From positions 2,046,001 through 2,110,000 of the forward strand of contig CM074817.1 of assembly GCA_037447605.1 (NCBI GenBank): DNA of 64,000 nt. The letters are read 5' to 3'. This document shows, piece by piece, positions 1 to 64,000 of the stretch. The notes below the pieces were generated by a model. It did not search any database, was not told the origin of the DNA, and worked only from the letters and a program-made list of their open reading frames with translations. Source of the DNA: Zygnema circumcarinatum SAG 698-1b (Eukaryota > Plantae > Zygnematophyceae). Numbering within the stretch: position 1 is the stretch's first letter; every line of letters starts with the position of its first letter. The translations under genes and the position numbers were made by a program.

Positions 1-75
1 TCTAGTGATGTATCGTCTACATGTAGGGCTTTGGAATCTGCTCGTTCAAGTAGGTAGTTTATAAGAAAGTGACAG

Positions 76-2298
76 GTGGCAGCTGTTGGGGGGATGCCGC
101 TATCCACAGGGCGGAACGAGTGACGGAAGTGATGGACCTATGGGGCTCCATGCGGGAAGAAGGCTGTGCCCCAAATCAGGGGACCTACCACCTTCTGCTC
201 TCTACCTTTGTAAAGGCGAAACGATGTGACTTAGCTCTCGAAGTGTACTATGAGCTTCTCACAAACAATTTAACACCTAGCACAGAAATCTTCAAGGGCC
301 TCATTTCCGTTGCCTGCAACTGCAACAGGTGGCCATTAGCGTTAGATTTCTATGGGGAAATGGTGGCGACGGGATTTATGCCCAGGAACGTTCTTGTGTA
401 CAATACATTAATTGCCGCGTTAGGACAGATCGGCAGGTGGGATACAGCTTCTCGGATTTTTGGCCATATGAGAGTAGCAGGAGTGGTAGCAGACCAGTTC
501 ACATGGAGTGGAATGCTTACTGCCTTTGCGAGGGCAGGAGAGTTTAAGAAGGCTATGGAGTTCCATGAAGAGATGATCAAGGGGGGGATGCGACCCAATG
601 TTCAAGTCTGCAATGCTTCTCTGCTCGCGTGTCAAGGGAGAGGAAAGTGGCAGGTGGCGCTGCAGCTGCTGTGGGAGATGGAGAGAGGAGGAGTTCGACC
701 GAATGTTGTGAGCTACAGTACAGTAATCAAAACATGTGAAGTTGCAGGTGGGTTGTTGGAGTTTTGTACTATGCAATCACTGGTGATTCCATGGCACATT
801 TCACTGCTTTAATATAAGGTTGAACTTTTCTCCGTTCCGTCAAAGGTTAACTCAATCTGTCTTCCTCCAGACACTGGAAACAGATCCGCTTACAAGTTTT
901 CCATCATCCTTACACTATGAAATCCATCGTGATCAAGCTGACTCTGATGTTGGAAGCTGGCCAAAAAAACATCCACTTCAGAATCTAACAATCTGAAAAC
1001 CCCGTTTGGAAATGCTTGGCATGCAGGCGTCCCAAAAGTGGCGATGAAGGTCTATGAGCGCATGCAGCGTGTGGGATGTCGCCCAAATGCCTTCACCTTT
1101 GGAGCCCTCATTGCAGCACACGGGCTTTCCAAGGATTGGAGAGCTGCAATAAGCCTCCTGCAGGTGAAATTGTCATCCTTTTTAGGATTTGAAGGTTTTA
1201 GAATTTAGGATTTTCATGTTGTTGGAGAGAGGATGGCATACCTATGACCTCTTACTTTTCAAAGCAAGGCCTTAATGTGTTTTGTATCGTCATGTTCTTT
1301 GCATGAAGTAGGGGGCAAGGGAGGGGCGATGGAGGGGTTATCTGCTAACGATAGCGGGAATGTTGAGAGTCATTGTTCTTGCCAGATTACTGTGTTCTGG
1401 TCGTTCTATCTCTATGTATTAACAGAATCCAATCTCTCCCTCTCCCTCCCATTCTTACACACAGGAAATGCGACTTATAGGACTTCAACCGAATGTATAT
1501 GTTTATAATGCACTATTGAAAATTCTCGGCGAGTGTAATCAGCGTAATAAGGCTGAGGAGACCTACGCCCAAATGGAGCGCTATGGAGTGAAGCCTGATG
1601 AATGTACGGAGGCTCTTGTAAGGCGGTACTCTCTTGGAATGGAGCTTGAAAAAGAGTCCGACGACGAGGAGAGTGGCAGTTGGAGTAGAAGCAGACGAGA
1701 GAGAGGGGGGGAGGGGGAGACAGAGAGATGGCAACAGCTCACAGAGGGAGGGGACTTGAGGCGAGAGGCCGCGTGGGAGGAGGATGTTGGGAGACTCTCA
1801 ACAGACAGTCGTGCAGAGTCGTGGGTGGAAGGTGGGAGCTTTGGAAGGAGAGACGAGGAATGGGGAGAAGGTAGGAGAGAGAAGAGCTTTTCTGAGGCGA
1901 CTGGAGATTGGTGGAGACAGGGAGACGTCGGTGAGAGAGATGGAGGGGGAGAGCGAGATAAAGGAGGAGAGTGGGACAGTAAAGAAGGTGGAAATATGGG
2001 GTTTTCTTCTCAGTATGAAGGGTTGGAGCAGGAGGGAGGACCTCCGGGAGCAAGGAGTGGCATGGCTGTGAGCAGTGAGAGAGGAAGAGTACAACAGAGG
2101 AGTAGGGAGGACAGTAACGGAGGCGGTAGTGGTCAGTCCTTGGAAGGAGGGAAGGGGGGAGCGGTTGTGGGAAGGAGAGGGAACAGAGAGAGGGAGTCGC
2201 GAATAGAGAGAGATTTGGAGCGATGGGTGCAGAGCTCAGGCGAGCGAAGGGACTCGTCAGAAGATGTCAGACGGTATTGGAGTAAGGGTCATGGCTAG
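76..2298 (+). CDS. Pentatricopeptide repeat (P-type PPR) protein, 5'-partial; exons ~76-747, 1027-1163, 1465-2298
   Basis: About 9 tandem ~35-aa PPR motifs (e.g. VYNTLIAALGQIGRWDTASRIFGHMRVAGVVAD, VYNALLKILGECNQRNKAEETYAQMERYGVKPD). GT-AG introns 748-1026 and 1164-1464 keep the frame. Ends in a long G/E/R-rich tail. Confidence 0.9.
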
Positions 2299-3598
2299 GG
2301 TTATTGGTTGAGTTAAGGGTTAGTCTTCAGTGTTGGGTTTCAGGGGTAGGCTTCAGATTATGGTTAAGTGAAGCTTCAGTGTATGAGTTCAGGGATTAGG
2401 TGAGGTATTAAGCTCTTTCATTTTGGAGGACCTTGCCTCGTAATGATTGAAAGCAGGGAAAGCCTCGCTTCCAAGTTGTAACAACCATTCTTTCTTCGAA
2501 AAAAAAGCAGAGAGGGAGGAGGGTCCTCAGACTCCGGAAACCTATGCTTTGGTTTGCAGTGAAAAACTTGTGTACCCTTAAAACCCTCAAACGTTGAGCT
2601 GAACCCTGAACTCCGAAGTGTCCTAAGAATGACGCCTTCACATCAAAGGTTCAACTGTAAAAATGCTCAAAAGATGAGTTCGACCCTGAACACCCCTCTT
2701 CCCTCCCCCGGCCCCTCGAACAATACGAAACATAAACAGAGTGGAAAACAAAAAGGAAATTGAAAGGAGGCACCACAGCGCTTCCTATGAAGTTAGATAA
2801 ATCTCCAATTTCTTGACTGAACTGATCTAAACATGGATATGCAGACACATGCAACCTCGTCAAGTCTAGCCTGAACTTCCTCCCTTAGTTCTTAAACCCT
2901 CCACAGCTTGTCGTAAACAGAACCATAAACGCAGCAGGGTTCAGCTGGGATTGTGTGAATCTTTGGCTCACTACGCTGCCCCTATAAACAGCGGACTGCC
3001 TCAGGTCTATCTCCTAGTAAACAGTAAGAAGTAAAAACTGATTCGCCAAACTAAACATTTCATAGTGTATCAAACAAAAGCTATTGTATTGTGTCCGATG
3101 AACTTAACCATACAATTCCAGATGCTCTCGCTCTCTCTCCCTTTTTCTCTCTCCCTCCCTCTCCCCTCCTGTCCATACGTCTGACGCGGGTACTATGTAT
3201 GGTACATCTACGGTAGCCTACATGCATGGAACCTCATATTAGGAAGCTCATTCTGAAAGCCTCTCTCCCCTTTATTGTTCTCCCGCTGTGCCTGCAATTC
3301 TTCCCTCGTCAAAAGAAAAACTAAATCCAATTCCAAGGCTTTGCATGCAGAAGCGTCCACCTTCTTGAAGAAGTAGGGAATATGGAAACTGAAACTCCCC
3401 AGCGATATGAGAGGGAGAGCTGATTTCAGATGGGAGAGGCAGCTGCTAATGTGATACCTGTCTGCGCCTATTTATAATTTGATTACAGCCCGTTTTCCAC
3501 AACAGTTAAGACGAGCAAACAAGAGATAATCTGAGACCCCTTATTGGCTCAGTGGATCGTTAAACATCCGTAAGACTCCAGCTTTAAAAGCCGTCACG

Positions 3599-5265
3599 TC
3601 ACGTCTCTGTGTCCTCAGATTTCATCGTAAGAGCTCCACTTTCCGCCGCATTCTGTGGAGAAGGCCTGTAAACAGTCCCTCCAGGATTAAGGTTTCAGTC
3701 TATACTGCCTTCTTCTCTTCTCTCTCTTTCTCTCTTCTCTTCTCTCTTCTTCTTCTTCTCTTCTCTTTCTTCTTCTCTCTTCTCTTCTTCTCTTCTCTCT
3801 TCTCTCTTCTCTCTCTCTCTTCTCTTCTCTCTCTTCTTCCGCTCTTCTCTCTCGCTCTTCTTTTCTGGTTTCCCTCATCCTTTCAACCCTCGTAGTCCAC
3901 TCTCTTCCTCTCTCTCCTCGTTTCTCACAAATTTGTCCGCTCTATCCCTCAACGCGATTGAGCAAACCGGGGCTGACCTGCACAAAAGGGTGAGTTCAGG
4001 CTGCGCGAGGAGCAGCTCTGACAGGGGCCTCCTCTTCTCCATCTCCTCCGACCGATGTCTGCACCGACTCCCATAATTAGAGTCAGTGTAGACTGACTTC
4101 CAAGTTGCAGAAATGTAATGCTAAACGGAAAAAGTCGGTGCAAAACGCAAGAGCATTTGACTGCGGTGTAATAGCTAAATCGTCAGAATGAAGGCTTGTT
4201 CAAAGTTTCATCGAGAAACTGAAACTTTGAACAAGTTCCTGTACATGCGAGGCGTGAGGATCAAAAATTTTAAGAAGAAAGTTGCAGCACCATTCTTCCT
4301 CTACACTCGTTCATCGCTATAGGAGGGAGAGAAGGAGAAGGGAGGGGGGAGGGGGGAGGGGGGAGGAACATACCCAATACCCTCATCCACAGAGAGCAAT
4401 TTGTGGCCGATCTGTCCGTTGCCCCCCACATAGCTCACTACCAGCGCCCCCGCATCAGGGTGCGGCCACATGCGGGAGCTCGCAAAGCGGAGGAGAAAGG
4501 ACCCCACGGGAGAGTGGGTGCCCTGCAGTACACACAAGAAGAAGAAGAAGTAGAAGAAACTCTCTTCCATAAGAAGATACGTTGGCTTCTCGGCTCCATT
4601 TAGCAGAGTTTGAGACTCTGAGAGCTCGTGGATTCCATAGGTAAAGGTGAACGAGGTTTGCTACCCATATGACTCTTCATCGAGTGGCGAAAGACCTATT
4701 TCGAAACCCCGATTCTGCTACTGCATGTTGAAGGATTCTGCTAATTCTTTGTCTCTCTGAGCAGAAAGTTCTTCTTTGTCTCGAATTAATTGTGTAATTT
4801 ATTTTCGACTGTCTTCTACAGCTTTTGGACTTTTTTCTACAGCTTTAAATATTTTGTAAGTTGCATCACTTTAGAGATTCTATTCCTCCTAAAGCTTCAA
4901 ATCAATAGGGGGTTTGGGGTGTTGAAAAAGGAACGAGCTCTCACTCCTTGTGACTTGAGCATTGCCTCCGCCTCCTCTCTCGATATCATCCCCTCTATCC
5001 ACTTGGGCTCCTCGCTCTCCCACGCTGCTCTCAACTGCGGAACTGTGAGGGCCACCGCCACAGGGAACACCCACTGCCAGAGACGGTCGAACTGCTCCCG
5101 TGAGAGGGAGCCGCTGCAGCCCGCTATCGCACGGAGGAAGGCTTCATCCTGCAGGGAAATGAGCGTGAGTGGGAGAGGGAGAGGGAGAGGGAGAGGGAGA
5201 GGGAGAGGGAGAGAGGAGTTGGAGAGGGAGAGGGNNNNNNNNNNGGAGAGGGAGAGGGAGAGGGA

Positions 5266-5302
<37 letters not shown>

Positions 5303-5361
5303 AGAGAGAGAAATACAATTAATATGTACAAGTTTGTAAGAGAGAGAGAGAGAGAGGGAGG

Positions 5362-5421
<60 letters not shown>

Positions 5422-7307
5422 TCGAGAAGGTCAAAGAGTCAAAGAGTCCGACGTTTCAGGTTGAATTCAGAACTAATTGATCTTTCCTAGTCAGCAACTC
5501 GGCAGATTCACGTACCCTAGCAGTGAGCTTTCGGCTTTTGCAGCCTGAAATCTCCAAGTATTTCTGCTGCACTAGGGCGAACGTGGCCGGCCAGGGCAGC
5601 TGACACGTGTCACTCTCTCCCCCCTCCCTCTCCCTCTCCCTCTGCAGGTGGTGCCACACTCCATTCCCCTCCCGCAGAAGCCGCTTAGCCATGGCTATCT
5701 GGTAGCTGCACAAAGCAACGCCCTTTAGTCAACCGTTAGAATGGGTACTTACAATTGTGGAGGATATGACTATCAGAGAGAGAGAACTTAGTTCAACAGG
5801 CATTCCCCCCATCTTCCCCAGCAACCCGCGGCAATCCAAAACCCAGATAACCGAAAAACCAGAAAAAATTCAAAAACACCAATTCTTCAATCGAGAAAAG
5901 TGTGAAGGCTCACCCATTGTGTCTGCATCCTGTGCATTGGGCGACCTTTGCTGCAAAGATAGTCATCTGATCATCCCCTTTGTGCCCCACTATCTCTTTC
6001 AGAATCTCCGCTCTCGAACGCATATTCTCCAAGCAGTACTTGAACACCAACTTGTCCGGAATTCCCACCTCTCTACAAGCAGCTTCCGCCATGGATTTCG
6101 CATCCACTGTATTGCTTGCTCCTTTCACCCCTTCCTCCCCCTCTCTCCCTCCCTCTCTCCCTCCGCTTCCCCCTCCTCCCGCCCCTCCAACTCCTCCACC
6201 TCCTCCTCCCACCCCTCCCACCACCCCTCCCACCACCCCTCCCACCACCCCTCCCACTGCTCCACCCATAGCCTCTCCCACCATAGCTCCTCCACCTCTT
6301 GCAGGGAAATACCCCCCTGTGAGAGTAGAAGGATCAAAACCTGCAACAGTGGTTGCAGCTGCATAGTTGTACACCATTGCAGGAAACTCCCCCTGAGTGT
6401 TCCCAAAAAGGGGGGCCATTTGAGGGATTGCAGATCCCAAAGGGGGGGGCATCATGGATGGAGGGAGCATGGGGGGGGGCATTAGGGGAACGCTTATGAT
6501 GGGGGTTAAAGAGGGTCCCATCCCTGGGAGGGGAAGCAATCCCTGAAATTGTTGATTTGAAGGGAAGTTTCCCTCCTCTCTGTTCAATATAGGACCCATC
6601 ATTCCCCCAGCCACCATTTGAGAGTATTGGGAGGACGTTTGTGAGTCTGCAAGGGTTGAATTGTTGTTTCCAGCATCGGCTACTCCCCCAAACAGTGATC
6701 TTTGTGATAGTGCGAGCCCACTAGGGGGGGCAGGGTCAATAGAAGCACAGCTGAGTTCAGCAGCGGAGCAGGGTTCAGGGGACTTAGAGAAAGTAGCTGC
6801 AGGGAGGGTGTCTTCCTCACTTGCTCTCAGCCGCTTGCTGGGGTTTTGCGTGGAGGGAGAGGGAGAGGTGGGAGGGACTGTGGGAGGGAGTGTGGAGGCA
6901 TAGTCACTCCCCCGGCTCTCCCCACCATTTGGTTGATGGGTTTCATAGAACGTGTCCTCACATTTCGGAGAGGTGTTTTCCGAGGGGAAGGCGGAGGTGT
7001 TGCTGCGTTTAAGGGCTGCTGCAGGGGGGCGGTTGCTCCGGTTGCGGGAGACGCAGCGGATGGGGCGGGAGAGAGCGCGGAGGAAGGGGTAGGCGGGAGT
7101 GTTGAGAGGGTCGAAGCAGACTCGGAATAGCCGGTTATCGCATTTTGACGAGAGCTTTAGAACACAATAGAGAACGAGAGAGAGAGACAGAGACAGAGAT
7201 TGAGAGAGAGAGAGAGAGGACGAATGGGAGGGAGAGAGGGAGAGAGAGAGAGGGAGAGATGGAGAGAGAGAGTGGGAGAGAGGGAGAGAGTGAGAGAGAG
7301 AGAAAGC

Positions 7308-7393
<86 letters not shown>

Positions 7394-9665
7394 GAGGGAG
7401 GGAGAGAGAGATGATGATGATGATGTGAGTCAGCAGCATATGCCTGCCACCTTTGATGGTATGGTATGGTATGGTATGGTATGGTATGGTGAGAGCCCAC
7501 CCACCTGCGATATCTTGAGTTTGAACGCCGCCCTCCCGTGCTGCAGCCTCACTGGGCGGTCCGCGGCGGCGAACTCGACCCCGTCGAAGGTCGCGAGGAG
7601 GGGCGCCTCCGCGTCCTCGCGCGCCCTCTGTACGGCCGACCCGTCGTCGGAGTACACAAGGGAGGCGACTACCTGCACAGTACAATACACAACAAAAACA
7701 CTAAACAGCACAATACACTACATTACATTACAGATTACAGTACAAGATTCAAAGGTTAGGACAAGGAGAGAGAAAGAGAGGGAGAGGGAGAGGGAGAGGG
7801 AGAGGGAGAGAGGGGGGGGGGAAAGGGAATCGAACAGAGGAATTGAGTAGAAGATACAGCAGCATCTGTCTGGCTGAAGGAAGGTTTTGATCACAGGGAG
7901 GTGTCTGCATAGTTTGATGTGCAGGTCATGGAGAGGATCAAACGACACTGCCCGCACGGAAGTCTGTGAAGTGACATTACTTCCATACGAAACTGGGTTT
8001 CAGTGGTCAAGTAGGGGTTGTGTGTGAGAGAGAGAGAGAGAGTGTGAGCGAGAGAGAGAGAGAGAAGGAAAGGCAGTACCCACCTCCATGTCGCGATGAA
8101 CAGAGCGTCCGAGGGCGTCTAGGAGGGCTATGTCAAGACCGAAGTTTCTGCGACATGATGCCTGCCGCCCCACATCACCATTCACAGCTGCACATGAGCC
8201 TTTACATCACATGGCCGTACAGGTCATGAACAACATAGAACAGATGAATCAGTTACTCCCTGCCATTGGCCTGGTTAAGCCTTTCATGGATGCCAAAATC
8301 TCTCCTTCCCCCACACACCACTTCAACCCTTGCAACCCTTCTCTCAAACCCACCTTCCCTCCCACAACGCTCCATATACCGTCCCCTCCCTCCTCCAACA
8401 CATTGTCTTCTGTAGCTCCACTTGCTCCATCCAAAGTGAGCTCAAGAGGGGGATTCTGAACCCACAGAACATAGATTCATGATTGATTCATGATTGCAGA
8501 ACATGATTCATGCTTCACTCTCAACACCTACCTTTCAGCATCTACACACTGACCCTCACAACACCTACAAACGACGTTTTCGACCCGTACAACTTCAGAT
8601 AGTCTTCAGAGTGAAGTCAGACCAGCAACAAGGGGCCATTACCATTACCTTGACATAGTGGTTTGTGACATTGGGGCGGAGCAGCAACCTCACATAGTGA
8701 GCGTATGCCTGCACTCCCCCCCCCGTACTGCTTCCATCCCCCCCCGAGAGAAGCACAGGGCCAACATCTCCTCCTGCTCCTCCTGTCTGAGGGGAGAACG
8801 TGACTTGCCGTTGCCCCACTACCACACCATCCAAATGGATTCTGGCAACGTCCGGACCCACCTGATGAAGAAGAAGGAGAGAGAGAAAGGAGAGATGGGG
8901 GATGAGAGGAGAAAGGAAAAAGTGAAGGACGTGAAGAGAAGGAAGGAGAGAGAGAGAGAACGGGAGAGGAGAGAGGGTTGGAGATGAGATCAGTAGAAGC
9001 GGACGAAAGAGACAGGAGCCAAAAAAGCAAGCCATCGCTCCCGCATGCAGCAGCATGGACAGAAATGGGTTAAATTGATTAGCAAGCGTACAACCTTGTC
9101 AATTCCCTGACCACCTGGAGACTGCCAACCGAAAAAAACAAGTCTTACTCTTACTACTTATGGTCAACGTTTAGAGCTTAGAGTTCAGAGAATTCCCACG
9201 GATAGTGTACCTCACAACCAATGTGCACCCACTTCTCAATAGGGCAGGGCTGCTCAGAAACCACGAGCGCCTGTACGGCTGCGGCGGAGGCGAGGTCCTC
9301 GGCGAGGGGGGGAGGGAGAGGGTGCAGAGTTAGCCGCCGCTCCGGGTCAAGGGCCAAAAAGGGCAGCGCTGCATGCGCGCGGGGGCGGCCCTGCAGAGAG
9401 GGAGAGAGGGAGGGAGGGAGGGAGTGTTGGTTTTCTTTCAAAAAGAAAAGCACAAAAAAGTGAACAAATGTGCATATATTCCCACCTGGCGGATGACGAC
9501 GCCCGGGGCGGTGTTGCGCAGGAGGTATATCCAGAAGCAGAGAGTGAAGGTCCCCTCGTCGTGCGTGGACCCCCTCGTGAGGGCCACCGAGAGCCGCTCC
9601 AAAGGGAGGTAGTCCTCGTCGCCGAATATGGCGCCCAGCTTCGAGCTCACACGTGCCAACGCCAT
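3599..9665 (-). CDS. Plant STAT-like SH2-domain protein (SHA/SHB type), ~12 exons: 9665-9486, 9390-9211, 8861-8649, 8455-8354, 8161-8084, 7672-7505, 7154-5914, 5705-5516, 5148-4945, 4522-4374, 4058-3978, probably 3665-3599
   Basis: Spliced frame gives an N-terminal lectin/LamG-like region (TFTLCFWIYL, KWVHIGCE), ASCRRNFGLDIALLD, RAAFKLKISQ|LSSKCDNRLFRV...RPIRCVSRNR, linker FDRLWQWVFPVAV...PKWIEGMISREEAE, and SH2 core GSFLLRFASSRMWPHPDAG. All junctions are GT-AG and phase-consistent; the last exon is uncertain. Confidence 0.88.
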
Positions 9666-10876
9666 GGCGGTGGCGGTGGCTGCTGCTGCTGCTCTCTCGC
9701 TTTCAATGGTCAATGCTGCAAGCTCGGGCTTCTTCTTCAAGATTGGTGGTGACCACGGGAGAGAGTGAAAAAGAGAGAGAGAGAGAGAGGGAGAAAGAGA
9801 GAGAGAGCGGTGCGTGTGAACGGTTCCTATGGGCACGGAGACGAACGGGGAAAACCTAAAAATGGGGTATCGTTTCTGAAGGTGTGGAGGGATAACCTAG
9901 CCATTCTCGTCTCCGGTCTCTGGCAGCTCAAAATGTCCTCCGATACATAGCCCTAAGAACAATTCATCCCACCACCGCTTCGTGCATCACTCCGTCCCTC
10001 GCCTACATCACCCCCGCACACTACACAACTGTACCATTACTCCTGTAAACCCCTCCTCCCTGAACCGCCATGGCCCCTCTCCCACATCCCCTCCCCTCCC
10101 CACCCTCTCCCTCCCTCCCTCCCTTCCTCCCTCCCTCTCCCTCCCTCTCCCCACTCCTTCCCTCTTCCCCCCCTCCCTCCCTCCCTCCCTCCTCCCGCCC
10201 GCCATGGCCGGCTTTGAGTCGGAGCTCCTGCAACCTCTCTCTGGCAGTTGACTTGTGCCGTACGGACGGTCAAGGACGTCAAGCCGACAAGCAGCGCCAC
10301 CGTACGGACGGGTCTCTTTTGTCGGTGGGGCCGCATGCCGCTCAGAAGGCGATAAAGGACGCAGGTTGCAGGACCGGGCAGGGAGGAATGGTTTGTTCGC
10401 ACGTGTTGGGCACGACAAAAGGATCTGAACAGCCAATGGGGGAGGGCCTGGTCCACGTTGAACGGCAAGGTCCGGCACGCTTGTCGTTTTCGGGTATAAA
10501 TCAGCCAACGGGGTTTTGAAACGTGGAGATATTTGGACGGAAGTGTGACAAAGTGACGAGAGTCTGATCTTCCTGCAGTCAATTGAGTTGTACGAAACGG
10601 TCAAAGCCGGAAAACAGTGGACGTGCCAGGTGGACCGTACTTTGTCTGCTGTGCCGTACTTTTTTGTCGGCTGGAACTTGGTACCGTACGATATGTCCGT
10701 ATGGTTATGTACGAACAGATGATTGTGGCAAGATAACGTACGGGATGGCATGTCAGATTCTGTCTTTGTTTTTTGTTTAAACCAAAATGAGTACTCTTAA
10801 GCAAAAGAGCGACGTGCTCGCGAAAGAGCACTCATTCTCGTAAAACAGCAGATGCAAATCCTTGGGGAACGAGGGC

Positions 10877-11152
10877 TTTAGGGTTTGAGGGTTTCCAAAT
10901 ATTTAGGGTTGTCAAGGTTTTAGGGTTTCCAGGGTTTTAGGATTTTCAGGGTTTTAGAGTTTTAGGGTTTCCAGGGTTTTAGGATTTTCAGGGTTTTAGA
11001 GTTTCAGGATTTTCAGGGTTTAAGGATTTTTAGGGTTTTCAGGGTTTCAGGGTTTTAGGGGTTTTAGGGTTTTAGGGTTTTCAGGATTTCAGGGTTTTAG
11101 GGTTCCCAGGGTTTTAGGGTTTCCAGGGTTTTAGGGTTTGAGGGTTTTTAGG
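10877..11152 (+). repeat. Degenerate interstitial telomere-like array (TTTAGGG/TTTTAGGG/TTTCAGGG/TTTCCAGGG variants)
   Basis: About 30 consecutive T(3-4)-(A/C)-A-GGG/GGA units on the + strand. Confidence 0.8.
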
Positions 11153-11313
11153 CATCATCTTCCTCCTTCAGTTCTTTCTTTTTTGCTGCTTTCGTCAGCA
11201 GCACATTTGCGAGAGGTTCGCATGAGCTCTCCCTCATCCATCGACGCCAATCGATCGATGGAGACCGACCGACCCCTTCGTGCCGATTCATTCCTTCCCA
11301 CATCGAGCGAAGG

Positions 11314-11419
<106 letters not shown>

Positions 11420-11796
11420 CCATGCAGCCGACCAACTGCACATTCACCTTCTCCATGTATATCGCAGCGTATCGAGATATGTCACAGGACTCCTTCCCAC
11501 ATCCCGGTTCAAGGTTGGCCATTTTACTCTTATTCCAATTAAATGGAACCAATACAGTGCTCACGCAATAGCGCACTCGCGTTATTCGCGCTACACATAC
11601 CAATTCCAAAATGATTCAGACTTACTTATTTCATTCCTTCCCGCTCCATTCAGAAACGACTGCCACCTCCAAACCTTCACCCGTACCCTCACCTTCTTCC
11701 CCTTCTCCCCCTTCACCATCCAAAAGCACGACCCCATCCATCCATCCCTCCCTTCACATAAACCCTAACCCTAACCCTAACTGATCCCCCCATCTA

Positions 11797-14714
11797 CTAC
11801 TCCTCCCACGTTGCCCCCTCCGCCACCATTCCCGCCGCCACCAAAGCCCTAAACAGCTGCATCCAGCGCTGCTCCGCGGTGCCCGTAAACCCCACCGACA
11901 CGCGGATGAGCCCCAGCGCGACCCCCGCCGCCGCCCGCTCCTCCTCCGTTAGGTTGTGCGCCGTGCTCGAGGACGAGATCGAGAGGAGCGTGTCGTGGTA
12001 CCCGAGGCTCACTGCGTAGTGCCCGAACCCGGTCTCGTTCTGACAGCTGCGGGCGAACCGCTGGGCCGCGTCTAGGGACCCCGCGTCGATTGTCAGCATT
12101 CCGCCGAATCCGTACAGGGGATTCCGTATACGGGAACAGAGCTCGTGGTCGGGATGGGAGGGGAGGCCCGGGTACATGGTGTTCACTCCCAAGCTGAAGA
12201 AAAGAAAATTTGAGGGGAATTTGAATTTGAAAGGAAGGTTATTTTTATGAGTCGTTTTTTTTAAGTTTTGTGGTGTGCAAATCATCCTCGGTGCGGGCAT
12301 TGAGATGTTGTTTCCAGGTTTTGGGGTTTTAGGGGTTTTGGGTTTTTAGGGTTTCGGTTTCAGACCTGTGAAGGCGGCGCGCGAACAGGCCCGCCCTTGC
12401 TGCATGCTCGCGCATGCGAATGCCCAAATGTGGCAGCCGCATAGAAATCTGCCATGCGGTCTGATAATGCACAAACGACAAACTCGCTTACGTTAGGGTA
12501 ACAAAACTCTGACGTCATCAACAGAGAAGCAGAAGTTTTGGAACCACCCAAGGAAACCCACTCTCTCCCTCCCCTCCCTTCACACCAGCACTCAAAAATC
12601 CCAAACTTTGAAGATTAGAGAAAGTAGAAAGAATCTCAGTGAAAATTTGGAGACTCATTTGATGTTTACGATGACTGAAAGGAGCGCGAGACATTTTCTT
12701 TTATTTGAAAAGTATCAGAGTTAAGGATTTCTTCTTCTTTATAACCTAAAGACAATAGTCTTTTTACTAAGAACATACCTGCGGCTGCATAGTTCCGCCC
12801 AGCAAGGTTAGGGTTCCGCTGTGGAAATCATTCAGTTTAGATAAGAAGTCGGCGGGACCACATATAGCGCCCCCTAAGATGTCTGATGCTCCGTTGATAA
12901 ACTTTGTAAGGGAATGAATCACAATATCCACTCCCAATCGAGCAGGCGAAATAACAAGCGGCGCAAAAGTATTGTCTACAACAGCTTTCACTCGGTGCTG
13001 TCACAAAGAAGGGAAAAAAAAGGGGACCAAAAGAGAAATAATCTCAAGGAGTGAGTTGAAGAGACAATTGGAACAGACAGTTAAAGAAACAGTTGGATTA
13101 ATTTGTTTTGATTTAATTTGTTATCAGCTTCCATGGCCATGGAGTCTATCATGTGCTCGCAGTACACTATAGGGAGATAGAAGCTAACTTTCCTCTCTCA
13201 GGAAAGTACAGTGTTTTAAAGAGTAGTGAGTCATCTTGGGGTTCATTAGGATGATTATGAGCATCACAAATTATATTAAAATATATATATATAATATATT
13301 AAATTATGATTACCTTGTGCGCAATTTCGGCCAGAACAGGGATGTCAGGAACAGTCAAGGAAGGGTTCGACATTGACTCAAAATACAAGACTTTCGTCCG
13401 CCCGGCCAAAAATGACTCATCCACCTCCTCCGGCTTTGTGATGTCTACAAACGAAACCTGAAATCAAAGCAAAAAAAGACACACAATAATTAAAAAAAAA
13501 AAGGGGGAGGGTGAGGTTGGGGGGAAACCAAAAAAAAAAAAAAAAAAAAAAAAATCTAGCCCATCATCTTGCCTTATCGACAAAAAGGCTTCACCTCCCA
13601 AAAGCTCCAAATGTGACTCTAGGACCGTTTCTTCTGATTCTTATTTTCTGACCCCCTAAACCCCAACCCTAAACCCTAACCCTAAACCCTAACTCGCTGA
13701 ACATCACTCGTTTACCTGCACTTGGAAGCGCGGTAAAATCTCAGTGAAGAAAGCCAAAGTGCCGCCATAGAGACGGTTGGAGGCCACAACGTGGTCTCCC
13801 GCGCTGACGAGCTCCATGAGCACTGAAGAAATGGCAGCCATTCCGCTGCTTGTACAGTACGCAGCTTCCGTACCTTCAAGAGCTGCCAACTGTTGGGCCA
13901 AGAGGAAGACGGTGGGGTTGTACTCTCGGCTATACATGAACGTTTCCTGAAGGGCAGAGAAGAAGAAGGGCTAAAGAAATGTCATAAATATGTGAAAAGA
14001 AAATATGAAATATTTGTAAATATTGATGGATGCGAGGAGTTCAGACATCTTGAAAGTCCTAGAAGCCACCAAAAAAAAAAAAAAAAGAGAGAAGAGAGAA
14101 GGTTGACAGAAAGCAGTAGAGCTCACAGCTCTCAAAAGGCCCAAAAATCCCAAACACAAATATGACGACATGTCTACATGTTCACAGCTTATTTGTTCTT
14201 AAATTGTTCTAGGAAAGTAGATGATTGGATTTAATTTATCTCGCAGTTGTTACAATGTTTAAGGAAATGGAAAAAAAGAATGGCATACTTGTTCAGGACC
14301 TAGCTCATGTGAAAGATATTTGTCCATGTCGGAGGGCTCCACATAGCTGAAAGTTGTCGAGGCTTCAAGGGGAGGATTGACGCCACTGCAACGGCCTTGT
14401 CTGCCAAGAAAAAGAGGGAAAGCACAACAAAAAAAACAATGCATACAGATAAAACAAATGCATGTGTACATTCATACGTACATACATACAGAAACTCACA
14501 AAAATCAAGTTCTCAATTCAAAGACCCAAAACGAAAAAGCAAGCAAGCAGATAGGCATTCACACAGTGACCTCCGGATGAGATGCTACAGCGGCTTACCT
14601 TTTAGCAGACACAGCAGCCAGAGCCTCCATGGGGTCGAAGCTCTCCGCCACGCCGCCTGCATTGTCCGAAGGACAGCTGTCGTCACCTCGGAAGCTCACC
14701 CTCTGTTGGGCCAT
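11797..14714 (-). CDS. MGL: Methionine gamma-lyase (PLP-dependent Cys/Met metabolism family); exons 14714-14599, 14400-14289, 13946-13716, 13457-13314, 12997-12779, 12460-12366, 12193-11797
   Basis: Motifs YSREYNPT, TSSGMAAIS, LYGGT, VLYFESMSNPSL, VVDNTFAP, PLP-lysine motif HSLTKFING, YPGLPSHPDH, AVSLGYHDTL, LIRVSVG. The C-terminal EQRWMQL resembles plant MGL. Confidence 0.9.
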
Positions 14715-15039
14715 CGTGCTGGAAAGCGCTTTCAGCTCTCCTCCTCCCTCTCCCTCTTCCTCCTCTCTCTCCTCCTCCCTCTCCCTCTCCTCCTCTCCTC
14801 CTCCCTCTCCTCCCTCTCCTCCTCTCCCTCTCCCTCTCCTCCTCTCTCCTCCTCCCTCTCCCTCTCCTCCTTTCTCTCCTCCCTTTCCCTCTCCCTCCCC
14901 TCCTCTCTCCTCCCTCTCCCTCTCCTCTCTCTCCTCCCTTTCCCTCTCCCTCTCCTCCTCTCTCTCCTCCTCCCTCTCCCTCTCCTCCCTCTCTCCCTCT
15001 CGACCCCCGCCAGCTAGGCCTGGTGGGCTCTAAATAGGG

Positions 15040-15145
15040 AGGAGACGGTACGGACAGACGTAAAGATACCGTACGGTAACGTACTCAGCGCGTCCGTACG
15101 GACCAGTGTTGTAAATTCGTACACTTCGTGGTTTCGGACTGTACT
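15040..15145. promoter_or_regulatory. GTAC-core cluster (candidate SBP-box/SPL sites) in the MGL promoter
   Basis: 6 GTAC in ~100 bp (15048, 15071, 15081, 15096, 15119, 15141), just upstream of a TATTTA-like element and the CT-rich 5' leader of MGL. Confidence 0.45.
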
Positions 15146-15251
15146 TCACAGGGTTCAGGGACCAGGAATTTGAGATTGAGACTAGGGATGGCAGAAAGTC
15201 CGTACAAGGACTTGCAGGGTTTTAGATTGGAGAATGATAGACCCTACCCGC

Positions 15252-15857
15252 TTTTTGGATATCCCCTCACCCTAATTTTTTTTTGTGAGACAAAAATATA
15301 TTAGGGCCTGCCCGAATCCGGTCGGAGAGGAAGATCCGTCCGTTTCGCACGTGCGAGTGCGCGCGTCATTCACACGGACAGTGAGTCTCATCCGTCAATT
15401 CTCTTGCCGATCGCACCACGGTAACCGTTCGATCTGCAGTCGGGCTCGGTCCCAGCGAATGGCACGCACCCACGTGTCCCGGTATGACGGTCAGACTGTA
15501 AGTTCGCGGAAGGAACGCGGCGGCGCCTGGACGCGTTCGTACGGATATTGGTAACCGAATCGGGTTCGTACAAACTTTTTATAGTTGCAGCTTCCAGGAA
15601 AGGCGAAATACCGTACATTTAGGGCCTGGACCAAACACAACTTGACGTCATGCAAAATAACACGTGGCAGATTGATTGGCTGTCAGTTTTCCGCTAAGGC
15701 TGGCCGGTCCAGGTCATAGTTTTGCGGAGATCTCGGGCCGAGGGACGCGCGCACTCGCACTTGCGAGCCGGGCGGATCTTCCGCTCCGAGCGGATTCGGG
15801 CAGGCTCTAACATATTTTTGTCGCTCAAAAAACTTCGGGGGGGGGGCGTATCCAAAA
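15252..15857. mobile_element. Fold-back / MITE-like non-autonomous element with ~110-bp imperfect inverted repeats
   Basis: 15252-15367 is the reverse complement (roughly 80-85% identical by eye) of 15745-15857 (ttttggata...gacaaaaatat.ttag.gcctgcccgaatccg.tcggag.ggaagatccg...gtgcgagtgcgcgcgtc). Extra GATATCCAAA copies at ~15935 and ~15978. Confidence 0.6.
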
Positions 15858-16627
15858 TGGGGGGAGAGGTTATCATTCTCTTTTATAAAATGGCCTGAGC
15901 TCCAGAATTTTTTATTGAAATTCGAATACTGCGGGATATCCAAAATGGGAGGGCAAAATTTCCAAGAGAAGGGGTGGGATATCCAAACTTGGGGGAGGGG
16001 GGGAGGGGGGGTTACAGTATCATTCACACTCCGTTATCCCTAATTGAGACAGAAGCAGCAAACCGTATGGACGGTACGGTAAAGCCCTGGTTTGTACAGA
16101 CGCAAGTTTGTGCGTGAAAACCACTTGCATGAACAATGTCTCTGCCACGTGGCGCGTTCGAATTGGGTGCGCGGGAGCGTCCGTGTTGAATGTGAATGTG
16201 TTGGCGTTTAACACAATGTAGGGGACAATGTGTGTGCTTTTCGCTCTCATCTGCTTCCCTCTCCTTTTGGCCCCTTCTCAACTTTTCATTTTACGTTTGG
16301 CTTTGGGTTTGCGAGATTTTAGAGTTAGGTTTTGAAGGGTTTTAAGACTCCTCAAACGTCAGTTACAAACAAACCCTCATTGAAGACTCGCCAGTTCTCG
16401 CATGTCTCAAACCCTCAAAAATCCCAAAACTTCTCTTAACCCCAATCTTCATAGAATTCCATGAAGCCAAAAAAGCCACCACCTTGCCACACTCCCAAAC
16501 TTATTCCAATCCCGGCCCAGCCATTATGATCTTCAATTTTTTTTTTTTGCATTGCAAATTTCCCATTGCAAGGACTTACCCTAAAAGGCCCTAAAGGACT
16601 CTGCGAGCTCTAGAATCCCTAGAAACA

Positions 16628-19600
16628 CTAATATGGGCTTTCTGGATACTGCGCGAAACGCGCCATGGCCTTCTTCTGCAGCATGACTTTGTGGTCATCG
16701 CCCGGCAGAATTTTGAAGCGCGAATTGTCTTCCAGCTGCTGCATCCCAAGGCCCACTCTCTGCCCTAAACTCACCGCCTTCACTGGCTCCAGCATCCCCG
16801 AAGACTGCCGGCCCAACCCCTGCAAACCACTAGGAAAATTCCATCAGCTTAAATAGAGCTAAATAGAGCTCACTCTGGTTATGGACCCTAGAGTCTCCGG
16901 GGGAAAAGCCAACAAAAAATGTGAACTTCATTCATGTACAACGACTTCTCCCACAACCCACTTTCCCTCCCTCCCTCCCTACCTCCCTTCCTCCTTCCCT
17001 TACCTGTCCTTCCTGCCATCCCATATTCCGCAGCATTTTGTTTCCCACATTCTGCTCACTCAACGTTTGCTGCGGAGTGAATGCTTCAAACCCTTGTCCT
17101 CCTCCTGAACCCTCTCCCACGCCTGAACCACCCGTGTCTCCCGAGGCTTCCCTGAACCCTCTCCCTCTGCCCGCAGGCTTTCTGCGGAGTCCGGAGGGGA
17201 AGGGCACATCCCCTGTTCCCGAAACTCCTGCCCCTCTCCCTGCCACGCCGGGAGGAAAAGGCATGTCTCCTGTACAAGGGAGAGAGGAAGAGAGGAAGAG
17301 AGAACGGAGGTGTGTGAGAGAAAGCAATGTGAGAGATGTTCGCACGAGTGAGAGAGTCATTATGTGTGGAACATTTATTTTTGGGTGAACGAGGCCATCA
17401 CCTCGCCCACTTGCTTCCTCATGAAAGCTTCTCCTCTCTTGGGGCTCCCGTGCCCCTCCTCCCCCCCCTCTCTCTCCCTCTGCAGGGACATTCCTCTCCG
17501 TCCCTTGGAGGGAGGGAGGAGTTTCCGAAAACTTCCGTTTTCCAGTGACAGGCGGTGCTTGGTTGTTGTATGCCCCAAGAGCCGAAGCATTAGTCTTGAA
17601 TGGCTGAGGCCCACCGGACAAGGAAACAGCCCTCCCTGCTCCCTCTCCCCCTCCCTCAGGCCCTCCAACTTGCCTCCTTGAAGGTACAGAAGGCACCCAA
17701 AAAGCACCTCCTGCACTACCACTTCCCCCGGACTCTCCTCCCTTTACAGCTGCCGCTCCTCGGCCTCGTCCTCTTCCTTCGCCTGCCACTCCTATCACAC
17801 CCACTCCTCCCTCTCGTCCTCTCCCTCCCTCCCCACCGCTACTCCCAATTCCTCTACCCCTCCCTCCCTGCTGCCATCCAGGAGGGGGCACAGCATCACT
17901 CCAAGCTTTCCCAGAAACCTCTCCTCCTGTAGAGGGCGCTGCTCTAAACCCTACAGAGCCGGATTGGCTACTCAATGAGGAGAAATATCCACTTCCTGAA
18001 GGCTGCCCTGAAACCTTTTTTGCTGCTGAGCCCGCCTCATGCTGCCTCTGCTTCCATACATTCAGCTGTTCCTGTACTTTCTTTTTGTTTGCTTCCTTCT
18101 CCCTCTCCCTCTCCTTCTCTTTCTCTTTCTCCGCCCTGCTTGCTACAGCTGCTGCTGCAGCGACTGCCTCTGCCAAAGTCATCTTCTTTTCAGAAGTGGG
18201 CAGCTGCTCTTGTTGCGATGCTGTGGGACCCACAGCTACTTCCGAATCTTTCAGGTTTTCAGAAGCTTGATTTTCTGCACCTTGTGAACCATTCCCAGCT
18301 TCATCTCTATTTCCTTCTGCCGCTTCAGCGTTTCCAGAATGTTCTAGAAGTTGGGCAGCATCAGCAGTGCTTCCATTTTCCGGATTCTTGCGTTCGACAG
18401 CGAGTTCCCGTCCCTCTGGTTTGGAGCAAGGAACGTATTGGTTGGTTGCTGCATCTAAAGCATACCACTGTCCAGAGTTTCCATCATAATACAGTCCTGC
18501 AGAAATAAAGCAGGAATACAGCGATTATAAGTCACGCATTGAAGTGTGAGAGATATCTAACTCAACCTCCAACGCCCTGAATGCAGGAATTACAGTCTTT
18601 TCACACCATACAGTAGAACCACTAAGACCCTGAGCAATAGATGAAATAGTACGATTTACTGTAGCCTGCAATCATCTGACTTTTTTGACTTTCAGATCAG
18701 CATTTGCGACCAGTTTCGGCTGAGTGACAACTAGTCGCTACACACCTGAAGCTTTCATACAAATGCAGTCACATTTTCTACACATATCTGAAGCTTTGGA
18801 AGGGTTTCAAACATCAAAGTTTTAAAGATGACGTTTTTGAGCTTTGTCCAGCCAGTACCTTGGTGCCCATCATAATACATTCCTGTAGAAGCCTGATAGT
18901 AATACCCTGAAGCTTCATCCCATACAAATCCCTCTCCAGTTCCACCTCCTCCTGCTGTTTCAGGACCTTTCTTTTCTCTGCTTATGTCAGAATCCCGCAC
19001 ACTCCTCCGCGACGAATCCCTCCGATCTGAGTGTCTGGGGGACCTCCTACTCTCTCTATTTCCACGCTTACTCTCCCCTCTCTCATCTATCTCATTTTCC
19101 ATCTCATTCATAGAGTCTCGTGAATATCTTTCACGGTGATGCCTTGGTTGGCTTTCCCAATGTGACGATTGTCTGTCATCCCTCCATCTCCTCTCCCTCT
19201 CGTGGTCTCTCCCATGTTGGCGATGACCTCCCGCCTCCCGCTCCCACTCCCTCTCCCTCTCCCTCTCCCTCTCCCTCTCCCTCTCCCTCTCGTCCCGTTC
19301 CGATCGTCGCTCCCCCCGTTCCGATCTTCGCTCCCCCCGTTCCATGCTGCCATCCCTAGCTTGAAAAGAACTAGTTTCTCCATGTCCAGTATGAACACTC
19401 CCGTCGTTCCTAACAAGATCACCATTCCCATGTGTGGGCTCCCTTTCCAGTTCTACTTCAGTTTCCTGTTTTTTCCCTTCAGAAATATCTCCTGGAATCT
19501 CTCCCTGTTCTCCGCAATACTCTTTTGGGAACCATCCCACCTCCTCATACTGCAATGCAAAAGGAGCATCTGAGTAGTGAGCATCTTCCTAAAGCACCCA

Positions 19601-22600
19601 AAACGTTTTGAAATTCGACCCCCCAAACACCCAAACTGCACAGACATAGAAAACCCACCTGCTGCGTAATTTCTTCGACTTGTGCCAAAGCCGGCTCCAA
19701 AACCCCTGATGAGGTGAGCCCTGCAACCCCTCCCATATCTTTTGCATACGAGACTCGCAAAACTTGGCTGTTTCTATCCAGTTGAATTCCATTTGTCGCT
19801 TCCATTGCCTTAGCTGCATCTTCAACCTGCAACAGATCGTAGTCCAGATCAGACATATGTGAAGAGTTGGAAGACAAGGGAACGCGGTTTACATTATACA
19901 GTATGCGAAGGATTCGCGAAGAGTCTGACAGTTGTCCCCTTCCTCTGTTAAAACATTGGCTTTAATTGGAGTGGCATCGTGAGTAAGATCGAACACTTCA
20001 ACACTGAAAGACTTTGCCGTGCTGCTACCGGTTCGAAAAATGTGTGGGCTTTCTCAAGAACAGTCACTTCTAGAGCTGGAAAGATGGGAAAAGCTTCAAA
20101 GGAATGTTGGGAGTTAAAGGAGAGAGGAGGAGGAGGGGGGGGGAAGAAGAGGGGACTGAGAAAGCATGGAAAGCGAAGCGTATTCTTCAATCTGCACTCT
20201 TTTTTTGATGTAAACAACAGTGTATGATTGTCGGAAAGTTAAGAAAATGCAAAATAATCGTTTAACGGCAGAGGACATGACGCTGGATAATGTTGAAACG
20301 TGACAAAAGGTGATGATGACAAATAGGTTTACTCTGATCAACTCACTTATGGTTCTAATTTTGTTCATTTGCCCTTTAGTGGAAAGACAAGGGGAAATGC
20401 TCACAAGAAGCCCGAACACGAATCAACTTACCGTGTGAAAATGAACAAAAGCAAATCCACGAGATGTTTGAGTGAGTTTGTCCTTCACCAGTCGCAGCTC
20501 CTGCAACCCCAAAACTCTGTTTTGTTAATCCTCGAGAAATCTTTAGAAAATGCACTTGAATCTTAAGTGGGCCGGGGGAGAGAGAATAAAAGAGAGGGCG
20601 AGGGAGAGAGAGAAAATCGATTGCCTCACCTTTATCGGTGCATACTTTGAAAACTCATAGTGCAAGTTGTCCTCCACTGTGCTTTCATCGAGCCCACGCA
20701 CTACGAGCACACAGGAGGGAGTGGTAGTTCCACCACTCCCTTGCCCCACAAAGGGCCAACTAGCCTCCGCTGTAACTGCATCTGCTGGTTTAACAACTCC
20801 GCACTGCGAAATCAACAAAAAATTGACCCATTAGTGATAATCCCCAACCGTAACACGTCCGAGGAATCCATACCCCACCTCGTTCTCCTTTCTTTCCCTA
20901 ACTCACTTTCTCGGAGACAGCAAAATAGCTTCATTGTATGAAACATGTGACCTGCTCACCTTGAAGCACTCTTTCCGGCGAGCAAAGTTGTACATTCCAC
21001 AACTTGGGCAACGCCAATCTGTCGGCAGAATTCCTGCACCAGAAGTTGGGCCAAAATCCTGCCCTTGTGGTTTGCTGCATGATGCCAAACAGTTTAACTG
21101 AAAACGATAAGATGCTTGGAGAGGATACGCGCATAGAAACTGGGTATTGGATAAGCCGACAAGAAGGCAGAAGCTGCTTTCAAGAAAAGTTTTTGGGGGG
21201 GTGGTATACGAAGGGAGAAGTTTACCTGTATTCTACGGTTATGTATCGGCCCTCCATCTGAAGTCCCCTTCCCGATCGCAAACCATCCTTCATCACCTTT
21301 GCAGCCTCCTGCCAATTCGTGTGACCGGACAAAAAGAATCAACATTCGATCGGAGCTGTCCAAATGCATCCATTTATTTTCATGCTACTACGGTATACTC
21401 GAATTATGTGGGTGTGCATGTGTGAAGTTTCAACAAGCCAACAGTTGATGCTTACTTTGGCGTGCTAATTTTCATTCAGCCAGTAAAAAACAAAGAAGAG
21501 TTGAATTACTTGCTGGAAAAATAAAGATGTGTCTGAATTGACCTACCACAGATGGAAAATCCACAAAAGCGAAGCCGCGTGAAGCACCTGTATGGCGGTC
21601 TCGTATGACTCGGACATGCTTGAGAGGTCCCCATTCCCCCTGATATAGCAAAAAGGGATTGAAATGAAAATGAAATGAAATGAAATGAAATGAAATGAAA
21701 TGAAATTGGATTGAAATGTTTCATTGAGGGTTCTACGAGCATGGAGAATTTATGGAGGTTCAGTGTCCGTCACACTCAACCATCTAAAAACAAAGTTGAT
21801 TGACAACGGTCTGTTTAACTGAATTCTGGTAACTCACACAACCAAACTTAGCATAGAGTTTTAAATGTACAAATACGGACAACGTACCAACAGAGTATAA
21901 ATTGCATCCTCTGTAGTGTTTGACGGTATCCCCTTCAAGCAGATGGTAGCCGATGGAGTTTCCAAATTCCTTTCAGAGCTCCCTCTGTGAGACCAACGAT
22001 CTCGCGCACCTCTCTCCTCCTCCCTCCATCTCTCATCCTGCCTCCTCGTACTATCATTGCTTCTGCCATCTTCGGAATCTTCCCTTGTGCTCCTCGACCT
22101 CCCTCCTCTATGTCGATGTCGGGCCCTCTCTTCACTTGATCGCACACTTCGATCGTCGGCTGAAGCATAATCTCTGTCATAGTCACTGCTCAAATCTGCT
22201 CTTCCTTCCTCCCTTTCTCTACTTCCCCGGGTCTCTCTTCTCTGTCGTCTCCTCACTTTACTTCGATCATCGAAATCTTCACTTGTCGACCGCGTTGCAT
22301 TTCCATTACTCTCCTCATTCGCATGTAAACCAGCCTCTTCTCTTCCAGAAGCGTGATCTTCAACCCTCTCTGAACCGCTCCGCCCCTTTTTCACCAAACG
22401 AACTTTATCGTACTGCCCCTTTTCATCATCAGCATGAGGTGAGTGATGTGATGCTCTTGGATCAGGGCTATGGGACCTAGAGATGTACCTACTGCTTTCC
22501 CTCGATCTACCAGGGCTATGGCTCCTTGTCCTTCTCCTCTCTCGCCATCTCTCCCTCTCCCTCGAGTCCCGTCCCCAGTCCTTATCGGCATCCCGTTCAT

Positions 22601-23474
22601 CCTCATTCCTGTCCATATCCTTATGCCTGCTTCTACCCCTATCTCGATCTCGAACCCTATCTCTCCCGCTGTCCCTATCTCTACTCCTAAGCCGTTCCCT
22701 ATCCAAACCCCGGTTTCTTTCCCTATCCCTTTCATAATCAGCATCTCTGTCCCAACTCCTGTCTCTATCTCTACCTCTTTCCCTGCCTCTGTCATCGTCG
22801 CCATTCCACTCGGCAATCCTATCTCTATTTTTGTCCCAATTCCAGTCCCTGTCCCTGAATCTCTCTCCCTCATAATCTCTCTCCCTATCTCTAGGATAAT
22901 CTCTCTCCATCTCCGGAAGCCACGCTCCCTCAGGCTCCACTCTTTCCCCTTCCTCTCTTTCGTAATACCTCTCCCTTCCCCTCTCCCTCCCATACTCCCT
23001 ACTCCAATTCCTGTCCCTGTTCATCTCCCTCTCATTCTCCCTTTGCAATAATGCAGCCGCTTCAAACCTCTCTTGCACCAGCTTTACTTGATTGGGAGTC
23101 AATCCTGCCACCTGTTGCGCAACTCGAGCTGCCACCTCAGCTTGTGACATCGGCAGGCCTCCGTACATTGCTGACGTATGCCCTAACTGACCCACGTTTG
23201 GGAACCCCGTTATCCCAGAACTCGTCATTCCCGGTCCGAACATCCCTGCTGGGGTTCCCTGCCCTGCAACGAATCCCTGCTCCATTGAAATATGTGAAAC
23301 TCCAGGGTTCAAGGCTGGGTTCAACGCTTTCTCAGACTCACGAATGCTTGCATCGTGCATAGGATGAGGGTTCAGTCTAATCGCCGGGGAGTTTGACATC
23401 ATTCCAGGCATCATTTGGGGTGGTGGGGGTCCTTGTCCTTGGCTGAGCCTCATGAAATCTGGGGGAGTTGCCAT
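16628..23474 (-). CDS. SUA: SUA / RBM5-RBM10-like splicing factor (RRM - RanBP2 zinc finger - RRM - OCRE - G-patch)
   Basis: RRM1 (ICLKGIPSNTTEDAI...SRGFAFVDF), zinc finger DWRCPSCGMYNFARRKECFK, RRM2 (LVVRGLDESTVEDNLHYEFSKYAPIK...SRGFAFVHF...VLRVSYAK), OCRE (FVWDEASGYYYQASTGMYYDG), G-patch (NVGNKMLRNMGWQEG|QGLGR...GLG). Start codon is tentative. Confidence 0.87.
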
Positions 23475-25979
23475 TTGCAGAGAGCCGGAATGGCCTCCGG
23501 AGGGTTCTGCTGCCCATGTTTCCCTGTGCAGGTCCCCTCTGTGAAGTGGGCCACGACTGCAAAGCAGCTCACATGCAAAGTCTGCAAGTCAGAGGCTAGA
23601 GGTTGGAAGATGTTTTCAAACGATTACAAGAAACCTTAGCAAATTCAAACAACTGCAACATATGTTTCGGGATAACTTTAGGCAAAGTAATAAGCAATCT
23701 AAGGAGAAGAGGGGAAATTTATGGACAACCTGGCTTCAGAGAATTGGGGCCCTCCAAAGCCCTCACCTTGACCCTGCGTCCAAAAAGCCAAGAAAACAAC
23801 GGAGTCAGTTTTCCACCACGCTCCACTTTGCTAATAGATTTGGAATCGTAAAAGCCGCGGAAATATAATGTCCCTTTCAAAAGACGGGAACTTCGGCGGA
23901 TAAAAGGAAGAGTCGATAAGAGCCTCAATGCAAGGCAACTAAATCCCTTCCAAATATCATCCGTTTCTCAAAGCCAGATCGGGTCTGCGCATTTTGACAA
24001 GCTGCTTGCTACTTCCGGCCAAAGTTTCTTGATCCAAATCATCTCCAATGTCCCCTCACTCCGCCGGCCTCTATCTCAACCCATCCCCTTGCACTCTATA
24101 ACCGGAAACCTTAAACCCCTAAATTTAGAGATCTTGCTCTCAGATTAAGCCAACTACTGGTGGAAGCCCTTCTCCCTTTGCTTTTCCCCCTTCTCCATGA
24201 AGTCCCAAAATGCAGATTATGTACTGGGGGCCAAAAAGGGGCTCGCTGCTGTATCCCGCGCCCGTCCATCTCCGACAGCCTCTCTGGTAGCAATGCAGGC
24301 CCCCACCCATCCTCCCGGTCATGTCTTCATCCACAGAGAGCTCAGCTCAGCTCCACCTGCATCTGTGCTCCAACTCGTTCTTGTGCTGCCATTGAATCAA
24401 GAATCCGTTGAAAGTCTCCCGCAACTACACGCAAAACCAAACTAAGAATGACGGCCCTACTGATGCCTCCTATCAACATGCTCTGGAGAAGGAGCAAACT
24501 ATGTATTGTGAATGCTCCATTTCCTCCTATTCATCCAAGTTGCTGGGGAAGCTGGCAGCCGCCAACCTTCTGCACTTTGAAAGGAAATCGACAGTACGTA
24601 TATGTATATGTCTTCTACATGCTCTTCTGACTAAAGTAAGCATAAGTCAAGATAGGCAGACTCATCTTCATCCAACCAGAAATGGCTTAATAGCCTCTAC
24701 TATCCTTTTCCCCCCCCAATTCCTCCCTTGCCCTTTATGATTGATTGATTTTTGGATTTTTTAAAAATGAAGGAAAGACCCTGAAATCCTGGCATGCCCG
24801 CTTCTTGCGAGACGTAACCAATAGTCTGCGACGTAAATAAGCAAACCACTGTATGAAGAAGCATTAAATGACACGGAATAAAGGGAATGCCGCTGATCCG
24901 GATTGAAACTTAACCTGCAAGGGACAGCTAGCTTGCAGCCCCACAAGACGTCCTTCGAACACTAAAAACGGAAGAGACGGAACGGAAGTTGATCAGATTG
25001 CTGAAAAGCCTAATTGCATCCCCTCGACCATGTTTACCAGCAGCTATCATTTAAGTGATGCTGTCTGAAAATCATGAGGAGCGGAATGTTATCCCAGTCG
25101 AACCGCAGACTATCAGAGGTTCATGTATGTTCATCCAACTCGATGGATGCTCCAAACTGCAAGAGCAGTTACAGCCTCCCATTTCATGCCCCCACTCCCT
25201 CTCTTTCTCTCTCGCTCTCTCGCTCCCTCTAATGCCATGTATACGTTCGTCAGATTTTAACATATGAACCATCGCAGGTTTCATAGTTAGTATAATTCTG
25301 CAGAAATTACAGAGATAGCTTACCAGATGCGAGTAGTGTTCCAAATTCTATCTGCGAATCGCGGCAGTTCAAGGCTGCACTTTTCTCCTTCCTCGCGGGG
25401 TAAAGGCAAACCCTAATCCTGCACCTGCACGCGTGGTCTCCAACAGTCAACCGTTCAGGGAAACGGCCATTTTTCAAAATTTTAATCAGTTCCCACATGT
25501 AAATATGCTGTTCTATGTGTTTACTTAAGATAGCTCTAGTTCCTGTTCAACTGAGACGACGTCAAACTTTAACTGTAACATCGTGGATCCACATAGACAA
25601 GGAAGTTGATTGACAGACAGATCAACAGTTGATCCTGAAGCCGAAATTCCACAATTTGGATCTCCTGTACAGTACTGTACTTTGAAGTTTGGCGGAGTTC
25701 AAAGGTTGCTCTGGGATCCACTGAAGGTTTGCGTCCGAGAACCACGAGCAGCTCTCCGCCTCTTTGAAGGCCGTCGACTTCCTTCTGGAAACTGAAAAGT
25801 CTCTGCAGGTTTTGTTTTCGCCTGGTTTTCTGAATGGTCTCTAACCCAATACGGTAGACCCTTTCAATGCATTCTGAAATGAAAAACTTCTGAAATTTCT
25901 GCTGCAATTGCTTGAAAAGAAAGGAAGATCTCAGGGTTTGGCAGCAGCAGCATTCGTCCTGAGAGCAGGGCGGGCGGCC

Positions 25980-27548
25980 ATGGCTCGGAATGCCGCGCAT
26001 GGGGTCATGCGGAGGGAGCATCTTTCAGCGGCCATGGGGCTGCTTCCGAGAATCAGTATTCCCCTCTTTGGTGGGTCCTTCTCCCTCGCTTACTCGGACG
26101 CTGCGCCGAATACCGCTCTCGAATGTGCTGCAAGGCTCCGCCATAACGATGCGTTTCCCAGCGAGCAGCAGTCGGCCACTTCTGAGGCGCCCACTCCTGG
26201 TATGCTTGCTTACTTTTTAAGGCTGCGAAAATGAGTTGTTTATGAATCATTTTCAGAAGTGGTCCTTCAAACATTAGGAATGGACACATGCTCGATTGGC
26301 AGAGCATTGCGCAATGCAGCGAAAGAGATAGCGGCATTTCATCTGCATAGATGCTCCCCCGTGGTTCGTTTTACAAGTCTTAGTTGTAGTTTGGAATGAA
26401 TTTGTCCGTCTTGAAGCGGGCAAGATGCTTTAAATATTTAGGGTTTCCAAGGTGGTCAATTTCTGCAAAACATCAATAATCTTCATGACTTGCCAGCAAA
26501 TTCTCAATGTCGTTCCATTCAATTTCTGCTCATCAACTACACACTAGAACTTCAGGAATGCACCACTTTAGTATCATGGAGCCTACAATGCTTATCCTGA
26601 AGTCAGCTTGCTACCTTCACCAATTTACTGCGTATCATGAATTCACAGCCGGCTAACCAGTCACAACAATAATCAAATCTGCGGCCAAGCACCACGCAAT
26701 CTTAACGTGAATGATAAACAAACTTTTGTTGCATGTGCAGGGTGCCATCACAGGGAAGGCGCATTCTCTAATTCACAGGTGCTCGGAGCTCCGGCAGCCA
26801 TGGCTAGTGAGGGAGCTACAAGTGACCTTGCAGCTGAGAAGGGCGAGAGATCGAAACCGAAGACTGGGGCAAGGCGCAGTTTAATTGAAGTCCTGCGAAT
26901 TTTACCAAATTGGGGGGTTGGAGCACGGGTAGCGAAGTCACACTGGCAGGCAGGAAACTACTATGAAATAACAGTGGTGAAGCCGAAAGGAGTGAGTGTA
27001 GCCTGAACTGCCTATGATTGGGGGCTCTGTTGTCGCGGTTAAGCACTTCATGGTTGCGTTGTGCAGGCTTATGTTGAAGTATGGAGGGAAAGGGAGAGAG
27101 AGAGGGGGGGGTAGGAGATGAGAGAAAGAGGAAGAGGGAGAACTCCATGAAGAGTCGATTAATAACGATCATCGAGAAAACGATGTAGACAGTGTTTAAC
27201 GATGCTGTCTTCGGCGGGGGGTGGTTGCAGGGGAAGACGGGAACCGTTTTGGGGATTTATCATAACAGAGGTAAGAAAATAAGGAAACTCAGAAGCCCAC
27301 GACTATGTGTTTGAATCATGTTTCTTGTAAAGCTGCAAGTATTTTCCATGTATCCTCTGTGCGTCTGTTGGGCTTCTCAGATTTTGGCACAACAAATTTT
27401 TAGGGTTTCAGGAGCATGACTCTTGTATGGTTGGTTTTCTGCAGGGGAACCGGATACAGGTAAGGAAGATAAAGTAGGAGGCGTTGCAAAGAAAGGATGG
27501 CGCGAAGTAAAACCCGAAGAGAGTGCAGACGCATGGAAACGTGCTTAG
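25980..27548 (+). CDS. Mitochondrial ribosomal protein mS34-like; exons 25980-26199, 26741-26991, 27231-27270, 27445-27548
   Basis: RRSLIEVLRILPNWGVGARVAKSHW..GNYYEIT...GKTGTVLGIYHNRG...KVGGVAKKGWR resembles the MRP-S34 family. Phase-consistent GT-AG junctions; start is tentative. Confidence 0.7.
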
Positions 27549-28313
27549 AGTGTGATCGGAGGGAAAGAAAGGTTGAAGCTTCAATCTGTGCAAAGGGAAA
27601 GTTGACAGCCACACATAACATGTGCGCCTGTCGGAAGAAAGGTTCAAGGAGAGTAACATAGGAAACTAGGACATATTGAAAAGAAATCATGCTCAGGGAG
27701 TTTAGCTTTTACGGCGGAAGGATGGAGGGTATGGGATTGAGTCCTTAGGACCTGAAATTCGTCCCATCTGTCTTCCCCTTCTTGTCTTGTCTGTCAATCT
27801 CTTCATCTTCTTGTCTGTCAATAGTTATAGCTTTCTCTGGTTCTTTCAACAACGCCTTTATCCATTGACTCCTTGTAGAAATGGGTTCACCTTGGAGGTC
27901 GCTAATTTTCATGGAAAGGGGGGAAGGGGGGGAAGAGTGGGGGAAAGGGGGGAGAAAGAGAGAGGGAAAGAGAGAGAGAGGGATAAAAGGGAGGGGATTT
28001 GGCGGAGAGAGAGAGAGAGTAATCATTTTTTTTTTTTGTACTTTGTCATTGTCCAACAATGATAACAGTTTCTATTCCTTTCCTCATTCAATGTGCGGTC
28101 CAACCATGCATCTTGCTGCACAAATCTAGGAGTATGAGATATGTCCATCCCTCCAACCAACCGCGTACCCTATGCCCGGCCTACTGACCTCGAATGTAAC
28201 AATTATATACTGCAGAATGACATCTGCAATGCTCTATACAACTAAAACTGTGCTCCTGTCAAAATTTGAGTTTGAATCGAACGAGTCCAATTTCAAACCT
28301 TTCCCTAAATGTC

Positions 28314-31300
28314 CTATCCCGAAACAGCCTCTCCTTTCTCGTTTTCTGTCACATTGGTCTCCGTTTCAGATCCTGTCCGCTTCCCATACAAAGATTTGTA
28401 CACCGGCAAAGTCCTCAATGTGAGGACGATGTTCATCCCCACTCCCACAAAGCACACAACCATCATGATAAAAAAGGTCAACCTAAAACAATGCGCGCCA
28501 TGGCACGTTTCCCTCCCTCCAATCATCCCAATTTCTGAACCCACCTCATCAAAAAACCCCAACGACCCCAAGTTCCCATTTGAAGAACCAAGAGCCCCAG
28601 AGCTTCCCTGAGATAGGAACACTCCCTTTAATCCGTTGACTATGGCATTTCCGGTGTCGATTCCCCCCTCTTTAGCCGCCTCTAACTCGTAAAGATACGA
28701 AGCAATAAGACTTGAACAAACAAAGGACCCAACTGGGGTCGCAATAGTGAGAGTGTTGTACACCATCCCAAAATGTTTCAAGCCGAAAAGCTCACTCGCC
28801 ATGGCGGGCATTATCGCCCAGTGAGCTCCATAACCGAACCCAACTATGAGCGAACCTCCATAGAGAGAGTTGGGAGAGGCTATGGCGAAGAGGAGGTGCC
28901 CAGCCGCCATAGCCATTTGGGCCACTCCGAGAACGATAGCTCGAGGGAGAGCATAGTTTCTGTGCACCCCCCCATAAAGTTTAGGGTCAGAAAGGGAAGG
29001 GTTTGAAAAGGAAGCAGGTTCCCTACTCGAGCTTTTTTGGTCTCGGATACTTTTTTGGATTTTTGAGGAGTTCAAAATTTCGTCTCTTGAAACAGAGATT
29101 TAATTTAAATTTAAATTCAATTTAAGAGCTTAGCATTTAGAGTCTCTATTCTGAAAGATATGCGCCATGTATCTAGGGTTCAGAAAGAGCGCTGAAGTAT
29201 GAATAAAAGACTTCAGTGCTTTACCACTGAGAAGAGAGCAGAATGAGAAGGAGCATTCGTTAGTGAAAGCGATTAACTTACTTCACAAGATGCTCTGAAA
29301 CAAACCCCGTCAATAGTCGACCATAGAAATTCGATATGGAGACCATTGCTACAAAAGTTCGCACATTAGAGTATCCTTGAGCCGCACCCATCTGCGCGAG
29401 ATTGTTAATCACCACTAACCCTGACCCACATCCGCAAAGAACGGACCAAAAAAGAAGCCAAAAGTCTGCCTTCACTAAAGCCTGCACGAGAGTGAAATTC
29501 TCTCCCCGGCGAGGTCCCTTCCTTCTTCTACTAAGTCTTACTGCTCCTTGACCAACCGCCATAAGAATTACAGAACGTCTCCTGTTATATGGGCTTCCAA
29601 GAGCACTTTCTAAAATTGGGGTTCTACTTAATTGGGCCTCTCGTTTCTCCATTTCCCCTCCTTCTTTCTCATCCGCACTGAATAGATCATCGCTGAAGTA
29701 TCCGCTCGGAATTTTAGTTAATTTGGGAGACTCTTTGAAAATGGGCTCTTCACAATTGGGAAGCTGATGGTGGTTACAAGATTGCCGTCTTTCAAATATT
29801 GTTGGTAGAGCATTGGATGAGGGGTGCAAAGGGGGTCGAAGGTTCGAGAATGTCTCGGCGGAGGAATGTGAATTGATGGAATTAGCAGTCGTAGCAGGGG
29901 CCCTCTTCGCAATATATTGATCATGGGGATATTCTGAATCAGACCCACAATGGGTTTTTTCGGCTGTAGAAAATATAGAAGCTGGTAAACCGGTCTTTAC
30001 CTCGATTTTCTCCTTTTCTTCGAAGATTTGTCCTTGTGTTTCCTCGAACTTGTCCGCCGTTTCGTGCCCAAGAAGCAGCGGCGTTTCCATGTCAATAGTT
30101 AAATCCGTTGACCTCTCGTTCCCATGTTCCGAAGTTGCATGGGAGAGGGGGTTCCATTTGACGGCCGAAATCATTAACTTGAGGGGAACGAGAAGGGGAA
30201 GTATCAAAATGGAAATCGTGCTGCTGCATATTACGACGCTTACCTGTTGTTGAAACTCAATACGAAAAAAAGTAATAGTAATAAGTAATAGTAACAAGTA
30301 AACAAAGTAAGTAAATTTTGTTTGTACAAAACAAACAAATTAAACTAAATTCATTTCAATATCTACTCGATCAAAAGCCACACATGCAGAAAGACACAAC
30401 ACAGAAGACAAGGGAGGGGGGGGGAACTTGAAGACGAATGTTTTTCAGAGAATTTTGCGTCTCCAGAAACAGAAGCAATACTCTCCAGATAGCTGTAGTG
30501 TGACCAAAGTGGTAAGGGCATTTCTTACAAACCCATACAACGAAGAATTTCAAACTTAAAAAAAAAACAAAAAAAAAATGTACCTTGTGAGGTACTTCGA
30601 ACTGATCTTGCGCGAGCATGGCAACCAAAATGTAAGCGGCCAATCCTGAGAGCAGAAGAATGATGATGTTGAAATTGGTCAACTCCTCCTCCTCACTTTC
30701 TGTCTCTTCCACTGACGGGTCAACCGGCCTGTTACACACATCCAAGAAAACGAAGTGCCCTTCCCCCCAAAATCAAATCAGTTACTTGAAAAAAAAAAAA
30801 AAAACCCCGGTCATAAAATCTTTCCAAGAAACTGAAATTAGTCAAGCTTGGAGATCATTAGAATTTCAACCCAGCACTTTTAGAAACTGCTCCTGCTGCT
30901 TTCGTCACCTCTTTCTACCGTTCCCTCCCCAAGAAACAAGAGTTGAATCTTCCTACTAACCCCCCACCTCCGCCTTCAAAGCTAGCGCTAACCCTCNNNN
31001 NNNNNNCCCCCTCCCCTCCCCCTCCCCCTCCCCCTCCCGCTCCCTCTCCCTCTCCCTCTCCCTCTCTCCGCACCTTATCATGAACATGGTCCCCACGGCG
31101 ACGACGGCGGGCAGCAGTGCGAGCATGAGCACGAACTTCCGTTGGTCGTAACTGAGAAAGGCCGCATAGAACTGCATGAAGAGTCCCCCCGAGAGCCCCA
31201 CGAGCCCCTTGAGCGTGCCCACCACGGCCCCTCTCACACGTGGGAAACTGCGCACGCTCGTCACCAGCACCGCCGTGTTGAAGTACGCCATGCCCTGTGA

Positions 31301-31911
31301 CCCCACCACAAGCAGAGCGCACATCTGCGGACAATATATCGCCCCCCCACATACCCCCAGCGAGAGAGAGAGAGAGGGAGAGGGAGAGGGAGAGGGAGAG
31401 GGAGAGAGAGAGGGGGGGAGGGAGGGAGAGAGAGAGAGTTGTGTCAGTGCTTGGAATTCAGAGACATCAAAGAAAGAGGGCAAGAAGGAAGGATGAAGAA
31501 CAAGAAACGGCCAAAGATATAACTCCTTTCACAGTTTTCTCCCTTTTCTGTCCACTTTGCCGCAGTTTCCATTCCTGTCTACATTGGCCTCTCCAACTCC
31601 GTCTCCTTAATCCCCCACACCTTTTATCTCCCTTTTCCCGCCAGGCCTCATGCCCCCTCTCTCGACTTACCCCCTCCTCCAGTTAACCNNNNNNNNNNCA
31701 CGCTCTCGCCGAGGTCCTTGGCGACGGCGAGTGCGCCCACTTGGACCTGCGAATAAGCGAGGGCGCCCTTCAGCACGGGGGAGTAGATCGCGAATGTGGA
31801 AGAGCCGCCGGCGGAAGCCATCCACATGCAGCCGACCAGGCTCAGCCATCGCCGGGTGCCGGGGGGAAGGCGGAGGCGGGGCTTTCGGGATGGGGAGTGG
31901 GTGGGGGTCAT
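28314..31911 (-). CDS. Nodulin-like / NFD4-like MFS transporter (two N gaps inside; the one at 31689 hides coding sequence)
   Basis: RWLSLVGCMWMAS...AKDLG, YFNTAVLVTSVRSFPRVRGAVVGTLKGLVGLSG, ENFTLVQALVKADFWLLF, SISNFYGRL, GFGYGAHWAIMPAMASELFGLKHFG, CHGAHCFRLTF. Confidence 0.92.
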
Positions 31912-33314
31912 CGTGGAAGAGGGGAGGGGGCGAATGGGGGAGGGGGAGAGAGGGAGAGGGGGAGGGAGAGAGGGAGAGGTAGAGGAGGAGAGGAGAGGGA
32001 GAGAGAGAGAGGGAGAAAATGTTAGGGGGAGAGTGGGAGAGAGGGAAAGAGAGGGGGTGGGGGAGAGAGGGAGGGAGAGGGGGAGGGGGAGAAAACGAGA
32101 GGGGGAGAGAGGGAGAGAGAGGGAGAGGGGGAAAAAATGAGAGGGGGAGAGAGGGAGGGAGAGAGAGAGAGGGAGAGGAAGAGAGCGAGGGAAAGAGGGA
32201 GGGAGAGGGGGAGAGAGGGAGAAAGAGGGGGGAGAAAACGAGAGGGGGAGAGAGGGAGGGAGAGGGAGAGAGGGAGAGGAAGAGAGTGAGGGAAAGGAGG
32301 GAGAGGGGGAGAGAGGGAGAAAGAGTGGGAGAGGGAGAGAGAGAGGGAGGGGGCGAGTGGGAGAGTGGTAGGGAGAGGGTGGAGGCGACCGGGAGAGGGA
32401 GTAAGGGAACCGGGCGTTACCACTCCTCGCTGTCCTCGAACAGCGGAGAGGTGTCGTGGCATGTGCCACGTGGCGGCTCGCAGGGCGTCCGTGGCATGTG
32501 ACCGACATATGCCGTACATTGACTCCTCGACAAGTCAAAGGGGTAACCGCATCCGTACGATGTTCGTACAGCGGGCGGCGTTGCTTTCGAAAAGCGGAGG
32601 TTGATATTTGGCGTTTGCGTAACGACTTTTGGACGGTTCCATGTGAGCCCCGTAGCGGCGAACGCGAAACTGTGGGCCACTACATGAAACGGCAGATAAC
32701 GTAACGCGATCCGTAAAACTGAGAGGGTACTTTGTGCGCGGTTGGTTCCTCGTGGTTCCCCATGTTGTTGTTGAACATGCGCGTCCCAGGGCATGGCCAT
32801 GCGTGGAACCAATGCCAATTCGTTCCCTCCCTCCTCCCTTGGGCATTAGGGCGGTAAAGTCGAGCAGCTCTAGCCAAACGCCACAATCCCGAAAAGGACA
32901 GACTTTGCCCTCACTTCCAATTAGCTTCTTCTTTCACTTCCACAAGAAAAAATGACGCGAGAATGGTCCGAAAACTCATAGAATCCTCAACCCTAAAACC
33001 CTAAAGCCCTAAAACCTTACCGGCTCAATGTACGGCCGTCTACTGGAGCGACACGCGGCCTTTCTGAGAACCACAGCAGTGACAGCACAAGCCGTACGCT
33101 TCACATTCCGTACAGTACTCCGACGGAAACTGTATGGTACTGTACTGCGGTAACCGTCGCAACTGACACGGTTGCCGTACACACTCAATCAGCTTCTGGC
33201 CAATCACGTTGCGTTGTCACGTGACACTGCCACGTGGCGCCTCACCCATCAGTCCCCGCAAGCGACAAGCTGCGCCGCGCCCCCACCCGCCGCCGGCGCG
33301 GGCGGGAGTCGAGC

Positions 33315-33646
33315 ATGGCCGCCGAGCCGGGTAGGGAGGAGAGAGAAGGGAGACGGCAGAGAGGGAGGGAGGGAGGACAGAGGATAGAAGAGAGAGGGAG
33401 ACAGAGAGGAGCCATTGTTATTTCTTACCTGCTTCAGGTTCTGCCACGTGTCAGCAGTGCAGCAATGGACAACAGCGACTAGCGCAATGCTATGGGACCT
33501 TTTTTGTCACTCAGGGGTTGAAGGCCAATGGCCGATGTTTCCTTATGTTTTTGGCCCTTTCAAGCGCACCTCATGCTTGGATAACGGCTTGGAAAAGGGC
33601 ATCCAAGTCTGCTAATGTGCAGTGCGAGGGATTTGACCTCGCGTGA
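33315..33646 (+). CDS. Putative small spliced ORF (~74 aa, unknown): exons 33315-33330 and 33438-33646
   Basis: gagcATGG start, GTAGGG donor, cttcAG acceptor keeping the frame. Upstream G-boxes (CACGTG x2), telo-like motifs and a GTAC cluster. No recognisable family. Confidence 0.25.
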
Positions 33647-34059
33647 AAATGAAACTTGTTTATGTTTATGTTTTACTCGTCTTTCTTTTTGCTTGTTCTG
33701 CTTTTGCTCTTGCTTTCGCCAGCAATGTGCAACTAATGTTGCAGCGGTTGGCTGAACTTAGTTTCTGTTTATGTCAATGTTGGAGATGCCTGCTTGCTTG
33801 TTGACAGCCCAACGACGGGTTTTTAAGGTTTGTAGGGTTGAGCATAACACAAAAACATAGAAATGGGAAAAAAGAAATAAATAGAGGGATCGCCATTTTT
33901 TAAAAAAACCACGAGGAAATACCTTCCAGGTCAAAACTTCTCTCAGAAACCTCTCTCCCTTCTAAATCTGCACTCAAACCACCTTCCTAACCACCAAGAA
34001 AAAACCACTCCCTTGAGGAGGGGGGAGGTTCTGAAACAGTGAGCCTGCTTCCCGCGAAT

Positions 34060-38637
<4,578 letters not shown>

Positions 38638-38935
38638 GGAGAGAATTTGTCCGAGTTTAGGGATGATAATTTAGGGCTTCAATGCTTTTGGGGCCTTTCC
38701 AGAATGTGAGATTTTAGGGTTAGAGCATCAGAATGCAGTGCCTCAAATGGAGGCTGAAGGAGTGCTGACAGACGAGAGGGAGGACTGCCCTCCATTGCGA
38801 GCTCACTCGAGCAGCTTCCAATAGCAACTCACCACGTGCACATTTGTGCATACGTGGCGAATCACCATTGGATGATGCCCGACTGCACGTCCCACCCTAA
38901 ATGGCTCATTCACCATTCTTTTCTCTTTCCCCCCA

Positions 38936-38981
<46 letters not shown>

Positions 38982-38985
38982 CGCC

Positions 38986-40305
38986 ATGCCGCGCTACACG
39001 ACGTCGCAGACGTTCACAGAAGGCAACACGCAGATAGTGGCTCTGCCGGACCCCGCTGCAGCAGATGCTGAGGACCGCACAGGGACCGCTGCTCCCGAGG
39101 AGGAGGCATTGGAGCTGAAGCTGCAACGCATTACAGAGCAGGTCCCTGTTCGCATCAGTAACACTTCAGGCAGTTCCGCGGGCTCCGGCAGTGGAGACTT
39201 CCATCAGGTGAGGCCCCCCATCTGCGATACAGCTCGGCTGGGTTGGGGAGGGAAGGCTGTAGGGAGTCCATGGGGGCTGCAATTTTAATTTTTAGAGAAG
39301 GGCGTGGAAGGTTCTTTATCTGATTGAAGTGAAGTATGAAGTGTGGAAATTGAACCAGAGGGGGTTTTGTGGAAGTGCACTAAGCGCATTCAGTTTAATG
39401 GCGTATTTTATCATTCTATCATTCTTGATGAAGCCATCGCACAGTTGGGTTTTCGACTGGAGGCATCCTCTTGGTGCTGGCGATCCTCTTGTTGCCTTAC
39501 TGAGTTGGATACGACGTTATTTCTATCTTTCTTACTACGAGCAAGGGTTGAGACATGGCACTTTTGTGAGGAAGAGAGAGGAGAGAGAGTCCCTCACCTA
39601 CATGCTGAAATTCGCCAGAATTTCAAACATGGCGAAGGTGAAATGAGGCCGATTTTAGGAAGGTCTTAGTGGAGGCTGATACAAGCTGTGCAGAAACACT
39701 CCTTTACCCCAAGTTTCTCGAATTCAGAAACCGCAGGCAGCTGAAGTATTGTAGAATGGTTAATTTGGACAAGTGGCAGCAGCAAAGGTGACCGAGGGGG
39801 CCAGTGGGGCTGCTCTGATTGCAGCTTGGAAGTGCTGGGGGGGCGCACAGTACCGCCAAATGAGACGGCACGAACAGGACCGCCTGATGCGCATGGAAAT
39901 CGACTTCCATAAGCGGAAAGAAAAATCAGAATTCGAGGAGCGAAGGTGCGTTATGTTCGTGCTTAAAGAATTGGAAATTTGCGGAGAAATTGGCGGAATG
40001 TAGTTAGTTACATTGAAGCTTGCTATTGAATTTGGGAGTTTTTCAGTATATATGTGTTTGTTTTCTGGGAAAGGCTGAGTTGGGGTTTGGTTGGGAATTG
40101 CAGATTGAAGAGAATACAAGAATCCGAGGAACGTACAGCGAAGAAACGAGCAAAGAGGCAGAAAAAGAAGGAGAAGAAGAAGAAGGTGAAGCTGCCTGAT
40201 GGGTCGGACGCACCTGCTCAAGCAGGGACTAAGGGAGAGGGAGAGCAATCTGGGGGGGAGAGTGAGGGAGACGAAGGGGTGGTCCCGCAGGAAGCACTCG
40301 ACTGA
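38986..40305 (+). CDS. PRKRIP1: PRKR-interacting protein 1 (DUF1168) homolog; exons 38986-39207, 39851-39945, 40104-40305
   Basis: PVRISNTSGSSAGSGSGDFHQ|YRQMRRHEQDRL...EERTAKKRAKRQKKKEKK is the family signature. Confidence 0.92.
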
Positions 40306-41317
40306 GTCGCAAAAGATAACGCAATTGTATTGAAATTAGGGCTCTAAGTTTTGTCAAATTGAATCCTTTTTACCTCTCAACAGGATCAGGTTGTGCCCTA
40401 TGGGGTTCTCTTTACAGAGGGCTATATCTGGCTGCACACCGGGCCCTACTGTTAACTGTTAGCTTCGGTTGGAATCAAATGTCCTTCAGGTTTTTGTAGT
40501 TTTTGTAGGTCAAATGTTGAGGATGGTATGACCTCTCTTACTGTTAAAGATAAGGAAAAAAAAAAAAAAAATTGCAAATCGCAATGAACATGAAGACCAA
40601 ACCAAACTCTCCTTGTGAAGGCTTCAAGGCTGAGTTCATGCGTCGAGCCGTTCCCTGTATGTACATGCCGTGAATCCGTTTAACTAGGAGACACAATTCC
40701 AGTTGTTCCGTGTAATTAGCAGTCAGAATGTCCCTCTAGCTCGCATCCAAGTCCTTTCGTCGAATTTAAAACAATCAAATGGGGAGACGGATTGAACACC
40801 CTCCCCCTTGCCAAGAGATATTTCAACTAAAACCCTATGGTCTTCCATGTGAAGGGCTATCTCACATCCAAGGTAAGTGCGCATCAGACATTTCCTCTTT
40901 ATCACTATTGAACAAACTCAAAGCCTAGTTGCAATCACACAAAGCTACCATTGCTAGTTAGCGTTGCGATCCCTAATTGGGCGGATCGGACCCAAACTTC
41001 CATCATTGAACATGCCGGCGGCGAAACGACCCATGCAAGCGTGCCTTTGTGCCTCTCAAGGCGCGCTTTTGCGTTGGCAGGCCAGCAGGGCAGCGAAGGA
41101 GAGGCCGTGTTTTGCATGTGGCTTACCTATCTTTGGCGAATTTTGCGATGGAGAATGCTGGGGTCTCCGGAACGTCTTGGTTCTTTGAAAAAGGGGGCTA
41201 ATAAAGGAGGGTAACGAAAGGTGGAGGGAGAAGAGGGGAAGAGGAAGAGAAAGATAGAGAGGGCGAGAGAGCAAGCGAGCGAGCGAGGGAGGGAGGGAGA
41301 GGGAGAGAGAGAGAGAT

Positions 41318-43089
41318 ATGGCGGCGCCAAAGGCACGGAAAATCCTTGTGGCAGTGGACGGGTCCGATGTCTCTAAGCGGGTGAGCCTGCTTGCTGCACT
41401 TCAGACTCTTTAGGAAAAAAAACTTCACATCCGTGCTCTTCAACTTCCGAAGTTGTAGAAGTATATGCCGCATGCGGGTAATGGTCGAGCGTACAGTCTA
41501 ATGACTCTAGTCCTGAACTTGCATGACCGGTTTATCGACTTCCATATGCATGGCGGTGCTAGTCTCTTTCATCAACATCAGGACTGCGGTTTATAGTTGG
41601 CCGTACGGTAGGCTTACACTCTTTTCCTTTTCGTAACTCTGCAAGCAAGCATCCCCTGTCCTATGCATCGCTTGCAGGCCCTGGAATACGGGATTTCTTT
41701 GGCGCGGCCGGAGGACACAATTGTAGCCCTCCATGTGGAGTCCAAATTCCAAGGTAATTCTTTACTTCTTTGCTGCAATAGGTTCCACTTTCTTTTTATG
41801 AAAGCTATTTGAATTTACCCTGACGGCGATGCCTGTCCTGCTCTTACGCTAAGCAGTTCACAAATAAGAAAGATACACAAAAGGGGCGAATACGTCCATT
41901 TTCGTGTTTTATTCGATGGTTGGTCATTCTCTGCCTGACCCTTCTTTTTGTTTCGCAGAGGAGGTAGAAGGCCCTCTCCCTTCAGACGTTCTTGTGAGCC
42001 TTGAAAAGGAGCTGGACAAGCGCGGAGGGAACATTCTGAAGGAGTGCCAAGATAAGGCGGAAAAGCACGGAGTGAGCAATCTGTTTACTCCCTCCCTCTC
42101 CCTCCCTCTCCCTCCCTCTCCCTCCCTCCCTCCCTCCCTCCCTCCCTCCCTCCCTCCCTCCCTCCCTCCCTCCCACACTCCCTCTTCCTCCTTCCTCCCT
42201 CCCTTGCTCCCCCTCTCCCTCGCTCTCCCTCCCTCCCCTCCTTGCTCCCTCTCCCTCCCTCCCTCCCTCCCTCCCTCCCTCCCTCCCTCCCTCCCGTCGC
42301 CATGGCGGAGCAGCAGGAGGCCGAGTTCGGACAAGTACTTTTTCCCTTTCTAGCTTAAAATGGGATAGACCAGAGGGAGAGCGGGTGGTTGGAGGCGACC
42401 GTCCTCAAATCTTAACAAGAAAAACTTCTTTTCACTATTTTATGATTAAGATGAAAGGACTTTTAGCAGCTTTGTTGGAGGTGCAGGTGAATTACAACGG
42501 CCTCCTTGTTAAAGGAGACCCTCGTACTGAAATCGTGGACATTGCCGACAAGGAGCAGGCGGACATGGTCGTTGTGGGGAACCGTGGTCGGAGCGCTCTG
42601 AAAAGGTTTGCCCTTTTTCTAACCTCAACCTGCTTCTGTTGCAACTAGCATTATCCATAGATCAGCCAGCTTTAGGCTACCTTTAACCCAGATGATAACT
42701 TTAACCTAAAGTTGCTTCATTCGCACATGGAACGCACTGAAAGGTGAGGAGGGCGTGCAGGCCTGCTCTCACTCCCATTCTCTTTCCCTATTTCTCTCCC
42801 TCTCATTTCCTACCCAGAGACTGATCCAGGATTTTAGTTCAAAGGGGGCTCACTAGTGGGTTGGGCAAAAAAAAATAAAAAATCGAGTGCTATTTAACCT
42901 TCAAAGGCGAACAGCTTTTCAAAATCTGAGGGGTAGGTAAGCCCTCTCTGCCCCTACCTTGAGCACCGAACTAATGCGAAGCTTTCGGAGCCTTTGGGGC
43001 TGCGCAGGATGCTGTTGGGCAGTGTGAGTGAGTTTGTGGTGCACAACAGCCCCTGCCCTGTGCTCGTAGTGCGCGACCATCAGAAGTAG
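41318..43089 (+). CDS. Universal stress protein A-like; exons 41318-41380, 41678-41753, 41959-42071, 42487-42605, 43008-43089
   Basis: KILVAVDGS, GDPRTEIVDIADKEQADMVVVGNRGRSALKRMLLGSVSEFVVHNSPCPVLVVR. Confidence 0.93.
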
Positions 43090-44479
43090 CGCCCTCCCTC
43101 CCTCCCTCAAGCAGAGCGGTCTCTCTCTTTTGGCGAACGAACACCCAAAGTCAGGAGGGCCGAGTTGGGGCCTCCACAAAGCTGCTCGAAGTTAGTTAGT
43201 TAGTTAGTTAGTGACTGACCCATGTGGGGCTAAGCGCGGACGTGTTGTTGATCACAGACAGACTTGTCACATTAAAGAGGCATTAAGGAGAGGCGTGCGA
43301 TGGGTTGTTTCTCAGGAGCTCACACACTCTCATGGGCTATAGTATGTAGTTTGTAGTGTACATGTTGGAGTTGCCTTTTGCCTTTTGGAGAAGCATAACA
43401 ATGCAGCCGTCTTGAGAGAAAGAAACCGGCCATACAAGAGAGGTTGTGGCATGCTCTTGCTAGTATGGTTGATGTTTGTGTGCGCTTTTCCATGCACATC
43501 ACCATCATGGTTTGCCCCATGGCACTGTGATGGCCATCACCACATGCATGCCCATGCAAGAAGCCGCAGTCCGCCATCGCATCGTACGGTCGGTGCGCCC
43601 CCCGCCCGAAAGCGATCCGACGGTGGGACAGGCCAATGACGTCACATCAAACTCGCCACGTCATCACTTTCAAAGCTAGGGTGTTGTGCTGTTCGGCGTT
43701 CAGCGGTGAGCGTTGGAAACTGGAGCATGGAACGGCCCTGAACCCCGGTCAGAAAAAGTCGAGGGCGCGCGCGCTGATTGGCTGGCGGGTCGGCCTTATC
43801 TTTTTCCGTAAGCGGAATTTTTGTTTTGGGCGCGCGCGGAAGGAGCGGGCCGGCAAACGCGGCCTTTTGGTGACGTCACGGGCAGAAAACAATATCTGCA
43901 GGGACTCGAAATTATTTAAAAAAAAATGGAAATGATTCCTTGTGAAGGGACTCTCGGACTGACCGTAGAAAAAATAAAATAAATTTTGATTTTTGTCCGA
44001 GAAATAAAACCAAAATGAGTACCCCAACGCATATATCCTAGTGGGTGGAGTACGTGTTTTTTAACGCTTTTCGTAAGATATTGATTATTCTGACACCGGC
44101 TATTAAAACGAATACGAAACGTTTTGGGGGCAGAATAAAAGTTTCCATAACCTATTTTTGTCCCGTTGTGCATTCCGAAGGTTCCGGAAACCGCTGCCCG
44201 ATTGGAAAATTTCACGACGGCAATTATTTGAGGCCGTCCAGGTTTCTGACTTATTGCTCGGTTTGCAGTTTGCGGTTTTTCAGGTTTTGGCAGAGCACTG
44301 GACCGACATAGGGCCGTTCTATAAGGGAAAACGACAGCAGTAAGAAAGAGAGCTCGAGAGAGGGAGAGAGAAGAGAGGAAGAGAGAGAGAGGGAGAAAGG
44401 GAGAGAGAGAAAGAGGGAGGGCGGGAAAGGAAGAGAACGAAAAGAGAGGAGGGAGAACGGGAGAGAGAGGGGAGCAGCC

Positions 44480-45757
44480 ATGCCGCAGGTACAGCTCGGA
44501 ATGGCGTTTGCTGTTCTGCAATCTATCGCATCATCAGTCAGAATTTCTGGATGTCCAATGTTCTGCAGGAATATAGCAGGCAGAGTAGATGAGCAGTGTT
44601 TGCGTGGGTCCAATGATTGTTCTTCTTGCAAGAGAGTGTTTCCTTCTGTCTGAACTGCTCATTGACTCTGCCATTGAGAACCTGTTGAGTTAAGCATCGT
44701 TTGAAGCGCATCATCTATGGAAAGTGTTTCTTGAATTTCTCCGCTCTTAAATGCGAGCTTTCGTTGTTTTATCGGACTGGTGGAGAAAGCTGATGCTTTG
44801 AAACACTTGCGAGAATTCCGTGATTTTGAGCGTGGTGTTGTGTTGTGGCCGATTATGCTTCGCAGCGTTTAGGAAGTCCCATCAGTTCCTGTCTCTTAGT
44901 GGTCACAGAAATTCTGAAATTCTTGCGCTTTAAAGACAACATGAAACAGCTCAGTTGCTTTTCAAGCACCCTTTTTGCATAATTTCCTGACTGCAATTTT
45001 CACATGTGAATGAATGGGAGTGGTAATACTTTTCTTGCCTTGCTTGTTTATTCTCTATCTGCCATACCTAACTTTTTTGTTTCCCCCCCCACCCCCCATC
45101 TCTGTTTTTGCAGACTGTGACTTTGAAGGTGGCGATGACCTGCAACGGATGCGTTGGGGCAGTAAAGCGCATTCTCGGCAAGATGGAAGGTACGCACATT
45201 TCTGTGCTTTTGCAAGCTGTCTCTGAAAAACTGTAATCTTTTATTCCGATAATGTTATTGGAGACCTAAACGTAGATCTGCCTCTCAAGATTTCGGAGTT
45301 CGGTCGCTTTGACCATGCACCGGTGGCAACTCTTCGTTGATTGTGTTTTGGGATTTTTTCGCAATGTAGTGTGTTTCTTTTTTTCTATCCGGTTGAAAGT
45401 GCGGTTGGTAGAAAGACGTTTATCAGGGTCTTTCTTTTCCATTGAGTATAATTTATTTAAAATTATTTCTTTAATTTCTTATGTCGGAGGAATCATTGGT
45501 GAAGAACCTATAGCTGAAATCATGTGCAGGTTTCAGCCCTGAAATTTCTGTAATGCTCAAACCCACCTTTGTTATCTTTCACTTATGAGTTACTAGACTT
45601 GAACTCCGTATCCTCTGTTGTGAACTTCTCTGCAGGTGTGGAATCATACGATATCAGTTTGGAGGAGAAGAAAGTGACAGTTGTCGGCGATGTAAACCCC
45701 CAAGACGTATTGGAGAAGGTCTCTAAAACTGGAAAGGCCACATCTTTTTGGGAGTAG
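44480..45757 (+). CDS. ATX1: ATX1/CCH-type copper chaperone (HMA domain); exons 44480-44488, 45114-45189, 45636-45757
   Basis: MPQ|[26 protein letters not shown]|[39 protein letters not shown], with the MxCxxC motif. Confidence 0.93.
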
Positions 45758-46525
45758 TAGAGTTATAACTACTATTACTAGTTGGAACTATATGTCTTTA
45801 TGTACAAAGGTTCTCTGTAGATCGCCATGACATGTTCTTTGGTTAGGGTTTATCTGGCTTCCATGGAGATTGAGGGTTCACGTAGTCTCTCAAAAGCCCC
45901 TGGAGGACTGTGCAGTTCTATTAGGACAGACGGAGTTCTCCTCCAACGATTAGGGCGTAGCAATGCGCTGCAGATGAGGCAGAAGGAGACATTTTAAGTC
46001 AAGTCAACTGGTCAGAGTAGCCTGCAGTCATTGGCTCGGCTTTTGGGCAAACTTTTGTAACGACCTTTTCGTTAATACAAGTATTACTTCTATTCTTTAG
46101 CTTTGATCATAGAGATGTAGTAGATGTTATGGGTACTCAAAAAATCCCAACTTCCTCTTATACTCTGAAGCTCTGTGCCTCAGCCTTGCTCTAAAAGTTG
46201 CTCTGCAGATTTATGGCAAATTGTGGAGGGCCTGCACTCAAAAGGGACAGCCAAAGGCAGAGCTAGTTCGACTCTGTGTAACGTCTCTGATTGTTGCCAG
46301 AAATGACCTTCAACTGTTTCACAAATCTCGCCATTTTTTATCTGATTGTGTCTGAAAGAAACATGCCAGAAAGGGAGTTGAAGGCGGGGAAAGGTTTTCT
46401 GGAAAGGTTCAATTCTATTCTGTAATTTCCCTGAAGGAGGATTTCTGACTTAGAAAAGCTCCACACTCGGAAGTTAAAATCAGTACACGCCTTCTCACGA
46501 AATAAGAAAAGATGTGGTGGCATTA

Positions 46526-46682
46526 GGGGGTGTCAGACTTAACAAAATCTTACGAAAAGCGTTACGAAAAAAAAGGTTACGAAAGTACTCCGCCGCAGGA
46601 GGATCGCGATAATACTGGAGTACTCGTTCTGATGTCAAACTTACGAACACGCGTACTGAAATTTTTTAAGTCTGACACCCCC
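46526..46682. mobile_element. MITE (Tc1/mariner-Stowaway-like), copy 1
   Basis: Perfect 17-bp TIR GGGGGTGTCAGACTTAA...TTAAGTCTGACACCCCC flanked by TA on both sides; 157 bp, no ORF. Confidence 0.75.
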
Positions 46683-47324
46683 TATTGATAACGAAACGAA
46701 ATCGAAATTTAATTTCGTTATTTGATAACGAATCAAGTAGAAAGACCGAAGTCTTACGTACTGTATTCCCTCCAAAACCGATTCTATACCGACTTTTCTA
46801 AGTCTGAAACCGCATGGCAACCTTTCATATTTCACAAGGTAATAGAATGAAATCAAAAAACAGTCCATGCGTTCTTGCGAAGTAAATTGAAGAATGCAAA
46901 CTGCGAAAGAGCTGTTCAAGTACTTCCCGAGGGACAATGTCAGAGGTTGGACACGCCCTACTAATAAAAAAATTCTCTAAGAGGAGAACCTCTGCTGTAG
47001 CTTATCAGTTTCCTATATCTTCTGTAGCCGCTTACAGCACCTATTACATAAAGCCCACCACAAGCCGTCACATACATTGTGAAAGGCTGCGAGTGGTCCT
47101 ATTGCCCTACACGCACATCTCTACGCGTTCTAATGCCGCAGCGAGGTGCTCGTAACGTCTATTTTCATGGTACACGCACACACCATCGTGTACTGACCGC
47201 AGTACAGTAATTCGTACTTCAAATCAAATCGGTACGGTACGGTTCTCCATGTGCCGAATCTCGTATTCCGTACTCAAATTCCGTATTTCGTATCCGTACC
47301 GTAGTCGAATTCCGTATTTCGTAC

Positions 47325-49263
47325 TCAGCTGCTGAAGCTCTCCACGGTGAAGGTGGCGGCGCCGTCCAAGTTCTGATAGCCGAACTGGCTGTAGCTCGAG
47401 CCGCTCGGCAGGGGGAGGGCCCACGAGGGCAGCGTGTAGAGGTCGCCTCCCAGAGGCTGCAGGTTGTAGTACAAGACGGGGCGGAAATTCTGCACGCGAA
47501 TTGTGAGGGCTCTGAGGGTGGCGGAGCCGCTGTTGAGCATCGTCACTTTGTAGGAGAACACTTGGCCGGCAGAGGTGGACCAGCTGCCCTCCAGGGCCTG
47601 CGTGATCACTATAGGGGAGGAGGCTGCAAGGAGAATGTGGGGGTGGGGGGGGGGTAAGGTGGGGGGTGATGAGTTGGGTGGTGGGGCAAGAAGATGGGGA
47701 GGGAGAGAGAGTGTGTCTGCGTTGTGGTGGGGCAGGGGGGGAGATAAAGTGGAGATGAGGAGAGAGGAAGAAGCAGGATAGAGGGAGACAGAGAAAAGGG
47801 GAGGTGGAAATGGTAGATGTGTGGGCGCGGAAGGGGAGGGTCAAGGGAGGATGGGAGGAGGAGAGGATGACAGGAAGATGGCAGACGATCGACCTTAGCC
47901 CTTACATCTAGTACGGTGAGGAAAGTGCATGACTTACAAGTTAGAGAGTTCAAAAAAACTATATCACAGGCAAATGCAAAGTGCGAGTAATCATCAATGC
48001 GTCGAATGTCAACAGAAAGGCAGACCGGATTACAAATACTCACTTGTCACGGGAGGAGGAGGACGAGAAGTAATAGGAGGCGGCTTTGCTGATGTGGGTG
48101 GGGGGCGGCGGGAGATAAACGGAGGAGGTGGCGAAGCGTATTTTGGGGAGGGGGGAGGTGGCCCTCTCATAGTGAGCTTGGGAGGAGGAGGAGAGGGTGG
48201 AGGCGAGGACACGGAGACCCTCGGGGCGGGGGGGGAGGGGGAGGGAGGGGGAGGGAGAGGGGGAGAGTTAAGGCGAGGGGAAGGCGGCAGAGGAGGGGGG
48301 GGAGAGGAAGAAGTGAAAGTGGGAGAGGGAGACGGAGGCGAACGGGGAGGGGAGGATGGAGAGGAAGTGAAAGTGGGAGAGGGAGACGGAGGCGAACGGG
48401 GAGGGGAGGATGGAGAGGAAGTGAAAGTGGGAGCGGGAGGCGAAGGGAAAGCTGGAGGGGGACCGGTTGAGGGAGGGGGAGGGGGAAGGGGAGGCGGAGA
48501 AGGGCGGAGGGGAGGTGGCGACTGTCTGGGAGGGGGAGGAGAAGGGGGAGGGGGGTAAGCTGGAGGAGTAGATACTGCGAGAGGGGGAGGTGGGCTTTCA
48601 TTTCCGGACGAAAACTGTGCTCCGCAGTTAAAGGTCGTTCCTGCATTGCTCGGCTGTATCAAGTTCGGGCATGTGATTACTTCTCCTGAAAAATGGGCTC
48701 CACAACAGAGAAAATTGCACATTAAAATTAGCTTCTGCATTTGGACTATTGATGCAAAGTAACAACCATATTCACACTACTCATGTCTATAATCCAAAAA
48801 TGCTTTGAATGTGTACCCAACCTTCCTACCCTTTTGTATTCTTTCATCACCTTTTTTGAGTTCTTCGCCTTTCAAAAGTAATTTGCTGACATGGACGACA
48901 AGTGTAGAGAAGCTCACCTGTGGCGTCAGATTTAAGGCGGAGGGTGAAAGGGAAGGTCAGCCCAGAGCCGGATTCTATTACGAAAGCTCCCCCCCAATCC
49001 CTCCTAAAGGGCAAAAATATATTTGAATTTCCCTGTTCGCCAGCCAACACAGAAAGTACAAGGTTTTCTATGTCACGTAACATCTTTGTACCATTCATTT
49101 TAAGAGACAAAGTTTGCAGGAAGAGAGAGGGTTATGGCAAAGAGAGGGAAGAGAGGGAAGTGAGGAAGGGGGGCGGAGTAGGGAAATAGATCAAGTGAAG
49201 AGTGGAGGACAGCAGGGTGAGACACAGGGAGAAAGTGAGATGACGTGAGGGGAGGGAGCGAGT

Positions 49264-49294
<31 letters not shown>

Positions 49295-50591
49295 GTGGGT
49301 GGGGAGAGGGCGCGAGAGAGACACACCTGCTTGAGAGAGACTTCGCTAATAGCACCGGGGCCGTTACCTCCTCCGGGAATCACAGAATACCACCATGGGC
49401 TTGAGCCGGGCCGGATCTTCACAAAAATTGAGGGGTCGAAACTGCAGGGCCACCTGAGAAAGAAGAGAGGAGAAAACAGTACATTTTAGAACCACATTAC
49501 GTCCGTGTTCTCCTTATCGTCCCTTTCTTTCTCGACTTTTAACTCGACCCAAATCTTCCCTCTTTTCCAACACTTTCCCCACTTCCCCCGGTCGCCTACC
49601 CTGCTGCTGGTTTGTCAACCCTCGTCCCTCTCCCTAGTTCCCGTTACCTCCAAACCTTCCCTTGACCCCCTTACCTCCCTCCTCCTCTCTTTCACTTCCC
49701 CCTTTTCGATTTTTTTAATCTACCCCTCTGCCTTCGTCCCTCCCATTACCTACCACCTCCACCTCCTCTCTGCTCCTCTCCCTCCTCCCCACCCTCCCAC
49801 TGCTCCCTCCCACCCCGCCCTCTCCCTTCACTCCCTCCCTCCCACCCTCCTCTCCCTCCCCGCCCTCTCCCTCTCTTCTCCCTCCCCCCCCCCTCGTCCC
49901 CGCGCGCACCGCTCATAGAGGATGTCGAGGACGCCCACTTTCCGGCGCAGGTCGTCCTCGCGGCCGGGCAGGGCGAGCGCGCCGAACGCGGCGCCGCTGA
50001 GGTCGAAGTGCGTCCTCCCGCCGCCGCACATGTCCCCGCCCGGACACTCGTCCGTTATGGGCACCACCAGCGTGCGGTTCGCGCACAGCGCCTGGTTCAC
50101 GCACCGAATCTGCACACCACACATGCGCCCTCGTTCAGAACGAAAGAACCACGTGTGCGCCCACCCACCCTGTAGCAGCCCCTCCCCTGTGCGCCCACCC
50201 ACCCTGTAGCANNNNNNNNNNGACGACAAGTGTAGAGAAGCTCACCTGTGGCGTCAGATTTAAGGCGGAGGGTGAAAGGGAAGGTCAGCCCAGAGCCGGA
50301 TTCTATTACGAAAGCTCCCCCCCAATCCCTCCTAAAGGGCAAAAATATATTTGAATTTCCCTGTTCGCCAGCCAACACAGAAAGTACAAGGTTTTCTATG
50401 TCACGTAACATCTTTGTACCATTCATTTTAAGAGACAAAGTTTGCAGGAAGAGAGAGGGTTATGGCAAAGAGAGGGAAGAGAGGGAAGTGAGGAAGGGGG
50501 GCGGAGTAGGGAAATAGATCAAGTGAAGAGTGGAGGACAGCAGGGTGAGACACAGGGAGAAAGTGAGATGACGTGAGGGGAGGGAGCGAGT

Positions 50592-50622
<31 letters not shown>

Positions 50623-52012
50623 GTGGGTGGGGAGAGGGCGCGAGAGAGACACACCTGCTTGAGAGAGACTTCGCTAATAGCACCGGGGCCGTTACCTCCT
50701 CCGGGAATCACAGAATACCACCATGGGCTTGAGCCGGGCCGGATCTTCACAAAAATTGAGGGGTCGAAACTGCAGGGCCACCTGAGAAAGAAGAGAGGAG
50801 AAAACAGTACATTTTAGAACCACATTACGTCCGTGTTCTCCTTATCGTCCCTTTCTTTCTCGACTTTTAACTCGACCCAAATCTTCCCTCTTTTCCAACA
50901 CTTTCCCCACTTCCCCCGGTCGCCTACCCTGCTGCTGGTTTGTCAACCCTCGTCCCTCTCCCTAGTTCCCGTTACCTCCAAACCTTCCCTTGACCCCCTT
51001 ACCTCCCTCCTCCTCTCTTTCACTTCCCCCTTTTCGATTTTTTTAATCTACCCCTCTGCCTTCGTCCCTCCCATTACCTACCACCTCCACCTCCTCTCTG
51101 CTCCTCTCCCTCCTCCCCACCCTCCCACTGCTCCCTCCCACCCCGCCCTCTCCCTTCACTCCCTCCCTCCCACCCTCCTCTCCCTCCCCGCCCTCTCCCT
51201 CTCTTCTCCCTCCCCCCCCCCTCGTCCCCGCGCGCACCGCTCATAGAGGATGTCGAGGACGCCCACTTTCCGGCGCAGGTCGTCCTCGCGGCCGGGCAGG
51301 GCGAGCGCGCCGAACGCGGCGCCGCTGAGGTCGAAGTGCGTCCTCCCGCCGCCGCACATGTCCCCGCCCGGACACTCGTCCGTTATGGGCACCACCAGCG
51401 TGCGGTTCGCGCACAGCGCCTGGTTCACGCACCGAATCTGCACACCACACATGCGCCCTCGTTCAGAACGAAAGAACCACGTGTGCGCCCACCCACCCTG
51501 TAGCAGCCCCTCCCCTGTGCGCCCACCCACCCTGTAGCANNNNNNNNNNTCCCCTGTGCGCCCACCCACCCTGTAGCAGCCCCCCCCCTGTGCGCCCACC
51601 CACCCTATAGCAGCCCCTCCCCTGTGCGCCCACCCACCCTGTAGCACGCCCCGCAGCCCGCCCCCGCGCGGTACAGCGGCGCGCTGCCCGCCGCGACGAG
51701 CTTTCCGTACGGCGTCTGCTCCAGCGCGCCGAACCCGCACGCGCCGCCTGCGCCCCCGCCCGCTCGCCCTCTCTCTCTCTGTCAGACGCGGCTCCCCTCC
51801 CATTCCCATTGTTTCCCTTTGCGGGGCAGAGCATGGCGGGGCCATGGCGGGGCGGGGCGGAGCTCACCGTCGGTGCCGGGCCCGTTGTCGTCGCCGTACC
51901 ACGTGGCCTTGGCCGCGCCCTGCAGCCCCCCGTACTCCGCCCGCCCGCCGCCAACCGCCGCCGCCATGAGCCAGAGCGCGACCACCGCCGCCCTCGTCAT
52001 CGCCATCGCCAT
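47325..52012 (-). CDS. Expansin A: signal peptide + beta-expansin-like domains 1 and 2 + Ser/Pro-rich stalk + CBM49-like module; exons 52012-51868, 51747-51638, 51437-51238, 50781-50655 (duplicate copies of these last two at 50109-49910 and 49453-49327), 49032-48918, 48685-48044, 47627-47325
   Basis: [53 protein letters not shown], SPn repeats, ITQALEGSW...YKVTMLNSG...YTLPSW. Confidence 0.85.
48894..51539. repeat. 1328-bp-period direct duplication (48894-50211 = 50222-51539), each copy followed by 10 N
   Basis: All ORFs in the track recur with an offset of 1328; both copies end at the same base before an N gap. Confidence 0.9.
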
Positions 52013-53257
52013 GGACCGCCTGCGCCGCCTCTTCTCCCTCCCTCTCCCTCCCTCTCCCTCCCTCTCCCTCTCTCTCGCCCTCTCCCGCCTCCTCTCCCTC
52101 CCCCTCCCTTTATCCCCCTCCCTCCCTTCTTCCTCTCTCTCCCCGCCGAGCGCGAGGCGGCCGCCGGCGGCTGAAGGCGGACGGCCGCTCGGAGCCGAAA
52201 TCGGCCGCCGGCCGCCGCTTTGTGCCGAGATTGTCACGTGGCGCCTTCCCATTGGCGCAGAGCAGTCCGGAACCCCACGTGGCGAGTCGTCAATAACTTT
52301 CCGGCAGACCGTACGGACTGTCAACGTGGTGCCGTAAAAAGGTTTCAGTGAGGGTCCGCAAACAGACAAAAATGCGACCTCGTATAATGTCGCATTGAAT
52401 TGTCATGTACGAACATGACAGACTGACGGATTCACGACCTGTTGTTCTACAAAGGGATCTGTACGGTCGGATTGAAGTTGAATTATGCTGACCTTGTCGT
52501 TTAGCATCCCGACATCCTTGCCGGATCGTCATACAGTACGTACAGTTTCCGTGGTGCGTCTAGTGACTCGGACGGACACATGTCTAATGTTGCCCAATGG
52601 TCGTGTCCACAGATGCCCAAGAAGTTTTGAAAGGCTTCATGGAACAACAAACAACAACAACGACAACAACAACAACATTGTTTGCAAGGCCAGGGTTGCG
52701 TGAGGGACAACCGCGAGCGCACCTCTCTTTGGAAGTAGACATGAAGTGGAATAGGGCCCTCTTGGGCACAATATTAAAAATTGTCGTTGTTCGGTTTTAG
52801 GGTTTTCATGGTTCCAACTCATCCAAGAAGCCAGTGATTGCAAAGGTAAAGCACCATTTCTCTTCTCGCTTGCATTGAAATGTTTCGAATATAACAAGAT
52901 GTTTGCATGATGCAAACAAATGTACAGAGAGGGCCTACGAACTCAGACATACGTATTAAATACAATATTCACAACCTTCTACAGGACAATGGAAGGACCT
53001 GAGCTCCGTCCTAACAAGTACCCACCACTACAGTCTATGACCTCGCCCCACATTGAAGGCACAACAAGTGCGCAGGCGATGTCTCTACAATTACATGCAC
53101 AAGCACAAGTGCTGCCCCACTTGCATGCGCTTGTCGAAGGGCCCTCTCCGTGACAATGTCGAGTATTTAACCTTTTCAAACTCAACACAGAGCCCGCCCC
53201 ATCCTCCTGCACATGCCATCATGTGCTAGAGGATGGGCCTCTCTTCCAGGACCTCCC

Positions 53258-55363
53258 TCATGCATAGCTTTCCACGGTGAATGTGGCCATTCCTCCCAAG
53301 TTCTGATACCCGAACGAGGTGTAGCTTGCCCCGCTTTCAAGTGGGAAGGCCCACGAAGGCAGAGTGTAGCGGTCGTTCCCAAGCGCCTCGAGATTGTAGT
53401 AGAAGAGGGGGTGGAAGCCCTGTGCGCGAATTTTGAGAGCCGTGAGAGAGGTGCCGCCGCTGTTGAGAATGGTTACCTTGTAGGCGTACACGGTGCCGCC
53501 GGAACCGGGCCAGCTGGACTCCAGGGCCTGGGTGATGACGGCAGGGGAGGCTGCAAAGGGAAGGGGGGGGAGGGGGGGAGTAAGGTGTGGTGGGTTTAGG
53601 GGAGCGACGAGGCGGTGGAGGGGAATGTGCGAAGGAACCGAAGGAGGAGGAGAAGAGGAAGGGGGAGGGGAATGGAAAGGGAGGAGAGAGAGTGAGAGGG
53701 TGAGAGGGTACGAGCGAGGGAGCGAAAGGGGAGGTGAGGTGGAGGGGAGTGCGAGCAGAGAGGAAGAAGGAGAGGGGGGCGAAGTGGGAGCCGAGAGAGA
53801 GAAGAAGAGAACTTTCAAAGAAGAAGGAGAAGGGTTGGGAGGAACGGGAGGAGTGGAAGAAGACAATGGACCAAAAGAATTTCACTTGAGCATGAGAGTA
53901 GAAGCTTTACATTCACAATTGGCATATTCACCAGAGCAAAATTGAAACTGCACACCGCAACGATGAAAAGGCCCAACAACCGTAGGAGAAGGGGAGGAGA
54001 GGGATGAAGGGGCTCACTCTTTAGGGGTTGAGGGGGAGGTGAAGGAGCCTTCGGAGGAGGTGCCTTTGCCTTTGGTGGTGGTTTTCGAGGGGCCGTTGAA
54101 GGGGGCGGTTTCTTAGAGGTTGGAGGTGGCTTATAGGCTGTGCCCTTAGAAGGCGGTGGAGGCTTCAAAATTTTTGAAGTTGAAGGTTTTGTCGGTTTGG
54201 GAGGAGGAGGTTTTGTGGTTTTGGGTTTTGGAGGTGTTCGCGGAGTTGGTTTGGGAGCGGACGGAGGTTTTGGTTTGTTTTTTGGAGGTGGTGGTCGTTT
54301 ATGTTGAGTAGATGGGGAAGGCGGGGGAGGAGGACGACGAGGAGGAGGAGGAGAAGGACGAGGACGAGGAGGAGGAGAACGACGAGGACCAGGAGGAGGA
54401 GAAGGACGAGGACGAGGAGGAGGAGAAGGAGGAGGACGAGGAGGAGGAGGAGAAGGACGAGGACGAGGAGGAGGAGAACGACGAGGACCAGGAGGAGGAG
54501 AAGGACGAGGACGAGGAGGAGGAGAAGGAGGAGGACGAGGAGGAGGAGGAGAAGGACGAGGACTAGGAGGAGGAGAAGGAGGAGGACGAGGAGGAGGAGA
54601 AGGACGACGACGAGGAGGAGAAGGAGGAGGACGAGGTCGAGGGGGGGGAGGAGGAGGCGTTTGAGGTTTTATGGGGGGCTTTGAATGTACGGTTACATCG
54701 GATTTTCCGGGAGGAGGAGGAGCCCTTGGAGGAGGGCTTTTGTTTCCAGACGAGAATTGGGCTCCACATTGAAAGGTCTTCCCACCATCATCTTCTCCTA
54801 CCCTTTTTGGGCACGTAATCACCTCACCTGAGGGCGAACAAACATGCATATATGTGGGGTTTGATGGAGTCCGAGTCCGATTATTGGTGAAAAAGGGATT
54901 AACAAGTTGACTCTAAGTTTCTTTCAAGATAACAGGCCACACAGAGACTAGAATTTTCTACCCTTTTTTGAATGAAACCTCATACATCCTGTCGGCTCGT
55001 CTTACAGAGTCAGTTTCCTAATCCGTGCTATACATGAGTATTGTTGGATAGTATTCCAACTCCATTTTAGAATGAGCCTTTTCAAAGGGAGAGTTGACAG
55101 CCTCAGCCGGGAGAGAAGCGCACCTGTGGCGTCCGCTGTGAGCTGCAGAGTGAACGGAAACTTGAGCTCCCTCCCGGAGTTTATAACAAAAGCGCCTCCC
55201 CAGTCCCTTCTTAGAGGAATAAAGCTCGTGGAGTCATCCTGAAAGCACGAATCGCAAACGAATATGATATTTGGTTTGATGCAATGAAATTGACATTCGA
55301 AGAACTCAAATCGTGTAATGGTCCAAGTTGATGGATGGAAAGGGAGACGCGTGAGAGGGAGTT

Positions 55364-55415
<52 letters not shown>

Positions 55416-57360
55416 AAGAGTGGAAGAGTCGTGAAGGAGTAGAACCAAAAGGGGAGGGTGAGAGGGAGAGGGGGAGTGCGGGAGGGAGTGAGTGCCACAG
55501 AGAGAGAGAGGGGAGGGATTGCGCCGACCTCCTTGATGGCCACTCCGCTTACAGCTCCCGCGCCATTCCCGCCCCATGGTATGGGGGAGAACCACCACTT
55601 CCCAGAGCCGCTCCGGAGCTTCACAAAGAGGGAATCGCCGTACTGGCATGGCCACCTGAGTCAGCCCCGCCTTGGGTCAGCACACACTCTGAACGGCTCC
55701 CACGAAGACGGGAGCCGCCCGACGACAGCATGGCTCTGAAACACTCCTGAGAGAATCGCTAGAAATCCACAGCTTGGCGGAGATGTTCTCTGCTCCCCTT
55801 CCTTCCTTTCTCGCTCCCCGCTCGCTCACTCCTCCCTCCCGCCCACGGCCCTCTCCATCCCCGCCCTATCTCTACTCTCCCTGCCGATTGCACCCCTCTC
55901 CCTCCCCACCCTCTCCCTTCTCCCTCCCGCCGCGCCCCTCTCCCTCTCCGCCCACTCTCTTCTCTCCCTCCCGCCTGCGCCGCCCTCCCTCTCCCTTCTC
56001 TCCCTCTCTTCTCCCTCTCCCGCCCTCTCCCCTCCCCCCTCGTCCCCGCGCGCACCGCTCATAGAGGATGTCGAGGACGCCCACTTTCCGGCGCAGGTCG
56101 TCCTCGCGGCCGGGCAGGGCGAGCGCGCCGAACGCGGCGCCGCTGAGGTCGAAGTGCGTCCTCCCGCCGCCGCACATGTCCCCGCCCGGACACTCGTCCG
56201 TTATGGGCACCACCAGCGTGCGGTTCGCGCACAGCGCCTGGTTCACGCACCGAATCTGCACACCACACATGCGCCCTCGTTCAGAACGAAAGAACCACGT
56301 GTGCGCCCACCCACCCTGTAGCAGCCCCCTCCCCCCCCCTGTGCGCCCACCCACCCTGTAGCAGCCCCCCCCCCCTGTGCGCCCACCCACCCTATAGCAC
56401 GCCCCCCCCCTCCCATGTGCGCCCACCCACCCTGTAGCAGCCCCTCCCCTGTGCGCCCACCCACCCTGTAGCAGCCCCTCCCCTGTGCGCCCACCCACCC
56501 TGTAGCAGCCCCCCCCCTGTGCGCCCACCCACCCTGTAGCAGCCCCTCCCCTGTGTGCGCCCACCCACCCTGTAGCAGCCCCTCCCCTGTGCGCCCACCC
56601 ACCCTGTAGCACGCCCCGCAGCCCGCCCCCTGTGCGCCCACCCACCCTATAGCAGCCCCTCCCCTGTGCGCCCACCCACCCTGTAGCACGCCCCCCCCCC
56701 CCCTGTGCGCCCACCCACCCTATAGCAGCCCCTCCCCTGTGCGCCCACCCACCCTGTAGCACGCCCCGCAGCCCGCCCCCCTGTGCGCCCACCCACCCTA
56801 TAGCAGCCCCTCCCCTGTGCGCCCACCCACCCTGTAGCACGCCCCGCAGCCCGCCCCCCTGTGCGCCCACCCACCCACCCTGTAGCAGCCCCCCCCCTGT
56901 GTGCGCCCACCCACCCTGTAGCAGCCCCTCCCCTGTGCGCCCACCCACCCTATAGCAGCCCCTCCCCTGTGCGCCCACCCACCCTGTAGTAGCACGCCCC
57001 GCAGCCCGCCCCCGCGCGGTACAGCGGCGCGCTGCCCGCCGCGACGAGCTTTCCGTACGGCGTCTGCTCCAGCGCGCCGAACCCGCACGCGCCGCCTGCG
57101 CCCCCGCCCGCTCGCCCTCTCTCTCTCTGTCAGACGCGGCTCCCCTCCCATTCCCATTGTTTCCCTTTGCGGGGCAGAGCATGGCGGGGCCATGGCGGGG
57201 CGGGGCGGAGCTCACCGTCGGTGCCGGGCCCGTTGTCGTCGCCGTACCACGTGGCCTTGGCCGCGCCCTGCAGCCCCCCGTACTCCGCCCGCCCGCCGCC
57301 AACCGCCGCCGCCATGAGCCAGAGCGCGACCACCGCCGCCCTCGTCATCGCCATCGCCAT
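53258..57360 (-). CDS. Expansin B: same architecture as A with an Arg/Lys/Pro-rich stalk; exons 57360-57216, 57095-56983, 56255-56056, 55655-55529, 55238-55124, 54827-54018, 53550-53258
   Basis: Same seven-exon structure and intron phases as A. HFD motif; domain 2 WPCQYGDSLFVKLRSGSGKWWFSPIPWGGNG...RRDWGGAF; C-terminal VITQALESSW...YAYKVTILNSG...YTLPSWAFPLESG. Confidence 0.87.
56296..57000. repeat. ~34-bp minisatellite (~19 units) in intron 2 of expansin B; also in expansin A at 51482-51660 and 50154-50211, cut by N gaps
   Basis: Unit gcagcccctcccctgtgcgcccacccaccctgta with length variants. Confidence 0.9.
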
Positions 57361-58113
57361 GGACCGCCTGCGCCGCCTCCTCTCCCTCCCTCTCCCTCCT
57401 TCTCCCTCCCTCTCCGTCTCTCTCGTTATCTCCCTATTATTCTCCCTCCCGTTTATCCCCCTCCCTCCATTCCACCTCTCCCTCCCTTCCTTCATCGCTC
57501 TCCTCTCCCCGCCGAGCGCGAGGCGGCCGCCGGCGGCTGAAGGCGGCGCGTCCCCGGCGGCCGTTCGGAACCGAAATCGGCCGCCGGCCGCCGCTAATGC
57601 GCCGTGTGTTCCACGTGGCGCCTGGCCATTTGCGATAGATCCAAATGTATGACACTTGGTATAATAAGATTGGTTGGACGTCGGACAGTACGAATTCAAC
57701 GCTGGTGCCGTACAGGTAAACAGGTTTCAGCCTTTTGTGCGAGAAAGGACAAAGAACGGCCCCGACATTTCCACTGTCACCCTCGTCTGGTACAAAAATG
57801 TACGGTTTCATATTGTAGGGCACTGTACGGTGTTTCGTCTGGTGTGTCCATTTGCTGGCCTCCTCAAATAGGGGATTTGACCTAAAATAGGTGGGCTCCC
57901 CCCTAAATTGGTTTTGAAAACCCCGTAAATAAGCATGCACGGACGATAGTTTTTTACGAATTTGTACGGATGGCCCTCTTTTTAGCGGGCCGGCGGGCGT
58001 GGTTCGTTGTCGTTTTGAGTAGCTCGAAGCAGTTCTAAAGCCGTCGGCCTGTTGAGCCTCGAAGCAGCAACAAGTCAACAACAACAAAGGAGTAGGGACC
58101 AATGTCAGTGCCT

Positions 58114-60747
58114 ATTTCAGTTTTTGTTTTTGAGGCTGAAACCCAGAACTTTGGAGGTCATGATGTGGAATTTAGTTTTTGTGAGGAGGTTTATAGACGA
58201 TGATGGATTCTTAGAAAGTGATATTTGGAGTAATTCATGATGGATAGAAATAGATATGACTAGCTTTGGATGGGTTCTACAAGGCATTGATGCAATTGGG
58301 TCTTTGAATGAGTAAATTTATGTTGTGATTGCCAAATGCACAACAAGTGTTCTAATTGATTGTTGAATATCCAATCTATAATAGTCGAAGATTTTGCACC
58401 AATTTCCAAAGCCGTGTTTTTAAGCCAACAAGTATTGTTCATGTACCTATGATGACATCGCCATTACGAGTGCAATGCCTATTCATTTTAAGTTTTGTTA
58501 ACCAAAGAAAGGGCTTTTTAGGGCTTTTATGGTATTTAAGGTTCAATCCCCTAAACTAATGTCAAATTGTCGCCTGATTATGCTATTTACGATATTTAGG
58601 GGATATCCTGTATTTTAGGAGGCCTGTCCATATGGCAGTGCGTTCTGTACGGAAATAGGATCGGGATTCCGTACATTATTGGTATGAGTTGACCGGAGTG
58701 GCCGGCTGTTGACTTCGTCGCTCGCGATTGGACCATTTTTGGCGGTCTGGGCCTCGGGATCGGGATTTCCTCGGGATTTTCGGCCTCGGGATCTGCGTTC
58801 GGGTACCGTAAAATCGAACAGGTTGGGAAAAAAGGAAATTAAAGATTTTGACTTCTCCAAAAAAAAACTTTCAAAACCAGTTTCTCAAAGAAAAACCCCC
58901 TATTTGTGATTCGTTTTGAGGAAATGAGAAATGAATTCCTATTTTTTTTTATGGAGAACCAATGTTCATTCAACAATTAATTATCGTTCGTGTCCAGTTT
59001 GAGTTTTCCTTGGGTCCACCGATCAACAATGAGATTTAAGCGGATCGCCAAGGGCGTGGACCCGGAGTTTCGTACAGAAATTGTTGATCTGCTCTCGGGA
59101 AGCGTCGTACGAAAATGCTTCGGTCCGGGTTAACCGGATCCCTCGAATCGCACGGAACCAACGTGGCGAAATTCGAATCCACACGTGCGACTGAACATGT
59201 TGAGTCTCTGAACTTTTTTTCTGAAACCTTTCGCTTTCTTAAATCGAAAAATTTCCAACCTCGAGTGTTCAAAGTTCAGCCCTATAAGATTGAGAATTGA
59301 GAAATGAAGTAAACTCGTCTCTCAATTTCTCAACCTGTTCGGTTTTCAGGTATCCGTGGCCTGACGGCAGCGCGCCATGTCACGCATGTACGGAATGGAA
59401 CAAGCGGGGCTCAATCCATATCGACATGTATCGCACTGATTTCGTATCGTATCGTATCTCATAATATCGAATCAACTATCATGGGAACGGTCAATTTTGA
59501 ACGGAGACAGGGCAGTGCGCTCAGGGAGCGCGGCGCTGCCCGGGACTGGAGGGACCGTTGGATCAACCATTTGCTAGCAATGGTTGGGCGATCCAACGGA
59601 CCGAATGCCAATGGTTGGCTTGGTCGAAAGGCAACCACGCCAATGGTTGATCCAACGGTTCGACCTGCGCACAAATGGTCCACTGCACAGAGACGGCCTC
59701 CGTGCAGACATGCGATGACTCGATGACTCGCGCCCTCTTCAAGGCAATTGAAGCAACGAGCAGTTTTCCGCCCTTCCCTAATGTGCGACCTTCGCGCTGT
59801 TTCTAGGACCGTGTTGTGGAGCCTAGAAGCAGGTTTCAGCGCGTAGTTTTTTCATTTGTATTTGGGTCCTTTGCGACCGGTTCCTCGTGGTTCCCCATGT
59901 TGGCTTTGTCCAGGTGCGTTTGATGGCATCGCTGTGTGTGAGATAAATGCCAGCTCGTTGGTTCAATTGAAGGCGATTGGGGTCCCCCAATGAGTTTATC
60001 GGACCGTCCATCTGACCGAACAAAGAAATGACGAGGCATCCTCAAATAAAGGATTTTGGCCTAAAGGTAAGGGAATTTCCCATTAAGTATAAGGGGGAGA
60101 AATGGCATTGGTCTCACAAATGCGAGGCCATCAAATGTACATCGATAAAATCAACATGGTGAACCAAACAACTAAACATTTCCAAAAATGCACCGAGCAC
60201 CGTCCAAAAGAGAGATGGGGCATGGATCTCACGCATGGCGATGTTGCCATCGAATGTACATGGACAAAAACAGCGTGGGGAACCACGAGGAACTGGGACT
60301 GAACAGGACTGAATGCAACAGAAAGGGAGTAAGACTATTCTCTGATTTCATTTCCAATTTCAGTTTTTGTTTTTGTGACTAAAACCCAAAACTTTGGAGG
60401 TTACGATTTGGAATTTGGTCGTTGTGAAGAGGTTTCCAGACTGTGATGGATTATAAGAAGGTGATATTTGGAGTAATTCATGATGGATAGAAATAGAGAT
60501 GGAGAACTCTGGTTGGAGCCTACAAGGCTTTGATGCAATTGGGTATTTGAATGAGTAACTACATGCTGTGATTGCCAAATGCACAAGTGTATTTATTGAT
60601 TGCTAAATAATCCAATCTATAAAATTCGAAGAGTTTGCACCAGTTTCCAAAGCCGTGTTGTGTTGTTAAGCCAACAAGTAGAGTTCATGTACATGTGATG
60701 ACATCGCCATTACGCGTGCAATGCCTGTTCATTTTACATTTTTGTTA
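58114..60747. repeat. Pair of ~390-bp degenerate direct repeats (58114-58500 and 60357-60747)
   Basis: Colinear shared blocks: gtgatatttggagtaattcatgatggatagaaataga, ttgatgcaattggg, tgtgattgccaaatgca, tttccaaagccgtgtt, gatgacatcgccattacg.gtgcaatgcct. Confidence 0.8.
59879..60293. mobile_element. Small fold-back repeat element, with a related copy at ~32744
   Basis: GTTCCTCGTGGTTCCCCA at 59880-59897 is inverted at 60276-60293, with similarity extending ~55 bp. A 24-bp exact match lies at 32744-32767. Confidence 0.5.
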
Positions 60748-61493
60748 GGTCCTTTTCTACGTTGCATGGAAGCCATCATTTGACGTTCAATTAACACCAA
60801 AATTGGACGCAACCATTTCTGCACTCCTGCAATTTTCGCCTGAAGCAGTCCCTGAACGAACTAGGACGCAGGTTTAAGTCTGCCCACAAATTTCATGACA
60901 TCCGTCGACCCATGCTCCTGTCCCTCATCTCCGGCAGGACTGACAAGTGCGGGGCCGATCATGGACCCACTCAAGCTAAGCAAAATTTCAACAGACAAAC
61001 GTGAGCTTCACCCAAGGCTGGGCATAATGGAGATAGAAATTTCTCAGAGCTTTTGAAATACTGCATACGAAACCTAGTTCAACACTATCTCACATTATTA
61101 AGGCTAATCGTGAAACCCTAAATACTCAATGTACATTCAAGGAGAGGTCTGCCTGACTCATGTGTCTGAACACAGGATTAAGCGTCAGATACAATAAGCA
61201 GCAAGATTTGAATGAACAATAGCATCAGGTAATAGTGAAAAAAATCATGGGGAACTTCCAGCACACAATGTGGAAAGAATTGGAGTGGTCTCAGTACATC
61301 TGACATTTGCCAAAAAGGAGCAAGTCTACGATCATCCTGCAAGCAAAACTACCTAACAGCACCCTAATCCTGTTTACATAGCGAGTGGGGCAGCATACAG
61401 ACGCAGACTTGAACCCGTACTTCCGGAATCACAATCTGGTCTCCATAACTCAAAGAGTAGCTCGGCAGTTTGCCGGCATAGTAAGGAGAAGTG

Positions 61494-62456
61494 TCAGTGG
61501 TGTTTATGTACTTGTTCATATCGCAGACCGCAGTACTTGCAGACCTGTGGCTCAGGCGCGTCCAAATTGATATACTCAATTGGATGGCCAAGAGCGGGAT
61601 TCAACCCTGCAATGCCATCCCAGGCCATGCAGTGTCAAGCTATCCACATAATGTCTGGAAAGAGTAACCTTAATGCATTTCATTGCCTGCTTTGTACCTC
61701 TGCTATCAGAGCTCAGTGCAATCGTCAGATATACAAAACCATATAACGCCGAAGACCAATCGACTGAGAGGAAAAAAAATAGTCAGAATATGTGCTCTGG
61801 AGTATTCCGGGCTTTATTCTGCTGCCAGAAAGCTCACCTCCCTCGCAAGCAACAATGCGCCCTTCAACTGGAATAGGAGGTACAGCGTTTATGAGCTCCA
61901 TGGGAGACTTCTTATCCTTGCCCTGCATACTCAATCGCTCTATTAGGGCATGCAAGAAAACCTCCGAATAGGATATCTCCTAAAGGATGCTACAACTGAA
62001 AATCGTCCTCCTGCCCTCCGCCGACCTCCCCCTTCCTTCCCTCCCTTCCCCCCTCCAACTCTCACTCTCCCCTCTCTATCTCCTCTCTCTCTATACTCTC
62101 TCTCTGTTCTCTCTCTCACTTTCACTTTCTCCGCATTATGACTCATGCACTCCTCCACCCTCTCTATCTCTATTCTCGTCACGTAGAACTCGAGACACAA
62201 AACCATCCCTCCAAATACTCGATTCACTCTGTTTCCCTCCCATCCACCTCCTTCCCTTTCCAGGATTCTCCTCGCCCTCCCTCACCTGCATCCATTTCGA
62301 AGTGTGTGTGATCTCGGTCGAGACACTGCGGGTCGACCCGAGGGGTGAGATGCAAACAGCAGGAGGAGGGCACCCCAGAGCCCGCCACGTGGCAGGCTGC
62401 AGACGCCATACGCGGCCGAAGACCCGTCCTGCAGAGCGCAGGAGAGGGGGCGCCAT
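61494..62456 (-). CDS. NDUFS6: Complex I Fe-S protein 6 (13-kDa-A subunit, zf-CHCC); exons 62456-62286, 61922-61838, 61606-61494
   Basis: Mitochondrial presequence, then EITHTSKWMQ|GKDKKSPMELINAVPPIPVEGRIVACEGG|GLNPALGHPIEYINLDAPEPQVCKYCGLRY. Confidence 0.93.
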
Positions 62457-62783
62457 GGCCGCCGCGACCTGTTAACCCTAAAATCCTCCGTTTTCTGGAT
62501 TCCGCCTCTCCTCTCTCACCGTTCTTGAGTCCGTCACATGGTACGAGCCATCCCATCGCATGGTACCATGCATGCATGCATGGTTGCATGGTACATGCCA
62601 TGCTTGTCCATGTAATAGTGTGAACTTTATGGTATGCAGAACCACAATGTTGCGCATTAACACGACATACATGCACATCACATTTCGGCATGTGCACAAT
62701 CAATGGCGTGTCATTACATCGTTTTTGTTGCCAACAATAATGGCCTAATTTTTTTTTCAACAACCGAGCAGCAGTTTACAGTA

Positions 62784-62916
62784 GGGGGTTGCAGACTTCA
62801 AGAAATCTTATGAACAAGAAAGGTTAGGAAGTACTTCGCCGCAGCAGGATCGCGATGTCACCGGAGTACTCGTTCTGGTCCAAACTTGCGAACAACTTTG
62901 GAGCTCTGACATTCCC
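62784..62916. mobile_element. MITE, copy 2 of the 46526 family (degenerate)
   Basis: TA-gggggttgcagactt...aaatctta...aagtact.cgccgcag.aggatcgcgat...ggagtactcgttctg..caaactt.cgaaca...tctgacattccc-TA, colinear with copy 1. Confidence 0.7.
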
Positions 62917-63827
62917 TAATGTTGATGTGACCTTCACGAACGTTTGGATCCAAGAGTGCCGAGAGTCCATTTTTCCACTTTATTAGTTCATTTTTTTTTT
63001 TCCCGTTCTCAATTGACAGAAGAGAAGGACCAGCCCTGCAGAACAGTGAGACAAGCAGTGATTTTTCGACCCTCAAAAAAGATGGCAAAACATTCGTCAT
63101 TTTCGTAACCACCAATATCACACTAACTTTGCCGATCGATATTGGCGGTTGCAGCTTACACATGGGGTTTTGGGGCCTTTAGGGTTTTCAGGCTTTCTAG
63201 GGTTTCTAAGGATTCTAGAGTTTTAAGGGCGTCCAATTTTTTTAGGTCAGCCTTACAACGAACATAGAAACGATCCGTACCACTGCATTTCAAAAATGCA
63301 TGAAAGTACTGCTACAAGGGGTCACTTGACCACTTCAGGTACCCCAAAAAAAACCCATCTCAGCCTCCCATCTCCTACTCGCCTACCTCCCGTCATTCTC
63401 ATATTCTCATTCAATCTCATCGTCTCTCTCATTCTCCCTCCCTCTATCTCCTCTCATTCTCACTCTCTCATTCTCTCCCCCTCATCCACCGACCCAACCC
63501 CCCCCCCCCTCTCTCTCCTCTCCCTTTCTTTCTCTCTCCGAGTGTACGACTGCAGAGTCTGCACCAATGCTGTAATTTCGGCTTTATATTACAGAAATAT
63601 TTACAGCAAGCGCCTCGTCAAAGTCTCCTTATAAATCTGCAACTAAAGCAGCCCCACATAACCAACCTGCTTATTCATACATGTAGAACCGCTTCCTTCA
63701 GAAACCTGCCTTGCTGGCAGTAGGACATACGCTCATACTTCGAAACTTGACGAAAAAAAAAACTGAAATCTTCAAAGGGGTCGCAACTTCCGCCTTTGCC
63801 CACAACACACAAATCCATTTGATAAAG

Positions 63828-63998
63828 TCACTTCCACTTCAGTTCGCGCCACACGTCAACTTTATTGAGGCGCTTGTTCTTCTTTGGGAAGAAGTCAAGC
63901 TTGAACTCAAGACCCAATGCCCCAAGGAGCAGCTCCGTGTCATAGTCAGTCGGCTCTTCTGAAGTTCGATCAACCCGTCGATTTGTTACAGTTAATAT
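63828..63998 (-). CDS. Partial coding exon of an unidentified gene entering from beyond the window
   Basis: Open 57-codon frame ILTVTNRRVDRTSEEPTDYDTELLLGALGLEFKLDFFPKKNKRLNKVDVWRELKWK with protein-like composition; no family recognised. Confidence 0.35.
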   Translation of the reverse strand: MLTVTNRRVDRTSEEPTDYDTELLLGALGLEFKLDFFPKKNKRLNKVDVWRELKWK

Positions 63999-64000
63999 TG

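Follow-up and report, generated by a model that had tools for sequence, protein, structure and literature searches.

Tandem genes for predicted secreted proteins combining a beta-expansin-type head, a proline-rich linker and a C-terminal CBM49 module in Zygnema circumcarinatum

The window, a stretch of 64,000 nucleotides from Zygnema circumcarinatum SAG 698-1b, carries two genes in tandem on the minus strand, each with seven exons. Gene B (53258..57360) encodes 600 amino acids, and its exons lie at 57360–57216, 57095–56983, 56255–56056, 55655–55529, 55238–55124, 54827–54018 and 53550–53258. Gene A (47325..52012) encodes 545 amino acids and has exons at 52012–51868, 51747–51638, 50109–49910, 49453–49327, 49032–48918, 48685–48044 and 47623–47325. 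The spliced frames of both are open, and their introns are GT–AG without exception. Two seven-exon genes had been placed here in an initial annotation made from the sequence, and their outer limits were confirmed; gene B begins with an ATG at 57360, and the stop codon of gene A ends at 47325. The acceptor of gene A exon 7, which had been put at 47627, is found at 47623. The two genes are 63% identical overall, and gene B carries an apparent additional TAC codon. Their third exons (50109–49910 in gene A and 56056..56255 in gene B) are identical to each other, and their 3′ halves have diverged. In both genes, exon 6 is a symmetric 1–1 exon and exon 7 starts in phase 1, as expected from the earlier proposal that the C-terminal module occupies a phase-1 exon of its own. 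At the other end of the window, a PPR open reading frame is located at 54–809, which gave one weak match in the homologue search.

Spliced contigs from four public RNA runs contain all six junctions of gene B. The junction between the exon for the Pro-rich linker and that for CBM49 (54018→53550), which the initial annotation had singled out, was present at the exact position in contigs of all four runs, and transcripts of gene B reach the last exon. One contig of run X4 connects exons 6, 5, 4 and 3. The repetitive middle of exon 6 (54316–54660) has no RNA contig coverage, and the depth in run X1 is 5–7 fold higher on the 3′ side of this stretch. A single gene B transcript from ATG to stop is predicted from the uninterrupted genomic reading frame rather than from a spanning read. 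The 3′ half of gene A had a word share of 0.38–0.77 in the presumed RNA runs, compared with an exon fraction of 0.56. A run X1 contig with a loose end at 56053 continues from exon 3 into the first part of exon 4 of gene A. Genes A and B are real, transcribed tandem paralogues. Two further joints in the contigs (56022↔57111 and 53698↔55499) were dismissed as spurious; these contigs are GA-rich and of low complexity.

The assembly of gene A is interrupted by two gaps. Both are intronic, and neither touches the coding sequence of the seven-exon model. The gap at 51540–51549 lies inside a 34-nt minisatellite in intron 2, and the gap at 50212–50221 lies in intron 5 sequence, just past a copy of exon 5. 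In gene B, the minisatellite (56300..57000, minus strand, 18.9 copies) fills intron 2. It derives from the boundary of exon 2 and intron 2, and the donor CAG/GTGGGT is repeated in many of its units. The gene A counterpart (51482–51652) is the one broken by the first gap. Between the gaps is a block of 1318 bp (50222..51539, no strand) that is identical at 1318 of 1318 positions to 48894–50211 and comprises the end of intron 2, exons 3–5 and the start of intron 5. The duplication is present in the assembly as written. If the block is counted as exons, exons 3–5 are repeated, 442 coding nucleotides are added and the frame is lost when all ten exons are read together. Gene A would then be a broken copy with a genuine tandem duplication and a frameshifted mRNA, leaving gene B as the sole functional gene. 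We give this reading almost no credence. The copies are 100% identical, and the extra one starts and stops exactly at the N gaps, one of which is inside the minisatellite; such a placement is typical of a superfluous contig inserted during scaffolding. In addition, the 3′ exons of gene A are represented in the RNA runs at about the exon fraction. The block was rejected as real exons, since it is gap-flanked, frame-breaking and indistinguishable from its twin. Because it is a 100% copy, we read it as a probable redundant contig that lies outside the gene.

The N-terminus of the protein reads MAMAMTR, followed by a hydrophobic core (13 letters) and GGGRA, with a Kyte–Doolittle peak of 2.5. This signal-peptide-like segment would direct secretion. 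The core of domain 1, with TDECP and HFDLSG, is encoded by exon 3 (56056..56255 in gene B, minus strand), which on its own matches Pfam DPBB_1 with 36.2 bits (cut-off 28.8). The expansin motifs GGACG, GCGACY, TDECP and HFD, which the initial annotation had listed, can be read in the translations of both genes. Domain 1 also keeps TWYG, and the spacing from TDECP to HFD is of the EXPB type, without the alpha-insertion. Among PDB sequences, exon 3 best matches maize EXPB1 (2HCZ) and Phl p 1 (1N10), and it is approximately 50% identical to the seed-plant EXPB3/16/17. Domain 2, of the CBM63 type, was located in gene B exons 4 and 5 (55124..55655, minus strand) with a local profile built from 51 EXPBs, and its equivalents in gene A are at 49453–49327 and 49032–48918 (minus strand). 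With the spliced proteins, the profile alignment is unbroken from domain 1 through domain 2, covering positions 43–246 of 269 for gene B (182 bits) and 43–252 for gene A (188 bits). Pfam Expansin_C gave 16.7 bits for exon 5 alone, under the cut-off of 24.6, because domain 2 extends across exons 4 and 5 into the beginning of exon 6 and was scored unspliced. By its sequence, the head is a beta-expansin-type two-domain expansin with a GH45-like domain 1 and a CBM63-like domain 2. Land-plant EXPBs such as maize EXPB1 and Phl p 1 share with it both domains, TWYG, GGACG, HFDLSG, the TDECP–HFD spacing and the identity over exon 3, and they have a signal peptide, which is putative in the proteins described here, but they stop after domain 2 at approximately 260–280 residues. 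The proteins of genes A and B continue for another 285–340 residues, made up of the linker and the CBM49 module.

The linker and the last part of domain 2 are encoded by one exon. Counted from QFSSGN up to the CBM49 module, it measures 244 residues in gene B (54019..54741, minus strand) and 189 residues in gene A (48045..48599, minus strand). It had been described as an SPn-rich stalk of 200–270 residues; the SPn motifs are there, and the lengths are corrected by these values. The gene B linker is 52% Pro, rich in Arg and Lys and strongly basic, with 13 SP3+ motifs, three SP4+ motifs and a 33-residue repeat present 3.4 times. The gene A linker is Pro/Ser-rich (48% Pro, 21% Ser) and has eight SP3+ motifs, five SP4+ motifs and an 18-residue repeat present 2.5 times. 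Repeated Ser-Pro3–5 motifs are also a feature of classical extensins. Unlike these, neither linker contains the Tyr cross-linking motifs YXY or VYK, and there are one or two Tyr residues per linker. With these motifs absent and the gene B stalk strongly basic, the term 'extensin-like' used in the initial annotation is a loose one.

The C-terminal module has 96 residues in gene B (53261..53548, minus strand) and 98 residues in gene A (47328..47621, minus strand), and the two are 67% identical. Its proposed identity as a CBM49 holds for both genes. Pfam CBM49 (PF09478, cut-off 23.4) scored 49.8 bits for gene B, over positions 2–77 of 80, and 48.7 bits for gene A, over positions 1–77. The gene B module was modeled with AlphaFold (AF2) with a pLDDT of 96.6, and the model has eight strands. 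The closest structural matches were models of the CBM49 of plant GH9C enzymes (TM 0.85–0.90, rmsd 1.5–1.9 Å), followed by the Dictyostelium proteins StaA/StaB. Among solved structures, CBM2 is the best fold (C. fimi 1EXG and 6QFS, TM 0.62–0.67), and the module is predicted to adopt a CBM2-like beta-sandwich. An Atlas feature search with the module returned mostly bacterial CBM2-like clusters; this was taken as a lead only and was superseded by the fold searches. CBM49 contacts crystalline cellulose by way of aromatic residues at its surface; W13, the Trp of LPSW and Y81 are conserved, and the modules described here have a Tyr where most relatives have the Trp of 'WN'. By sequence, the closest relatives (up to 43% identity) are modules of GH5 or unknown proteins from metatranscriptomes. 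Identity is 29–34% to the modules of the amoebozoan Clastostelium and 26–30% to those of plant GH9C. The GH9C enzymes (tomato SlCel9C1, Arabidopsis GH9C1–3 and rice endoglucanase 13) likewise carry a C-terminal CBM49 behind a linker, but the partner is a GH9 hydrolase in place of an expansin.

We searched for the same architecture elsewhere. When the gene B module was compared with 1.84 billion representative sequences by phmmer, 53 matches were found and none exceeded 43% identity; thus, the protein of the window and its close kin are absent from that collection. A Pfam scan took in 40 of the 53, the other 13 all being longer than 1800 residues. About half of the matches in the second Pfam batch were Fn3 repeat proteins. 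The only carrier of an expansin-type domain seen among the 40 scanned, with part of the scan using the 25 commonest of 77 families, was a distant, uncharacterised metatranscriptome protein, P0037 (346 residues, JGI 3300030840). Like genes A and B, it has an expansin-type domain 1, a linker and a C-terminal CBM49. Its domain 1 matches Pfam EXPB1_D1 with 92 bits and was undetected by our local EXPB profile. It differs in having no domain 2 and in its Ser/Thr linker with a poly-Asn run, the composition of which gives a dictyostelid-like impression. The search with exon 3, in which the candidates measured 262–833 residues, gave ordinary EXPBs only, none with CBM49.

A literature search found no paper describing an expansin joined to CBM49, in line with the initial annotation, which knew of no plant family with this architecture. 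The partners in known expansin fusions are CBM1, CBM2, CBM32 or GH5, and CBM49 is absent from the fusions that Chase et al. list (bioRxiv 10.1101/637728). Fungal swollenin (CBM1–expansin), the bacterial fusions of expansin with CBM2, GH5 or CBM32, and the nematode proteins with CBM2 and domain 1 follow the same logic of an expansin with an extra cellulose-binding module, often joined by a linker. However, they use other CBM families in another domain order and belong to organisms that attack foreign walls, whereas the plant-lineage organism with the EXPB-type protein described here presumably acts on its own wall. In swollenin, the CBM1 is N-terminal, in contrast to the C-terminal CBM49 of genes A and B.

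Taken together, we consider it probable that the tandem paralogues encode secreted modular wall proteins with an EXPB-type head, a spacer resembling hydroxyproline-rich glycoproteins (HRGPs) and a CBM49 cellulose anchor, and that the 1318-bp block is artefactual. CBM49 is described as binding crystalline cellulose in a passage of PMC12821622 that cites Urbanowicz 2007. After entry into the secretory pathway by way of the N-terminus, the module would fix the protein on crystalline cellulose, by analogy with tomato SlCel9C1 and the Dictyostelium proteins. The spacer would form a stiff Pro/Hyp rod, possibly glycosylated, and the expansin head would work within its reach. Loosening may then be concentrated or retained at microfibril surfaces. 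We infer the cellulose tethering, the wall loosening and the glycosylation from the domain content.

The same arrangement, in which a Pro-rich rod of 189–244 residues has a carbohydrate-binding domain at each end (domain 2 at one, CBM49 at the other), would also suit a mainly structural chimeric HRGP. The head and the CBM49 would then both bind polysaccharides and so cross-link wall polymers or form a scaffold for them, while loosening would be slight or absent. Green algae are reported to have many long chimeric extensins that are absent from land plants (PMC10762512). Domain 1 nevertheless retains TWYG, GGACG and HFD with EXPB spacing, and the linkers are devoid of the Tyr motifs for cross-linking; we regard a structural role of this kind as unlikely. 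It is less likely still that the CBM49 and the linker are cut off after secretion to leave an ordinary two-domain expansin, with the module serving in targeting or latency. Cleavage is common in Pro-rich linkers that are long and exposed, and the linker of gene B is very rich in Arg and Lys. Reportedly, Urbanowicz found in 2007 that the CBM49 of GH9C can be cleaved. Against cleavage, the module has kept an open frame and its Pfam match in both paralogues, despite the diverged 3′ halves. Such retention fits selection on the module, and it is compatible with cleavage too.

Non-enzymatic loosening of plant walls is mainly the work of expansins, and it is debated how these proteins locate the rare places on cellulose where they act. 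A plant-lineage expansin with a second dedicated anchor, predicted to bind crystalline cellulose and carried on a long spacer, is a natural test case. Binding sites, mobility and creep activity could be compared in the presence and absence of the module. CBM49 was known from GH9 and GH5 hydrolases and from matrix proteins of slime moulds, and expansins now extend this set of partners. The two genes are further evidence that streptophyte algae assemble wall proteins from shuffled modules attached to Pro-rich rods.

A broader and rather doubtful reading is that these genes belong to a lineage-specific modular-expansin toolkit of a streptophyte alga. An EXPB-type expansin would already have been there and would have been exon-shuffled with a CBM49 that is closer by sequence to protist than to GH9C modules. 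The plant lineage would have arrived independently at the swollenin principle, for use in remodelling the alga's own wall. According to PMC11547041, the EXPB type appears in land plants only, and an EXPB-type domain 1 in an alga, if true, would bear on the timing of EXPB origin. In Micrasterias denticulata, also a streptophyte alga, the expansin MdEXP2 likewise has a long C-terminal extension past domain 2; it is wall-localised and changes cell shape when overexpressed (PMC3191482). Its extension is a second DPBB domain and not a CBM49, and the Micrasterias expansins differ further from genes A and B in having no HFD motif and in grouping with EXPA (PMC3191482).

Genes A and B are neighbouring paralogues on the minus strand, and each is read as an expansin followed by a proline-rich linker and a C-terminal CBM49; this reading of the architecture is supported. 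Reading of the strand and scripted splice models gave seven exons for each gene, the number put forward in the initial annotation, and all introns are GT-AG. Gene B (1803 nt, 600 aa) comprises exons 57360-57216, 57095-56983, 56255-56056, 55655-55529, 55238-55124, 54827-54018 and 53550-53258. Gene A (1638 nt, 545 aa) comprises exons 52012-51868, 51747-51638, 50109-49910, 49453-49327, 49032-48918, 48685-48044 and 47623-47325. The outer limits first proposed for the pair, 47325-57360, are exact, and the acceptor of gene A exon 7, first placed at 47627, lies at 47623 in the model. The two proteins share 63% overall identity. A tblastn search of the window with gene B matched genes A and B, a redundant copy at 50222-51539 and nothing else.

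The Pfam scan was done exon by exon. Exon 3 is DPBB_1 (36.2 bits; cut-off 28.8), and exon 5 by itself gave a sub-threshold Expansin_C score of 16.7 bits. In the sequence search, domain 1 resembles Streptophyta expansins. The exon 3 relatives fetched were seed-plant EXPB3, EXPB16 and EXPB17 (45-56% identity), and the closest solved structures for this exon are those of maize EXPB1 (2HCZ) and of Phl p 1. An EXPB profile built locally from 51 exon 3 relatives was searched against the spliced proteins and aligned without a break over positions 43-246 (gene B, 182 bits) and 43-252 (gene A, 188 bits) of 269, a span that takes in domains 1 and 2. Both expansin domains first recognized from the sequence are recovered, with the signatures ATWYG, GGACG and a further ten-residue motif in the alignment. 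A long insertion between TDECPGG and HFD is typical of EXPA; here it is missing, and the spacing is that of EXPB. The end of the domain 2 region, including a conserved cysteine pair, is encoded by the first ~30 residues of exon 6, and the linker has no exon of its own because these residues belong to domain 2. The pair lies at residues 238-253 in gene A and 239-254 in gene B, in a short stretch following domain 2 that includes GEVITCP and falls past the region covered by the EXPB profile alignment. This extension may form a small disulfide-closed cap ahead of the linker.

The module encoded by exon 7 is, by its sequence and by its modeled fold, a CBM49. Exon 7 scored well above the Pfam CBM49 cut-off of 23.4 bits in both genes (49.8 and 48.7 bits), and the predicted fold agrees with this assignment, which had been made from the bare sequence. 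The fold of the gene B module was modeled with AlphaFold from an alignment of the gene A and B modules with 16 modules from database matches; it is an eight-strand β-sandwich with a mean pLDDT of 96.6. The top fold matches in reviewed UniProt were the C-terminal CBM49 of Arabidopsis endoglucanases 19, 6 and 5 and of rice endoglucanase 13 (TM 0.85-0.90, rmsd 1.5-1.9 Å, 26-30% identity), followed by Dictyostelium stalk proteins A and B and spore germination protein 270-11. The best matches among solved structures were family 2 cellulose- or chitin-binding domains (C. fimi 1EXG/6QFS, TM 0.62-0.67). In the Atlas shape search with the module, a GH9+CBM49 streptophyte cluster took rank 1.

Exon 6, which carries the linker, is a symmetric 1-1 exon in both genes, and exon 7 begins in phase 1. 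The earlier description of the module as lying on its own phase-1 exon therefore stands; an origin by exon shuffling, proposed with it, is compatible with these phases, which are no proof of it.

Measured from QFSSGN to the module, the spacer of gene A has 189 residues (48% Pro, 21% Ser) with eight SP3+ motifs and an internal 18-aa repeat unit, and that of gene B has 244 residues (52% Pro, 11% Arg, 10% Lys) with 13 such motifs and a 33-aa unit. The length of 200-270 residues first estimated holds for gene B, and gene A falls short of it. A mainly structural, cross-linking role would be a rival to wall loosening. The label extensin-like, first given to the stalk, is a loose one: neither spacer contains a YXY or VYK cross-linking motif, and each has only one or two tyrosines. 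Judged by composition, the spacers are HRGP-like rods with extensin-type glycomotifs, unlike classical cross-linking extensins.

EXPB proteins act on matrix-cellulose junctions, and Pro/Hyp spacers are rod-like. What was observed here as a basis for a mechanism is the domain order, the module fold and the splicing. CBM49 binds crystalline cellulose, according to work cited in PMC12821622. From these established properties of the parts, the protein would be secreted and dock on crystalline cellulose through its CBM49, and the expansin head would be kept within about one spacer length. Such tethering would make loosening local and retain the protein in the wall; removal of the module after secretion is a rival to this. 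Wall loosening is a plausible, predicted function.

An exhaustive phmmer search of 1.84 billion cluster representatives with the gene B module gave 53 matches at E ≤ 0.001, all at ≤43% identity, with the amoebozoan Clastostelium represented among them. No close relatives of either domain were found in the 15-billion-protein collection. Among the 40 of the 53 matches that were scanned with Pfam, no land-plant GH9C module was seen, and an expansin-type domain was seen once, in P0037 (346 aa, JGI metatranscriptome). In this protein, EXPB1_D1 is followed by a Ser/Thr linker and CBM49, and domain 2 is absent. The nearest single-module matches are GH5 cellulases and unnamed proteins, their sources being metatranscriptomes and a Logan run. 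Four of the matched proteins, P0009 (locus L001), P0016, P0052 and P0027, come nearest to the module in sequence (33-40% identity when the modules are aligned) and end, as it does, in FGYQN.GG..F. Their modules are joined by Thr/Pro or Ser linkers to a preceding GH5 cellulase or unknown domain, and the proteins originate from metatranscriptomes and a single Logan run. No match named expansin came up in the AlphaFold cluster search.

Full-text literature searches, including some on streptophyte algae, Dictyostelium and chimeric extensins, yielded no description of an expansin combined with CBM49, in line with the initial remark that no such plant family was known. In a broad survey (10.1101/637728), the only fusion partners given for expansins are CBM1, CBM2, CBM32 and GH5, and the sole expansin in a Dictyostelium marker-gene table, expl7, is annotated with DPBB_1 only. 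Micrasterias MdEXP2 (PMC3191482) also has a C-terminal extension, but it carries a second DPBB domain. The nearest animal analogue is a nematode cluster that combines DPBB_1 with a CBM2-like fold. Expansin-CBM fusions are already known; here the partner is CBM49, the lineage is that of plants and the copies are in tandem.

Eleven sequencing runs from one organism came up for the 3' half of gene B, eight of which contain its words, and contigs from four runs were placed on 53200-57420. The junction 54018-53550, predicted exactly from the sequence, is joined by a contig in all four (CT..AC on the plus strand, hence GT..AG on the gene strand). The remaining junctions were also found at the modeled positions: exons 5-6 and 4-5 in four of four runs, exons 3-4 and 2-3 in three and exons 1-2 in two. 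A single contig from run X4 connects exons 6, 5, 4 and 3, and contigs of ~1 kb span the 3' UTR together with exon 7 and the terminal 298 nt of exon 6. No contig of the four runs assembles the repetitive central part of exon 6 (54316-54660), and depth is greater 3' of this part, markedly in run X1; support for a single start-to-stop mRNA therefore comes from the genomic frame, which is open. At 53564-54047, unspliced contigs of low depth extend across intron 6 in run X3 and across portions of this intron in the remaining three runs; they represent retained introns or pre-mRNA, or else DNA present in the libraries.

That gene A is a broken copy is a rival reading. Its sequence is interrupted by two N runs, between which 1318 bases (50222-51539) are identical to 48894-50211 at 1318/1318 positions. 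The block begins within intron 2, spans exons 3, 4 and 5 and ends 24 nt into intron 5, at the exact start of the second gap; the first gap (51540-51549) lies within the 34-nt minisatellite that fills intron 2. Because of this pattern, the block fits a short redundant contig placed in a minisatellite-caused break. If its exons were used, the splice model would gain 442 coding nt, with a frame shift and early stops. Neither gap reaches the coding sequence of the seven-exon model, in which the length of intron 2 is provisional. Expression of gene A is supported indirectly: an X1 contig bearing exon 3 extends 16 bases into gene A exon 4 (loose end 56053), and the word share of 47325-49453 is 0.38-0.77 in presumed RNA runs and 0.94-0.98 in DNA runs, with an exon fraction of 0.56.

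Genes A and B are 100% identical in exon 1, intron 1, exon 2 and exon 3 (A: 51638-52012 and 49910-50109; B: 56983-57360 and 56056-56255), save for an extra TAC codon in gene B at 56986-56988 (CYYRIR). In three runs, RNA contigs joining exons 2 and 3 read CYRIR; they may come from gene A, or the codon may reflect a difference in assembly or strain. Upstream of the genes, identity is ~90% over the first 300 nt. It is lost ~20 nt into intron 3 and amounts to only 71-76% in exons 4, 5 and 7. This sharp mosaic suggests that gene conversion or unequal crossing-over took place recently and was limited to the domain 1 half.

The 34-nt minisatellite amounts to 18.9 copies in gene B intron 2 (56300-57000) and leaves remnants in gene A (51482-51652). 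It arose from the junction of exon 2 with intron 2: the donor CAG|GTGGGT recurs in many units, and some include the last 22 nt of exon 2. This creates ~19 decoy donors in gene B, where the RNA contigs show splicing from the first donor only. Long purine-rich (GGGAGA)n tracts lie in intron 3 and directly upstream of both ATGs (52020-52140 and 57380-57500), where they are presumably part of the 5' leaders. Introns 4 and 6 of both genes carry CT-rich tracts and microsatellites, and all these tracts give rise to spurious read joints. Further N gaps in the window are at 5235-5244, 30997-31006 and 31689-31698. Elsewhere in it are a PPR protein gene cut by the window start (54-809, plus strand), an ORF with an OCRE domain (18758-19588, minus strand) and exons of an NFD4-like MFS transporter (28317-30339, minus strand).
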